Of a DNA stretch of 52,189 nucleotides, positions 1 through 52,189 are shown piece after piece. The notes below the pieces were generated by a model. That model was given only the letters and a program-made list of their open reading frames with translations, was not told the DNA's origin and did no database searches. The number at the start of each line of letters is the position of its first letter. Position 1 is the stretch's first letter. A program made the translations under genes and the position numbers. Origin of the DNA: Candidatus Parvarchaeum sp. (GTDB taxonomy: Archaea > Nanobdellota > Nanobdellia > Parvarchaeales > Parvarchaeaceae); the NCBI GenBank assembly GCA_049965555.1, contig JBMFWF010000006.1, positions 1-52,189 of the forward strand. Direction: 5' to 3'.

Positions 1-171
1 TGTGAATGTTACGCTGGAACTTGGGTTGAAGATTCCCATTGAATAGAGGATTACAGCAACTATTACTATAATTAGAATAGCCCAGCCGTATGTCATCATG
101 TACTCTAGAGCTGATTGAGATCTCTTGCTTTTTGTTAAAAGAGTCAAGTGCTTATTTGTGTGTGTGAACAT
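1..171 (-). CDS. Class III signal peptide (type IV pilin-like) surface protein, partial (runs off the window start)
   Basis: Manual translation from ATG 171: MFTHTNKHLTLLTKSKRSQSALEYMMTYGWAILIIVIVAVILYSMGIFNPSSSVTFT. KRS|QSALE prepilin motif with +5 Glu and a hydrophobic helix; 34 aa identical to the ORF at 15046-16440. Not in the ORF track. Confidence 0.85.
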   Translation of the reverse strand, partial: MFTHTNKHLTLLTKSKRSQSALEYMMTYGWAILIIVIVAVILYSMGIFNPSSSVTFT

Positions 172-177
172 ATATAT
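157..177. repeat. Dinucleotide microsatellites (TG)5 at 157-166 and (AT)4 at 170-177
   Basis: Read directly from the sequence; lies in the leader of the pilin-like gene. Confidence 0.8.
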
Positions 178-367
178 GAGAATGCTCTGCCTTTTCCTCT
201 TCTTTATTGCTTAAGGCTTTGGATTGCATATTATTTTATATAAAAACAAAGAATATAAATATTTCTTAATTTGAAGGAATTGCCTTTTTTATTGAAAAGT
301 AGAAAAGCACCATTAATCCCAATAAAGATTCTCGCGAATTAAACAAAAAATAAAAACTAAAGGAAGA

Positions 368-784
368 TTACTTCATCCCTTTTATCAGCTTCTGGCCCAT
401 CAAATCTGAGTAAGTGACCTGCGCACCTTCTTTCATCTTGTCTTTTAATTCATCTGGTATATCTGCGTCAAAAACTTCATATGATTCCATATCCATTAAT
501 TGTGCTTTTCCATCATTGAGGCTTATGACCTGCGCTACTCTTTTCTCTATTATTGGAATCTTAGCCCTGTCCTCGGCAGACATTACAAAAACCCTTTTCT
601 TGCCGTCTATGACTCCGACAGCTTCGACCCTGGCCTTTGCATGCCCGTGCTTTCCTGGAGCACTCAGTGCTATGTCCGTTATTTTGCAGATAAACTGGTC
701 ATCTACTAAGATGGTGTCTCCCTTTCTTAATTCATTTATACCGGCAACTTTGAAATCCATACTTCTGTTTACTATTTTTAGCAT
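368..784 (-). CDS. eif5a: Translation factor aIF5A (start may be ATG 760)
   Basis: Hypusine-site motif PGKHGHAK; C-terminal AQLMDMESYE OB-fold segment. Confidence 0.95.
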   Translation of the reverse strand: MLKIVNRSMDFKVAGINELRKGDTILVDDQFICKITDIALSAPGKHGHAKARVEAVGVIDGKKRVFVMSAEDRAKIPIIEKRVAQVISLNDGKAQLMDMESYEVFDADIPDELKDKMKEGAQVTYSDLMGQKLIKGMK

Positions 785-869
785 ATAAATATTGCTTTTT
801 TATGGATTACGTAAAAATCCTAAATATAACCACTAAGAAAATATTTAAATATAGTACGTACGATAATCA

Positions 870-2132
870 TTGATGGATAAAAAAATAGACTATTCTAAGT
901 TAGCCATAGACTACTCAAAAAAGCACGGGGGAAAAATAGAGCTAAAACCTACTGTAAAAATAAAATCATTGAAGGATTTATCAATAGTCTACACCCCTGG
1001 AGTAGCAGCTGTTTCCAACGCAATAAGCAATGACAGCCGCCTATCCTGGAATTTGACATGGAGATGGAATACAATATTTATAATAACAAATGGAACAAGG
1101 GTCCTTGGATTAGGAGATATAGGCCCGCTTGCCTCCTTACCTGTAATGGAAGGGAAATCATTAATATACAAAGAATTCGGCGGAGTAAATGCCGTACCTA
1201 TACCTATAGAAACAAAGGAAGTTGATGAGTTCGTGAATGTCGTAAAAAACATTTCTGTGACTAGCGGAGGCATACATTTAGAAGACATAGAATCTCCTTT
1301 CTGCTTTGAAGTACTTGAAAGATTGCAACAGGAATTGAAGGTTCCTGTATGGCATGATGACCAGCAGGGAACTGCAGCAGCTGCGCTTGCGGGGCTAATA
1401 AATGCTACAAATTTGGCTGACAAAGACTTAAAGAAAAGCAGGATAGTTATGATAGGTGCAGGGGCCGCAAATATAGCACTATTTAGAATACTCGAAAAAT
1501 ATGGAGTTGATACAGGAAACATAATAGTGGGAGACAGCAAAGGTCCGCTCTACAATGGCAGAGACGACATCGAGATAATAAAAGCAACAAATAAGTGGAA
1601 ATATGAAATCATGAAAAAATCCAATAAAGACTCAATTACTAGTGCGGATAGCTCCTTTGAAAATGCAGATATTGTTATTGGATTCAGTAGGGAAGGCGCT
1701 ATAAAACCTGAATGGATAAAAAAGATGAACTCAAAGCCCATAGTATTTGCAAATGCTAATCCAAACCCGGAAATCTCTCCCGAAGAAGCTTACAATGCAG
1801 GGGCTTACATTGTTTCTACCGGCAGATCTGATTACCCAAATCAAATAAACAACAGCCTTATATTTCCCGCTCTGTTTAGGGGTGTACTTGACTCAAGATC
1901 AAGAAAGATAGATGACTATACTGCAATAGCGGCTGCGGAGGAACTTGCAAGGTTCGCAAAGGAAAAGGGGTTGAAAAGAGATTATATAGTCCCAAGCATG
2001 GAAGAAAGAGAAATATATCCAAGGATAGCGGCTGCAGTGGCTGAAGATGCAGTTAAAAGAGGATTATCAGAAATGAAAGAGAGCAGAGAATACTTCTATA
2101 ACAAAGCAAAGAAAATTATTGGTTTAAGATAA
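870..2132 (+). CDS. mae: NAD(P)-dependent malic enzyme
   Basis: YTPGVA, TNGTRVLGLGDIG, PVMEGK, HDDQQGT, GAGAA, ANPNPEI and TGRSDYPNQINN motifs. Confidence 0.93.
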   Translation: MMDKKIDYSKLAIDYSKKHGGKIELKPTVKIKSLKDLSIVYTPGVAAVSNAISNDSRLSWNLTWRWNTIFIITNGTRVLGLGDIGPLASLPVMEGKSLIYKEFGGVNAVPIPIETKEVDEFVNVVKNISVTSGGIHLEDIESPFCFEVLERLQQELKVPVWHDDQQGTAAAALAGLINATNLADKDLKKSRIVMIGAGAANIALFRILEKYGVDTGNIIVGDSKGPLYNGRDDIEIIKATNKWKYEIMKKSNKDSITSADSSFENADIVIGFSREGAIKPEWIKKMNSKPIVFANANPNPEISPEEAYNAGAYIVSTGRSDYPNQINNSLIFPALFRGVLDSRSRKIDDYTAIAAAEELARFAKEKGLKRDYIVPSMEEREIYPRIAAAVAEDAVKRGLSEMKESREYFYNKAKKIIGLR

Positions 2133-2230
2133 ACTAATCATTAACTAATGCACAATTCATTATAATCTTTACAACAAAAATGCTGCGTTATATTTAACTT
2201 TCGAATTTCTGTTTGTTAATACGGGGCAAA

Positions 2231-3412
2231 TCATCTGTATTTATAGCCTATGTCATCGTATGAAAGCAATTTTACAGATGAACTGCTTGCCAATACTCTG
2301 CTTCCTATAACGTAAGTTATCTCGCTTTCTTCCGCCGCCCTTGCTATTTCATCAGTTACCAAACCGTCAAGAACCAGCATGTATATGTTTTCTAGATTAA
2401 GTATCGCATCTTCTACGCCTTTGTAAGGTATCCTGCCCAGGATTTCAAATTTATTGTTTACAAGAAACGCCCCTCTTGTGCCTATTATGTCATTTACCAA
2501 AGGAGTTACTTTCTCTTTTATTTCCTGTGGCACATCAACGGGAGTAGACTGGGCTGGTTTTCTAGGAGCTGCTGACTCTCTTTTAAGAGATGGATCATAC
2601 TCTTCTATAGGAACCTTTGCACGCAGTGCCTGATTTATTTCTTTCTTTGATAACTCTTCTACTTCCGTACCTGATGGAGCCTTTGCTATGAAGTCCACGT
2701 GTCCTTGCTGTATAAAAGAGCTTATTATCATGTCTCCGCCCCTATCTCCATCAACGAACAACGTGACTATTTTCTTCCTGCTTAGTTCAATGACAGTTTT
2801 AGGTATATTTGTACCGTTCATGCCGATCACATTTGAAAAGCCATGTTTAAGCATGTTCATTACATCGGCCCTTCCCTCTACCACTATTATTTCCTCAGAA
2901 TCTTCTAAATCCGGGCCGGCAGGCAACTTTTCAGAACCGTACTCTACAAATTCCTTCTGCCTAACCTCTTCATAAAGCTTCTGCAATAGTTCTGTAGTAT
3001 CCACCTCAGAGGTCTTCATCGCCTCCTCGAGGAGCTGCTGTGCCCTGTTCATTATATACTCTCTTTTTGAAATCCTAACGTCTTCTATCTTATCAACCGA
3101 AACAGTAGCCTTTGAAGGCCCTATCCTGTCGATAGTTTCTATAGCTGCGCCTATCAACGCAGTCTCTGCCATACCTAAAGAGGTGGGTATGGTTATCTCG
3201 CCATTGGTTTTTCCGCCAGCTGATGAGCTTTCTACGTTTATTCTCCCTATTTTACCGTTTTTCTGCGCTTCCCTTAAATCTAATTCTTCACCAAGCAAAC
3301 CTTCAGTCTGTCCGAATACTGCACCGATAACGTCTGGTTTATCAATCAGACTATCGGCGGTAAACTTTGCATGAAGGATATACTTAAAAGAAGTAGGTCC
3401 TATCTTTGCCAT
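2231..3412 (-). CDS. dnaG: Archaeal DnaG-type TOPRIM protein (exosome-associated)
   Basis: KPDVIGAVFGQTEGLLG N-terminus; TOPRIM motifs VVEGRADV and FVDGDRGG. Confidence 0.93.
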   Translation of the reverse strand: MAKIGPTSFKYILHAKFTADSLIDKPDVIGAVFGQTEGLLGEELDLREAQKNGKIGRINVESSSAGGKTNGEITIPTSLGMAETALIGAAIETIDRIGPSKATVSVDKIEDVRISKREYIMNRAQQLLEEAMKTSEVDTTELLQKLYEEVRQKEFVEYGSEKLPAGPDLEDSEEIIVVEGRADVMNMLKHGFSNVIGMNGTNIPKTVIELSRKKIVTLFVDGDRGGDMIISSFIQQGHVDFIAKAPSGTEVEELSKKEINQALRAKVPIEEYDPSLKRESAAPRKPAQSTPVDVPQEIKEKVTPLVNDIIGTRGAFLVNNKFEILGRIPYKGVEDAILNLENIYMLVLDGLVTDEIARAAEESEITYVIGSRVLASSSSVKLLSYDDIGYKYR

Positions 3413-3419
3413 AATTCAA

Positions 3420-3426
3420 CACCTCC
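3420..3426 (-). promoter_or_regulatory. Shine-Dalgarno GGAGGTG upstream of dnaG
   Basis: CACCTCC on the plus strand, 7 nt from the ATG at 3412. Confidence 0.7.
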
Positions 3427-3567
3427 TATTCATTCAAAAAGGCCCACTCAGGCCAAATTGTTAATCGTGATTTAAGGTCTAATAGACCAAAGTCACTTTG
3501 TATGACTTACTATATTATTATTAGACTTTTCAAGGTTTATATAGCTTTCTTATTAATTCTATAAAGT

Positions 3568-4170
3568 TCAATTAACTGCAGAAATCGATACTAAGATCGT
3601 AGAGTTTTCAGTAAGGCCGCTAAAATAGTATTGGTTTGCAGGGCAGGAAGTATTGATCCTGGGGCAACGTATAGTCGTTGAATTGTAAAAGCCGAAAGGA
3701 AAAGTAAGATTTGCATTAAAATTTCCTGTATTTAAAACTTTTATTATCTGCGGCTGCAGCGGCCATTGAACTGTGGTCGTTTGATTTGGAAACAGATTTT
3801 CTATAGTTATTGCATCGCATGATGCTACATTCTTTTCATAGCTTAAGTTTGCTATGCTTGTCGGATAGACTATTCCGGATAAAGGAGAAACGCACCCGGA
3901 AAGATAGCCTATTTCAGAAGTGCCGCCATTTTTCAGTTTAACCAAGAGGTAAAGTTGGCCATTTGAACTGTTGAATACGCTTGTTATGTTTACTATGTCT
4001 ATTGGATAAAATGATTTTGATATGCTTGTAATAGACCAGCTTGTTATCCCTACCGATAATTGCTTTGCATTCCCAGCCGTTAATGCATAGTAAATCAAAA
4101 GGAGTGTAAATAATAGGATGACAGCAAAAACAATGTAAGTGTCTGCTCTTCTTTTATTTTCTTTGTCCAT
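3568..4170 (-). CDS. Hypothetical membrane-anchored exported protein
   Basis: N-terminal TM helix, Asn/Ser/Thr-rich with many N-X-S/T sequons, four Cys. Confidence 0.7.
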   Translation of the reverse strand: MDKENKRRADTYIVFAVILLFTLLLIYYALTAGNAKQLSVGITSWSITSISKSFYPIDIVNITSVFNSSNGQLYLLVKLKNGGTSEIGYLSGCVSPLSGIVYPTSIANLSYEKNVASCDAITIENLFPNQTTTVQWPLQPQIIKVLNTGNFNANLTFPFGFYNSTTIRCPRINTSCPANQYYFSGLTENSTILVSISAVN

Positions 4171-4206
4171 TAATTTACATTGCTGTATCTTATTAAATAG
4201 ATTTAA

Positions 4207-4243
4207 ATATGAAAAGATTTATATATGATAAAATTTTCATATA
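4207..4243. promoter_or_regulatory. Putative ArsR/SmtB operator of the mer operon
   Basis: Palindrome TATATGA-N8-TCATATA at 4222-4243 plus an extra ATATGAA half-site at 4207-4213, overlapping the TATA-like box just upstream of ATG 4247. Confidence 0.6.
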
Positions 4244-4246
4244 AAA

Positions 4247-4768
4247 ATGATGCAGGACATAAAAAAAGTAGTAACCACAAAAAGTTATGCATTGATGTTT
4301 TCAATGATGTTTGCTGCGGTCTTTATTCTCTACTTTTACCTATTGGAAAGCTCTGCAACAGGAATAATAGATTTTGGATCCTTCTATATTTACTTTGATT
4401 TGATTTCAGCCTTTGTAATCTCTTTTTTAATAAGCTTGGTTATAACTATGAACGTTTATTCTTACAAGTTAAAGGCAAAGACGAGCAAAAAGCTGACATT
4501 GAGTTCGGTAGTGGGGGCAATACTTCCAAGCAGCTTGTGCTGCACTAGTATTATACCTTCGTTGCTTGCTGTACTTGGATTTTCAACATCATTTATAGTC
4601 GGAAACACTGGAAAACTGCAGTCAATATTTTCGATTTATGGGCCGCTATTCATTGCGGCTGGAGCTGCAATAGCTTATATTGGCCTTATGCAGATAACGA
4701 AAAACATAAACGCAAGCTGTAAAATAAATCTTTCTAAAGAGAAAGACTGCTGCGAGGTTAAAGAATGA
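4247..4768 (+). CDS. Membrane protein with vicinal Cys pairs, putative Hg(II) transporter (MerT/MerC-like function)
   Basis: About 4 TM segments; SLCCTS in a TM region and C-terminal DCCE; first gene of the merA operon. Confidence 0.55.
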   Translation: MMQDIKKVVTTKSYALMFSMMFAAVFILYFYLLESSATGIIDFGSFYIYFDLISAFVISFLISLVITMNVYSYKLKAKTSKKLTLSSVVGAILPSSLCCTSIIPSLLAVLGFSTSFIVGNTGKLQSIFSIYGPLFIAAGAAIAYIGLMQITKNINASCKINLSKEKDCCEVKE

Positions 4769-5319
4769 AAATAAAGGTAAAATATATTTTATATGCTGCT
4801 ATCATAGTAATAGCATTAGTTTTTATATTAAATTTCTTCGTTTTGAATCATGCAAAACAAAGCAAATACCTCTCAGTTGGCGAGACTGCCCCCAATTACA
4901 CTTTCCAGCTCGCAAATGGGAGCACTCAAAGCCTAAACAACTATGAAGGTAAACCTCTCATTCTTTGGTTCGTAGCGACATGGTGCAGCAGCTGTGCAGA
5001 AGGTAACACTGCAGTAGCAAACAACCTTGCATTTTTCAAAGAGCACAATGTGAAGATATTGGAATTAGAGCAATATGATGACCTTGGGAGCGCTGGAATG
5101 CCTATCTCCAAGTTCATTTCAGAATATGGAAACAACAACACTTACGTAACCGGAGGAATTGCAAGTTATAATATGACCCTGGCGTATAACACTCCTCCAG
5201 AATTCCAATTAGATATCTATTATCTGATAAGTCCTAGCGGAAAGATATTATATATCGGAGAGGGAATTGCAAACGGCATAGGAAACCTTGAAAGCGTAAT
5301 ATCCAAGGATGGTTTATGA
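4765..5319 (+). CDS. Membrane-anchored thioredoxin-fold redoxin (TlpA/ResA-like)
   Basis: N-terminal TM; VGETAPNYT and FVATWCSSC (CxxC) motifs. Confidence 0.85.
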   Translation: MKIKVKYILYAAIIVIALVFILNFFVLNHAKQSKYLSVGETAPNYTFQLANGSTQSLNNYEGKPLILWFVATWCSSCAEGNTAVANNLAFFKEHNVKILELEQYDDLGSAGMPISKFISEYGNNNTYVTGGIASYNMTLAYNTPPEFQLDIYYLISPSGKILYIGEGIANGIGNLESVISKDGL

Positions 5320-5639
5320 AAAACGCGACTGATCTCTTCTTTGATGCATTTGCGAATAAAAACAGATTTGATATACTTATGCAACTGAAAAACAAAGAAA
5401 TGTGCGCAGGAGACCTTCAAAAAATTTTGGGACTGGAACAGACCAACTTATCACATAATCTAAAATGCCTGATGAATTGCAAGTTTATAAGCGTAAGAAA
5501 AGAAGGAAGAAAAAGAATTTACAGAATAAACAATGAAACCAAAGAACTAGTTGATGATATATCGAAGCATGTTAAAAACTATGAAACTTATCTAAAGAGA
5601 TGTGGCATATTGAAGGAGGAAAAAAATGGAAGAATATGA
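5316..5639 (+). CDS. ArsR/SmtB family metalloregulator
   Basis: FANKNRFDIL, QTNLSHNLKCL and RKEGRKRIYRIN wHTH pattern; four Cys. Confidence 0.9.
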   Translation: MKNATDLFFDAFANKNRFDILMQLKNKEMCAGDLQKILGLEQTNLSHNLKCLMNCKFISVRKEGRKRIYRINNETKELVDDISKHVKNYETYLKRCGILKEEKNGRI

Positions 5640-7041
5640 ATATGCAATAATAGGGCATGGTGCTGCTGCATTCGCTGCAGCATTGAAAGCAGATGAAATG
5701 GGAATAAAGACAGTAATGATAGGAAAAAATGAAACTAAGGGAACTTTGCTTGGCGGAACATGTGTAAACGTAGGATGTGTTCCAAGTAAGCGGCTTATAA
5801 CAGTGGGAAACTTTTTAGACAACATTAACAAAAAGAGATTTGAGGGTTTATATTATTCCACAAGAATAGAAAACTTCAATAAGATAATGCGAGACAAGGA
5901 ATTCCTTGTTGGGAGCATGCGCTTCTCAAAATATCAAAAAGTGCTTGGAAAACTTAAAAATGTAAAATACATAAATGGATTTGCAAGCTTTAAAGATAAA
6001 AATACAGTAATTGTCAATGGGCAAGAGATAAGAGCAAAAAGGATATTAATAGCTACGGGCGCAAGAGCAAAGATACCTGCCATAGAAGGCATAGAAAATA
6101 TAAGGTACCTCACAAACGAAGAGGCCCTCTCAATGAAAAAGCTGCCAAAATCAATGATCATTGTGGGAGGAAGAGCACTCGGCCTTGAATTTGCAGAGAT
6201 GTTTGTACATTTTGGAGTGAAGGTGACATTGCTGCAGAGAAGTGATAGAATATTGCCAAATTGGGAGCCGGAAGTAAGCTACTACCTTGAGCAGTACCTT
6301 AAAGAGGAAGGAGTAAACATAATAACAAACGTTAAAATAGACAAAGTTTCAGGATCTAAAGGAACGGTAAAGGTTTACTTTTCGGTTAAAGGAAAAGAAC
6401 GGAGCATAACAGCAGAAGAGATGCTGCTTGCAACAGGAAGAATGCCTAACATAGAAAAATTGAATTTGAATAGAGCAGGAGTAAAATTAAATGAACTTGG
6501 TTTTATAAAAACAGACAAGTACATGGAAACCTCTGTTAAAGGAATATATGCTGCAGGGGATGTAACTGGGGAACCAATGCTCGAAGCATTAGCAGCAGCA
6601 GAAGGTAGTAAAGCGACTGTAAATGCATTCGGCAGCAAAAAACTGGCAATAGACATAAATTCTGTTCCTTCTGCAGTCTTTACATTTCCTGAGGCAGCAA
6701 GAGTAGGTTTAACAGACGAGGAAGCGAATGGTAAGGGGATAAGATGCGCTTGCAGGCCCGTAATGTTCAAGGATTTGGCAAAAGCAGGTATAATAAAGGA
6801 TACTAGGGGATTAATAAAGATGGTTATAAATGCAAAGACGAAACATATATTGGGTGTAGAGATAGTCGGAGAAAATGCTGCGGATTTAATACACGAAGCC
6901 GTATTGGCGGTAAAGTTCAAGCTTACGATAGATGATATAATTGATACTGTGCATATGTTTCCAACTTTAAGCGAGATAATGAAGCTAGGTGCTTTGTCAT
7001 TTTATCACAATGTAGAGGATTTAAGCTGTTGCAGCGAATGA
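5626..7041 (+). CDS. merA: Mercuric reductase (no N-terminal NmerA domain)
   Basis: GGTCVNVGCVPSK redox disulfide, FAD/NADPH folds, C-terminal LSCC pair diagnostic of MerA. Confidence 0.9.
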   Translation: MEEYEYAIIGHGAAAFAAALKADEMGIKTVMIGKNETKGTLLGGTCVNVGCVPSKRLITVGNFLDNINKKRFEGLYYSTRIENFNKIMRDKEFLVGSMRFSKYQKVLGKLKNVKYINGFASFKDKNTVIVNGQEIRAKRILIATGARAKIPAIEGIENIRYLTNEEALSMKKLPKSMIIVGGRALGLEFAEMFVHFGVKVTLLQRSDRILPNWEPEVSYYLEQYLKEEGVNIITNVKIDKVSGSKGTVKVYFSVKGKERSITAEEMLLATGRMPNIEKLNLNRAGVKLNELGFIKTDKYMETSVKGIYAAGDVTGEPMLEALAAAEGSKATVNAFGSKKLAIDINSVPSAVFTFPEAARVGLTDEEANGKGIRCACRPVMFKDLAKAGIIKDTRGLIKMVINAKTKHILGVEIVGENAADLIHEAVLAVKFKLTIDDIIDTVHMFPTLSEIMKLGALSFYHNVEDLSCCSE

Positions 7042-7045
7042 GAGC

Positions 7046-7972
7046 TCAGTTTACTACGTCTTCTAACAGCTCGATATAAGGCTCATCACTTGATATCCTT
7101 ATTTTCGAGTTTAAAGGGATGAGCATCTGATCATCACCATGGCCAAATGGAAGGCCATATAAAGAGGGCTTTTTCAAATCTAACATGTAATCTTCTATTA
7201 TTTCCTCCATAGAAGGCAAAACTTCTTCTGATTTCGGTATATCTGTAAAATCACCAAATACGAAGCCATTGAACTTATCCAGCGCCTTGGCCAATTTCAG
7301 CCTAAAGAGATACCTGTCAACATCACCAGAGGTAGTAGCTATATCCTCAAAAAAAGCTATCTTCCCCCTTGTATCAGGCATGTAGTCAGTTCCTATCAGC
7401 GAAGCAAACAAAGATATATTAGTTCCCTCACTTATTCCTTCAATCTTTCCAGGCACTATATACTTGACTACCCTATTTATATTGCTTGCTATGTCTTTTG
7501 ACTCTCCTTTTAAGACTGAAAGCACATTTTGAAAAGAAGGCTTTCTTATTTCATCTGCATCTACGCCCGGCATTGGCCCATGAAATGTAATCAGACCAGT
7601 TAATTTATGTATTGCAAGGTGTAAAGCAGTTATGTCGCTGTACCCTATAAAGATCTTTGGATGTGATTTTATAGAGTCGTAGTCTATCTCTGGCAGTATC
7701 CTCATTGAGCCATACCCTCCTCTTGCACAGAACACTGCATCTACAGAATCATCTTTAAATGCATTGTTAAGTTCCGCTGCTCTATCCTTATCAGGAGCTG
7801 CTAAATCAGCTCTCTGAACCAATCTTCGTAGGTTCTCTCCTAAAGATACCCTAAAGCCGAATTTCTTGAGAAGAGATATGCTGGTTGACAGCACCTTTAA
7901 ATCTGGAGGACTGGCAGGAGCGATTATCTTTATGTTTGCATTTGCCTTTAACTTTGGTGCTTTTATTGCCAT
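7046..7972 (-). CDS. Peptidase S66 (LD-carboxypeptidase/MccF family)
   Basis: IIAPAS, ARGGYGS, GYSDIT (Ser), FFED (Glu) and FGHG (His) triad motifs. Confidence 0.9.
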   Translation of the reverse strand: MAIKAPKLKANANIKIIAPASPPDLKVLSTSISLLKKFGFRVSLGENLRRLVQRADLAAPDKDRAAELNNAFKDDSVDAVFCARGGYGSMRILPEIDYDSIKSHPKIFIGYSDITALHLAIHKLTGLITFHGPMPGVDADEIRKPSFQNVLSVLKGESKDIASNINRVVKYIVPGKIEGISEGTNISLFASLIGTDYMPDTRGKIAFFEDIATTSGDVDRYLFRLKLAKALDKFNGFVFGDFTDIPKSEEVLPSMEEIIEDYMLDLKKPSLYGLPFGHGDDQMLIPLNSKIRISSDEPYIELLEDVVN

Positions 7973-8042
7973 CTTATAAAGAGAAGATTGTAAAATTAAA
8001 GCTTTTTATAATAGATATTTTCTTAAAAGACTTTAAGATTAT

Positions 8043-9254
8043 ATGCAAACCTTAATACTAGCAGCGGGCGAATCATCGAGATTTTGGCCTTTCTCCGAGA
8101 TTTGCCACAAGTCGCTTTTGAGAGTGGGAGACAAAACACTACTTGAACAGACTTTAGAAGGCTTGAAAGGCAGCGAAATCATACTTATTGTAAACCCAAA
8201 AACGAAATTGAGCGATGAAATCACAAAAAACAAGAACATAAAAATAGTCATGCAGGAAGAACCGAAAGGGATGGCCGATGCAATAATAAGATCAAAGGCT
8301 GCAGTAAAGGGCGATTTCCTGGTCATAATGCCTTATTATGTAAACATAAAGGATTACATCCAAAAATTAAACAAACTAACCGCACCTGCAGTAGCAGTAA
8401 AAAAATACGTAGAGGGGGATGAAAAAACGCATGGCATCGCAAAAATAGAGAAAAACAAAATAATAGAGATAAGAGAAAAGGAGAAATTTGAAGGAGCAGA
8501 TTATTCTATTGTTGGGATGTATAAACTCAATAAAGACATAATTGACCAGCTGGAAAGAACACAAAATTCAGAATATAAGTTTGAGGATCTGCTTGATAAA
8601 ATCGCAAAAACAAAAGGGTTAAATTACTTTGAAGCGGAAGACCTGCCTTCTTTGAAGTATGTAAGTGATTTGCTGTCAATCAAAAAATTTGTTTATTTTA
8701 ACTTAAAACAAAAAAGCAAAAGTAAACCTGCAAAGAAAAATAATATATTCATTGAGAATTCTGTTATACTCGGAAAAAATGTGAAGATTGGCAATAACGT
8801 GTCAATAAAGGGTGAAACTTATATAGGTGACAATTCATTCATAGGAGATAATTCATTAATAAGAGACAGCATAATCGGGGAAAACACGGAAATAGGTTTT
8901 GGAACGGAGATTGCAAGATCTATAATAATGGATAATACGCATATACACAGCGGCTTTGTAGGGGACAGCATAATAGGGCAGAACTGCCGACTAGGGGCTA
9001 ATTTTATAACCGGAAATCGAAGGATTGACAGAAAAGGCATAAAAATAGATATCAAAGGAGGGTATGACACGGGATTAACTCGTTTGGGAGTAATAATGGG
9101 TTATGATGTAAAGACAGGCATAAATACCTCGGTTATGCCAGGCACCTTAATAGGAAACAATTCAATTATAGGATCAAATACCGAAGTTAAAGGAAAGGTG
9201 GAATCGAATAAACTGGTTTACAGTAAAAAGGAAAACGTAGAAAAAGACATATGA
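8043..9254 (+). CDS. Bifunctional sugar-1-phosphate nucleotidyltransferase/acetyltransferase (archaeal GlmU-like)
   Basis: LAAGESSRFWP NTP-transferase motif, QEEPKG, C-terminal hexapeptide left-handed beta-helix. Confidence 0.85.
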   Translation: MQTLILAAGESSRFWPFSEICHKSLLRVGDKTLLEQTLEGLKGSEIILIVNPKTKLSDEITKNKNIKIVMQEEPKGMADAIIRSKAAVKGDFLVIMPYYVNIKDYIQKLNKLTAPAVAVKKYVEGDEKTHGIAKIEKNKIIEIREKEKFEGADYSIVGMYKLNKDIIDQLERTQNSEYKFEDLLDKIAKTKGLNYFEAEDLPSLKYVSDLLSIKKFVYFNLKQKSKSKPAKKNNIFIENSVILGKNVKIGNNVSIKGETYIGDNSFIGDNSLIRDSIIGENTEIGFGTEIARSIIMDNTHIHSGFVGDSIIGQNCRLGANFITGNRRIDRKGIKIDIKGGYDTGLTRLGVIMGYDVKTGINTSVMPGTLIGNNSIIGSNTEVKGKVESNKLVYSKKENVEKDI

Positions 9255-10171
9255 AAACAGTAACTATAATAGGCGGAAGCGGAGCAAGAAACACATTGAA
9301 AGCACTTAGAAAGATAAAGAACATAAAAATAAACAACATAGTGACTATGTTTGATTCAGGGGGCTCTACAGGTTACTTAAGGAAAAAGTTTGGTATATAT
9401 GCTCTGGGAGATTTAAGAGACAGGATACTTGCAGTTTCAGAAAATGAGGCTTTAAGGGATATAGGCTCACAGAGAATAGAGATGGAAGGAATAAACCACA
9501 ATGTCGGGAATCTACTGCTCTACAGTTTAGTAAAAGAATACGATAAAAATTATTTGGATGTTGCCAAAAGCATATTCAAGACCCCTAAAAACATAGACTT
9601 TATCCCTATTGTTGATGATATAAAATGCTCCGCAAATCTTGTCATAAAAACCGATAAAGGGGATTTAATAGGAGAAGACAGTCTTGACATAAATTCAAAC
9701 AAAGAACTAAAGATAAAAGATGTAAAACTTGATAAAAAAGTTACTATAAGCAAGTCTGCAGCAGAGTCTATATTGAAATCCGATTTCCTTATATTCGGCC
9801 CTGGAGATGTGTATTCATCAATTCTACCTAATACTTTGGTGGACGGCTTTGATGATACAATTGCAAAATCAAAAGCGAAGAAAATACTTATAGTAAACAT
9901 AATGAACAAAAAATCGGAAACCAATGGATTTAAGGCCTCCGATTTTGTAAAGATTTTTGAGGACAGAGGAATAAAGATAGACTACATATTTGTAAACAAT
10001 AGGGTTATGCCAATAAAGAATATAAAAGGAAAGTATGGGAATTTTTCGGGCTGGGTAGAAAATGACATTCTGGGTAAAAATGTAATATCCGGAGATTTTA
10101 TAAATGAAAGCATACCATACGAACATGATCCGGAGAAAATACTACTTTCATTAAAGCGAATTATAAGATAA
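9251..10171 (+). CDS. YvcK/UPF0052 (CofD-like) protein
   Basis: IGGSG, DSGGSTGYLR, GDLR, HNVGNL, GPGDVYSSILPN and HDP motifs. Confidence 0.85.
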   Translation: MKTVTIIGGSGARNTLKALRKIKNIKINNIVTMFDSGGSTGYLRKKFGIYALGDLRDRILAVSENEALRDIGSQRIEMEGINHNVGNLLLYSLVKEYDKNYLDVAKSIFKTPKNIDFIPIVDDIKCSANLVIKTDKGDLIGEDSLDINSNKELKIKDVKLDKKVTISKSAAESILKSDFLIFGPGDVYSSILPNTLVDGFDDTIAKSKAKKILIVNIMNKKSETNGFKASDFVKIFEDRGIKIDYIFVNNRVMPIKNIKGKYGNFSGWVENDILGKNVISGDFINESIPYEHDPEKILLSLKRIIR

Positions 10172-10215
10172 AAGTGAGTTATTAAGCTTATTAACTCTGG
10201 AATTTAGCTATTTAT

Positions 10216-10725
10216 ATGGCAATAAGTGTTTATGTCTTTAAAGAAGGAAATTATTACAGAAACCTATATGATATAATAGAAGATAACAAAGAAAAGGCAA
10301 TTATAATAATTACGACAAACAAACCAGCAAATATGATTTTAAATGAAATAAAACAGGAGAAAATAAAGGTACAAAACATCTTCTTTATAGACACAATATC
10401 AAAATATTTGGGAAAAACAGATATTAATCAAAATGATAATGTAGTGTATATCGACGATCCGGCTAACTTAACTGAAATCGGGATAGTAGCTAAAATAAGC
10501 ATAGAAAAAATAAAAGGAAAGAAAATGCTCATATTTGATTCATTGACAACCTTGTCTCTTTATAATTCATCTAAAAACTTAGTCAGATTTTATAATTTCT
10601 TCTTTCAGCTATCAAGATTAAACCAGATAGAGACAATAGTTATAGCTTTAGAATCAGATATTGACAAAGAAGTATTAAATAATATAAATGGCCTAGTTGA
10701 CGAGGTAAAGACATATGGCAAATAA
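10216..10725 (+). CDS. Degenerate RecA/KaiC-like (DUF835-like) domain protein
   Basis: FFIDTIS, PANLTEI, LIFDSLTTLSLYN and terminal LVDEV patterns; no Walker A motif. Confidence 0.6.
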   Translation: MAISVYVFKEGNYYRNLYDIIEDNKEKAIIIITTNKPANMILNEIKQEKIKVQNIFFIDTISKYLGKTDINQNDNVVYIDDPANLTEIGIVAKISIEKIKGKKMLIFDSLTTLSLYNSSKNLVRFYNFFFQLSRLNQIETIVIALESDIDKEVLNNINGLVDEVKTYGK

Positions 10726-11092
10726 TCTAATAGCCATCCTTATAGTGTCATTTATAGTGCTTGCAATACAGATATTCTCATCCTTCGTTGCCTATGACAT
10801 ATACAAATTTAACAGAAATAGGAAAGGCTGGATAGGAGTTATACTTGGAAATGCATTTATTGCCTCGCAAGACTTCATAGTTATTTTATACCTTAGATAC
10901 TCAGATATAAACAGTTTAAATATAATATCCGGATTCGCATTCATATTGCTTCCCTTAGCGATATCCATATTTTTGCTAATAGGTTTCTTAAGCATGAGAA
11001 ATAGCTTTGTAAAATTCGATTTGCTAAGCCAAGAAACGCTCTCAAAAATCAGCAAAGTCAATAAAAAACAAAAAAGAAATAAAATTAAATAA
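10715..11092 (+). CDS. Small 3-TM membrane protein
   Basis: Three hydrophobic segments and a basic tail; overlaps the upstream gene. Confidence 0.65.
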   Translation: MANNLIAILIVSFIVLAIQIFSSFVAYDIYKFNRNRKGWIGVILGNAFIASQDFIVILYLRYSDINSLNIISGFAFILLPLAISIFLLIGFLSMRNSFVKFDLLSQETLSKISKVNKKQKRNKIK

Positions 11093-11175
11093 ATAGCAAT
11101 GACAAATATAAAAAAGCACTCTTTAATTAGAACTTGTATAATTGTAGATTAAATAAATAGATTTAGCGGTTTAAA

Positions 11176-12195
11176 TTAAACCTTGCTGGCGATTTCCTTT
11201 CCGACTTCAGAGCATTTTGCTGTTCCGCCTAAATCATATGTCAGCACTTTTCCTTCTTCAAGAACCTTATAAACGGCATTTTCTACAGCTTTCCCGGCAT
11301 CTTTGTAACCCATCCAATCAAGCATCATTTTAACTGACATTATGGTTCCTATTGGGTTGACCTTATCCATCCCAGTATACTTGGGAACAGAGCCGTGTAT
11401 TGGCTCAAACATTGCGTATCTTTCTCCAATATTTGCAGACGCGCCCGTACCTATCCCTCCAACAATCATCGCGGCCTCATCTGATATTATGTCCCCAAAG
11501 AGGTTTTCTGTAACTAAGACATCATAAAATTCGGGTTGCTTTATAAACCACTGAGTTATCGCATCGACGTGTGCATCATCTGCCTTAACATTAGGGTGTT
11601 TCTTTGCTTCTTCATAGAATATATCTTTGAACATGCCATCAGAGACCTTAAGGACGTTGCCCTTGTGGACTAATGTAACGTGTTTTTTTCTGCTTTCTGC
11701 CAATTCAAACGCGTATTTTACTATTCTTTCGCACGCCTTTCTTGTTATTACTCTTATCCCTATCGTTGTTTCCTGATTTACTCTAAAATCCAAGCCAGAG
11801 TACATTCCTTCTGTGTTTTCTCTCACTATAACCATATCAACATTGGGCTTGATACTTGGAACATTGGGTAAAGTTTTATTTGGCCTTACATCTGCGTATA
11901 GATCAAAATATTTCCTTATTCCGACGTTTGCACTTGGCAATGAATTAGCACCCTCTGGAGTAGTAGTTGGTCCTTTCAGTACACAATCTGTTTTTTTAAG
12001 TAGCTCAAGTGTTTCCTTTGGGAGGTTAGTACCATATTTGTCTACACAATTTAATCCCGCCTCTGCAGGCACATATTCAATGTCAAGATTGAACTTATTC
12101 TTTATGGCATCCATTACAAGAATAGCAGCATTTACAACGTCAGGCCCTACTCCATCTCCCTTTATAATTGCCACTCTCCATTTCTTATTTTCCAT
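11176..12195 (-). CDS. icd: Isocitrate/isopropylmalate dehydrogenase family, probably isocitrate dehydrogenase
   Basis: GDGVGP, RENTEGMY, HKGNV, NLFGDIISD and EPIHGS motifs; overlaps the aconitase gene. Confidence 0.8.
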   Translation of the reverse strand: MENKKWRVAIIKGDGVGPDVVNAAILVMDAIKNKFNLDIEYVPAEAGLNCVDKYGTNLPKETLELLKKTDCVLKGPTTTPEGANSLPSANVGIRKYFDLYADVRPNKTLPNVPSIKPNVDMVIVRENTEGMYSGLDFRVNQETTIGIRVITRKACERIVKYAFELAESRKKHVTLVHKGNVLKVSDGMFKDIFYEEAKKHPNVKADDAHVDAITQWFIKQPEFYDVLVTENLFGDIISDEAAMIVGGIGTGASANIGERYAMFEPIHGSVPKYTGMDKVNPIGTIMSVKMMLDWMGYKDAGKAVENAVYKVLEEGKVLTYDLGGTAKCSEVGKEIASKV

Positions 12196-14950
12196 CTTTC
12201 AGCATCCTCCTTATAACATAATTCAATACTCCTTTGTCTCTGTAATAATCAAGTTCTATATCAGAATCGATTCTTGCAATAACTTCTGTTTCTTTTCTAT
12301 TTCCATCTTGTGTATAATAAACCATTTTTAACTGATCCCTCGGCTTAAAAGTGTTAGGTATCTCTATGCTTACTGGCTTTGAAAAATCTATTTTAAGAGA
12401 GAAAGCATCTTCTCCCTGTTTAAACTGTAATGGAAGAACGCCCATTCCTACAAGATTGCTTCGGTGTATTCTCTCGAAGCTTTTTGCCACAACCGCTTTT
12501 ACGCCAAGAAGCATAGGTCCTTTTGCAGCCCAATCTCTAGAGCTGCCGCTTCCATATTCTATGCCTGCAAAAACTATTAGGGGCGTATTGCTTTCTTTGT
12601 ATTTCATTGCAGCATCATAAATGAACATCTTCTCCTTTGAAGGCATGTAAATTGTGTAGCCTCCCTCGGTTCCTTCCACAAGCAGGTTCTTAATCCTAGT
12701 ATTTGCAAATGTACCTCTCATCATAACTTCGTGGTTTCCACGCCTAGAGCCGTAAGTATTAAAGTCCTCAAGCTTTACGCCATTTTTCAGAAGATACTCC
12801 CCTGCCGGGCTATTTTTCGGTATGCTGCCTGCTGGAGATATATGATCTGTCGAAATAGAATCACCAAAAACTGCTAGAACAGCGGCATTTTCTATTGATT
12901 TTATATCATTTTCTCTTTCAGGATCCAATTCATCAAAGAAAGGCGGTAAACGAATATATGTACTTTTATCTTCCCATTTATACAATAAGCCCGTTGCAGA
13001 TGGCAATTCATTCCAATACGGATTAACATCCTTTAGATTATCCTTGTATTTTTCCTTGAATTCTTCGGCAGACAAAACTGAGCCGACTATCTTGTTTATC
13101 TCATCATTTGATGGCCATACATCTTTGAGGTAAACCTCTTTTCCGTCATCGCCTTTTCCCAATGGCTCTTTGCTTAAATCTTTTAATATAGAACCGGCTA
13201 TCCCGAATGCTACAACTAGTGGCGGAGACATAAGATAATTGCCTTTGACTTCATTGTGTATCCTGGCTTCATAATTTCTATTACCTGATAATACACTAGC
13301 AGTCATTATACCATGCTCTTTTATCGCAGCTGAAATCTCTGGAACTAAAGGACCGCTGTTTCCTATGCATGTTGTGCAGCCGTAACCTACCAGTGAATAA
13401 CCCAATTGATCTAAGTATTTATCTAGGCCTGCCTTTTCCAGATATTCTGTAACTACCCGTGAGCCAGGTGCAAGGCTAGTCTTTACTTTACGGTTTATCT
13501 TCAACCCTTTTTGAACAGCGTTTCTTGCCAATAACCCTGCTGCTATCATGGCAACAGGATTGCTTGTGTTCGTACAACTTGTTATAGCAGATATAACTAT
13601 ATCGCCATCTGAAAAATCTTCTTCTTGTCCATCACTGAACTTTATCCTTACTTTTTTTATTTCTTTTTTATCCTTGTTGAAGTCTATTTTTTCAGGTTCT
13701 ACAATATTGCTTTCTGTTCCTAAACGGATTTCTTCTTTGCCCAACTTTTGGGCCTTGCCATCATTTATGAAAGCTTCTATGAAGGTAGAAGGCACATTGG
13801 AAAGAGGCACGGCCTGTTTTGGATTACTTGGCCCAGATACGGAAGGTTGAACACTTGACAAATCTAATTCTAGCACGCTTGAGAATTTCACTTTAGAATA
13901 ATCTAAATTAAACATCTTCTGCTCTTGATAGTATCTTTTAACCATCTCAATGTGATCTGCTCCTCTTCCAGTCTGTTTTAGATAACTCAATGTTTCATCA
14001 TCTACTGGGAAGAAGGATATAGTTGCACCATACTCCGGACACATATTCGAGATAGTGGCCCTATCCGGCAAAGACAAGTTCTTTACACCCTCTCCATAAA
14101 ACTCTATAAACCAACCGACAACGCCGATTTCCCTAAACTTCTTTGTAAGAGTAAGTGCCAAATCCATTGCAGTTACTCCTTCATTTAATTTACCTTTAAG
14201 ATGCACGCCCAGGACTTTTGGAGTAGTAAAAGAAACTGGTTGATTAAGCAATGCTGCTTCTGCCTCTATCCCCCCAACGCCAAAGCCGACGATCCCTAAA
14301 CCATCTATCATAGTAGTATGCGAATCTGTGCCGACCAAAGTATCTGGGTAAGCAACACCTGATTTGCTGTCAAGATGCACTACTTCACCAAGATACTCTA
14401 AATTGACTTGGTGGCATATGCCGGCAGAAGGGGGGAATACATTAAAAGATTTAAAAGCCTGGCTGGCCCATTTCAAAAGCTTGTATCTTTCCTTGTTCCG
14501 TTCCACTTCTTTTTCTTGGTTTATCTTAAATGAGTCTTCTGTACCGAATGAATCTATCTGGACTGAGTGATCAATTATAAGGTCCACTTTCATCAATGGC
14601 TCTACCAAAGCAGGATCCTTTCCCTTTTTAGATACATAATCTCTGATTGCTGCGATGTCAACTACTGCCGGTACACCTGTAAAATCCTGCATTAATACCC
14701 TTGAAACCTTAAAAGGAACGTCATTATCATTTGGATTTGAAGGATCCCAATTTGCAATATTCTCTACATCCTTTTCTTTGATGCTTTTCCCGTCTACATT
14801 TCTAAGCAAAGATTCCAGAACTATTCTGACAGAAAATGGCAGCATTGAAATCTTATAACCTAAGGCCTCTAATTTAGGCAGGGAATAATATTTTATCTTT
14901 CTGCCGTTTAAATCAAATTCTGATAGTGTATTTTGAAGATTTATTTCCAC
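12185..14950 (-). CDS. acnA: Aconitate hydratase A
   Basis: QDFTGVPAVVD, DHSVQ, GTDSHTTM, SCTNTSNP, GYGCTTCIGNSG, TDHISPAG and GSSRDWAAKG motifs; GTG start. Confidence 0.97.
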   Translation of the reverse strand: MEINLQNTLSEFDLNGRKIKYYSLPKLEALGYKISMLPFSVRIVLESLLRNVDGKSIKEKDVENIANWDPSNPNDNDVPFKVSRVLMQDFTGVPAVVDIAAIRDYVSKKGKDPALVEPLMKVDLIIDHSVQIDSFGTEDSFKINQEKEVERNKERYKLLKWASQAFKSFNVFPPSAGICHQVNLEYLGEVVHLDSKSGVAYPDTLVGTDSHTTMIDGLGIVGFGVGGIEAEAALLNQPVSFTTPKVLGVHLKGKLNEGVTAMDLALTLTKKFREIGVVGWFIEFYGEGVKNLSLPDRATISNMCPEYGATISFFPVDDETLSYLKQTGRGADHIEMVKRYYQEQKMFNLDYSKVKFSSVLELDLSSVQPSVSGPSNPKQAVPLSNVPSTFIEAFINDGKAQKLGKEEIRLGTESNIVEPEKIDFNKDKKEIKKVRIKFSDGQEEDFSDGDIVISAITSCTNTSNPVAMIAAGLLARNAVQKGLKINRKVKTSLAPGSRVVTEYLEKAGLDKYLDQLGYSLVGYGCTTCIGNSGPLVPEISAAIKEHGIMTASVLSGNRNYEARIHNEVKGNYLMSPPLVVAFGIAGSILKDLSKEPLGKGDDGKEVYLKDVWPSNDEINKIVGSVLSAEEFKEKYKDNLKDVNPYWNELPSATGLLYKWEDKSTYIRLPPFFDELDPERENDIKSIENAAVLAVFGDSISTDHISPAGSIPKNSPAGEYLLKNGVKLEDFNTYGSRRGNHEVMMRGTFANTRIKNLLVEGTEGGYTIYMPSKEKMFIYDAAMKYKESNTPLIVFAGIEYGSGSSRDWAAKGPMLLGVKAVVAKSFERIHRSNLVGMGVLPLQFKQGEDAFSLKIDFSKPVSIEIPNTFKPRDQLKMVYYTQDGNRKETEVIARIDSDIELDYYRDKGVLNYVIRRMLKDGK

Positions 14951-15045
14951 ATTAATTAAAAGTAATTGTTAAATTTAAAGGTTGATATAAAGAAAGTTTA
15001 AATATTCAATACAAAAATAAATGCTGCAAATTAATAAATCGCAGG

Positions 15046-16440
15046 CTAACCATTTAAATTTATGGTTATATCCTCGTAAGGGCCATTACCAAGAGTTACA
15101 TTTCCTATAACTCTAAAAGAAGAGGATAACTCTAACAGATGACCTACAGGACTGCTTCTATAAGATATGTATATATTGCCATTCGAAGCAACAGCTACAC
15201 CAGGTACTTGCAAACCGTATATATTCGGCAAAGTTATGTTATTTATAATTTTATAATTATTAGGATTTATAACAAGCAGCGAAGAATTGGGAGAATGAAC
15301 AACAGTAACATACATCAAGCCATTATTATAAGTAATTGCCTGAGGATTCGGGCCAGTTGTTATATTTTTTATATAAACATTGTTAGTGGTATTTATGACT
15401 GAGATTGTATTACTCTGCCAATTACCAACCCACATCGTATCATTTAATGGCTGCAAAAATACAGGGTAATAAAACCCAGTAATGTTCTTTATTATCTTTC
15501 CCTGTGATGGAGACACGACTACCACTTCATTTTCATCACTGGTTCCGCAGGAAGACCAACCATTTTCTGTGCTTATGTATATGTTGCCTTGTTTGGAGAT
15601 GCTCAACGTAGATATACAATTTGTTGGTATGGGGAGTATATTTTTAATAGACTTGGAGTTTATACTATAAGTTATTAAATCGGAAGAAGTACCGGTGCCA
15701 TTTAATAGATATAGATAACTGCCATTTAAACTGTAGATGCCTTGCCCGGCATTAGGTATACTAATATTATAGACTTGGTTAAAATTATACATGTTTACAA
15801 TTGAAAATGAACTAAGAGAACTCCTAAAAAGGATATCACTCCCATTTGGGGATTTCATGACAAAATAGGGGGACGGTGAGTTAAAAGATTTAACAATCGT
15901 ATTAGAAAAAGCTGAAACAACTTGTATGCCCTGTCCATTTGAAGTAAGCGCATCAACAATATAAGATTCTGGAGAAGATGCCTTGCCAGTTATATAACCA
16001 TTTGAAAAGTACGGGCCTTTTAAAATCTGGTAAGGTTCTAGATATTTTACATTGACCCTCGAAGAATAAGGAGAACCTACAGAATTAGAACAAGCCTGGG
16101 GCACTAAAAATTCGTTGGTCCCAGCAGGCATTATAACCGAGCTTTGATTGGTAACAAAAAGTTTGCCGGAAAAAGTTACATTTAACTGAGTTATTTCTAT
16201 AGGATAACCAATTGAATCGCCAATAACTAAAAACAACCCTTGATTAGGAATACAAGTAGCCGTCACTGAACCAAGATTACTAAACCCAGTTACAGTGGAG
16301 GATATGCTTGAAGAAGGACTGAAAATGCCCATGCTGTATAGGATTACTGCAACTATTACTATGATTAATATGGCCCATCCATAAGTCATCATGTACTCCA
16401 GAGCTGACTGCGATCTTTTGCTTTCAATAGGCTTATGCAT
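15046..16440 (-). CDS. Class III signal peptide pilin-like protein with C-terminal YVTN/YncE-type beta-propeller
   Basis: KRSQSALEYMMTYGWAIL N-terminus; repeats such as WVGNWQSNTISVINT-ITTGPNPQAIT. Confidence 0.8.
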   Translation of the reverse strand: MHKPIESKRSQSALEYMMTYGWAILIIVIVAVILYSMGIFSPSSSISSTVTGFSNLGSVTATCIPNQGLFLVIGDSIGYPIEITQLNVTFSGKLFVTNQSSVIMPAGTNEFLVPQACSNSVGSPYSSRVNVKYLEPYQILKGPYFSNGYITGKASSPESYIVDALTSNGQGIQVVSAFSNTIVKSFNSPSPYFVMKSPNGSDILFRSSLSSFSIVNMYNFNQVYNISIPNAGQGIYSLNGSYLYLLNGTGTSSDLITYSINSKSIKNILPIPTNCISTLSISKQGNIYISTENGWSSCGTSDENEVVVVSPSQGKIIKNITGFYYPVFLQPLNDTMWVGNWQSNTISVINTTNNVYIKNITTGPNPQAITYNNGLMYVTVVHSPNSSLLVINPNNYKIINNITLPNIYGLQVPGVAVASNGNIYISYRSSPVGHLLELSSSFRVIGNVTLGNGPYEDITINLNG

Positions 16441-16481
16441 ATTTATTTTACATCTTTCTGCATATAAAATAATATATACCT

Positions 16482-17072
16482 CTATTTTTCACTATTGTCA
16501 GTACTTTTACTAACTAGGGTTTTAACAGTATCAACATCGCTTTTTTCATTAGAATTTGAAGCGGCATTTTTATTAGGTTGATTTGTGACATTTTCATTTT
16601 TATTTTGAGGCTGGCCTGCCTTTTGGAATTTTATTATATCATACTCTTCTTCATAAGGCTTAACTAGTTTTTCATATACTTCTCTTAGTTGAAAAGGCAT
16701 GTAAACCAAGTCTTTCCTTTTGTCCGTAGAGATGTCATATTTATGCGTATGATGAAGCACTTTAGGGGGGCAGATTTCACTGCATAAGCCGCAGAATATG
16801 CACTTATTAAAATCTATAGCTGGAGCTTCGCTCCTTGCATTTGTATGGAACCCTGCTTCTTTAAAGTCAACTTTCTGCATCCTTATTGCATCTGAGGGGC
16901 AAATTTTAAAACAAAGCTCGCAGCCTATGCAGTTTTCTAAATCTAAACTCAGCATCCCTCTGCTTCTCTTTTGTATAGGCAAGGGCTTATCTGGATAGGG
17001 GTAGGTTGCCCTTTTCGAAACCGCTTCCTTTATACCATAACCGAATACGCTGAATGTTTCTTTTATTCCCAT
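16482..17072 (-). CDS. nuoI: NADH-quinone oxidoreductase subunit I
   Basis: TYPYP, CIGCELCFKICP and CIFCGLCSEICP (two 4Fe-4S sites); Asn/Ser-rich tail. Confidence 0.92.
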   Translation of the reverse strand: MGIKETFSVFGYGIKEAVSKRATYPYPDKPLPIQKRSRGMLSLDLENCIGCELCFKICPSDAIRMQKVDFKEAGFHTNARSEAPAIDFNKCIFCGLCSEICPPKVLHHTHKYDISTDKRKDLVYMPFQLREVYEKLVKPYEEEYDIIKFQKAGQPQNKNENVTNQPNKNAASNSNEKSDVDTVKTLVSKSTDNSEK

Positions 17073-18070
17073 TATAACACCACCAAAAGCTCAACCAATA
17101 TTAAGTTAAGCACAGCCAACGGCAAAAGCCAGTTCCAACCGAATTTTATAAGCTGGTCAATCCTTGGCCTTCCCAAAACCCACCTAGGGGTCAATATAAT
17201 CATTAAGACAATTGCAGTTTTTATTATAAACCAGATTATGCCGGATATAAATGGGCCGTTCCACCCTCCTAAGAAAAGGTAAGTTACAAGCATTGCAATT
17301 ACTGTCACCCTTACGTAATCGCCGATTAAAAAGAAGCCGTATCTGATTCCGCTATACTCTACTTTCCAACCAGCTTGCAATTCCTGCGAAGCCTCTGGCA
17401 CATCGAATGGCTCTCTTTCTATTATCGCCAAGCCGGCAATTATAAAAACTACTAGTGTAACGGGAAGATAAGCTGCATACCAAATCGATGATTGTGCACT
17501 AACTATTGAAGTAATGCTGTAGCTACCTGAAAGCAATGCAACGCTAGACAAAACAATTATCAACGCAAGTTCATAGCTTATTATCTGCGCCGCCCCTCTA
17601 AATCCTCCTATAAGTGCATACTTGTTGTTTTCTCCCCATCCTGCGACCAATAGAAGCAGCGGAGAGATAGCTAATAAAGTATAGATAAAGAGTAAGGAAT
17701 AAGGTATTGATATAAACTCCAAACCTGGCCCGCCCAAAGGTATTATCAATAACATCGCAAAAGAAGCAGTAGCCAAAGCTATCGGTGTAAAATTAAAAGA
17801 CAGCCAGTCAATATTCGTGGATATGAAGCGCTTTCCAAGCATCTTAGTCAGATCGGCAAAGTTCTGCAAAAGACCGAAAGGCCCGACATAAACCGGACCA
17901 TACCTTGATTCTATCCTTGCAGCGTATTTTCTGTCAACCCATCCTATAAACACTGGGATCAAAGCAGTCACTATAACCGCTAAAATGGCGATTATTATGA
18001 AACTTATTATGTATGATAAAGGAGAGAATACAAAAGAGGAAACAATCGAATAAACATAATCGAATATCAT
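17072..18070 (-). CDS. nuoH: NADH-quinone oxidoreductase subunit H
   Basis: RYGP-VGPFGLLQNFAD, NKYALIGGFRGAAQIISYE, PFDVPEA-EL and PRIDQL motifs. Confidence 0.95.
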   Translation of the reverse strand: MIFDYVYSIVSSFVFSPLSYIISFIIIAILAVIVTALIPVFIGWVDRKYAARIESRYGPVYVGPFGLLQNFADLTKMLGKRFISTNIDWLSFNFTPIALATASFAMLLIIPLGGPGLEFISIPYSLLFIYTLLAISPLLLLVAGWGENNKYALIGGFRGAAQIISYELALIIVLSSVALLSGSYSITSIVSAQSSIWYAAYLPVTLVVFIIAGLAIIEREPFDVPEASQELQAGWKVEYSGIRYGFFLIGDYVRVTVIAMLVTYLFLGGWNGPFISGIIWFIIKTAIVLMIILTPRWVLGRPRIDQLIKFGWNWLLPLAVLNLILVELLVVL

Positions 18071-19167
18071 CTGTCAACCTCCCCCATCACAGGGTCCATG
18101 CTTGCTACTATAACAAATGCGTCTGCCACCCTTATGTTAACAAGCAATTCCTCCAGAGCATGTATTGCAAAGAAAGTAGGGCTTCTTAATTTCAACCTAT
18201 AAGGTTTGTCTCCGCCGTCCGTTACCAAGAAGATGCCCATCTCTCCCCTAGAACTTTCTTGTTTTATGAACGTGTCTCTCTTTGGTATACGCAGTATCCA
18301 AGGAACTGCAGCCTTGTACGGGCCGGAGGGCAGATCCTTAATGCATTGCCTTATTATCTTTATAGATTCAAGTATCTCCCTGACCCTTACAACGAATCTA
18401 GAGTATGTATCTCCTTCTTTCTCAGTAGGTATATCAAAATCTACTTTGTCATATGCAAGATATGGAGAAACTTTCCTTAGATCCCTGTCTATACCTGACG
18501 CCCTCGCAATAGGCCCAGTTATACCATATTTCTTTATCATGTCCTTTGTCATTACCCCTATGCCTTTTGTCCTTGAAAGAAATATTAGGTTTTTAGTAAA
18601 CATTGCATTATATTCGTGGTTTACCTTGTTTTCTATTTTTGACAATGTACTTAATATCTCATCTTCTATTCCTTGTGGAAAATCATAGAACATCCCTCCA
18701 TTGCACATATACATTGGAGCAAGCCTTCCTCCGCTTATCTTTTCAACTATATTCATCAAAAGCTCCCTTTCTCTAAGCGCCCAAATAAAGCCGGTCATGT
18801 TTCCGATGTCTTCACCAAAGCTGCCGATAAAAACAAGGTGGCTCATTATCCTCTGTATTTCAGCCATTATGGTCCTCATGTAAACCGCTCTTTGGGGTAT
18901 TTCTATATTAGCCGCTTTCTCGACTACTGAAGCATATAATATCTCCATGTTAAGGGCCGATACGTAATCAAGCTTGTCCATTATGGGGTAATAATTTGCA
19001 AAGTATCTCATCTCAGCAATTTTCTCGCTGGCCCTATGAAGAAAACCTATCTCAGTCTGTGCTTTTATTATTGTATCGCCTTTTATATCTAGTATCAGTT
19101 TAAGTACCCCGTGCATTGCAGGGTGTACAGGACCGATGTTTAACCTTATACTGTTTTCCTTTTCCAT
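18067..19167 (-). CDS. nuoD: NADH-quinone oxidoreductase subunit D
   Basis: NIGPVHPAMHGVL, GFLHRASEK, LDY and terminal GEVDR; no NiFe CxxC motifs. Confidence 0.95.
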   Translation of the reverse strand: MEKENSIRLNIGPVHPAMHGVLKLILDIKGDTIIKAQTEIGFLHRASEKIAEMRYFANYYPIMDKLDYVSALNMEILYASVVEKAANIEIPQRAVYMRTIMAEIQRIMSHLVFIGSFGEDIGNMTGFIWALRERELLMNIVEKISGGRLAPMYMCNGGMFYDFPQGIEDEILSTLSKIENKVNHEYNAMFTKNLIFLSRTKGIGVMTKDMIKKYGITGPIARASGIDRDLRKVSPYLAYDKVDFDIPTEKEGDTYSRFVVRVREILESIKIIRQCIKDLPSGPYKAAVPWILRIPKRDTFIKQESSRGEMGIFLVTDGGDKPYRLKLRSPTFFAIHALEELLVNIRVADAFVIVASMDPVMGEVDR

Positions 19168-19168
19168 A

Positions 19169-19633
19169 TCAAAATTTAAGGTCTAAACCCGTCCAATTCC
19201 TTATCTCATCATCAACCTTGAAATCCTTCCTAAGTGGATGACCTGGCCAGTCTTCTGGCAGAAGTATCCTTCTAAGATCAGGATGACCGTTGAAATCTAT
19301 GCCGAATAAGTCATAAGCTTCCCTTTCTTCCCAGTCTGCTGAACTGAATATGTCAGTTATTGAATCTATTGAAAAATCCTTTTCAGTTATATTTACTTTC
19401 AGTATAAATAAATCTGCATTTTTGTAGTTTGAAAATATGTAGTTTAACTCAAAATTCGGAGAGTAGTCGACTACTGCAAGTGAATACAGAATATCGAAAT
19501 CTTCTTTGATCTGCCATGCCAGCTTTTTGAGTAGTTTCTTGTTTTTTATGCTTATTACTGACAGCCCTGGCTCATTGCTAAGAACCTCCAGATCCCCTTT
19601 AAAAGCACTCTTAATTTTATCTAATGTTGCCAT
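19169..19633 (-). CDS. nuoC: NADH-quinone oxidoreductase subunit C
   Basis: [38 protein letters not shown]. Confidence 0.95.
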
Positions 19634-20138
19634 TTATTTGCGCCTTTGACCTGTTTTCTTTTATAAGTTTCTGCAAGACTCTCACAGCATCCAAAAACTC
19701 TTCTGGTCTTGGAGGGCAGCCCGGGATAAAAGCATCAACTGGCATTATTCTGTCTATTCCCTCTATAGTATTATAACTGTCATGGTACAAACCGCCACTT
19801 ACATTGCATGCGCCTACTGCTATCACATATTTTGGATCGGGCATCTGCTCATATACATTCAAAAGCCTTCTTGCCATCTTCTTTGTTATTGTACCGCTGA
19901 CAAGTATAAGATCCGCTTGTCTTGGAGAATCTCCTGTAAAAAGCACGCCCAGCCTGTCAGAGTCTACCTTAGTAGCCCCGAATGTCATCATCTCTATTGC
20001 ACAGCATGAGGTTCCAAATGTCAATGGCCAGAGAGAATTGCTTCTGCCCCAATTTAGAACCGTATTTATGAATTTCTCGGCCTTCATGAATATAACTTCA
20101 TATAAACCTGGATAAGAAAAGGCATTTGGTTCTTCCAT
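19617..20138 (-). CDS. nuoB: NADH-quinone oxidoreductase subunit B
   Basis: [27 protein letters not shown] and PGCPPRPE motifs. Confidence 0.96.
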
Positions 20139-20497
20139 TAATCCTCCGAGATTTCCTCCTCTAATCTCAATAGATATCTTACAAGGATAACCATGTAAAA
20201 AAGAGCTATAAGAACGGGTATTGAGATATACGCAGTAAGCGATTTAGCACTTTCAGCCCATAAAAAAACGAGTACAGACATAGCTTCTAACACCACAAAT
20301 ACAAGGGCATAAAAGAAATACTGGAAGCCAACGTTTCTCATTCCTGCAATTGATCTTTCTCCGCTTTCTATCGGAGCGCTGCCTTTCCCGACTGCTTTGG
20401 TCTTAGGACTAAGATAATTAGATAATTTTATGAATGAAATCCAAACTATAACTGCTACTATTATAAGCAAACCAAATAATGCAAAACCTATTGCCAT
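20138..20497 (-). CDS. nuoA: NADH-quinone oxidoreductase subunit A
   Basis: 3 TM, ESG loop, QYFFYALVFVVLEA; first gene of the operon. Confidence 0.88.
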   Translation of the reverse strand: MAIGFALFGLLIIVAVIVWISFIKLSNYLSPKTKAVGKGSAPIESGERSIAGMRNVGFQYFFYALVFVVLEAMSVLVFLWAESAKSLTAYISIPVLIALFYMVILVRYLLRLEEEISED

Positions 20498-20607
20498 ATT
20501 ATTATAATTAAACTTATAATTAAAAAGACTTTCTAATAAAGAGTAACAAGAATTATGCCCTATTCAGCATATTAAGCTTATATATTTATGACATGATTTA
20601 AAATTTA

Positions 20608-21678
20608 ATGAGACCTGAAATCGTTATTTTAGGAGCATTTATTCTGCTTTTAGTCGTTGGCAGCGGACACGCTATTTCTGTGTCTGCTTCTTTTAATGCT
20701 TTAAACAGCAGTTTATCTATAAATCAGTACGCATATTTCAATTTATCTGCTTACTTCCCACTTGGAACAAACTACACGATTTTTCTTAATAATACTTCTA
20801 TACTTCAAGGAAATATTCCTGCGAATTATAGTGGGTATAAGATACTCCATTACAACATAAGTAATATGCCTTATGGGAGGTACTATCCGTCAGTTCGTTT
20901 CTCTGCGTTCAATTTTCACTTGAATTCCACCTCTAGTATAAATATAAGGCCTTCTCCAAATTTCTCTTTTATAGGAGATTACAAAACTACGGAGATAATT
21001 AAAAATTATTCATTGATAAAAATAGGGATTGAAAACAGCGGTAACACTCCTTTGCAGATGAACTGGTCTATACCAATTTTTAGGAATATCTCAATATCAC
21101 TTACATTTAATCAAACATTTAGATTGAACCCAAGTTCAAACATAACAATCCCGATAAATCTGTCACTGCAGAAGGGATATCAAAACAATATATTAATACC
21201 GTTTACCGGAAAATACAGAAACTATTCGATTACAAAATCATACGAAACAGTTCTAATAAAACCTGTAATCAACATGTCTTTCTACAATTTAAATGTCACT
21301 CCTATAAACGCAACTAGAGAACTTTGGGTTTCGGACATCAAAAATTACAACAATGTTCCATTAAATATAACTATAGAATTTTCACTTGAAGTAAATGGAA
21401 GTACCTTCCAGTACAATGTTCCTTATGAACTGGGAGTAAACGCAACTAAAATAGAGGTGATGCTTCCGAAAAGCACTGTCGAAAATGTAAAGATATTATA
21501 TGAATCTGGAAATTTATCTAAAGTAAATCAAAATATATTTACATTACCTAAGCAACCAAGCAGCATTGGAATTTTATCGATAGTAAATACTCTAGGTTAT
21601 GTAATATTGACAGCAGTGTCGATATTCATATTAATATTAATACACTTAAGATTTAACAGAAGAAACAAAAAGAAGTAA
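20608..21678 (+). CDS. Hypothetical cell-surface protein (signal peptide and C-terminal anchor)
   Basis: Signal peptide, very many N-X-S/T sequons, ENSGNTPL Ig-like motif, C-terminal TM followed by RRNKKK. Confidence 0.75.
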   Translation: MRPEIVILGAFILLLVVGSGHAISVSASFNALNSSLSINQYAYFNLSAYFPLGTNYTIFLNNTSILQGNIPANYSGYKILHYNISNMPYGRYYPSVRFSAFNFHLNSTSSINIRPSPNFSFIGDYKTTEIIKNYSLIKIGIENSGNTPLQMNWSIPIFRNISISLTFNQTFRLNPSSNITIPINLSLQKGYQNNILIPFTGKYRNYSITKSYETVLIKPVINMSFYNLNVTPINATRELWVSDIKNYNNVPLNITIEFSLEVNGSTFQYNVPYELGVNATKIEVMLPKSTVENVKILYESGNLSKVNQNIFTLPKQPSSIGILSIVNTLGYVILTAVSIFILILIHLRFNRRNKKK

Positions 21679-21679
21679 A

Positions 21680-22354
21680 ATGGAATTCATAAACAAAAGC
21701 AACATAAGGTTCTTTGCATACATATTGATAGACATAACGGCTTTGTTTATAGTAAACTTTTACTATCTAAATTCTTCGCAGTTGTTTTCGTATGCGCTGC
21801 TTATATTACTCGTATCTTTCCTTATATTTTTAACGAAGAATTTGATAGCAGGGCTTTTCCATGTAAAGGTAAGCGGAAACTTCTGGATCGCTGGATTTAT
21901 ATTTTCTATTATAGCAACATTGGTTGCATCTAGCTTCGGCATACCGATTCTTATGCCCGTAATAAGCTACAATAATTATAGCAGAATGAATACCATAAAA
22001 GGAATGAAAAAAGGGGCGGTCAATGTACATGAAAAATGGGAGATAACTTTCCTGTCTTCTTCCATACTTCTATTTGCTGCATTCACATTGATAACTTTAT
22101 GGCATTCTTTAAATGAAAAGGGGTTTTTAATGTCGGGGGTGGCATTAGCAATGTTTGTTTTGATTGATTTCTTGCCAGAAAGAAGATTTAATGGTGCAAA
22201 TCTCATTTACCATAATTCGGTTGTTTACGCAATTACATTCCTTTTCCTTTTAATAATTGGAATTCTAAGTGTCATAAACTATTTAGCATTCGTGATAACT
22301 TTCATAGTGTTTATATTGTTTATATTTATAACCTACATTACCAAACTTTGGTAA
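21680..22354 (+). CDS. Polytopic membrane protein, possibly a degenerate site-2 protease (M50) fold
   Basis: About 7 TM; DFLPERRFNG resembles NxxPxxxxDG; no HExxH. Confidence 0.6.
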   Translation: MEFINKSNIRFFAYILIDITALFIVNFYYLNSSQLFSYALLILLVSFLIFLTKNLIAGLFHVKVSGNFWIAGFIFSIIATLVASSFGIPILMPVISYNNYSRMNTIKGMKKGAVNVHEKWEITFLSSSILLFAAFTLITLWHSLNEKGFLMSGVALAMFVLIDFLPERRFNGANLIYHNSVVYAITFLFLLIIGILSVINYLAFVITFIVFILFIFITYITKLW

Positions 22355-22367
22355 TTTGAATTTTATA

Positions 22368-22456
22368 GTGAACTGCCCCAAGTTTTTGCATGGAGCTTCA
22401 CGCTTCTTTGGAAAAGGTTGTTATCCTCTGCGTGCATACTGCCCGGTTCCCGAGCA
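22368..22456 (-). ncRNA. TnpB omegaRNA (reRNA)-like scaffold
   Basis: Stems GCUCGG/CCGGGC (22455-22441), CACGC/GCGUG (22434-22430 with 22403-22399) and GCUCCA/UGGGGC (22396-22375), ending in UUCAC. Confidence 0.6.
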
Positions 22457-22660
22457 ACTATTTTATTCTCCTTCGGTCTTACATTGCACGAAGCTAATTT
22501 GTGCAAAAGAGCTTTCCCCTTTCGGGTAGGTGTAGCACTTTCAGCCTCCACCAAGACCTGCCTTTTACATATAATATTTGATTTTCCCATATTTGTACTT
22601 TTCCTTACCTCCTTTCATCCTACATCTTACGAAATGGGAATTCTTGGTGGAGTAGTTAAA
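22368..22660 (-). mobile_element. Non-autonomous IS200/IS605-type (TnpB) element or orphan omegaRNA locus
   Basis: Minus strand ends GAAGCGTGAAGCTCCA-N10-TGGGGCAGTTCAC, the layout of IS605/IS1341 right ends; several hairpins; no intact tnpB or tnpA. Left boundary uncertain. Confidence 0.6.
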
Positions 22661-22669
22661 GTTAGTTTT

Positions 22670-22684
22670 TATAACGCCGTTATA
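22670..22684. promoter_or_regulatory. Perfect palindrome TATAACG-C-CGTTATA, putative operator
   Basis: Abuts the TTTATAAA box (22685-22692) upstream of the HTH-sufCBD operon. Confidence 0.6.
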
Positions 22685-22704
22685 TTTATAAAGAACAAAA
22701 TTCT

Positions 22705-23076
22705 ATGAAAAGTATGTCAGAATTATTCTGCTCAAAAGTTATATCGGAGATAATACCCTCATCTAGGGCAATAATAGCAAACAAACTTCTAGAAAAGGGG
22801 ATGACGCAAAAAGAGGCATCAAAGCTATTGGGCATAACACAGCCTGCAATCTCACAATATAAAAGTGGCTTGAGAGGGCTGATAACAGAAAAGATGATTA
22901 AAAATGAGGAGTTTATGGCGTACTTAAATGAGCTAGCGGATAAGGTTTACACCAATAAATTGGACATAAATATTAAGACCTGTCAAATCTGCAAAGCAAC
23001 AAGGGACTTTGGAGTAATAAAGGAGAATGACATAAAGGAATTTCTTTGCCTGCTTCAAATTGCTGGTTCAAATTAA
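22705..23076 (+). CDS. XRE-type HTH transcriptional regulator with Cys residues (COG2522-like)
   Basis: GMTQKEASKLLGITQPAISQYKSGLRG HTH; Cys near the N-terminus, CxxC, and a C-terminal Cys. Confidence 0.85.
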   Translation: MKSMSELFCSKVISEIIPSSRAIIANKLLEKGMTQKEASKLLGITQPAISQYKSGLRGLITEKMIKNEEFMAYLNELADKVYTNKLDINIKTCQICKATRDFGVIKENDIKEFLCLLQIAGSN

Positions 23077-23077
23077 T

Positions 23078-23797
23078 ATGGAAAAGATGGAGATAAAAGG
23101 GTTAGAAGTGTCTATCAACCAGAAAAAAGTGCTTAATGGAGTAGACCTTTTGGTACAAAGAGGAAAAATACATGTTCTTATGGGGCCAAACGGCAGCGGA
23201 AAAAGCACGCTGGCAAACGTGATAATGGGAAACCCTAAATACACTATAACTGCCGGTTCAATAAAATTGGATGGAGAGGATTTACTTAAGTTAAAGGTAA
23301 ATGAACGCGCTAAAAAGGGAATATTTTTGGCTTTCCAGGAGCCAGTAGAGATTTCGGGAGTAAACACTATGAATTTTTTGATTACAGCGTATGCAAATCT
23401 AAAAGGGAAGGATCCCGAATTGAGAAAAGAAATCATAAAAAAGATGAACGATCTTAATCTCCCGGATTCATTTCTAAAAAGATCACTTAATGAAGGATTT
23501 TCTGGCGGAGAAAAGAAGAGATTTGAACTCCTTCAGGTTATGCTTTTCAAACCAAAAATTGCCATACTAGATGAAATTGATTCGGGGATGGATATAGACA
23601 GCGTAAGACTGCTTGGAGAAATAACCAAAAAACTATCTGAGGACACAGGATTTTTGATGATAACACATAATGACCATATCTTGGATTATGTAAAACCAGA
23701 CGTGGTAAGTGTAATGAAAGATGGCAAGATAATAAAAAGCGGAGATTACAAGCTTATAGAACAAATAAGAAAAGAAGGATACCGACAGTTGATTTAA
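23078..23797 (+). CDS. sufC: Fe-S cluster assembly ABC ATPase
   Basis: GPNGSGKST, FLAFQEP, NEGFSGGEKKR and LDEIDSG motifs; start set at ATG 23078. Confidence 0.95.
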   Translation: MEKMEIKGLEVSINQKKVLNGVDLLVQRGKIHVLMGPNGSGKSTLANVIMGNPKYTITAGSIKLDGEDLLKLKVNERAKKGIFLAFQEPVEISGVNTMNFLITAYANLKGKDPELRKEIIKKMNDLNLPDSFLKRSLNEGFSGGEKKRFELLQVMLFKPKIAILDEIDSGMDIDSVRLLGEITKKLSEDTGFLMITHNDHILDYVKPDVVSVMKDGKIIKSGDYKLIEQIRKEGYRQLI

Positions 23798-23798
23798 A

Positions 23799-25193
23799 AT
23801 GGAAAAGATAGAATTTGATTACAGCAAATATGACTTTAAAAACTCAACTGCAAAATACAAGATATTATTCAACGAAGGTTTATCAGAAGAAGTTGTAAGA
23901 AGGATTTCAAAACTTAAGAATGAGCCGCAATGGATGACAGATTTCAGGATAAATGCCTATAAATTCTTTGTAAGAAGACCTGTGCCAGAATGGGGTGCCG
24001 ACCTTTCAAAGATAAATTTTGAAAATATAACTTACTTTGCAAGGGCGACTGATAAGAAAACAAATAGTTGGGATGATTTGCCGGAAGACATAAGGGATAC
24101 TTATGACAGATTAGGGATACCTGAAGCTGAGAAGAAATCACTTTCAGGGGTCGAAGTAATGTATGAAAGTGAGGTAGTTTACAACAGCATAAAAAAAGAA
24201 CTTGAAGAGCTTGGCGTAATCTTCTGTGATACGGATACTGCAATAAGAGAATACCCTGAGCTAGTTAGAAAATACTTTGGAAAAGTTATTTCTCCTAACG
24301 ATAACAAATTTGCGGCATTGAATTCCGCAGTCTGGTCTGGGGGGAGTTTCATATACGTTCCAAAGGGCGTAAAGGTACCAATGCCATTGCAGGCTTATTT
24401 CAGGATAAATGCCGCAAACATGGGGCAGTTTGAAAGGACATTAATAATAGCAGATGAAGGCGCTGATGTAACATATATTGAAGGTTGCACAGCGCCAGTT
24501 TATTCTAAGGACTCATTGCATGCTGCAGTGGTAGAAGTCATAGCCCATAAAAACTCACATGTAAAATATATAACAGTACAAAACTGGTCAAGTGATGTTT
24601 ACAATTTGGTAACCAAAAGAGCATTTGCATATGAAAATGCATTTGTAGAATGGATAGACGCAAATATGGGCTCAAAGGTAACAGAAAAGTATCCTTCGGT
24701 TTACTTGATGGAACCGGGAGCTAAATCAAATGTGCTTTCAGTTGCATTAGCAAATAAGGGCCAGCATCAAGACACAGGAACAAAAGCCGTACATCTAGCA
24801 CCAAACACAAGCTCTGTTATAAGATCAAAGTCAATATGCCTTAACGGGGGGAGAACGACATATAGAGGCCTTGTAAAAGTGAAAAAAGGAGCAACAGACG
24901 TTAAGTCAAGCACAAGATGCGATGCATTGATATTTGATGATTTTTCAAGAACTGACACTTATCCCTATATGGAAATAGATGAAGAAGAAAGCACGATATC
25001 GCATGAAGCGTCGGTTGGCAAAATAGGAGATGAGCAACTGTTCTATCTGGAGTCAAGGGGTTTATCGGAATTGGAGGCAATAAACATGATAGTTCTTGGT
25101 TTTATAGCAGAATTTGTAGAGGAGCTGCCAATAGAATTTGCGGTTGAATTTAACAGATTAATAAAAATAAATATGGAAGGAGCAGTCGGTTGA
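23799..25193 (+). CDS. sufB: Fe-S cluster assembly scaffold SufB
   Basis: NKFAALNSAVWSGGSF, GQFERTLI, EGCTAP, LHAAVVE and RCDAL motifs. Confidence 0.96.
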   Translation: MEKIEFDYSKYDFKNSTAKYKILFNEGLSEEVVRRISKLKNEPQWMTDFRINAYKFFVRRPVPEWGADLSKINFENITYFARATDKKTNSWDDLPEDIRDTYDRLGIPEAEKKSLSGVEVMYESEVVYNSIKKELEELGVIFCDTDTAIREYPELVRKYFGKVISPNDNKFAALNSAVWSGGSFIYVPKGVKVPMPLQAYFRINAANMGQFERTLIIADEGADVTYIEGCTAPVYSKDSLHAAVVEVIAHKNSHVKYITVQNWSSDVYNLVTKRAFAYENAFVEWIDANMGSKVTEKYPSVYLMEPGAKSNVLSVALANKGQHQDTGTKAVHLAPNTSSVIRSKSICLNGGRTTYRGLVKVKKGATDVKSSTRCDALIFDDFSRTDTYPYMEIDEEESTISHEASVGKIGDEQLFYLESRGLSELEAINMIVLGFIAEFVEELPIEFAVEFNRLIKINMEGAVG

Positions 25194-25200
25194 TCCTTTT

Positions 25201-26340
25201 ATGAAAGGGAGCAAAGAGCCTGATTGGCTTTTAGAATACAGAAAAGAAGAGAAAATAGCCTCGGATAAATTAAGCCTAGAGGACAGAAAGATATTCTTAA
25301 AATACGCAGAAAGAGAAAGCGAATTTTATTTTAATGAACTTAAGGTAAAAAACGACGGGCTAAATAACTTACTGTACTATGATAAAGAAACTTTCAAAGA
25401 CAAATTAGAAATTGAAAACTTAAAAGATCTAAAAGAGAAACCTGAGGAATTCTATGAATTTAAAGATAAAGACAGGGTAGAAGCCATTATAAATGCAAAT
25501 TTTGATGAGGGGATTATAATAAAATTTAATGATAACATAAATGTAGGTAAGCCCTTTAAAATAAGACAGACTGTAGAATCTGGGAGAAAAATAACAAAAA
25601 TTATATTAGTGATAGGGAAAAACAGCAAACTTTACATTGCAGATGAAATAGATTCGTTCAAAAATTCTTATTCTGGCCAAAACCTATACATAATTTTAAA
25701 AGAAGATTCTGAACTCAACTTTATGCTCTCAGATAAATCAAGAGGAGCAAGTATTACGAATATTAATTTAATTACAAAAGGAAGGGTTAATTTTCTGTCT
25801 ATATTGACAAATGAAGCAGTAAATCGAAATAGGTTATGGATAAAAATGCTTGAGCATGCTGAGGTAAATATAAAACAAGGGCTAATAGGCAATGGTGAAA
25901 GTTATTTTGACATTGAAAGTGAGATAACACATTCTGAAAAAAACACTAAAAGTAATGTTAATTACAAAGCCGTTTTGGACAACGACTCAAAGGCTGTTTA
26001 TAAAGGAGTTATTCGACAGGAAAAACTAGCAACCAATTCATATGCTTACCTTTCCGAGAATTCCTTAATACTTGATAAAAATGCAAAAAGCATTTCAGTG
26101 CCTAGTTTAGAGATTGAAACAAATGAACTTAAAGCGTACCATTCGGCATCTTCTCAACCATTAGATAAAGAATTGCTTTTTTATGTAATGTCTAGAGGGT
26201 TGAGCAGAAGCTCTGCCATAAAAATTGTAGCAACTGGATTTGTAGAATCGGTATTTGGCAGAGCAGAAAATACAGTATTTATGGACGAATTAAAAAATTC
26301 AATAGAAAACAAAATGGAGTATTTAGGTGATAAACTTTAA
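25201..26340 (+). CDS. sufD: SufD family protein
   Basis: EPDWLLEYR start; SVPSLEIETNELKAYHSAS and LFYVMSRGL motifs. Confidence 0.88.
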   Translation: MKGSKEPDWLLEYRKEEKIASDKLSLEDRKIFLKYAERESEFYFNELKVKNDGLNNLLYYDKETFKDKLEIENLKDLKEKPEEFYEFKDKDRVEAIINANFDEGIIIKFNDNINVGKPFKIRQTVESGRKITKIILVIGKNSKLYIADEIDSFKNSYSGQNLYIILKEDSELNFMLSDKSRGASITNINLITKGRVNFLSILTNEAVNRNRLWIKMLEHAEVNIKQGLIGNGESYFDIESEITHSEKNTKSNVNYKAVLDNDSKAVYKGVIRQEKLATNSYAYLSENSLILDKNAKSISVPSLEIETNELKAYHSASSQPLDKELLFYVMSRGLSRSSAIKIVATGFVESVFGRAENTVFMDELKNSIENKMEYLGDKL

Positions 26341-26377
26341 AGGTTAAGTATTTTTAGTATAAAACCCAGATTATAAG

Positions 26378-27031
26378 ATGGCAATAATATTTGATTTGGA
26401 TGGAACTCTGATAAACAGCTTAAAAATACATTCCGAGCTGATAAAAAAAGCCATCGACAAACTTGTAGGCAAAGATTCAGTAGATACCCTATTTATCAAA
26501 AAAAACATAAGGTTTCCTTCAAAAAAAATGCTAAGCATAGCGTCTGAAAAGTATGGTTTGAATCTAACGGATAAACAAATGGAGCAGATAATAAAACTAA
26601 AGGATAAACTTTTCACAGAAGAATACATAAAAAGAATAAAGTTTTATCCAGGGGCAATGCAGCTCATTAAATTCCTCAAAAATAAGAAAGTAGACTTCTG
26701 CATAGCAACTTCAATGAATAACGAAGAACTAGCGAAAGTAGGGCCAATTCTTAATCTTCATTCAATTGCAAAAGTAGTAAACTCGCCTGCGTTAAAATAT
26801 GAAAAACCAGACCCTTACATAATAAACAAGGCATTAAAACTGATTAAAGCGGAAAGAAAAAGAACCGTTTATATCGGGGACGCAGAAACAGATTATGAAG
26901 CAAGCATTAATGCGGGTGTAAGATTTATCGGAGTGAACAACCCTCTACTAAAAAAACTTGGATACAAATACTTCAAAGACTTAAAATCGATTTTACCGTT
27001 CATAAAGAAAAACTATTTGGATTTTTTATGA
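26378..27031 (+). CDS. HAD-superfamily hydrolase
   Basis: FDLDGTL, ATS, KPDP and YIGD motifs. Confidence 0.92.
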   Translation: MAIIFDLDGTLINSLKIHSELIKKAIDKLVGKDSVDTLFIKKNIRFPSKKMLSIASEKYGLNLTDKQMEQIIKLKDKLFTEEYIKRIKFYPGAMQLIKFLKNKKVDFCIATSMNNEELAKVGPILNLHSIAKVVNSPALKYEKPDPYIINKALKLIKAERKRTVYIGDAETDYEASINAGVRFIGVNNPLLKKLGYKYFKDLKSILPFIKKNYLDFL

Positions 27032-28284
27032 TTTTTAGAGTTCACCCTCACGTAATATGACAGAGGATTCTTTATTAATTTGCAGGTTTGGTCTGGGAAA
27101 CAGACATTGAAAAACTTGTAATATCCCTTAGAATCGCAATTTGGAGGAGGGTAGGACTTACCAGAAAATGAATATTCTATTTGCTGCAGGATTAAATTCT
27201 GCTTTAAAGGCGGCTTGTTTTTGTTATTCCATTCCAAAAGAAAATTTGTTATTTCCTCCTTCGTCCTGCCTATGCTTCTTAGAAAATTTACAAGAATGAA
27301 TACGCTTCTTTTTCTTCCATCGGAAAGGCCGTTTAGTATGAGTTTTATACAGGGAGGAAGCTTTTCAACATTAAGAGGAAGAGAAATCGGGACAAATGAC
27401 TTTGTCTCTGTTGCCTCCTCTTTTTTATCTTCCGATTCGAATGCATCATATGCCCTTATAAAAAGAGATGAAGCCTCATTTTTCTGCGGTGACAAATCAA
27501 AGAAATCTAAGCTAGTATCGACATTTTCTGGCTTCGCCTGTTCTACAGTGAAATCTTCAACTTTGTTTTTATTTATTGGAACGGAAACGAACCATTTCTT
27601 TTCATTCAAAGAGTACTGCATCCTGAACATATGCCTTTCAGAGATAAGCACAGTATCAATGTCTATTATAGAATAAGGATCAAATTTACCGTTAGAATAA
27701 AACTTTTCACTTTCTGTGTTTAACTGGTTTGCAATCTTATTTATTCCATAGTTCTTTACTTCGCTTTCAAGCCTATCTCTAAGCTCATTTTTAAGAAAAA
27801 TAGAGATTACCATAGGCGCATCAGGGAACAGCCTTTTTGTACTAACTCCGTTTATTGATTCTGGAAATGTTTCGTACGGCACTAAAACATGGAAACCACT
27901 GCCACCGCTGAACTTCACTGACGTACTTCTTACCCCTTCGTTTTGTATTTTATCTACTATCATTTTAGTAAAAATCTTAGAGATATCAAGTATCTTGCAA
28001 TCAACATCAATTAAAAGATCCCACCCTTTTCTCATGTCATCTAACTGTTCTTTTGGAAGCTCTTTATCTAACAAAAGAGGATTGATCCAGCGCTCTTCAC
28101 TTACATGAAAACTTGTAGCTCCCGTCTTTATTAGGGTTTCGACATCGCTAGGATACTGAAAAAGCATTGGCCTCTTTCCAAATTTATCGTAATACCTTGC
28201 CGCGCATTCTCTGTCCTTAACATTTAAAAGCCTATTTACTACATTATCATTCATGTAATATTTTAGTATGTCCGAGGGTTTCAT
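27013..28284 (-). CDS. Fused archaeo-eukaryotic primase (PriS catalytic domain plus PriL Fe-S domain)
   Basis: WDLLIDVD and KFSGGSGFH (PriS); LPPCI, GRKRSVFILVNFL, PPNC and C-PD-C-KNPL (PriL C-terminal domain). Confidence 0.9.
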   Translation of the reverse strand: MKPSDILKYYMNDNVVNRLLNVKDRECAARYYDKFGKRPMLFQYPSDVETLIKTGATSFHVSEERWINPLLLDKELPKEQLDDMRKGWDLLIDVDCKILDISKIFTKMIVDKIQNEGVRSTSVKFSGGSGFHVLVPYETFPESINGVSTKRLFPDAPMVISIFLKNELRDRLESEVKNYGINKIANQLNTESEKFYSNGKFDPYSIIDIDTVLISERHMFRMQYSLNEKKWFVSVPINKNKVEDFTVEQAKPENVDTSLDFFDLSPQKNEASSLFIRAYDAFESEDKKEEATETKSFVPISLPLNVEKLPPCIKLILNGLSDGRKRSVFILVNFLRSIGRTKEEITNFLLEWNNKNKPPLKQNLILQQIEYSFSGKSYPPPNCDSKGYYKFFNVCFPDQTCKLIKNPLSYYVRVNSKNHKKSK

Positions 28285-28388
28285 ATTGATATTATACTTG
28301 CACTATTATTATAATTATATATCAGGAATTATCCAATTTTTAGGAAAGATTTGCTATAAATTATTTAGGAAGGTGCAACTTAACTCTG

Positions 28389-28547
28389 TCAAGTGTAATT
28401 ATCACAGGCCATTAGATTAGTAAAAATGTGCTTCGATGCGGGCTGTGATCTTTTGCTTTTACTTATAAAAGCAAATGCATATCTGCGTGTAAATTCATAA
28501 GACTTCTCTTTATCTGCTTTATTTAAGACTTTGTTTGGCGGATAATT
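28389..28547 (-). pseudogene. Decayed 5' remnant of a pilin-like gene
   Basis: Frame reads NKVLNKADKEKS...SKSKRSQPASKHIFTNLMA; 35/51 nt ungapped identity (hand count) to the SKRSQSALEYMMTYGWA codons of 15046-16440; no upstream ATG, early stop. Confidence 0.55.
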
Positions 28548-28677
28548 TAAAATAAACTTAATATACAATGTTTAAAATAAGGATAGTGGCAACCTAAGAA
28601 ATCTGATAATAAGATAAACCCTTAACACAAGATTTAAAAAGCTTTAAAAACATTAGGTTTCTTTATATTTCAATCAT

Positions 28678-29322
28678 ATGGAGAAAGAAAATGTAGAAAA
28701 AGCGCTGGCAGAAGTGTTGAAAGACATAGAGACTGGAAAGAAAAAGTTCAAGCAGTCAATAGATTTCATAATGGTGCTTAGACCTAGAAAAAACAAGTCA
28801 GAAACGCCATTGGATTCCGTCATTTCTCTTCCAAATAAGGTAAAAGAAGTAAAAACCTGTGCTTTCGTTGACAAGGACATGATAACAAAAGCCAATGGAA
28901 TTTTCTCAAAGACTATACTAAAGGATGATTTTCAGACCTTTGATAAGAAATCAATAAGGAAACTCATCAAAGAAAATGATTATTTTTTTGCAGAGGCATC
29001 AATAATGGCACAGATGGCTGCAAAATTCGGTAAACAGCTTACAGCAGCAAATAAGATGCCAAATCCAAAGACAAATACGATTATAACGCCGGATATGGAT
29101 TTAAAGGCTCAGGTTAAAAAGGTTGAAAACCTTGTTAAGATAAACACCAAAAAAAGCAATGCAATAAGCATTAAAGTAGGAGATCAAGATTCAAAAAAAG
29201 AAAGTATAATCGACAATGTTATGTCAATATATTCATTTGTAAAGTCGAATCTATTAAACGGTGATGCAAGTATAAAGCACATGTATTTGAAACCCACTAT
29301 GGGCAAGAAGGTAATTATATGA
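28678..29322 (+). CDS. rpl1: 50S ribosomal protein uL1
   Basis: KFKQSIDF, KMPNPK and YLKPTMG motifs. Confidence 0.92.
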   Translation: MEKENVEKALAEVLKDIETGKKKFKQSIDFIMVLRPRKNKSETPLDSVISLPNKVKEVKTCAFVDKDMITKANGIFSKTILKDDFQTFDKKSIRKLIKENDYFFAEASIMAQMAAKFGKQLTAANKMPNPKTNTIITPDMDLKAQVKKVENLVKINTKKSNAISIKVGDQDSKKESIIDNVMSIYSFVKSNLLNGDASIKHMYLKPTMGKKVII

Positions 29323-30164
29323 AAAAATCAAGAGGATCGCTGCAAAAGGAGAAGATGGCTGCAGAACTTAATGAAAAAATCAAAAAATACAAAACAATAG
29401 GCTTAGTAGAGATAGCAGGATACCCCTCAGAAAGCTTCGAAAGAATAAAAAAGGTCTTTAGGGGAAAAGCTGATTTCGTATACGCAAATAAAGTCGTTAT
29501 ATTCAATGCATTGAATAAAGCTGGATATAAACTTGCGGAAAAAGTAAATGAGGTAAAAATGCCGGTGCTTTTGCTTTCGAATGAAGATCCATTTGACATT
29601 GCAAGTGAAGCAATGAAAAACAGCACATTCACAAAATTAAAGGCAGGAGAAGTATCGGAAAATGAAATAATACTTCCAAGCGGGCCTACTCCTTTCCCGC
29701 CAGGTCCAATGCTTTCCCAGTTTTCATCAATAGGGGTTAAGACAAAAAATGAGGGGGGTAAAATAAGTATAATATCCGATACCACGGTCGTCAAAAAAGG
29801 GGAGAAGGTAAACGAAAAAATAGCCGGGATACTTTCAAGCATGGATATAAGGCCAAAGGAATTGGTCCTTTCTATTGCATATGCTTATGATGGCAAAACA
29901 ATCTTTAAAAAAGAATTAATGTATACAAAGAAGGAAACCTACATAAATGAAGTTTCAAAGATATTCAATGCTGCACTCCAAATATCAGTAAATTCTGGTA
30001 TAATCAACAAATACTCTATAAAACCATTGATTAAAAAGATTTATATAGGAGTAAGATTTTTATCTGTAAATAGAAATATAGTCTCAAGTTCGAATGCAAG
30101 AGACATATTGGCAAAGGCTATTAACGAAGCCAATGCATTAAATAAAGTAATGGGAGGCAAATAA
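29319..30164 (+). CDS. rpl10: 50S ribosomal protein uL10 (P0)
   Basis: KAGEVS-GPTPFPPGP and TTVVKKGEKV motifs; L1-L10-L12 order. Confidence 0.93.
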   Translation: MKKSRGSLQKEKMAAELNEKIKKYKTIGLVEIAGYPSESFERIKKVFRGKADFVYANKVVIFNALNKAGYKLAEKVNEVKMPVLLLSNEDPFDIASEAMKNSTFTKLKAGEVSENEIILPSGPTPFPPGPMLSQFSSIGVKTKNEGGKISIISDTTVVKKGEKVNEKIAGILSSMDIRPKELVLSIAYAYDGKTIFKKELMYTKKETYINEVSKIFNAALQISVNSGIINKYSIKPLIKKIYIGVRFLSVNRNIVSSSNARDILAKAINEANALNKVMGGK

Positions 30165-30166
30165 AT

Positions 30167-30466
30167 ATGGAGTATGTATACGCTGCAATGTTATTGAATA
30201 GCTTAGGTAAAGAGATTACTGAGGAGTCACTTAAAAATGTGATTGCCTCGACAGGTGTACAGCCTGATGATGCTCAAATAAAAGTAGTAGTTTCTGCATT
30301 AAAAGGTGTAGACATAAACAAAATAATAGAAGAAGCACAGAATGTGCAAGTAGCTCCGGCTCCGGCTGCACAACCGAGCAAAGAAGCAAAGAAAGAAGAG
30401 CCACATAAGGATGAGGCAAAGAGTGCAGAAGAAGCAGCAGCCGGATTAAGTAGTCTTTTCGGCTGA
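30167..30466 (+). CDS. rpl12: 50S ribosomal protein P1/L12
   Basis: MEYVYAAMLL start and AAAGLSSLFG end. Confidence 0.96.
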   Translation: MEYVYAAMLLNSLGKEITEESLKNVIASTGVQPDDAQIKVVVSALKGVDINKIIEEAQNVQVAPAPAAQPSKEAKKEEPHKDEAKSAEEAAAGLSSLFG

Positions 30467-30525
30467 AAAGGCTGTCTGCATAAGAGAGATAGAAAGATAA
30501 ATAGTCTAAATTACTAGATAAACGT

Positions 30526-31302
30526 ATGGTAGTATTAGTTACCAATGATGACGGCTACAAGACAGAGGGATTGCGCACTTTATATAGGGCAGCCAAAAAA
30601 GTCTTTGGTAAAGAAGTAATGGTTGTTTCTCCTGACAAACTACAAAGCTCTAGCGGGATGAGCTTTACCTTTCACAAGCCTTTGCGAGTGGAAAAAATAA
30701 ACTACAACGGAATGCCTTGTTATACTGTTTCTGGAACGCCTGCTGATTGTGTTTTTATGTCAATTTACCATCTTTTCAAACGAAAGGTTTCAATGGTGCT
30801 GTCAGGCATAAATGAAGGAATGAATGCGGGATTGGAAACCGTATATTCATCTGGTACTATTTCTGCGGCAATGTTTGCTGCTATTTCGGAAATACCCAGC
30901 ATAGCATTCTCAAAGAATCTTTCTACGAACATGGACCAAAATGAAATTGACAAAAGCATGAAAGATTCATATGAAAATGTAGTTAAGATACTCAAAAGCA
31001 TAAAGACAAAGGGATTCCCAAAAAAAATTGACATGATAAATATAAACCTACCCCTAAAAATAAACAAAAAGACAGAGATAAAGATAGTCAAAACAGACAA
31101 AAGGGTTTTCGACGATGTTGTTATAAAGAACAAAGACCCAAATGGGAGGGATTATTACTGGCTTTATGGAACGCTTAGAAAAGATTTGGACAAAAATGCG
31201 GACTTATACAACTTATTTGATGGAAAAATAACTGTCACCCCCATAAAGCTTTCTACCGTAGAAGAAACCCATCTTAAAACTTTGAGTAATATATTTACAT
31301 GA
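30526..31302 (+). CDS. surE: 5'/3'-nucleotidase SurE
   Basis: LVTNDDG, GTPADCV, SGINEG-N and YSSGT motifs. Confidence 0.95.
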   Translation: MVVLVTNDDGYKTEGLRTLYRAAKKVFGKEVMVVSPDKLQSSSGMSFTFHKPLRVEKINYNGMPCYTVSGTPADCVFMSIYHLFKRKVSMVLSGINEGMNAGLETVYSSGTISAAMFAAISEIPSIAFSKNLSTNMDQNEIDKSMKDSYENVVKILKSIKTKGFPKKIDMININLPLKINKKTEIKIVKTDKRVFDDVVIKNKDPNGRDYYWLYGTLRKDLDKNADLYNLFDGKITVTPIKLSTVEETHLKTLSNIFT

Positions 31303-31337
31303 ATATAGTTTATTATTCTTGAGTGTTCTAAGAAGAT

Positions 31338-32477
31338 ATGGATAGAAAAAGGAAAGCTTTGCTCTTAGCTGGAACAATTGTAGTTATAATTCTTGTGTAC
31401 TTTCTTTTTTTCTACAACAGCGCAAAAGCAAATTCTATAAATGATAAGCAGACTTCTGTTAACATTTTTTACAGCAGCTGCAGCTCATGCAGCAATGGTG
31501 CTCTAAACATCATATATAACCTATTCAAATCGGACAAATCAGCACTAAAAACAGAAAACCTCTCATTTAACAGTTCAAAAGGAGTTTCAATGGTATCAAA
31601 TTATTCGATTACTGCCCTGCCCACAATGATACTAAATGAAACAAACAGTTCAGAAAACGTACTCGACAGCTTAGTTTACTTAAATGTAGTTAATACAGAG
31701 GGAAACAAATTTGTACTTAACACTCCTTTCTTGGCAGGTCTTACAAAAGGAATAACTTACTTTGATCTAATTCAAGGAAGAGTCATAACAGCCTTTGACA
31801 TATTTAACCAATCAGAGATATACAACAACACAAATAAAAGCGTTATTAATCCATCGCAGATTCTTTATTTGTTCAATGCAACTAAGTATGCCTTAAAGAA
31901 CAAAACACTGATAAGCTTCGTTTACAGCAATTCAAGCTTCAGCGCGGTGCAGAGTATGATACTATACAAAGCACTCAGTGCATTCGGAAACTTCAGTAAT
32001 CTAAATTTCACGACTTCTCCTTTAGTTTCATTTTCAACTGGAGAAACGCTCGGTAACACCCAGTTCTATGAAATAAACGGCAGCGAGTATCAAAGCCCAT
32101 ATTTTATCATAGAATCTTCAACGCTGCAAAATCTTGGTTCTAGCAAATATGTAGATACACTTGAAAAAGAGCTGTTTGAATTTGACCAGAATTCTGCCTA
32201 CCCTTTTTTCAGCAATCTCGGCAACTTCATGCCATTTATTGATATAGGCGGCAGATATGTGGAGGTGTCATCTATGATAAACCCCCGGGTTTTTGAAAAT
32301 GATAATATAAATAAAATAGAACAGCTTATAAAAACAAATCAAACTGTGGGAAGAGCATTTAATGACAGTGTTTATTTCATGCAGACTCTGCTATGCAGCT
32401 ACATAAATTACAGCAAAAGCCCTTGTAATTCAATACAAATAAAGGATGACCTAAAACAAATAAATTTACTTACTTAA
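31338..32477 (+). CDS. Membrane-anchored exported protein, thioredoxin-like/DUF929-like
   Basis: N-terminal TM, CSSC, ALSAFGNFSNL and PFIDIGGRY, C-terminal Cys pair. Confidence 0.6.
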   Translation: MDRKRKALLLAGTIVVIILVYFLFFYNSAKANSINDKQTSVNIFYSSCSSCSNGALNIIYNLFKSDKSALKTENLSFNSSKGVSMVSNYSITALPTMILNETNSSENVLDSLVYLNVVNTEGNKFVLNTPFLAGLTKGITYFDLIQGRVITAFDIFNQSEIYNNTNKSVINPSQILYLFNATKYALKNKTLISFVYSNSSFSAVQSMILYKALSAFGNFSNLNFTTSPLVSFSTGETLGNTQFYEINGSEYQSPYFIIESSTLQNLGSSKYVDTLEKELFEFDQNSAYPFFSNLGNFMPFIDIGGRYVEVSSMINPRVFENDNINKIEQLIKTNQTVGRAFNDSVYFMQTLLCSYINYSKSPCNSIQIKDDLKQINLLT

Positions 32478-33146
32478 TCCTGCAACTAAGTCATCTATAA
32501 CGGATTTATAGTCATCAGTTTTAAGTATGCCTGATGCAACAAGAAGGCCATCGCTTCCAAGTTCCACACTTTTTTCTGCGTCTTCTTTCCCTTTAATGCC
32601 TGCACCTATCAATGCAAGAGACTTTGAATTTTCCTTTATCAAATTACAGAATTCCTTCACTACATCCGGTTTTGAATTTGAAACGGATACGTTACCACCT
32701 ATCAGTTCTGGAGGCTCGTATGCTATTCCCGTCGGGTTCATCTTTAATACTTCCTTCGCTTCTTCTAGATTCTGGACACATACATAGGTTTCCATGCCTG
32801 CATTAGTGAACTTGTCAACTGCCATCTTCAGAGCATTATAATCAATTTGCCCATCTTTTGAATGAGTATATCTCTTTTCAGAATGATTTAAAAGTGTGCC
32901 TGCTGCGCCTGCTTGTTTCAATTCAAACCAAGTTACATGAGCAGTAAAAGCTCCAGGATCGACCTCGTCTGCCCCTTGTGCTATAGTCTTTGCTATCTTT
33001 GCTATATCTCTCAAGATTGTAAAGGGAGGTGCAACTATAATGCTTACACCGGAAGTTTTTGATAGCTCACTAGAATATTTTGCTATGTCCTGGCCGCGAG
33101 TGAATGCCTCTTTGTATGCCTTATAATTTATTATTAGAGTTTTCAT
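32466..33146 (-). CDS. tpiA: Triosephosphate isomerase (archaeal type); start may be up to 9 nt earlier
   Basis: INYKAY, GAFT, LNHSE, AYEPPELIG and GAGI motifs. Confidence 0.95.
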   Translation of the reverse strand: MKTLIINYKAYKEAFTRGQDIAKYSSELSKTSGVSIIVAPPFTILRDIAKIAKTIAQGADEVDPGAFTAHVTWFELKQAGAAGTLLNHSEKRYTHSKDGQIDYNALKMAVDKFTNAGMETYVCVQNLEEAKEVLKMNPTGIAYEPPELIGGNVSVSNSKPDVVKEFCNLIKENSKSLALIGAGIKGKEDAEKSVELGSDGLLVASGILKTDDYKSVIDDLVAGLSK

Positions 33147-33966
33147 ATTCATCAATAAAATAACAACCTTTTACTACATAAAACTTTCCTTTACTTATTT
33201 TTACTGTTATTTTTTTCCTTATTTTTCTGTCATTTATTATTTTGTATACACTATCTTTCATAAATTTCCATGAATTTGCAAAACTTCCCCCCACTATTAT
33301 TATTTCTGGATCCAATATCAACATCATAGAAGAAAGGTACAAGCCAAATTTTCTTCCGATTTCACTAAATGCTTTCAGGGCCCTTTTATCTCCTTTTTCT
33401 GCAAGCTTGTGCAAGCTGAAACCGTCCATACCATAAATCTTTTTTATGCTTTTTCCTCCTATCTCGCTTTCTATGTCCTCTCCGGTATCATAATCATAAA
33501 CTAGATGACCCGATTCGGTGGCAAATCCTCCTCCTTTGTATATCCTGCCAGAGTATATTATTGAGCTTCCTATCCCAGTTCCCCATACTACAACAAAACC
33601 GCTTTTATATTTTTTCAAGCTGCCGACATATAATTGGTATATACCAAAACAGTTTCCGTCATTTTCTACTGTTACTTTACTTGAAAATCCCTTCATGAAA
33701 TCAATAAAATTTAAACCTAAAATAGGTAGATTTGGTGAGAATATTACCTTACCAAAATCATCAATCCTGCCAGCTATTGAAACATTGATTATGCCATTGG
33801 AGAATTTCAAGTAATTCTGTACATTATCATTTAATGCTTTTAGAAACTGATCTCTTGACTTAGGAGTATCTATCCTTTTGCTTTTGATTATATGCCTCCG
33901 ATTATCAATTATCGCAAATATAATTTTTGTGCCACCTATATCTATACATAACTTGCCTTTTGCCAT
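33121..33966 (-). CDS. ROK family sugar kinase (probable glucokinase)
   Basis: IDIGGTK, ENDGN, GTGIG and ESGH motifs. Confidence 0.9.
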   Translation of the reverse strand: MAKGKLCIDIGGTKIIFAIIDNRRHIIKSKRIDTPKSRDQFLKALNDNVQNYLKFSNGIINVSIAGRIDDFGKVIFSPNLPILGLNFIDFMKGFSSKVTVENDGNCFGIYQLYVGSLKKYKSGFVVVWGTGIGSSIIYSGRIYKGGGFATESGHLVYDYDTGEDIESEIGGKSIKKIYGMDGFSLHKLAEKGDKRALKAFSEIGRKFGLYLSSMMLILDPEIIIVGGSFANSWKFMKDSVYKIINDRKIRKKITVKISKGKFYVVKGCYFIDEYENSNNKL

Positions 33967-34712
33967 TAATCTTTCAATATGTTTTTTATTTCCTTTATTC
34001 TTTCTACAGGATTATCACTTTGCCATATATTTCTACCTATCGCTATTCCACTGAATCCTGCGCCAATTGCTTTCTTGACATGCTGCTCTATGTTCTCTGT
34101 ATCTAATTTCTTGCCGCCTGCTAGGAAAACTTTTGTTTTATCAGCAGATTTCACTACCCAATCCAATTTTGAGTCATCATCTGGATACTTCAATTTGACA
34201 ATGTCTGCCCCCATTTCAAAGGCCGCTCTTGCGGCATAAGAAACTATTTCTGGAGATTCATCATCCTGTATGTTTTTACCTCTGGGATATGACCACATTA
34301 TAACTGGTAGACCAATTGCATGTGCTTCTTCTTCTATTTTACCAAATTCTCTTACCATATATTTTTCATATTTGCTTCCCCAGTATACTGTATAACCAAC
34401 TGCAGCAGCTCCCAATTTGACCGCTTCGGAAACACTAGTATTCTGTGTTGAAAATGGCTCTCCTCCATACAATCTTGTTTTGCCGTTTAATTTAAGAATA
34501 AGTGGTATGTTTATTTCCTTTTTATTATAGTAATGCATTGCACTTCCCTTTAAAAGTATCAATGCATCCACCTCTGCCTTCTTTGCTAGGTCTATTATGT
34601 ACTTAGGAGAAACATTAAGCTCATTAAAATCAGTTGGCCCATGTTCAAGCCCATGGTCATAAGCCAGAAATACTCCCCTTAATGGAAACTTTTCCATACT
34701 ACCTATAAACAT
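33966..34712 (-). CDS. fba: Class I fructose-bisphosphate aldolase (DhnA/archaeal type)
   Basis: AYDHGLEHGP, WSYPRG, GADIVK Schiff-base Lys and GRNIWQ motifs. Confidence 0.93.
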   Translation of the reverse strand: MFIGSMEKFPLRGVFLAYDHGLEHGPTDFNELNVSPKYIIDLAKKAEVDALILLKGSAMHYYNKKEINIPLILKLNGKTRLYGGEPFSTQNTSVSEAVKLGAAAVGYTVYWGSKYEKYMVREFGKIEEEAHAIGLPVIMWSYPRGKNIQDDESPEIVSYAARAAFEMGADIVKLKYPDDDSKLDWVVKSADKTKVFLAGGKKLDTENIEQHVKKAIGAGFSGIAIGRNIWQSDNPVERIKEIKNILKD

Positions 34713-34719
34713 TTAGTTA

Positions 34720-35709
34720 TTATATAGTTATCTTGCTTTTTGCTATCCTTAATTTCATATTTTCTGGAGGATATCTGCCTGTTATCCCTTCTTTGGCTCC
34801 GTATTTCTGTATAACGTTGCTTGCGTTAAAACTCCCTGCGGATATTGCTTGCTCTATGCTCTTACCATCGTCTATAGCATTAACAAAAGCAGATAAAAAC
34901 GCATCTCCTGCACCGACAAAATTTATCTGTTTTGCTTTGAAAGTATTGGCTATGTAAAGGTTTTCTTTGGATGAAACAAGCGATCCTTTATCCCCTTTTG
35001 TTATTATGGCCATTTCATTTACATATTCGGATAGTTTTGAGAGATTGTTTACATCGTTTGCATACCCTACAAAAGTTTTAGCTTCATCGTCATTCATACT
35101 TATTATGTCTACATACTTTAACAGCGGAGCCATCTTCTTTAACTTTAAATTTAACTCAACAGAACCGGGATTAAGAACTGTTTTCATGCCATTTTCTTTT
35201 GCAAACTTCAAAACATTTAAAAGAAGTTCGGTATTTTTACTTGGCAGCGGGCCGATGTAGAGCCACTTTGACTTAAAATCAAGGCGTATGTCATCCAGTG
35301 ACAATGTGCTTTCTATGCCACGATGTATCAAAAGGATCATATCTCCGCTTGAGGATACAACTATGTTTGAAAATGGTGTTTCTCCATTGGATACCTTTAT
35401 AAATTCTGTGCTTATCTTCCGCTTATTTAAATCATTCATTACGAATTGGCCATATTCATCATTACCAATCTTTGCTATAACTGCCGATTTTTTACCAAAA
35501 GCAGAAAAAGTTGCTGCTGCGTTAGTAGCGCTTCCGCCGCTGAATTCAAGAACTTTATTTACATCTATCTTCTTATCAGTGGGTATCTCAAGAAAATGCT
35601 TGTTCACACCCGGTTTAAGTAATGCTTTGTCTAAAAATAAAAAGGTATCTTTCGTTGCAGAACCTAAAGTAACAAAATCGAACATATTTATATTGTTGTT
35701 TTCAAGCAA
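34720..35709 (-). CDS. PfkB family carbohydrate kinase (candidate phosphofructokinase); start may be ATG 35685
   Basis: GGSATNAA, IGNDEYG, NDDEA, TKGDKG and GAGDAF motifs. Confidence 0.9.
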   Translation of the reverse strand: MLENNNINMFDFVTLGSATKDTFLFLDKALLKPGVNKHFLEIPTDKKIDVNKVLEFSGGSATNAAATFSAFGKKSAVIAKIGNDEYGQFVMNDLNKRKISTEFIKVSNGETPFSNIVVSSSGDMILLIHRGIESTLSLDDIRLDFKSKWLYIGPLPSKNTELLLNVLKFAKENGMKTVLNPGSVELNLKLKKMAPLLKYVDIISMNDDEAKTFVGYANDVNNLSKLSEYVNEMAIITKGDKGSLVSSKENLYIANTFKAKQINFVGAGDAFLSAFVNAIDDGKSIEQAISAGSFNASNVIQKYGAKEGITGRYPPENMKLRIAKSKITI

Positions 35710-35732
35710 TAAAAATATTTGCCGTAGACAGT

Positions 35733-36041
35733 TTACTGTGGTTTTTTGTCCTTATCTTGCATGCTTTGAAGCCTATTAGTCAGTTCATCTATGGACTTAG
35801 AAGAAGCTTTCAGCCTAAAATCTATTATCTCTGATTTTTCCTTAAGGTCTTTTAATATCTCATTTTTATCTTTCTTAATGAGTATCTGTCCTGACAATTG
35901 GAACAGTTCGGATCCTTCCTGTGTTTTTTCGACCTCTTCTATAGTACGTTTTAATTCATTATATTGAAGCTGCAAAGTCTGTTTCTGTGTCGTTTCGACC
36001 TGCAAACGTTGCCTAAGCTCCTCAAACTCCTCTTCATTCAT
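35733..36041 (-). CDS. pfdB: Prefoldin beta subunit
   Basis: Coiled-coil halves around a FQLSGQILIK hairpin; conserved rpl37ae-rpoP-pcc1-pfdB order. Confidence 0.85.
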   Translation of the reverse strand: MNEEEFEELRQRLQVETTQKQTLQLQYNELKRTIEEVEKTQEGSELFQLSGQILIKKDKNEILKDLKEKSEIIDFRLKASSKSIDELTNRLQSMQDKDKKPQ

Positions 36042-36282
36042 ATTGATTTATGCTCTCCAGCATTTTTATTGACTGCATAACACTATTATTTACTCCAATA
36101 AGCATATTTATGTCATTTGCATTTATTGTTATTTGCAATTCATTTGCTTTTAACCTTACTTGTGTCCTCACCCTTGTATCATTCGCAACATTATATAACA
36201 GCGCATGAAAAAGATTGGACATTAGAGTTTTATCAAGCTTTAATCCTATATTCACAGTGAAAGGATTACCTTGCTTTGACAT
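36034..36282 (-). CDS. pcc1: KEOPS complex subunit Pcc1-like
   Basis: Size, RT-ITINAND-NS pattern and gene context. Confidence 0.7.
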   Translation of the reverse strand: MSKQGNPFTVNIGLKLDKTLMSNLFHALLYNVANDTRVRTQVRLKANELQITINANDINMLIGVNNSVMQSIKMLESINQYE

Positions 36283-36406
36283 GGTGCCCTCCTTCGGGCT
36301 TTTTCTTTATTAAAACCCTGCCACCGCAATAAGGACATCTAACTATATCTCCCACTTCAGAGGAGTCTACAGTAGCTCCGCAATCAAAACATTTGTATTT
36401 TGACAT
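36266..36406 (-). CDS. rpo12: RNA polymerase subunit Rpo12 (RpoP)
   Basis: Manual translation MSKYKCFDCGATVDSSEVGDIVRCPYCGGRVLIKKKPEGGHHVKAR; Zn ribbon; below the ORF-track cutoff. Confidence 0.93.
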   Translation of the reverse strand: MSKYKCFDCGATVDSSEVGDIVRCPYCGGRVLIKKKPEGGHHVKAR

Positions 36407-36407
36407 T

Positions 36408-36602
36408 TTATATCACCTTTGAACTTAAGTTATAAGCGTTGTCTGCAATCACTAATCCGCAGTGTTTGCACTTCCATATACCCGAAGCTTGACGCCTTAT
36501 CGAAAGCTTTTTACACCTAGGACAAGCATATTTTTGGGCTCTCTGTTGCTTTATTGCATCAATCCTTTTCCTTACGCCTACACCGTATTTGGCAGTTCTC
36601 AT
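36408..36602 (-). CDS. rpl37ae: 50S ribosomal protein eL43 (L37Ae)
   Basis: KYG-RK, CPRC and GIWKCKHC motifs. Confidence 0.92.
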   Translation of the reverse strand: MRTAKYGVGVRKRIDAIKQQRAQKYACPRCKKLSIRRQASGIWKCKHCGLVIADNAYNLSSKVI

Positions 36603-36680
36603 ATCTCATCATTTATTACTTTTTTATATTTAAAGCTTAGTTTATTATATTATAGGTGTAAAAAGCATAAAATAAGGAGT

Positions 36681-37655
36681 ATGGAAGGAAATAAATTTAG
36701 ATATGCTATTTTGTTGCTTGCAATAGTTATGGTTTTAATTATGGTAGGAAAGGCCAACGCACAGCCATACTCACAAGTAAATATATTTGACAACGTCACA
36801 CAGTCGTCAAATTTTTATTCATATTCAATGGTGCAGTACACATTAACATTATACAATACATCCTCTTCGGAATTTAACATAAGTCTGCCTTCAAATATAG
36901 AGAATTTAAGTGTTTTAAATGGGCTAAAATTCAAGGTTTACCCCAATACAGACTGCCACACCTTTTCAGTTTCAAGCAGCTGTATACTGGTTCAGATATA
37001 CAACATAAAGCAAGGAATCCCGATAAACTTGCGTTATGATTACTATCAAAATTACAGCAATGCAAATGGCACATTTAATTCGACGATATTCTTTCTTCCC
37101 TCAAGTTTTACAAAATCATTGAGTATAAAAATGCTACTACCAAGAAATGCTTACATACCAAGCAATGCATATGAAGTACCGAGCTCAACGATAACACCTG
37201 TTGGTGACCATTTTGAAGTGTCGTGGGACCTAATAGATCAAAGCTATCCAAATATAAGTGGGTATTACATAGACCTGCCTTTTACAATTGAATATAATTT
37301 AAAATTCATAAATAAAACGCCATTAAATCAAAATTATTACCTTTATATAATTATAGCAATCATAGTTTTTGCTGGTATAGCAAGTGGGTATATTTACAAG
37401 ACTAAATACAAAAAAATTACCTTGAAGAAAACAAAGAAAAAAACAAATAAAAATTTTGTTCTAGGTTTATTGAAACCTGATGAAAAGGCTGTTTTATCGG
37501 CCATTGACAAAAAGGGTTTTACATATCAAGCAGACATAATAAAGAAGACCGGTTTCTCAAAGATAAAAGTTAGTAAAATACTTACAAAATTAACAAATTA
37601 TAAGCTTTTAAAAATAAAACAGGAAGGAAGAGTAAATAAAGTAAAGAGGCTGTAA
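36681..37655 (+). CDS. Single-pass membrane protein with extracellular domain and C-terminal wHTH
   Basis: Signal peptide from ATG 36681, glycosylated ectodomain, TM, then LKPDEKAV-QADIIKKTGFSKIKVSKIL-GRVNKV wHTH. Confidence 0.8.
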   Translation: MEGNKFRYAILLLAIVMVLIMVGKANAQPYSQVNIFDNVTQSSNFYSYSMVQYTLTLYNTSSSEFNISLPSNIENLSVLNGLKFKVYPNTDCHTFSVSSSCILVQIYNIKQGIPINLRYDYYQNYSNANGTFNSTIFFLPSSFTKSLSIKMLLPRNAYIPSNAYEVPSSTITPVGDHFEVSWDLIDQSYPNISGYYIDLPFTIEYNLKFINKTPLNQNYYLYIIIAIIVFAGIASGYIYKTKYKKITLKKTKKKTNKNFVLGLLKPDEKAVLSAIDKKGFTYQADIIKKTGFSKIKVSKILTKLTNYKLLKIKQEGRVNKVKRL

Positions 37656-37657
37656 GC

Positions 37658-37990
37658 ATGTTTAACAAAATGAAGGGCTATAGGGCAGAAAGAAATGTAA
37701 AGCTAAATTTCTTAAAAAGAGGCTGGAAAGTCGTAAGGGCCGGCGGAAGTTTAGGAGAGTATGATATAATCGCATTTAAAAATGGGATATGTATTTTTCT
37801 GCAAATTAAATCAACGAACAAACGCAAATTTTACTATTATGGCTATATGGAGGACAAATATGCCGGCTTTCCATTTAGACTTGTTGTGCATTTCAGCAGA
37901 GGAAGAACCATTATACTCCCTCCAAAAAAGATAATATCTGAAGATGAGGGCGAAGACATAGATACTTTTATAGAAAAATTGGAAAGTTAA
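37658..37990 (+). CDS. hjc: Archaeal Holliday junction resolvase Hjc-like
   Basis: KGYRAER, GWKVVRAGGS, DIIA and QIKST (PD-(D/E)xK). Confidence 0.8.
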   Translation: MFNKMKGYRAERNVKLNFLKRGWKVVRAGGSLGEYDIIAFKNGICIFLQIKSTNKRKFYYYGYMEDKYAGFPFRLVVHFSRGRTIILPPKKIISEDEGEDIDTFIEKLES

Positions 37991-38060
37991 CTGTTTCCAA
38001 CAGTTTCCAGCAAATACTTTAATATAAAAAAAATTAAGATGAGGTATGAGTTTTTTTATT

Positions 38061-38102
38061 AAAAGGCAGTTTTTGCATACTCGGACTCAAAAACTGCTTT
38101 TT
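38061..38102. terminator. Hairpin between convergent hjc and secG, probable bidirectional terminator
   Basis: GCAGTTTTTG (38066-38075) and CAAAAACTGC (38088-38097) form a perfect 10-bp stem flanked by A and T tracts. Confidence 0.55.
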
Positions 38103-38109
38103 TATTTTT

Positions 38110-38277
38110 TTAACCGTTGAAGGCTAATTTTATTCCAACTACTACTATAACTAGTATAACTCCAAATATTATTACTGTCCTTGGCTTTATAGTTATCTTG
38201 CTCTTGTAATCCGAATAATACTGAACTAATCCTCCAAATGAGGAAGGCATCCTAGTCTGTGCTTTTTTATTTAACAT
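38110..38277 (-). CDS. secG: Preprotein translocase subunit Sec61beta
   Basis: Manual translation MLNKKAQTRMPSSFGGLVQYYSDYKSKITIKPRTVIIFGVILVIVVVGIKLAFNG; below the ORF-track cutoff. Confidence 0.88.
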   Translation of the reverse strand: MLNKKAQTRMPSSFGGLVQYYSDYKSKITIKPRTVIIFGVILVIVVVGIKLAFNG

Positions 38278-38288
38278 ATTTTTATATT

Positions 38289-38831
38289 TTAAACAGCATT
38301 GCTATTAAACTTTTCTATATGCACTATCTTGCTTAAATCAACTCTTGGCCCGCTGCCTTTAATCCCTCCGTCTTCTTTTATATAACCAATAGGGATAATG
38401 CCTCTTACTTTGTATTTTTCAGGTATGGCTAAGAGTTTTTTTACTTCATCTTGCTGCAGAGTTGCTATCCATGCACTTCCCAGGCCATAGCTGCTTGCCA
38501 TAAGTAGAAGGTTTTCTATTGCCAACGCTGCATTTTCAACACAAAAAGTTTCGCTATCCTCTTCATCAAATACTGCATCCATCTTTGACTTATCGCATAT
38601 AACTATTATTATTATCGGCGCAGAATCTATGTGAGGGGTGAGGGAAATTTTGCTTATTTGGCTTTTTACATCTGGATTTGTAACTATAATAAATTCATAC
38701 TCTCTTATGCCTCCTGCTGTCGGGGACCTGACTGCAGAGTCTATTAACTTAAGTATCACATCCTCACTTATTTCTTTATCCAAAAAGGAATAGACGGTTT
38801 TCCTCTTAGTTATAGCATCGTATACATCCAT
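38289..38831 (-). CDS. Nitroreductase family protein
   Basis: AITKRKTVYSF, SPTAG, AIENLLLMA-GLGSAW and IPIGY motifs. Confidence 0.92.
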   Translation of the reverse strand: MDVYDAITKRKTVYSFLDKEISEDVILKLIDSAVRSPTAGGIREYEFIIVTNPDVKSQISKISLTPHIDSAPIIIIVICDKSKMDAVFDEEDSETFCVENAALAIENLLLMASSYGLGSAWIATLQQDEVKKLLAIPEKYKVRGIIPIGYIKEDGGIKGSGPRVDLSKIVHIEKFNSNAV

Positions 38832-38909
38832 AAGTTTTTAAATTAGCCGGTTATATATAAACATTAAAAAACTGCTGTTAAAGGTTCTACTTAAAACGGA
38901 AAATTAAAA

Positions 38910-39101
38910 CTAAGAGTAATTCTCTATAACTTCTGCCACTATCTTTGCTTTTCCACCAGTAGGAGTTGCAAGTACTTCATTGCATACTAAACACCTTACT
39001 TCCGTAGAAGCCTTCGTAAATATTACCTGCTCGTTTTTACATTTATTGCATCTCACTTTCGAAAATTTACCTTCCGACGGCCTAAATATTATTTCTTCCA
39101 T
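38910..39101 (-). CDS. rps27e: 30S ribosomal protein eS27
   Basis: KVRCNKCKNEQVIF-CLVC-PTGGKA. Confidence 0.96.
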   Translation of the reverse strand: MEEIIFRPSEGKFSKVRCNKCKNEQVIFTKASTEVRCLVCNEVLATPTGGKAKIVAEVIENYS

Positions 39102-39395
39102 TTACTTTATCTCCAATTTCTTTGCTTTTTTACCCCTCTTCTGGGTAGTCATTTTACCGCATTTTGTACATTTATATCTTAAGTCTATCCTCTTAGACTG
39201 CTTTATACCAAGCCTCTTTGCATGCTCAAACATTGGATAGGGAGTAGAACCGTAACCATGTTCAAGATTCCAGCCTTTCCTGCGGCTGCCTGCAGTCAAT
39301 GTTCCCCTCTGGCCACCCTTTACTTGTACTACTTTTTGCAGAGTATGTTCTTTGCAGAATCTGCAGTATCTTCTAACTTGACTTGGTAATTTCAT
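39102..39395 (-). CDS. rpl44e: 50S ribosomal protein eL42 (L44e)
   Basis: RYCRFCKEHT and LRYKCTKCGK; adjacent to rps27e. Confidence 0.95.
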   Translation of the reverse strand: MKLPSQVRRYCRFCKEHTLQKVVQVKGGQRGTLTAGSRRKGWNLEHGYGSTPYPMFEHAKRLGIKQSKRIDLRYKCTKCGKMTTQKRGKKAKKLEIK

Positions 39396-39481
39396 TTAGT
39401 TTCAATAAATAGCTTAGTATTTAACTTTTTCTATATTTAAAATTGCAATAATTTTAAATTTAGCCGCTGTTTTACTAGCCT

Positions 39482-41902
39482 ATGCAAAAGACTATACCAT
39501 TAGTTATCTTAATAATGCTATTATTTTCAGTATCAATAACGCATGCATATAAAGGAATAAGCCTGAATTTCCAAGAGGTACCTCTTCAAAACCAAGTTTG
39601 TGATTACTTGACGCCGCAAAACCTAAGGACTGCTTATAATTTTTTGCCTTTATATAATATCAACATAAATGGAAGCAATCAGGCTATAGCTATAGTAGTA
39701 GCGCACGGCGACCCGAATTTACAGCAGGATGTAAATTCTTTTGATTCATATTATGGTTTAAATTCTCTTACAAATGGATCCAACCTTGTAATAGAAGAGC
39801 CATTTGGAAGCCCTAATTCTTACCCGACTAACTGGACATATGAAACTGCCTTGGATGTAGAAATAGCCCATTCTTTGGCACCCGGTGCAAAAATATATCT
39901 AATTGTAGCTCCGAATGATTCATGGCTTTTCCAGACTGTTAACTACACAGTAAACAATGTTCCTGCAAACACTATCTCTCTTAGTTGGGGGTCATCTGAA
40001 CTTGAGTACAATCAACAGTCTATAGACTATCTAAATTCTATATTTCAATATGCACAGACAAAAGGCATAAACGTATTCGTAGCAAGTGGCGATACTGGAG
40101 CATATAATTCATATAATACCCCGAATGTAAACTTTCCAGCTTCCAGTCCAAATGTTGTAGCAGTAGGAGGCACCACTCTTTCTATATACTCGAATGGGGA
40201 TTACAAATCTGAAGTAGGTTGGAATGGAAGCGGGGGTGGCCAAAGCCAGTTTTTTGCCAGGCCTTCATTTCAACCAGATATAAGCTCGTATAGAATGGTA
40301 CCAGACGTTGCATTTGACGCTGGAACACCCGTTTGTGTTTACGTTAATTCTGGGTGGACTGCACTCTATGGAACTAGCTTGGCTGCTCCTTCTTGGGCAG
40401 CAATTGATTCATTAATAAACCAAAACCTACAGGGTGACGAAGGGTATCTTGACAACCATCTCTATAACATATTCAACAGCATTGGAAGCATTGCCTTTAA
40501 CAATATAACAAGCGGTTGCAACAATTTATACTGCGCGGATGGAAAGTATAATGAAGTAACTGGATTGGGTTCTCCTAAAGCATACCAGCTTGTAGAAGCT
40601 CTTTCAAACACTACTTATGAGGTATATTTTAATGACCCTGAAAACGGCATTTTCACCATAAACGGAAAAAATTATACTCAATCAACTACTTTAAAATTCG
40701 CATTTGGAGAGAAGGTAAGCATCGCTGCATATTCCCAGAACACTAGTTCGGATACAGAAATTCTATTTAACTCGATGTCTGGAATCATAAATACAGATAA
40801 TCGAACTACATCTTTTTTTGTAAACCAGTCAGGAACAATCAATCTTAATTTTTCCATTTATTTCCTTATAAATGAATATAATTATAACGGAATAAACAAT
40901 AGAAGTGAATACATAAAAAATAGCAGTACATTGACAATATATACGCAAAAACTGGAAAATTATTCGCAGTATCAAGAGGTGCTATTGGGTTTCAGAATTG
41001 ATAACGGAACATTGATACCGGCAAATGATTATGCAATAAAAGTACTGTCGCCCTTCAATGTAAGTTTTTTATGGATAAAAGATCCAAAAGTAACTTTTAA
41101 ATTTTTAAATGGAACAAATGGATTGATAGCAAATGTTTCATATTACACTGCTGAACCACTATCAAAAACAATTGAGAAAGCTTATTCAATAGTAAGTAAC
41201 GGAGGGCATATTTACTCTTACAATGGCTCCGATTTTTATATAAACACAAAACCACAAATTATTGCTGAAAACAGATATATAACTCCAAATGTTACAAAAA
41301 GCTTTCAAAACGTCATAACTGTAAATTTCATAAAAGAGTACAATTACACAATAAACTTTTTATCAAAGCAAGGAGCATCAATTAAGCCTTCTTACTTCTA
41401 CCTTTCTTTTGGGAATATAACAGAAAGATACCAGGATTACTATATCTGGGCACCTAGAAATAATCAAATCACAATCAAAAATGTAAGCTATGATGGTGTA
41501 AATCTGGATATATACCAGAAGATTCAAACGGATTTGCAAAGTGAAATAAACTTAACGTTGCCAGTCTCAAACATAAACATAAAGGTAGTAACTATACTTG
41601 GTATACCAGTAGTGGGCGCCAGCGTAACTATAAAAGTTGACAATTCATCTTTCAAAAACTACACAAATGTTCTCGGTAGCGTTACATTCGCAAATTTACC
41701 CCAGAAAACTTACAATGCAACGATAATCGCTTATAATTCTAAATTCGTATTTAATGGCTTAAATGCACTTTCAAATACTCTGTCGATTACAGCAGGGTTA
41801 TATGAATTGTATATAATTATTGGAATAATAATGGTGATTTTGATTATCTTGCTCATATTCGAACAGATAAGGCGCAGAAAATACGCTAAAAAACATAAAT
41901 AA
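39482..41902 (+). CDS. Membrane-anchored S53 (sedolisin/kumamolisin) acid serine peptidase
   Basis: ETALD (Glu/Asp), SLSWG, ASGD oxyanion Asp, GTSLAAP (Ser), Ca-site YNEVTGLGSP; long stalk and C-terminal TM. Confidence 0.92.
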   Translation: MQKTIPLVILIMLLFSVSITHAYKGISLNFQEVPLQNQVCDYLTPQNLRTAYNFLPLYNININGSNQAIAIVVAHGDPNLQQDVNSFDSYYGLNSLTNGSNLVIEEPFGSPNSYPTNWTYETALDVEIAHSLAPGAKIYLIVAPNDSWLFQTVNYTVNNVPANTISLSWGSSELEYNQQSIDYLNSIFQYAQTKGINVFVASGDTGAYNSYNTPNVNFPASSPNVVAVGGTTLSIYSNGDYKSEVGWNGSGGGQSQFFARPSFQPDISSYRMVPDVAFDAGTPVCVYVNSGWTALYGTSLAAPSWAAIDSLINQNLQGDEGYLDNHLYNIFNSIGSIAFNNITSGCNNLYCADGKYNEVTGLGSPKAYQLVEALSNTTYEVYFNDPENGIFTINGKNYTQSTTLKFAFGEKVSIAAYSQNTSSDTEILFNSMSGIINTDNRTTSFFVNQSGTINLNFSIYFLINEYNYNGINNRSEYIKNSSTLTIYTQKLENYSQYQEVLLGFRIDNGTLIPANDYAIKVLSPFNVSFLWIKDPKVTFKFLNGTNGLIANVSYYTAEPLSKTIEKAYSIVSNGGHIYSYNGSDFYINTKPQIIAENRYITPNVTKSFQNVITVNFIKEYNYTINFLSKQGASIKPSYFYLSFGNITERYQDYYIWAPRNNQITIKNVSYDGVNLDIYQKIQTDLQSEINLTLPVSNINIKVVTILGIPVVGASVTIKVDNSSFKNYTNVLGSVTFANLPQKTYNATIIAYNSKFVFNGLNALSNTLSITAGLYELYIIIGIIMVILIILLIFEQIRRRKYAKKHK

Positions 41903-41931
41903 AAGCTTGCAAATAATAATATAGTAGTACA

Positions 41932-44172
41932 ATGGAATTAAAAAACAAGGAATACTCTGTTTCCAGGGAAGAAGGAGAGATAGGGCTTACTTACAAAGTC
42001 CCTTTAGATGTGCTTTACCCCAATCCAGAAGATAATGAAGAGATATTTGAAAAAATAATCAACGCCATAATAGAATCGGGCGATATAACCCTTCTTACAA
42101 TCGTAAGCGACAGAAATTATATATATACAAAAGATCAGACGAGTTTTTTAAATGACCTTGCAAACAAGTATAAGGCAATACTTGAATCTGACCTTTCAAA
42201 ACCTTTTGACAGCGATATACAGAAAAATTTCCCTGAAGAAGTCTCCAAATTCAATTATATATTGTTTAACAGACTAAAAAGAGATCCATTAGGCGCATAT
42301 GTTCTTGGATTAAGGTTTTTAAGGGAGTTTAAAGTAAAAGAAGAAAATAATGGTTCTCAGTTGTTTTCAACTTTCTTGGAAAAATTCTCGGAGTTAATAT
42401 CAAAGATAGGTGAAATTAAACTAGTAAACAAAAACTTGAACCTTATTTTAGGTTATAAGATAGGGGACCGGCAGCCGTATAGAGCGATATTCAAGCCGCT
42501 TATAAGGCCAAATTTTACATATACGAGGATAATGTCCGAGCCGCCACTTTCTGCGGTAGAACTTGAGAATTACAGATTGAAAGATGAAGACCAGACAGAA
42601 GTAACTATATACCGTATACCTGGTATGTCACAGTACCTGTATCATCTTTCGCCACCGGAATTGCTGCTTAATGTAGAAGAATACGACATACTTGATCAGG
42701 TAAGGAATAATTTAATAGATTATAGGCCACAAGAAAACGAGTTTACTGATCCTTTGAGGATGAGGGATGTTTTCTTCAAAATAAGCAAGGATATGATTGC
42801 GGAGATAAGCACTAAAAACGGTTATAGCTTAAGTTTCAAAGACATAGAAAAACTCGCAAGGATACTAGTGAGATTAACAGTAGGCTTCGGAATGACTGAG
42901 ATAGTTTTGTCGGATGACATGGTTGAGGATGTGTATATAAATTCCCCTATCAGTAAATCTCCTATTTTTGTCAAGCATTCAAAATATGGAGAATGCGCTT
43001 CTAATATTATACCAAATGCAAAAGAAGTCGATGCTTGGTCTTCTAGATTCAGACTAATGTCCGGTAGGGCCCTTGATGAAGGCCATCCTGTACTTGATAC
43101 AGAGCTGGTAACAGATATGTTTAGATCAAGGGTTGCGATAGCCCAGCGTCCTCTCTCTCCTGGCGGTATAAGCATAGCATTCAGAAGGCACAGGGAAAAG
43201 CCTTGGACTATGCCTCTTTTTATAAACAATAATATGATATCTCCTTTTGCAGCGGGATTGCTTTGGTTCTGTGTAGAAGGCGCAAGAACAATACTGATAA
43301 GTGGTACGCGTGGTGCTGGTAAAACATCTATGCTAACTGCACTGATGCTGCTTCTAATGAAAAGGTATAGAATAATAACGGTTGAAGACACATTAGAGAT
43401 ACCTACCGATTCATTTATTAAATTAGGATATGATATGCTATCATTAAAGGTGCAAAGCGCAATAACAGGCGAAAGGGCAGAAATGAGTGCAGATGAAGGT
43501 ATAAGAACGACACTAAGATTAGGAGACAGCTCATTGATAGTCGGTGAAGTAAGAAGCACAGAAGCAAAGGCTTTGTATGAAGCAATGAGGGTAGGTGCAC
43601 TTTCAAATACAGTAATGGGCACGATACACGGTGAAAACCCTTATGGTGTGTTTGATAGGGTTGTAAATGATCTTAATGTTCCAAGAACAAGCTTTAAAGC
43701 AACTGACTTGATAGTCTCTGTTAATAAAATAAGGACAGAGGACAGGCTAAGTGAAAGAAGGAGGGTCCTGAACATAACTGAGGTAAGAAAAGACTGGACT
43801 GAAGACCCGCAATATGAAAACGGATTCGTAGATTTGGTAAAATATGATATACATAAAGACAGCCTTGACCCATCAAACGATTTGCTGGAAGGAAACAGTT
43901 ATGTTATAAAGGAGATAGCATCAAAAGTAGAAGATTGGGCAGGCAACTGGGATGCTGTGCTTGAAAACATAAGAGCCAGAGGAGACGTGTTGAATGCCTT
44001 ATCAAATTATGCAAACAAGGTTAATAATCCATCGTTATTAGAGGCAGAGTTTACATCCGCAGCAATAGATCAGTATTATGATATAATAAGCAAATTAAGA
44101 GAAGAGTATGGGACTGCAGAAAGGAAAAACATTGTAAATTTATTTGACTTATGGCTAAGAAGCAAAAAGTAA
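41932..44172 (+). CDS. Type IV pilus/secretion ATPase (VirB11/TadA/FlaI family)
   Basis: GTRGAGKTS Walker A, TVEDTLE Asp box, IVGEVR Walker B, GTIH His box; long N-terminal extension. Confidence 0.92.
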   Translation: MELKNKEYSVSREEGEIGLTYKVPLDVLYPNPEDNEEIFEKIINAIIESGDITLLTIVSDRNYIYTKDQTSFLNDLANKYKAILESDLSKPFDSDIQKNFPEEVSKFNYILFNRLKRDPLGAYVLGLRFLREFKVKEENNGSQLFSTFLEKFSELISKIGEIKLVNKNLNLILGYKIGDRQPYRAIFKPLIRPNFTYTRIMSEPPLSAVELENYRLKDEDQTEVTIYRIPGMSQYLYHLSPPELLLNVEEYDILDQVRNNLIDYRPQENEFTDPLRMRDVFFKISKDMIAEISTKNGYSLSFKDIEKLARILVRLTVGFGMTEIVLSDDMVEDVYINSPISKSPIFVKHSKYGECASNIIPNAKEVDAWSSRFRLMSGRALDEGHPVLDTELVTDMFRSRVAIAQRPLSPGGISIAFRRHREKPWTMPLFINNNMISPFAAGLLWFCVEGARTILISGTRGAGKTSMLTALMLLLMKRYRIITVEDTLEIPTDSFIKLGYDMLSLKVQSAITGERAEMSADEGIRTTLRLGDSSLIVGEVRSTEAKALYEAMRVGALSNTVMGTIHGENPYGVFDRVVNDLNVPRTSFKATDLIVSVNKIRTEDRLSERRRVLNITEVRKDWTEDPQYENGFVDLVKYDIHKDSLDPSNDLLEGNSYVIKEIASKVEDWAGNWDAVLENIRARGDVLNALSNYANKVNNPSLLEAEFTSAAIDQYYDIISKLREEYGTAERKNIVNLFDLWLRSKK

Positions 44173-46268
44173 AGGAGGCTGTGCCTTCTATAAAGATAGA
44201 TAAAAACTTTATAGATACTTATTATACAAAAGAAAACCTTGTTCCAAGCGATTTATATAAAAAAGATGAGAATGTCAGAGAAGAATTAAGATCCCTTGAA
44301 TACAAGATATTCAAAGAGAAGAACCCTACGAATTTTTCGAAAATAATAAACTTTGGTGCGAATACAATAGGTAAGGTAATAAAGTTTAACATAAACAAAG
44401 AACAGGAAAAGAAAATAAACACTCTGCTTTACCTTCTTGGATATGATTTTGATGCAAAGCAATTATACGGATTCGGTATATTCATGCTTGTAGCTCTAAT
44501 GTTTTTAGGCATAATACTTCTTGTTTTGGGCCAGATAATAGCAGGGTTAGTACTTATGTTTTTAGGCGTTATCTCATTTATAGGAGTGCAGATATTTCCC
44601 CAGCAACAGATGACTATTAGATTAAGTAAATCTTCAAGCGACCTAGTTACAATGATCCTTTATATGGTTATATTCATGCGCCAAACTCCTAATCTAGAAG
44701 GAGCTATACAATTCGCTTCTGATAACCTTACAAGCTATTTAGCTCTCGATTTAAAAAAACTTATATGGGACACAGCCGCAAGAAAATATAATAATATAAA
44801 AGAAGCTTTGGATGACTATTCGAAAAGATGGGCCAAATCCAGCCCGGCATTTACAGATGCACTATTCCTAATAGAAAGTTCTACTTCGCAAGAAACAGAA
44901 GAAGCAAGATTGGGATTACTTGATGAAGCTTCTGACAGAATATTGGGCGGAACTTTTGAAGCTATGACAAAATATGCTTCATCCTTGAAAGAGCCACTAA
45001 ACACAATATATATGATAGGTATGGTCCTTCCTGTTTTAGGTTTAGTATTAGCTCCAATGTTAATGGCCTTTGTGGCGGTTCCAGACTTTGGTTTGCTGCT
45101 TGCATTGATGTATGATGTCGGCTTACCTCTAATGGTTTATTTCCTTATAAGAAACAAGTTATTAACAAGGCCGAGCGGATTCGGTGCGCCAGACATAAAC
45201 AACATACCAAATATACCTAAGGTCGGAAATTTCTTTATAAGCATGGGCAAAAGAAAAGTTAGCGTAAGCGCGCTTTTACCAGCCATATTAATATTTATCC
45301 TCTTCATGCTACCCGTTTACTTCCTTTATCCATTGCTTTTGAAATTCGGGCCGACACAGATATATGTTTCAATGTTTATAACTGCAGCGATAGGATTTTC
45401 AATAGTGGTTTACCTTAAACTTTCTGTTATCCAACTTAAAGAAACAGAAGAAGAATTAAATTCAATAGAGTCCTCTTTTGGTGCAGCAATGTCACAGATG
45501 AGTTCTTTCCTTGCACAAGGTTACCCACCAGAAGCTACACTTGTAAAGGTAGAAGAAAACATGAAGGATACGCCAGTTTCTGAATTCTTTGATGTAACGA
45601 TTAATAACATTAGAAAGATGGGGATGTCTTTAAAGGACGCATTTTTCAATGCAACCAACGGATCTACGCGATTTTTCCCATCTCCAATGATCCTAGCGTC
45701 TACAAAGATTTTTCTTTCATCGGCAGCTAAGAGTGTAAGAAATGCTTCAGTGGCGACTGCTTATGTTTCAAAGCACCTTGCAAATCTACGTAGGATAGAA
45801 GAACAGGTACGTTCAATGCTAGAAGAAGTTACTTCTGGAATGCGAGTAGAAGTCGGATTAATAAGCCCTGCAATGGCGGGGATAGTAGTTGGATTGACTA
45901 CATTAATAGGCACTGTACTTACTTCGCTTTCAGGCAGCATAAATTCGATACAAAGCGCCGCAAGCACATCATCAAGCGGCAGCGTTTCATCTGTAGTGCC
46001 TTTTGCATTTAGCCTATTTAATTTAAGCGGCGGAGCTATACCTTTGTATACTTTTCAAATCATAATAGGAATATATATTGTAAGCTTAAGTCTGATAATA
46101 GGATATGCAGTATCAACTATATCCCAGCCCGGTGATAGAATATTAATGAGAGACACAATGGCATCGATGCTTCTTATTTCAATAATACTCTACATATTGA
46201 TTGCATTTATAGTAACGCTAGTGTTTGCATCAGTAGGGGGATTAGTAATAAGCGCAACACACATTTGA
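44151..46268 (+). CDS. Type IV pilus membrane platform protein (TadC/FlaJ-like, duplicated domains)
   Basis: Two cytoplasmic helical domains (PNLEGAI, GYPPEATL), each followed by TM bundles; overlaps the ATPase gene. Confidence 0.8.
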   Translation: MAKKQKVKEAVPSIKIDKNFIDTYYTKENLVPSDLYKKDENVREELRSLEYKIFKEKNPTNFSKIINFGANTIGKVIKFNINKEQEKKINTLLYLLGYDFDAKQLYGFGIFMLVALMFLGIILLVLGQIIAGLVLMFLGVISFIGVQIFPQQQMTIRLSKSSSDLVTMILYMVIFMRQTPNLEGAIQFASDNLTSYLALDLKKLIWDTAARKYNNIKEALDDYSKRWAKSSPAFTDALFLIESSTSQETEEARLGLLDEASDRILGGTFEAMTKYASSLKEPLNTIYMIGMVLPVLGLVLAPMLMAFVAVPDFGLLLALMYDVGLPLMVYFLIRNKLLTRPSGFGAPDINNIPNIPKVGNFFISMGKRKVSVSALLPAILIFILFMLPVYFLYPLLLKFGPTQIYVSMFITAAIGFSIVVYLKLSVIQLKETEEELNSIESSFGAAMSQMSSFLAQGYPPEATLVKVEENMKDTPVSEFFDVTINNIRKMGMSLKDAFFNATNGSTRFFPSPMILASTKIFLSSAAKSVRNASVATAYVSKHLANLRRIEEQVRSMLEEVTSGMRVEVGLISPAMAGIVVGLTTLIGTVLTSLSGSINSIQSAASTSSSGSVSSVVPFAFSLFNLSGGAIPLYTFQIIIGIYIVSLSLIIGYAVSTISQPGDRILMRDTMASMLLISIILYILIAFIVTLVFASVGGLVISATHI

Positions 46269-47126
46269 TTAATGCCTATTTTTAATCTCATTTAAAGAGA
46301 CTAAATCGATTATTATTTTTGCTGCTAGTATCTCTGTTATGTTGTTGTCATTTATTGGTCTAGTTTCCATAACATCCATGCCTACCAATGCAGAATTTCT
46401 GATTATTGCAGAAGTATAATTAAGAAAATCGTTATAGGATATGCCATTCGGTTGTGGAGTGCCAACACCCGGCGCTATCGAAGGATCAAAAACGTCCATG
46501 TCTATGCTAATGTAAACTTTTTTACCTCTTATTAAATTTATTAATAAATTCAGATTTTTATCATCATTCATCTTGTCCTTTGTTATAACTAAAAGCTTTC
46601 TTTTTATGAGTTCTTCCTTTTCCTCTAAATTCAAGCTTCTCACACCTACCAAAGAAACATTATTTCTAAGATTAACCAATCTTGCATTACTGGCGTGGTT
46701 TATCTCCAGCTTTAAGAAATCTGGTTTAAAATCGGCATGTGCATCAAATATTACAAATTCAACGTCCTCTCCAAAAGCCAATGAAGCGCCATATGTTGCG
46801 GTATGCTCTCCCCCTATCAATATTGGTATCTTTCCTGCGGAAACGAGATCTGAAGTGCTTAAATTTATTATTTCCATAGCATTTCGTATATCCCCGCTTA
46901 ATTCCAGCTCATTAAGAGTAAATATCTTGTCTTTAAGCTCATAATCAAGCTCAAAATCATAATTTTCAAGTGAACGAGATGCCTCAATTACAGATCTTGG
47001 GCCGAATTTTGTTCCTTTTAAGTATGTTGTCGTTACATCCAACGGCACTGGCATTATTACATACTTAGCGTCATTAAAGCTGACTACTTCTTCCAAAAAC
47101 GAATCCTTACCTTCATTTAAAAGCAT
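46269..47126 (-). CDS. speB: Agmatinase (ureohydrolase family)
   Basis: GTKFGP, GGEHT, DAHAD and SIDMDVFDP-APG motifs. Confidence 0.9.
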   Translation of the reverse strand: MLLNEGKDSFLEEVVSFNDAKYVIMPVPLDVTTTYLKGTKFGPRSVIEASRSLENYDFELDYELKDKIFTLNELELSGDIRNAMEIINLSTSDLVSAGKIPILIGGEHTATYGASLAFGEDVEFVIFDAHADFKPDFLKLEINHASNARLVNLRNNVSLVGVRSLNLEEKEELIKRKLLVITKDKMNDDKNLNLLINLIRGKKVYISIDMDVFDPSIAPGVGTPQPNGISYNDFLNYTSAIIRNSALVGMDVMETRPINDNNITEILAAKIIIDLVSLNEIKNRH

Positions 47127-47143
47127 ACTACTACAACACAGCC

Positions 47144-48874
47144 TCAATTTTTAATGCTTATGTTTTTTTGCTGGCCGTACATTTCTACTATGTCCTTCAC
47201 AGTATTTGCATCCTCAGCCTTCTTGTCAGTACGTATGAAAGACACTGCTCTTGGGAACCTAAGCGCATAACCTATCCCATCCTTCATACCTGCCGTATGC
47301 GTTGGGCTCCTTGTAATTTCATCGGCCTTTACTGCTATCACGTATTTTGGAACCACCCAAACATCAGGTTGCATTATGCTGTCGACTCTTGCAGGTTTAT
47401 TGTCTACCTTTATTTCATTAAGTATTCTGAAAAGCTGCCTAAACTGTTCTTCCGAGAAACCCGAGCCAACCTTTGTTATGCTTTTAAATTTATCCTCTTT
47501 TGAGTCATATACACCTGCTAATACTGCACCTAATCCGAAACCTGCCCTTTGACCTCTTCCTTTGAAATATCCTAATATAACAAGGTCTATTGTGTCATTC
47601 AATTTTGATTTATATGACCTTTTCATTTTTATCCAATTAAAGTTCCTAGCACCTGCAGAATATGGCGAGTCTAAACGTTTTGCAACTATCCCCTCTAATC
47701 CCTGTTCAATTGTAAGGTCAAAGAATTTATCTATTTCATTTTCATCATCAGTTATTATCATTTTTGTCTTGGATATTGTCTTTGTATTTGAAAACAATTT
47801 ATCCAATATCTGCCTTCTTTCTATGTAAGGTTCGTTTATAAGGCTTTTTTTATTGAAAAGCATTATATCAAAAACGAAAAGCCTTAGCGGCAATTCCTGT
47901 GAGATTTCCTCCACGTTGTGTTTTCTTTTCCTTTGTATTGTTACCTGAAAGGGATATAGTACATTTGTATTTTCATCATAGGTTAAAGCTTCCCCATCTA
48001 TTATTAAATCCTGACAGTCTATCCTCTTCACTTCTTCTACTATCTCAGGCATAAAATGTGTTATGTCCTCTAAGTTTCTGGAAAAAACTCTCACTTCTCC
48101 ATCTTTTTTATGCACCTGCGCCCTAAAGCCATCTAATTTCTGATCTATTGCGCATTTTCCCATTCTTTCCAAAATTTCCTTTGAAGAACTCAATCGTTCT
48201 GCTAATGCTGGCCTTATTGGTTTCATGGCGTTTATCTCAAATTTATTTATTCCCTCTTTCCCTCTTGAATAAAGGACTTCTGCTACATAACCAAGATCAG
48301 AACAAAGATTAAATGCTCTTTCTATGTTTGGTTTGAATTCTCTGCTGCCAGCCCTTGCCTTGGATAAAGCCTCCATTATAGTTGCCTCTCCAACCCCCAG
48401 ACGCAATTTTCCCATCACAAAGCGTATAACAAACTTGGATTCTATTGGAGAGAGGTTTGATATAAGCTCTGACAATTCTTTTATCTTTTCATCAATGCTT
48501 CCTTCCCCCGAAGTCTTTGCTATCTTTAAAAGTTTGTTGTATACCTCTGTAATGTCTGTTTTCTTGCTATTAGAGGTATTTGATTCCTTTTCTGCTACTT
48601 CGCCTAAATCCCCTATTCTTTTGTATTCCTCTAATATCCTAGAAACTGGTTTATTATATGCAAGAGCTATGGCTTTTTCCACCATCTTATCTGCTATGCC
48701 CAATTGTACGTCATAAAACGGGGGCAGTAGTTGCTCCTGTATAAAATTTACAGTATAATTTATTTCCTCGCTTTTTGTCTTTGAGAAGACCTCTGAAAGT
48801 ATATCTATCATCTCAAGCCTTTTCGAGGTCTTTTCCAATTTAAGTAAATAATTACAAAGCTCTTCGAACCTCAT
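47144..48874 (-). CDS. lig: ATP-dependent DNA ligase
   Basis: KLDGFR (motif I), DGE, FDI, EGIVAK, WIKMK and ALRFPR motifs. Confidence 0.97.
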   Translation of the reverse strand: MRFEELCNYLLKLEKTSKRLEMIDILSEVFSKTKSEEINYTVNFIQEQLLPPFYDVQLGIADKMVEKAIALAYNKPVSRILEEYKRIGDLGEVAEKESNTSNSKKTDITEVYNKLLKIAKTSGEGSIDEKIKELSELISNLSPIESKFVIRFVMGKLRLGVGEATIMEALSKARAGSREFKPNIERAFNLCSDLGYVAEVLYSRGKEGINKFEINAMKPIRPALAERLSSSKEILERMGKCAIDQKLDGFRAQVHKKDGEVRVFSRNLEDITHFMPEIVEEVKRIDCQDLIIDGEALTYDENTNVLYPFQVTIQRKRKHNVEEISQELPLRLFVFDIMLFNKKSLINEPYIERRQILDKLFSNTKTISKTKMIITDDENEIDKFFDLTIEQGLEGIVAKRLDSPYSAGARNFNWIKMKRSYKSKLNDTIDLVILGYFKGRGQRAGFGLGAVLAGVYDSKEDKFKSITKVGSGFSEEQFRQLFRILNEIKVDNKPARVDSIMQPDVWVVPKYVIAVKADEITRSPTHTAGMKDGIGYALRFPRAVSFIRTDKKAEDANTVKDIVEMYGQQKNISIKN

Positions 48875-48911
48875 ACATAATAATTTAAATTATGCTTACT
48901 TAAATCTATTC

Positions 48912-50636
48912 ATGTCTGATGAAAAATACAAAAACCTAGACACAGATTTATTGATAATTGGAGCAGGGGGCTCCGGATTAAGGGCTGCAGTGGAAGCACT
49001 GAATGATGGTATAAACGTAACAATCCTATCTAAATCCCTACTTGGAAAGGCCCATACTGTAATGGCGGAAGGAGGGATAGCCGCTTCTCTCGGAGATGTA
49101 GACCCGGAAGACAACTGGAAAGTACACTTTAAAGATACAATGGTAGAAGGTGTTTACCTTTCAGACTGGAGATTAGTTGAAAAATTAGCAAAGGAAGCGC
49201 CGGATAGAGTATATGAACTTGAAAGAATGGGAGCGCTATTCGATAGGACCCCAGAGAAAAAAATAATGCAAAGGGCATTTGGTGCACATACTTACAGAAG
49301 GCTATGTCATGTTGGTGATAAAACAGGATTAGAACTTTTGAGAACATTGGAAGATAAGATATTACACAGTAGCAACGTAAAGGTAATGGATGAAGTCTTT
49401 GTAACACAATTGATAAAAAAGAATGATAGGGTTATAGGCGCAATTGCCTTGGACATGAAAAAAGGCGAATTTATTGCAATAAACTCAAAAGCCACAATTA
49501 TTGCAGGCGGAGGTTGCGGCAGAATATATGAAGTTACCTCCAATTCATGGGAAAGCACGGGGGATGGCATAGCACTGGCATTTGATGTAGGCGCAGAGAT
49601 GATGGACATGGAGATGATGCAGTTTCATCCTACTGGAATGGTATGGCCGCCAGGCGTTAGAGGCTTACTTGTAACTGAGGGCGTGAGAGGAGAAGGAGGT
49701 TTGCTTTACAATACAAAGGGAGAACGGTTTATGTTAAGATATTCTCCGCAGAAAAAAGAATTAGATGCTAGGGATGTGGTTGCAAGGTCGATATACAATG
49801 AGATCCAGGAAGGAAGAGGCACGGAACATGGTGGCGTATTTCTAGATATCTCATATAAAGGAAAGGATTTTATAATGAAAAAATTGCCCGGAATGTATAT
49901 GCAATTCAAAGAATTTGCAGGAGTAGACATAACAAAAGAAAAAATGGAAGTAGGCCCTACCACACATTATTACATGGGGGGGATAAAGGTAGATCCTGAA
50001 ACAAACTCAACAAACATAAAAGGCCTATTCGCAGTCGGAGAAGCTGCTGCAGGAGTACATGGTGCTAATAGATTGGGAGGAAACTCGCTGGCAGATTTGC
50101 TGGTATTCGGGAAGTATGTTGGGATAAATGCTGCGCAATATGCCAAAAAATCAAATTTAGAGAGGGTACCCGAAGAAACAATAAAAAGCGAGATAAAGAG
50201 AATCAATGAGTTCATAAATCCAAATGGAACTAACCCTTATTCTCTTACAGAAAAACTTAGAAAGACTATGTCGGAAAATGTGGGCATAGTAAGAAATGAA
50301 CAGAATATGCAGAAAGCCCTTTCAATTATACTTGAAATAAAAAAAGAATACAAAAATATAGGGGTTGGAGGCAACTTACAATACAATCCTGGATTATTAC
50401 AATGCCTCGAACTTCATAGCATGCTTGAAATATCGGAATTGCTTGTTAGGGGAGCAATAATGAGAAAAGAAAGTAGAGGGGCGCATTATAGAAGCGACTT
50501 TCCAAAAAAAGATAAAAATTGGCTAAAAAACATAGTCTTCAGGAAAGATGGTGACAAAGTTGAAAGCTATACATTTTCACCACCCGAAATGCCCCCTTAC
50601 CTTAAAGAGATATTGCCAGAGGAGAAATATGAATAA
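48912..50636 (+). CDS. sdhA: Succinate dehydrogenase/fumarate reductase flavoprotein
   Basis: GAGGSG, AHTVMAEGG (covalent FAD His), QFHPTG, TEGVRGEGG, HYYMGG and HGANRLGGNSL motifs. Confidence 0.95.
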   Translation: MSDEKYKNLDTDLLIIGAGGSGLRAAVEALNDGINVTILSKSLLGKAHTVMAEGGIAASLGDVDPEDNWKVHFKDTMVEGVYLSDWRLVEKLAKEAPDRVYELERMGALFDRTPEKKIMQRAFGAHTYRRLCHVGDKTGLELLRTLEDKILHSSNVKVMDEVFVTQLIKKNDRVIGAIALDMKKGEFIAINSKATIIAGGGCGRIYEVTSNSWESTGDGIALAFDVGAEMMDMEMMQFHPTGMVWPPGVRGLLVTEGVRGEGGLLYNTKGERFMLRYSPQKKELDARDVVARSIYNEIQEGRGTEHGGVFLDISYKGKDFIMKKLPGMYMQFKEFAGVDITKEKMEVGPTTHYYMGGIKVDPETNSTNIKGLFAVGEAAAGVHGANRLGGNSLADLLVFGKYVGINAAQYAKKSNLERVPEETIKSEIKRINEFINPNGTNPYSLTEKLRKTMSENVGIVRNEQNMQKALSIILEIKKEYKNIGVGGNLQYNPGLLQCLELHSMLEISELLVRGAIMRKESRGAHYRSDFPKKDKNWLKNIVFRKDGDKVESYTFSPPEMPPYLKEILPEEKYE

Positions 50637-51375
50637 AGAAGTAAAAATAAATGTGTATAGGTTTGATCCGGAAAAAGACAAAGAAGGAACGTTCCAAGAG
50701 TTTACAGTTCCAATAGAAGAAGGGATGGTTGTTTTGGATGCAGTGCATTATATAGAAAATAATATAGACCCCACGCTAGGGGTAAGATGGAACTGCAAAG
50801 CTGCAAGATGCGGTTCATGTGCCGCAGAAATAAATGGAATACCGAAATTAATGTGCAAAACACGGATAGATTCATTGGGAGATAAAATACACGTGGCACC
50901 GATGAAGGCATTCCCTATCATAAAGGATTTGGTGACAGATGTTTCTAAAAACTGGGAGATAGCCAGGAGAATACCTGAATTTACTCCCAAAAAAGGGTTG
51001 AAAGAGCCATGGCAGATAGATGAAATCGATGTAACGAGGTCAAGAGAATTCAGGAACTGCATAGAATGTTTTCTCTGCCAAGATGTCTGCCATGTTATAA
51101 GAGAGCATGACAAGAATTACATAGGGCCTAGGTTTATGGTAAAAGCAGCATCATTAGATACGCATCCTTTGGATTCAGTAAATCGTTCAAAGTTTCTGCA
51201 TGAGGAAGGAGGAGCAGGCTATTGCAACATAACTAAATGCTGCCAGTCCGTATGTCCTGAGCACATAGCAATAACAGACAATGCTATAATACCTGAAAAA
51301 GAAAGCATAGTTGACAGTTATTATGACCCTATAACTATGCTATTTAATAAAATAAGGAGAAAACATGGAAAGTGA
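50629..51375 (+). CDS. sdhB: Succinate dehydrogenase/fumarate reductase iron-sulfur subunit
   Basis: CKAARCGSC, CIECFLCQDVC and CNITKCCQSVCP; start set at ATG 50629. Confidence 0.95.
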   Translation: MNKEVKINVYRFDPEKDKEGTFQEFTVPIEEGMVVLDAVHYIENNIDPTLGVRWNCKAARCGSCAAEINGIPKLMCKTRIDSLGDKIHVAPMKAFPIIKDLVTDVSKNWEIARRIPEFTPKKGLKEPWQIDEIDVTRSREFRNCIECFLCQDVCHVIREHDKNYIGPRFMVKAASLDTHPLDSVNRSKFLHEEGGAGYCNITKCCQSVCPEHIAITDNAIIPEKESIVDSYYDPITMLFNKIRRKHGK

Positions 51376-52087
51376 AGCAAACTTTTTTAGCACAATAAAA
51401 AAGATGGTTCCTGAATTGTTAGAACCTAATTGGAGATTATGGTCATTTTTGGCGATATTGCTTTTCGCCATAGTTGCTTTGTTTGTCTTCCCAGTAAAAG
51501 AGTACAAAGGATTGATAGATCCCTTCTATTCTCCGACGATACTAGTTGTTCCGGTAGTAGGGCTGTTTAGGTTAACATGCTATGCATACCGTAAAGATTA
51601 CTATAGGAATATTTTTAACCATCCACAAAGTTGTGCCGCTGATGAAAGGAGAGATCCTGCAAGCAGAGGGTATTCTGGAGAAACTACATTATTTGCATTT
51701 AACAACCTGCACAGGTACTTACTATATATAGGTATAGTACTTCTTCCATTTTTTTACTATGACTTTTATGTTTCAGTAACTTACTTTGGAGGATTTGTAT
51801 TAAGATTCGCCAGTGTACTTTTATTAACGAATGCAATATTATTAACCCTTTGGGTATTCTCATGCCATGCCTTTAGACATGTATTTGCTGGCGGAAATGT
51901 AAAATGTTATGACTGTGCATTAAACCCTAAGGCAAGAAAAGGATTCTTCAACGTTCAGTCTATGTTAAATAAACATCATGAAGAATGGGCGTTTATAAGC
52001 TTAGTATTCATAGTACTAGTAGATTTGTACCTTAGAGCATTAGCAGCAGGCTGGCCAGTTGACTTTAGAATTTTGCAGGTGGTATAA
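51365..52087 (+). CDS. Succinate dehydrogenase membrane anchor, mycobacterial Sdh1 (Rv0249c)-like
   Basis: PFYSP, FRLTCYAYRKDYYR, YSGET, NLHRY and SCHAFRH motifs. Confidence 0.75.
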   Translation: MESEANFFSTIKKMVPELLEPNWRLWSFLAILLFAIVALFVFPVKEYKGLIDPFYSPTILVVPVVGLFRLTCYAYRKDYYRNIFNHPQSCAADERRDPASRGYSGETTLFAFNNLHRYLLYIGIVLLPFFYYDFYVSVTYFGGFVLRFASVLLLTNAILLTLWVFSCHAFRHVFAGGNVKCYDCALNPKARKGFFNVQSMLNKHHEEWAFISLVFIVLVDLYLRALAAGWPVDFRILQVV

Positions 52088-52088
52088 T

Positions 52089-52189
52089 ATGCACTTTCCC
52101 GACAGATATAGGTACCCTTTATTTTTCATTGGATTGCTTTTGATGATAGCTGCTGCTTTTCTGTATAAATACAATATTTTAACATTAGA
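52089..52189 (+). CDS. Partial membrane protein, possibly part of the sdh operon
   Basis: ATG 1 nt after the previous stop; MHFPDRYRYPLFFIGLLLMIAAAFLYKYNILTL, open to the window end. Confidence 0.6.
   Translation, partial: MHFPDRYRYPLFFIGLLLMIAAAFLYKYNILTL

Follow-up and report, generated by a model that had tools for sequence, protein, structure and literature searches.

A non-autonomous IS200/IS605-family element in a DPANN archaeon carries a predicted standalone TnpB omegaRNA scaffold

The window analyzed here covers the 52,189 nucleotides of contig C6 in a genome assembly (G000) of 784 kb that is 92% complete. It contains a 288-bp mobile element that is almost certainly a PATE (palindrome-associated transposable element). 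The element belongs to a kind of mobile DNA that has already been described, a PATE carrying a predicted standalone TnpB omegaRNA scaffold at its right end. We propose with moderate confidence that this right end has the fold of a TnpB omegaRNA and that the TnpB of related elements uses the RNA in trans to cut nothing but the empty site of the element itself. An earlier note on this DNA had placed an orphan omegaRNA-like scaffold at 22345 to 22460 and offered two readings, a non-autonomous element or a domesticated guide RNA; the right end within those coordinates is real, but they cover just the last third of the element, which is gene-less, present in several copies, and missing from orthologous sites, in line with the first reading. 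The features are as follows.

21680 to 22354, plus strand: host flank, an uninterrupted 224-aa ORF with no family match (NCBIfam/Pfam)
22352 to 22367, minus strand: predicted 16-nt guide, identical to host flank (spacer and stop codon of the upstream gene), with orthologous sequence after the junction in empty sites
22368 to 22655, minus strand: whole non-autonomous IS200/IS605-family element (PATE, "type B"), 288 bp, bounded by empty sites and by the copies on contig C12
22368 to 22456, minus strand: right end, predicted TnpB omegaRNA core, 89 nt (fold, alignment, ISDra2 registers)
22456-22451/22445-22440, minus strand: omegaRNA stem 1 (predicted fold)
22449-22446/22373-22370, minus strand: omegaRNA pseudoknot (predicted fold)
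22434-22430/22403-22399, minus strand: omegaRNA stem 2 (predicted fold)
Between stem 2 and the terminal hairpin, minus strand: short omegaRNA stem 3 (predicted fold)
22395-22376, minus strand: omegaRNA terminal hairpin, end TCAC (predicted fold)
22458 to 22567, minus strand: middle segment, ~110 nt, non-coding and possibly structured (model R1, codon counts, alignment)
22590 to 22597, minus strand: TATA-like box, a putative promoter, degenerate in the window copy by alignment (its third base is C, whereas most other type-B copies have TATA)
22608 to 22655, minus strand: left end with subterminal hairpin and outer stem, common to tnpB-carrying elements (also 5′ of the tnpB start on contigs C4 and C13 and in genomes G031, G029, G001, and G012)
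22656 to 22660, minus strand: TTTAA target motif, the predicted TAM, host DNA directly 5′ of the element
22705 to 26340, plus strand: host flank with an HTH regulator, sufC, sufB, and sufD (profile searches, alignment); the element lies ~50 bp upstream

The boundaries of the element follow from relatives in which its site is empty. Among 60 relatives searched, 27 gave some match, and both flanks of the site were recovered in at least 9; 7 of those were aligned across the locus with both flanks, and the orthologous site was empty in all 7. In genomes G005 and G013, where both flanks are present, the coordinates leave gaps of 30 to 33 nt. The empty-site alignment thus places a 288-bp element, running from 22655 to 22368, 3′ of TTTAA, with no target duplication and with the target motif outside the element. 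At the empty-site junctions, TTTAA and then the flank were found in three of seven genomes, CTTAA in two, and no TTAA in two. The same TTTAA stands before 9 of 9 left ends (allowing up to 5 mismatches, with a left-end query from which the motif was omitted). Terminal inverted repeats are absent, the ends not being reverse complements of one another; hairpins lie near both ends, and the ends are common to IS605-type elements. The 288 bp appear to have no coding role: overlapping frames had no Pfam match at E < 0.1, and changes are spread evenly across codon positions. No tnpB lies between the element's own ends, so that it does not count as a coding IS1341/IS605 element.

The genes of the window are archaeal, with a PriL-type primase match and Nuo and Suf genes. 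On one side of the element, adjacent ORFs of 356 and 224 aa (20608 to 22354) have no NCBIfam or Pfam match above cut-off, and the 3′ end of the 224-aa ORF is conserved beside suf genes in relatives. On the other, a palindrome, TATAAC-N3-GTTATA (22670 to 22684), stands just upstream of HTH-sufC-sufB-sufD, is nearly invariant in 8 aligned genomes, and is likely the operator of the HTH regulator encoded at 22705 to 23076; the element landed 10 bp outside this palindrome and spared it. At a different locus (L007:1455-1745, on G013:C6), a decayed type-B copy lies between what, judging by motifs, are a ribosomal protein gene and a kae1-like gene. The native ATG position there reads ATT, and the sole in-frame ATG close by falls within the right end of the element and adds 23 residues; this start shift could be an exaptation or a draft-assembly error (the frame also breaks near residue 205).

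BLASTN of 22251 to 22760 against the source genome detected two near-full copies on C12 (94.1% and 94.4% identical to the window element), the 5′ part on C9, and, on C3, C4, C10, C13, and C17, matches to the left and right ends separately. Besides the window element, the genome holds two full type-B copies, one partial copy, two type-A miniatures of 143 bp, one copy with a tnpB 5′ stub, and one lone right end. Contigs C4 and C13 open with the same left end, after which come codons 1 to 144 of a tnpB; C25 encodes a 191-aa C-terminal TnpB piece with PF01385 and PF07282 above cut-off; and C10, which overlaps C25 by 16 nt, begins with the last tnpB codons and a right end. These pieces at contig ends probably derive from a multicopy element broken by assembly. 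The C25 piece presumably keeps all three RuvC acidic motifs. Complete elements of ~1.3 kb, with left end, tnpB, and right end in that order, are found in G031, G029, G001, and G012, and in G008 a tnpA cut by the contig start directly precedes a gene for a TnpB that is 84 to 85% identical and has the same right-end type. Across 40 genomes of the order, PF01797 (tnpA) is present in 4, in one case beside a near-identical TnpB.

Neither tnpB nor tnpA is on the window contig, as the earlier note had read from the 52 kb: profile searches place none there, and tblastn with the TnpB pieces matched C13, C4, C3, C25, and C17 only. The profile search of the source genome matched C25 with PF07282 and PF01385 and gave one further PF07282 match, below cut-off, on C1, so that a single gene, for an IS-type TnpB, stands above the PF07282 cut-off. 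The description of the scaffold as an orphan nevertheless fails, since the same genome has tnpB elements, broken at contig ends, that share the left end and have a related right end. Of the objects of the BLASTN check that had been suggested, copies and empty sites were found.

Several side observations concern the assemblies and the wider family. Contigs C19, C20, C21, and C26 of the source genome are small, have retrotransposon-like open frames, and probably entered the bin as eukaryotic contaminants; C23 (54% GC, secY-like) looks foreign too. The family (loci L078 to L095) carries several unrelated TnpB clades with differing right ends, and G011 has 17 PF07282 matches. Two miniatures, L041 and L049, lie shortly upstream of tRNA-like sequences, and L049 consists of ~60 bp with two fused ends.

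The minus-strand letters quoted in the earlier note, including the 10-nt N10 spacer, the TTCAC end at 22368, and the next 18 nt taken as guide, are all present, and fold, pairing, and ISDra2 registers agree with its reading of an IS605/IS1341-type right end with the TnpB omegaRNA layout. Folding of 22352 to 22462 gave a z-score of -2.21, with 4 of 200 shuffles as good. Pairs were counted on 10 of 13 right-end rows, three distant rows being left out, and these 10 chosen ends comprise 4 type-B ends, 5 tnpB-linked ends, and 1 type-A miniature; the 22 named pairs give 219 cells, of which 96.3% pair, a figure inflated by kin that are not independent. Double-sided changes affect 6 of the 22 pairs (16 cells), a level reached by none of 500 shuffles, and slid controls pair at 31 to 41%. 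In place of the CACGC/GCGTG stem, most tnpB-linked ends have CTCGC/GCGAG; the change is truly compensatory and bears out the earlier claim of a CACGC/GCGUG replacement stem with pairing intact, and stem 1 has three more such changes. The pseudoknot is 100% paired but invariant and hence without covariation signal. Relative to type A, the type-B right end is without ~25 nt of stem 3.

Counted from the element end, positions -5 to -3 pair with the stem-1 loop, -35 to -32 belong to stem 2, and -20 to -17 form the terminal loop; these are the registers at which the ISDra2 structure (PMC10097598) has its pseudoknot, stem 2, and tetraloop. An Rfam search over the window returned no match at gathering score and two chance-level matches at E 3.6 and 5.1 (E < 10). 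We interpret the right end as a TnpB omegaRNA-type scaffold, for which transcription and TnpB binding are predicted.

The guide consists of ordinary host sequence. The eight right ends of the source genome are followed by eight different guides. In its own genome, the window guide has no TTTAA-adjacent target (best match 12/16 among 5,160 TTTAA sites; longest seed 7 nt), and an exact-match scan of viral contigs did not detect the TAM plus this guide. Since the guide is host flank and has no other TTTAA-adjacent target, a TnpB supplied in trans would go only to the empty allele of the element itself. A guide RNA domesticated to act in trans, aiming a TnpB, Cas12f, or TldR-like protein at a target in the host or in a virus, would fit the absence of a nuclease gene from the contig and the position beside the suf promoter region, but the site is empty in relatives, the guides come from the flank and differ between right ends, neither target search succeeded, and the single TnpB found keeps its RuvC motifs while the element is still mobile; we consider this reading extremely improbable. 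TldR proteins are nuclease-dead TnpB repressors, and the window element shares with them a TnpB-type guide scaffold; unlike TldR systems, it is mobile, its guide is not conserved, no target was found in the searches above, and the resident TnpB keeps its catalytic motifs.

In the use in trans that we favor, a Y1 TnpA acting in trans would excise and insert the element as a single strand, as in published IS200/IS605 biology; minus-strand transcription would give an RNA of scaffold plus flank; this RNA would load a TnpB from a sister element elsewhere in the genome; and that TnpB would cut the TTTAA-plus-flank alleles left by excision, whereupon recombination would copy the element back. The proposal starts from observed boundaries without duplication, empty orthologous sites, copies, shared ends, compensatory pairing, and a guide identical to the flank. 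Its steps have published counterparts: PATEs often encode omegaRNAs that need TnpB in trans, and cutting of the empty allele followed by recombination restores the element (both 10.1101/2023.03.14.532601); standalone omegaRNAs work in trans (PMC10691335); an archaeal TnpB has TTTAA as its TAM (10.1101/2023.03.06.531077); and archaeal omegaRNAs are expressed, though that work contains nothing specific to the present element (PMC12558985). Counted against it are a resident tnpB seen only in pieces, the lack of a PF01797 match in the 92% complete source assembly and the scarcity of tnpA in the order (4 of 40 genomes), a mismatch in the window copy in the closing pair of the terminal loop, the degenerate TATA-like box, and the failure to find a tnpB with a type-B right end in relatives, at R1 loci (described below), or among metagenome matches. 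Because of this last result, the fit of the type-B RNA to the resident type-A TnpB is an assumption, and the shortening of stem 3 by ~25 nt also counts against it. The same PATE could instead carry an idle RNA, its right end kept as a DNA signal for TnpA and its scaffold a passive inheritance that goes unexpressed or that the resident TnpB does not load. That would accommodate the box, the hairpin mismatch, and the missing type-B tnpB, and many type-B copies in relatives do have decayed right ends; yet stem 1, stem 2, and the pseudoknot, which are not part of the terminal DNA hairpin, are intact in each of the four aligned type-B ends, and stems 1 and 2 show compensatory changes relative to tnpB-linked ends. 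We judge an idle RNA unlikely, though it deserves real weight.

The middle segment is missing from tnpB-carrying type-A elements. The TATA-like box precedes it by 30 nt, and the box precedes the tnpB ATG by 28 nt in a type-A element. At E ≤ 0.1, model R1, built from 7 middle-segment copies, matched 16 times; these matches, 7 of them the training copies, fall in 8 of 40 genomes from the order, and the 8 belong to a single genus. Across 151 genomes of the phylum, R1 matched in the source genome only. None of the 16 R1 loci has a TnpB match nearby, and over 33 tnpB, tnpA, and PATE loci R1 gave just two matches, at E 0.29. In the search for a parent element with a type-B end or middle segment, a GTDB pattern search returned 4 stretches, all gene-less type-B copies; viral contigs had 0 type-B matches, and 0 for type A too; plasmids had one weak match and phages none; and metagenomes had 0 matches to the middle segment and 17 to the right-end pattern, whose flanks contained no TnpB match. 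Several of these 17 resemble other archaeal PATEs, and several are chance matches.

Three candidate identities for the segment were rejected. As a small ORF, it shows 4 synonymous versus 15 non-synonymous codon changes; as a tnpB remnant, it has a 14-nt match to the type-A tnpB that is not above shuffles; and as a hammerhead, HDV-like, or RNase P RNA, it has no fit by eye to the consensus features and no Rfam match. We consider it most likely to be a leftover from an unsampled element, and give little credence to a functional RNA domain. Were it such a domain, type B would be a promoter-plus-RNA cassette of ~200 nt, in which the 5′ segment either belongs to the long omegaRNA used by an unsampled TnpB clade or serves as a stabilizing or processing module for gene-less guide RNA production. 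The start of the segment where tnpB starts in type A, its non-coding character, and a layout kept in copies from 8 genomes would suit that, and the segment admits two helices and a pseudoknot in which 87.8% of 164 cells are paired, with several wobble changes. However, the structure was drawn from the same sequences on which it was then scored, the folding z-score is -0.63, and Rfam gave no match; the 4 double-changed pairs are equaled by a control slid by -1 and matched or exceeded by 6 of 500 shuffles, with none in the pseudoknot helix; and PATE interiors are often mere deletion leftovers (PMC3119063). The cassette therefore seems to us improbable. Its fullest version, which we regard as just as doubtful, would make type-B PATEs a long-lived, genus-specific, RNA-only cassette, with the tnpB promoter, a 200-nt RNA, and a new pseudoknotted 5′ domain replacing the gene, that makes omegaRNA without a tnpB message and parasitizes TnpA and TnpB in trans.

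Two decayed type-B copies (L134:1501-1613 in G020 and L135:1501-1601 in G002), apparently at one site before the same gene, retain the TATA-like box and middle segment and have lost the right end, which suggests that the type-B family is old and may donate promoters. Six metagenome loci (L116, L123, L127, L128, L112, and L117) are further elements without genes whose right end has this CACGC/GCGTG stem, and the left end of L116 is similar as well; they are probably PATEs of other archaea.

The closest published counterparts are the PATEs of Haloquadratum walsbyi (PMC3119063) and the PATE-like elements of Geobacillus stearothermophilus (10.1101/2023.03.14.532601), which like the window element are short, have subterminal palindromes and IS605-type ends, lack a transposase, terminal inverted repeats, and target duplication, have a 4- to 6-nt target motif outside the element, and often have an omegaRNA. 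Unlike those elements, the one described here is in a DPANN archaeon and has a 110-nt middle segment without a parent among the databases searched. The TTTAA motif is shared with SisTnpB1 (10.1101/2023.03.06.531077). Set against IS1341/IS605 elements with TnpB, the window element has no tnpB in cis, a core of 89 nt rather than 116 nt, a short stem 3, and a TCAC end. The standalone omegaRNAs of OMEGA systems (PMC10691335) are likewise mobilized RNA loci without effector or transposase, in genomes that also have effector-carrying copies, but their function in trans was demonstrated, whereas here it is predicted. A literature search, mostly of non-subscription papers and their main texts, yielded no published description of the type-B family.

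With these results, a small DPANN genome gains a family of PATEs that carry standalone omegaRNA scaffolds, along with a TnpB clade whose predicted TAM is TTTAA. These elements form a natural set for asking whether a scaffold that has diverged and been shortened to 89 nt is accepted in trans by a single TnpB. The finding would matter more if the middle segment were a functional RNA domain, as it would then solve guide-RNA production in gene-less elements.
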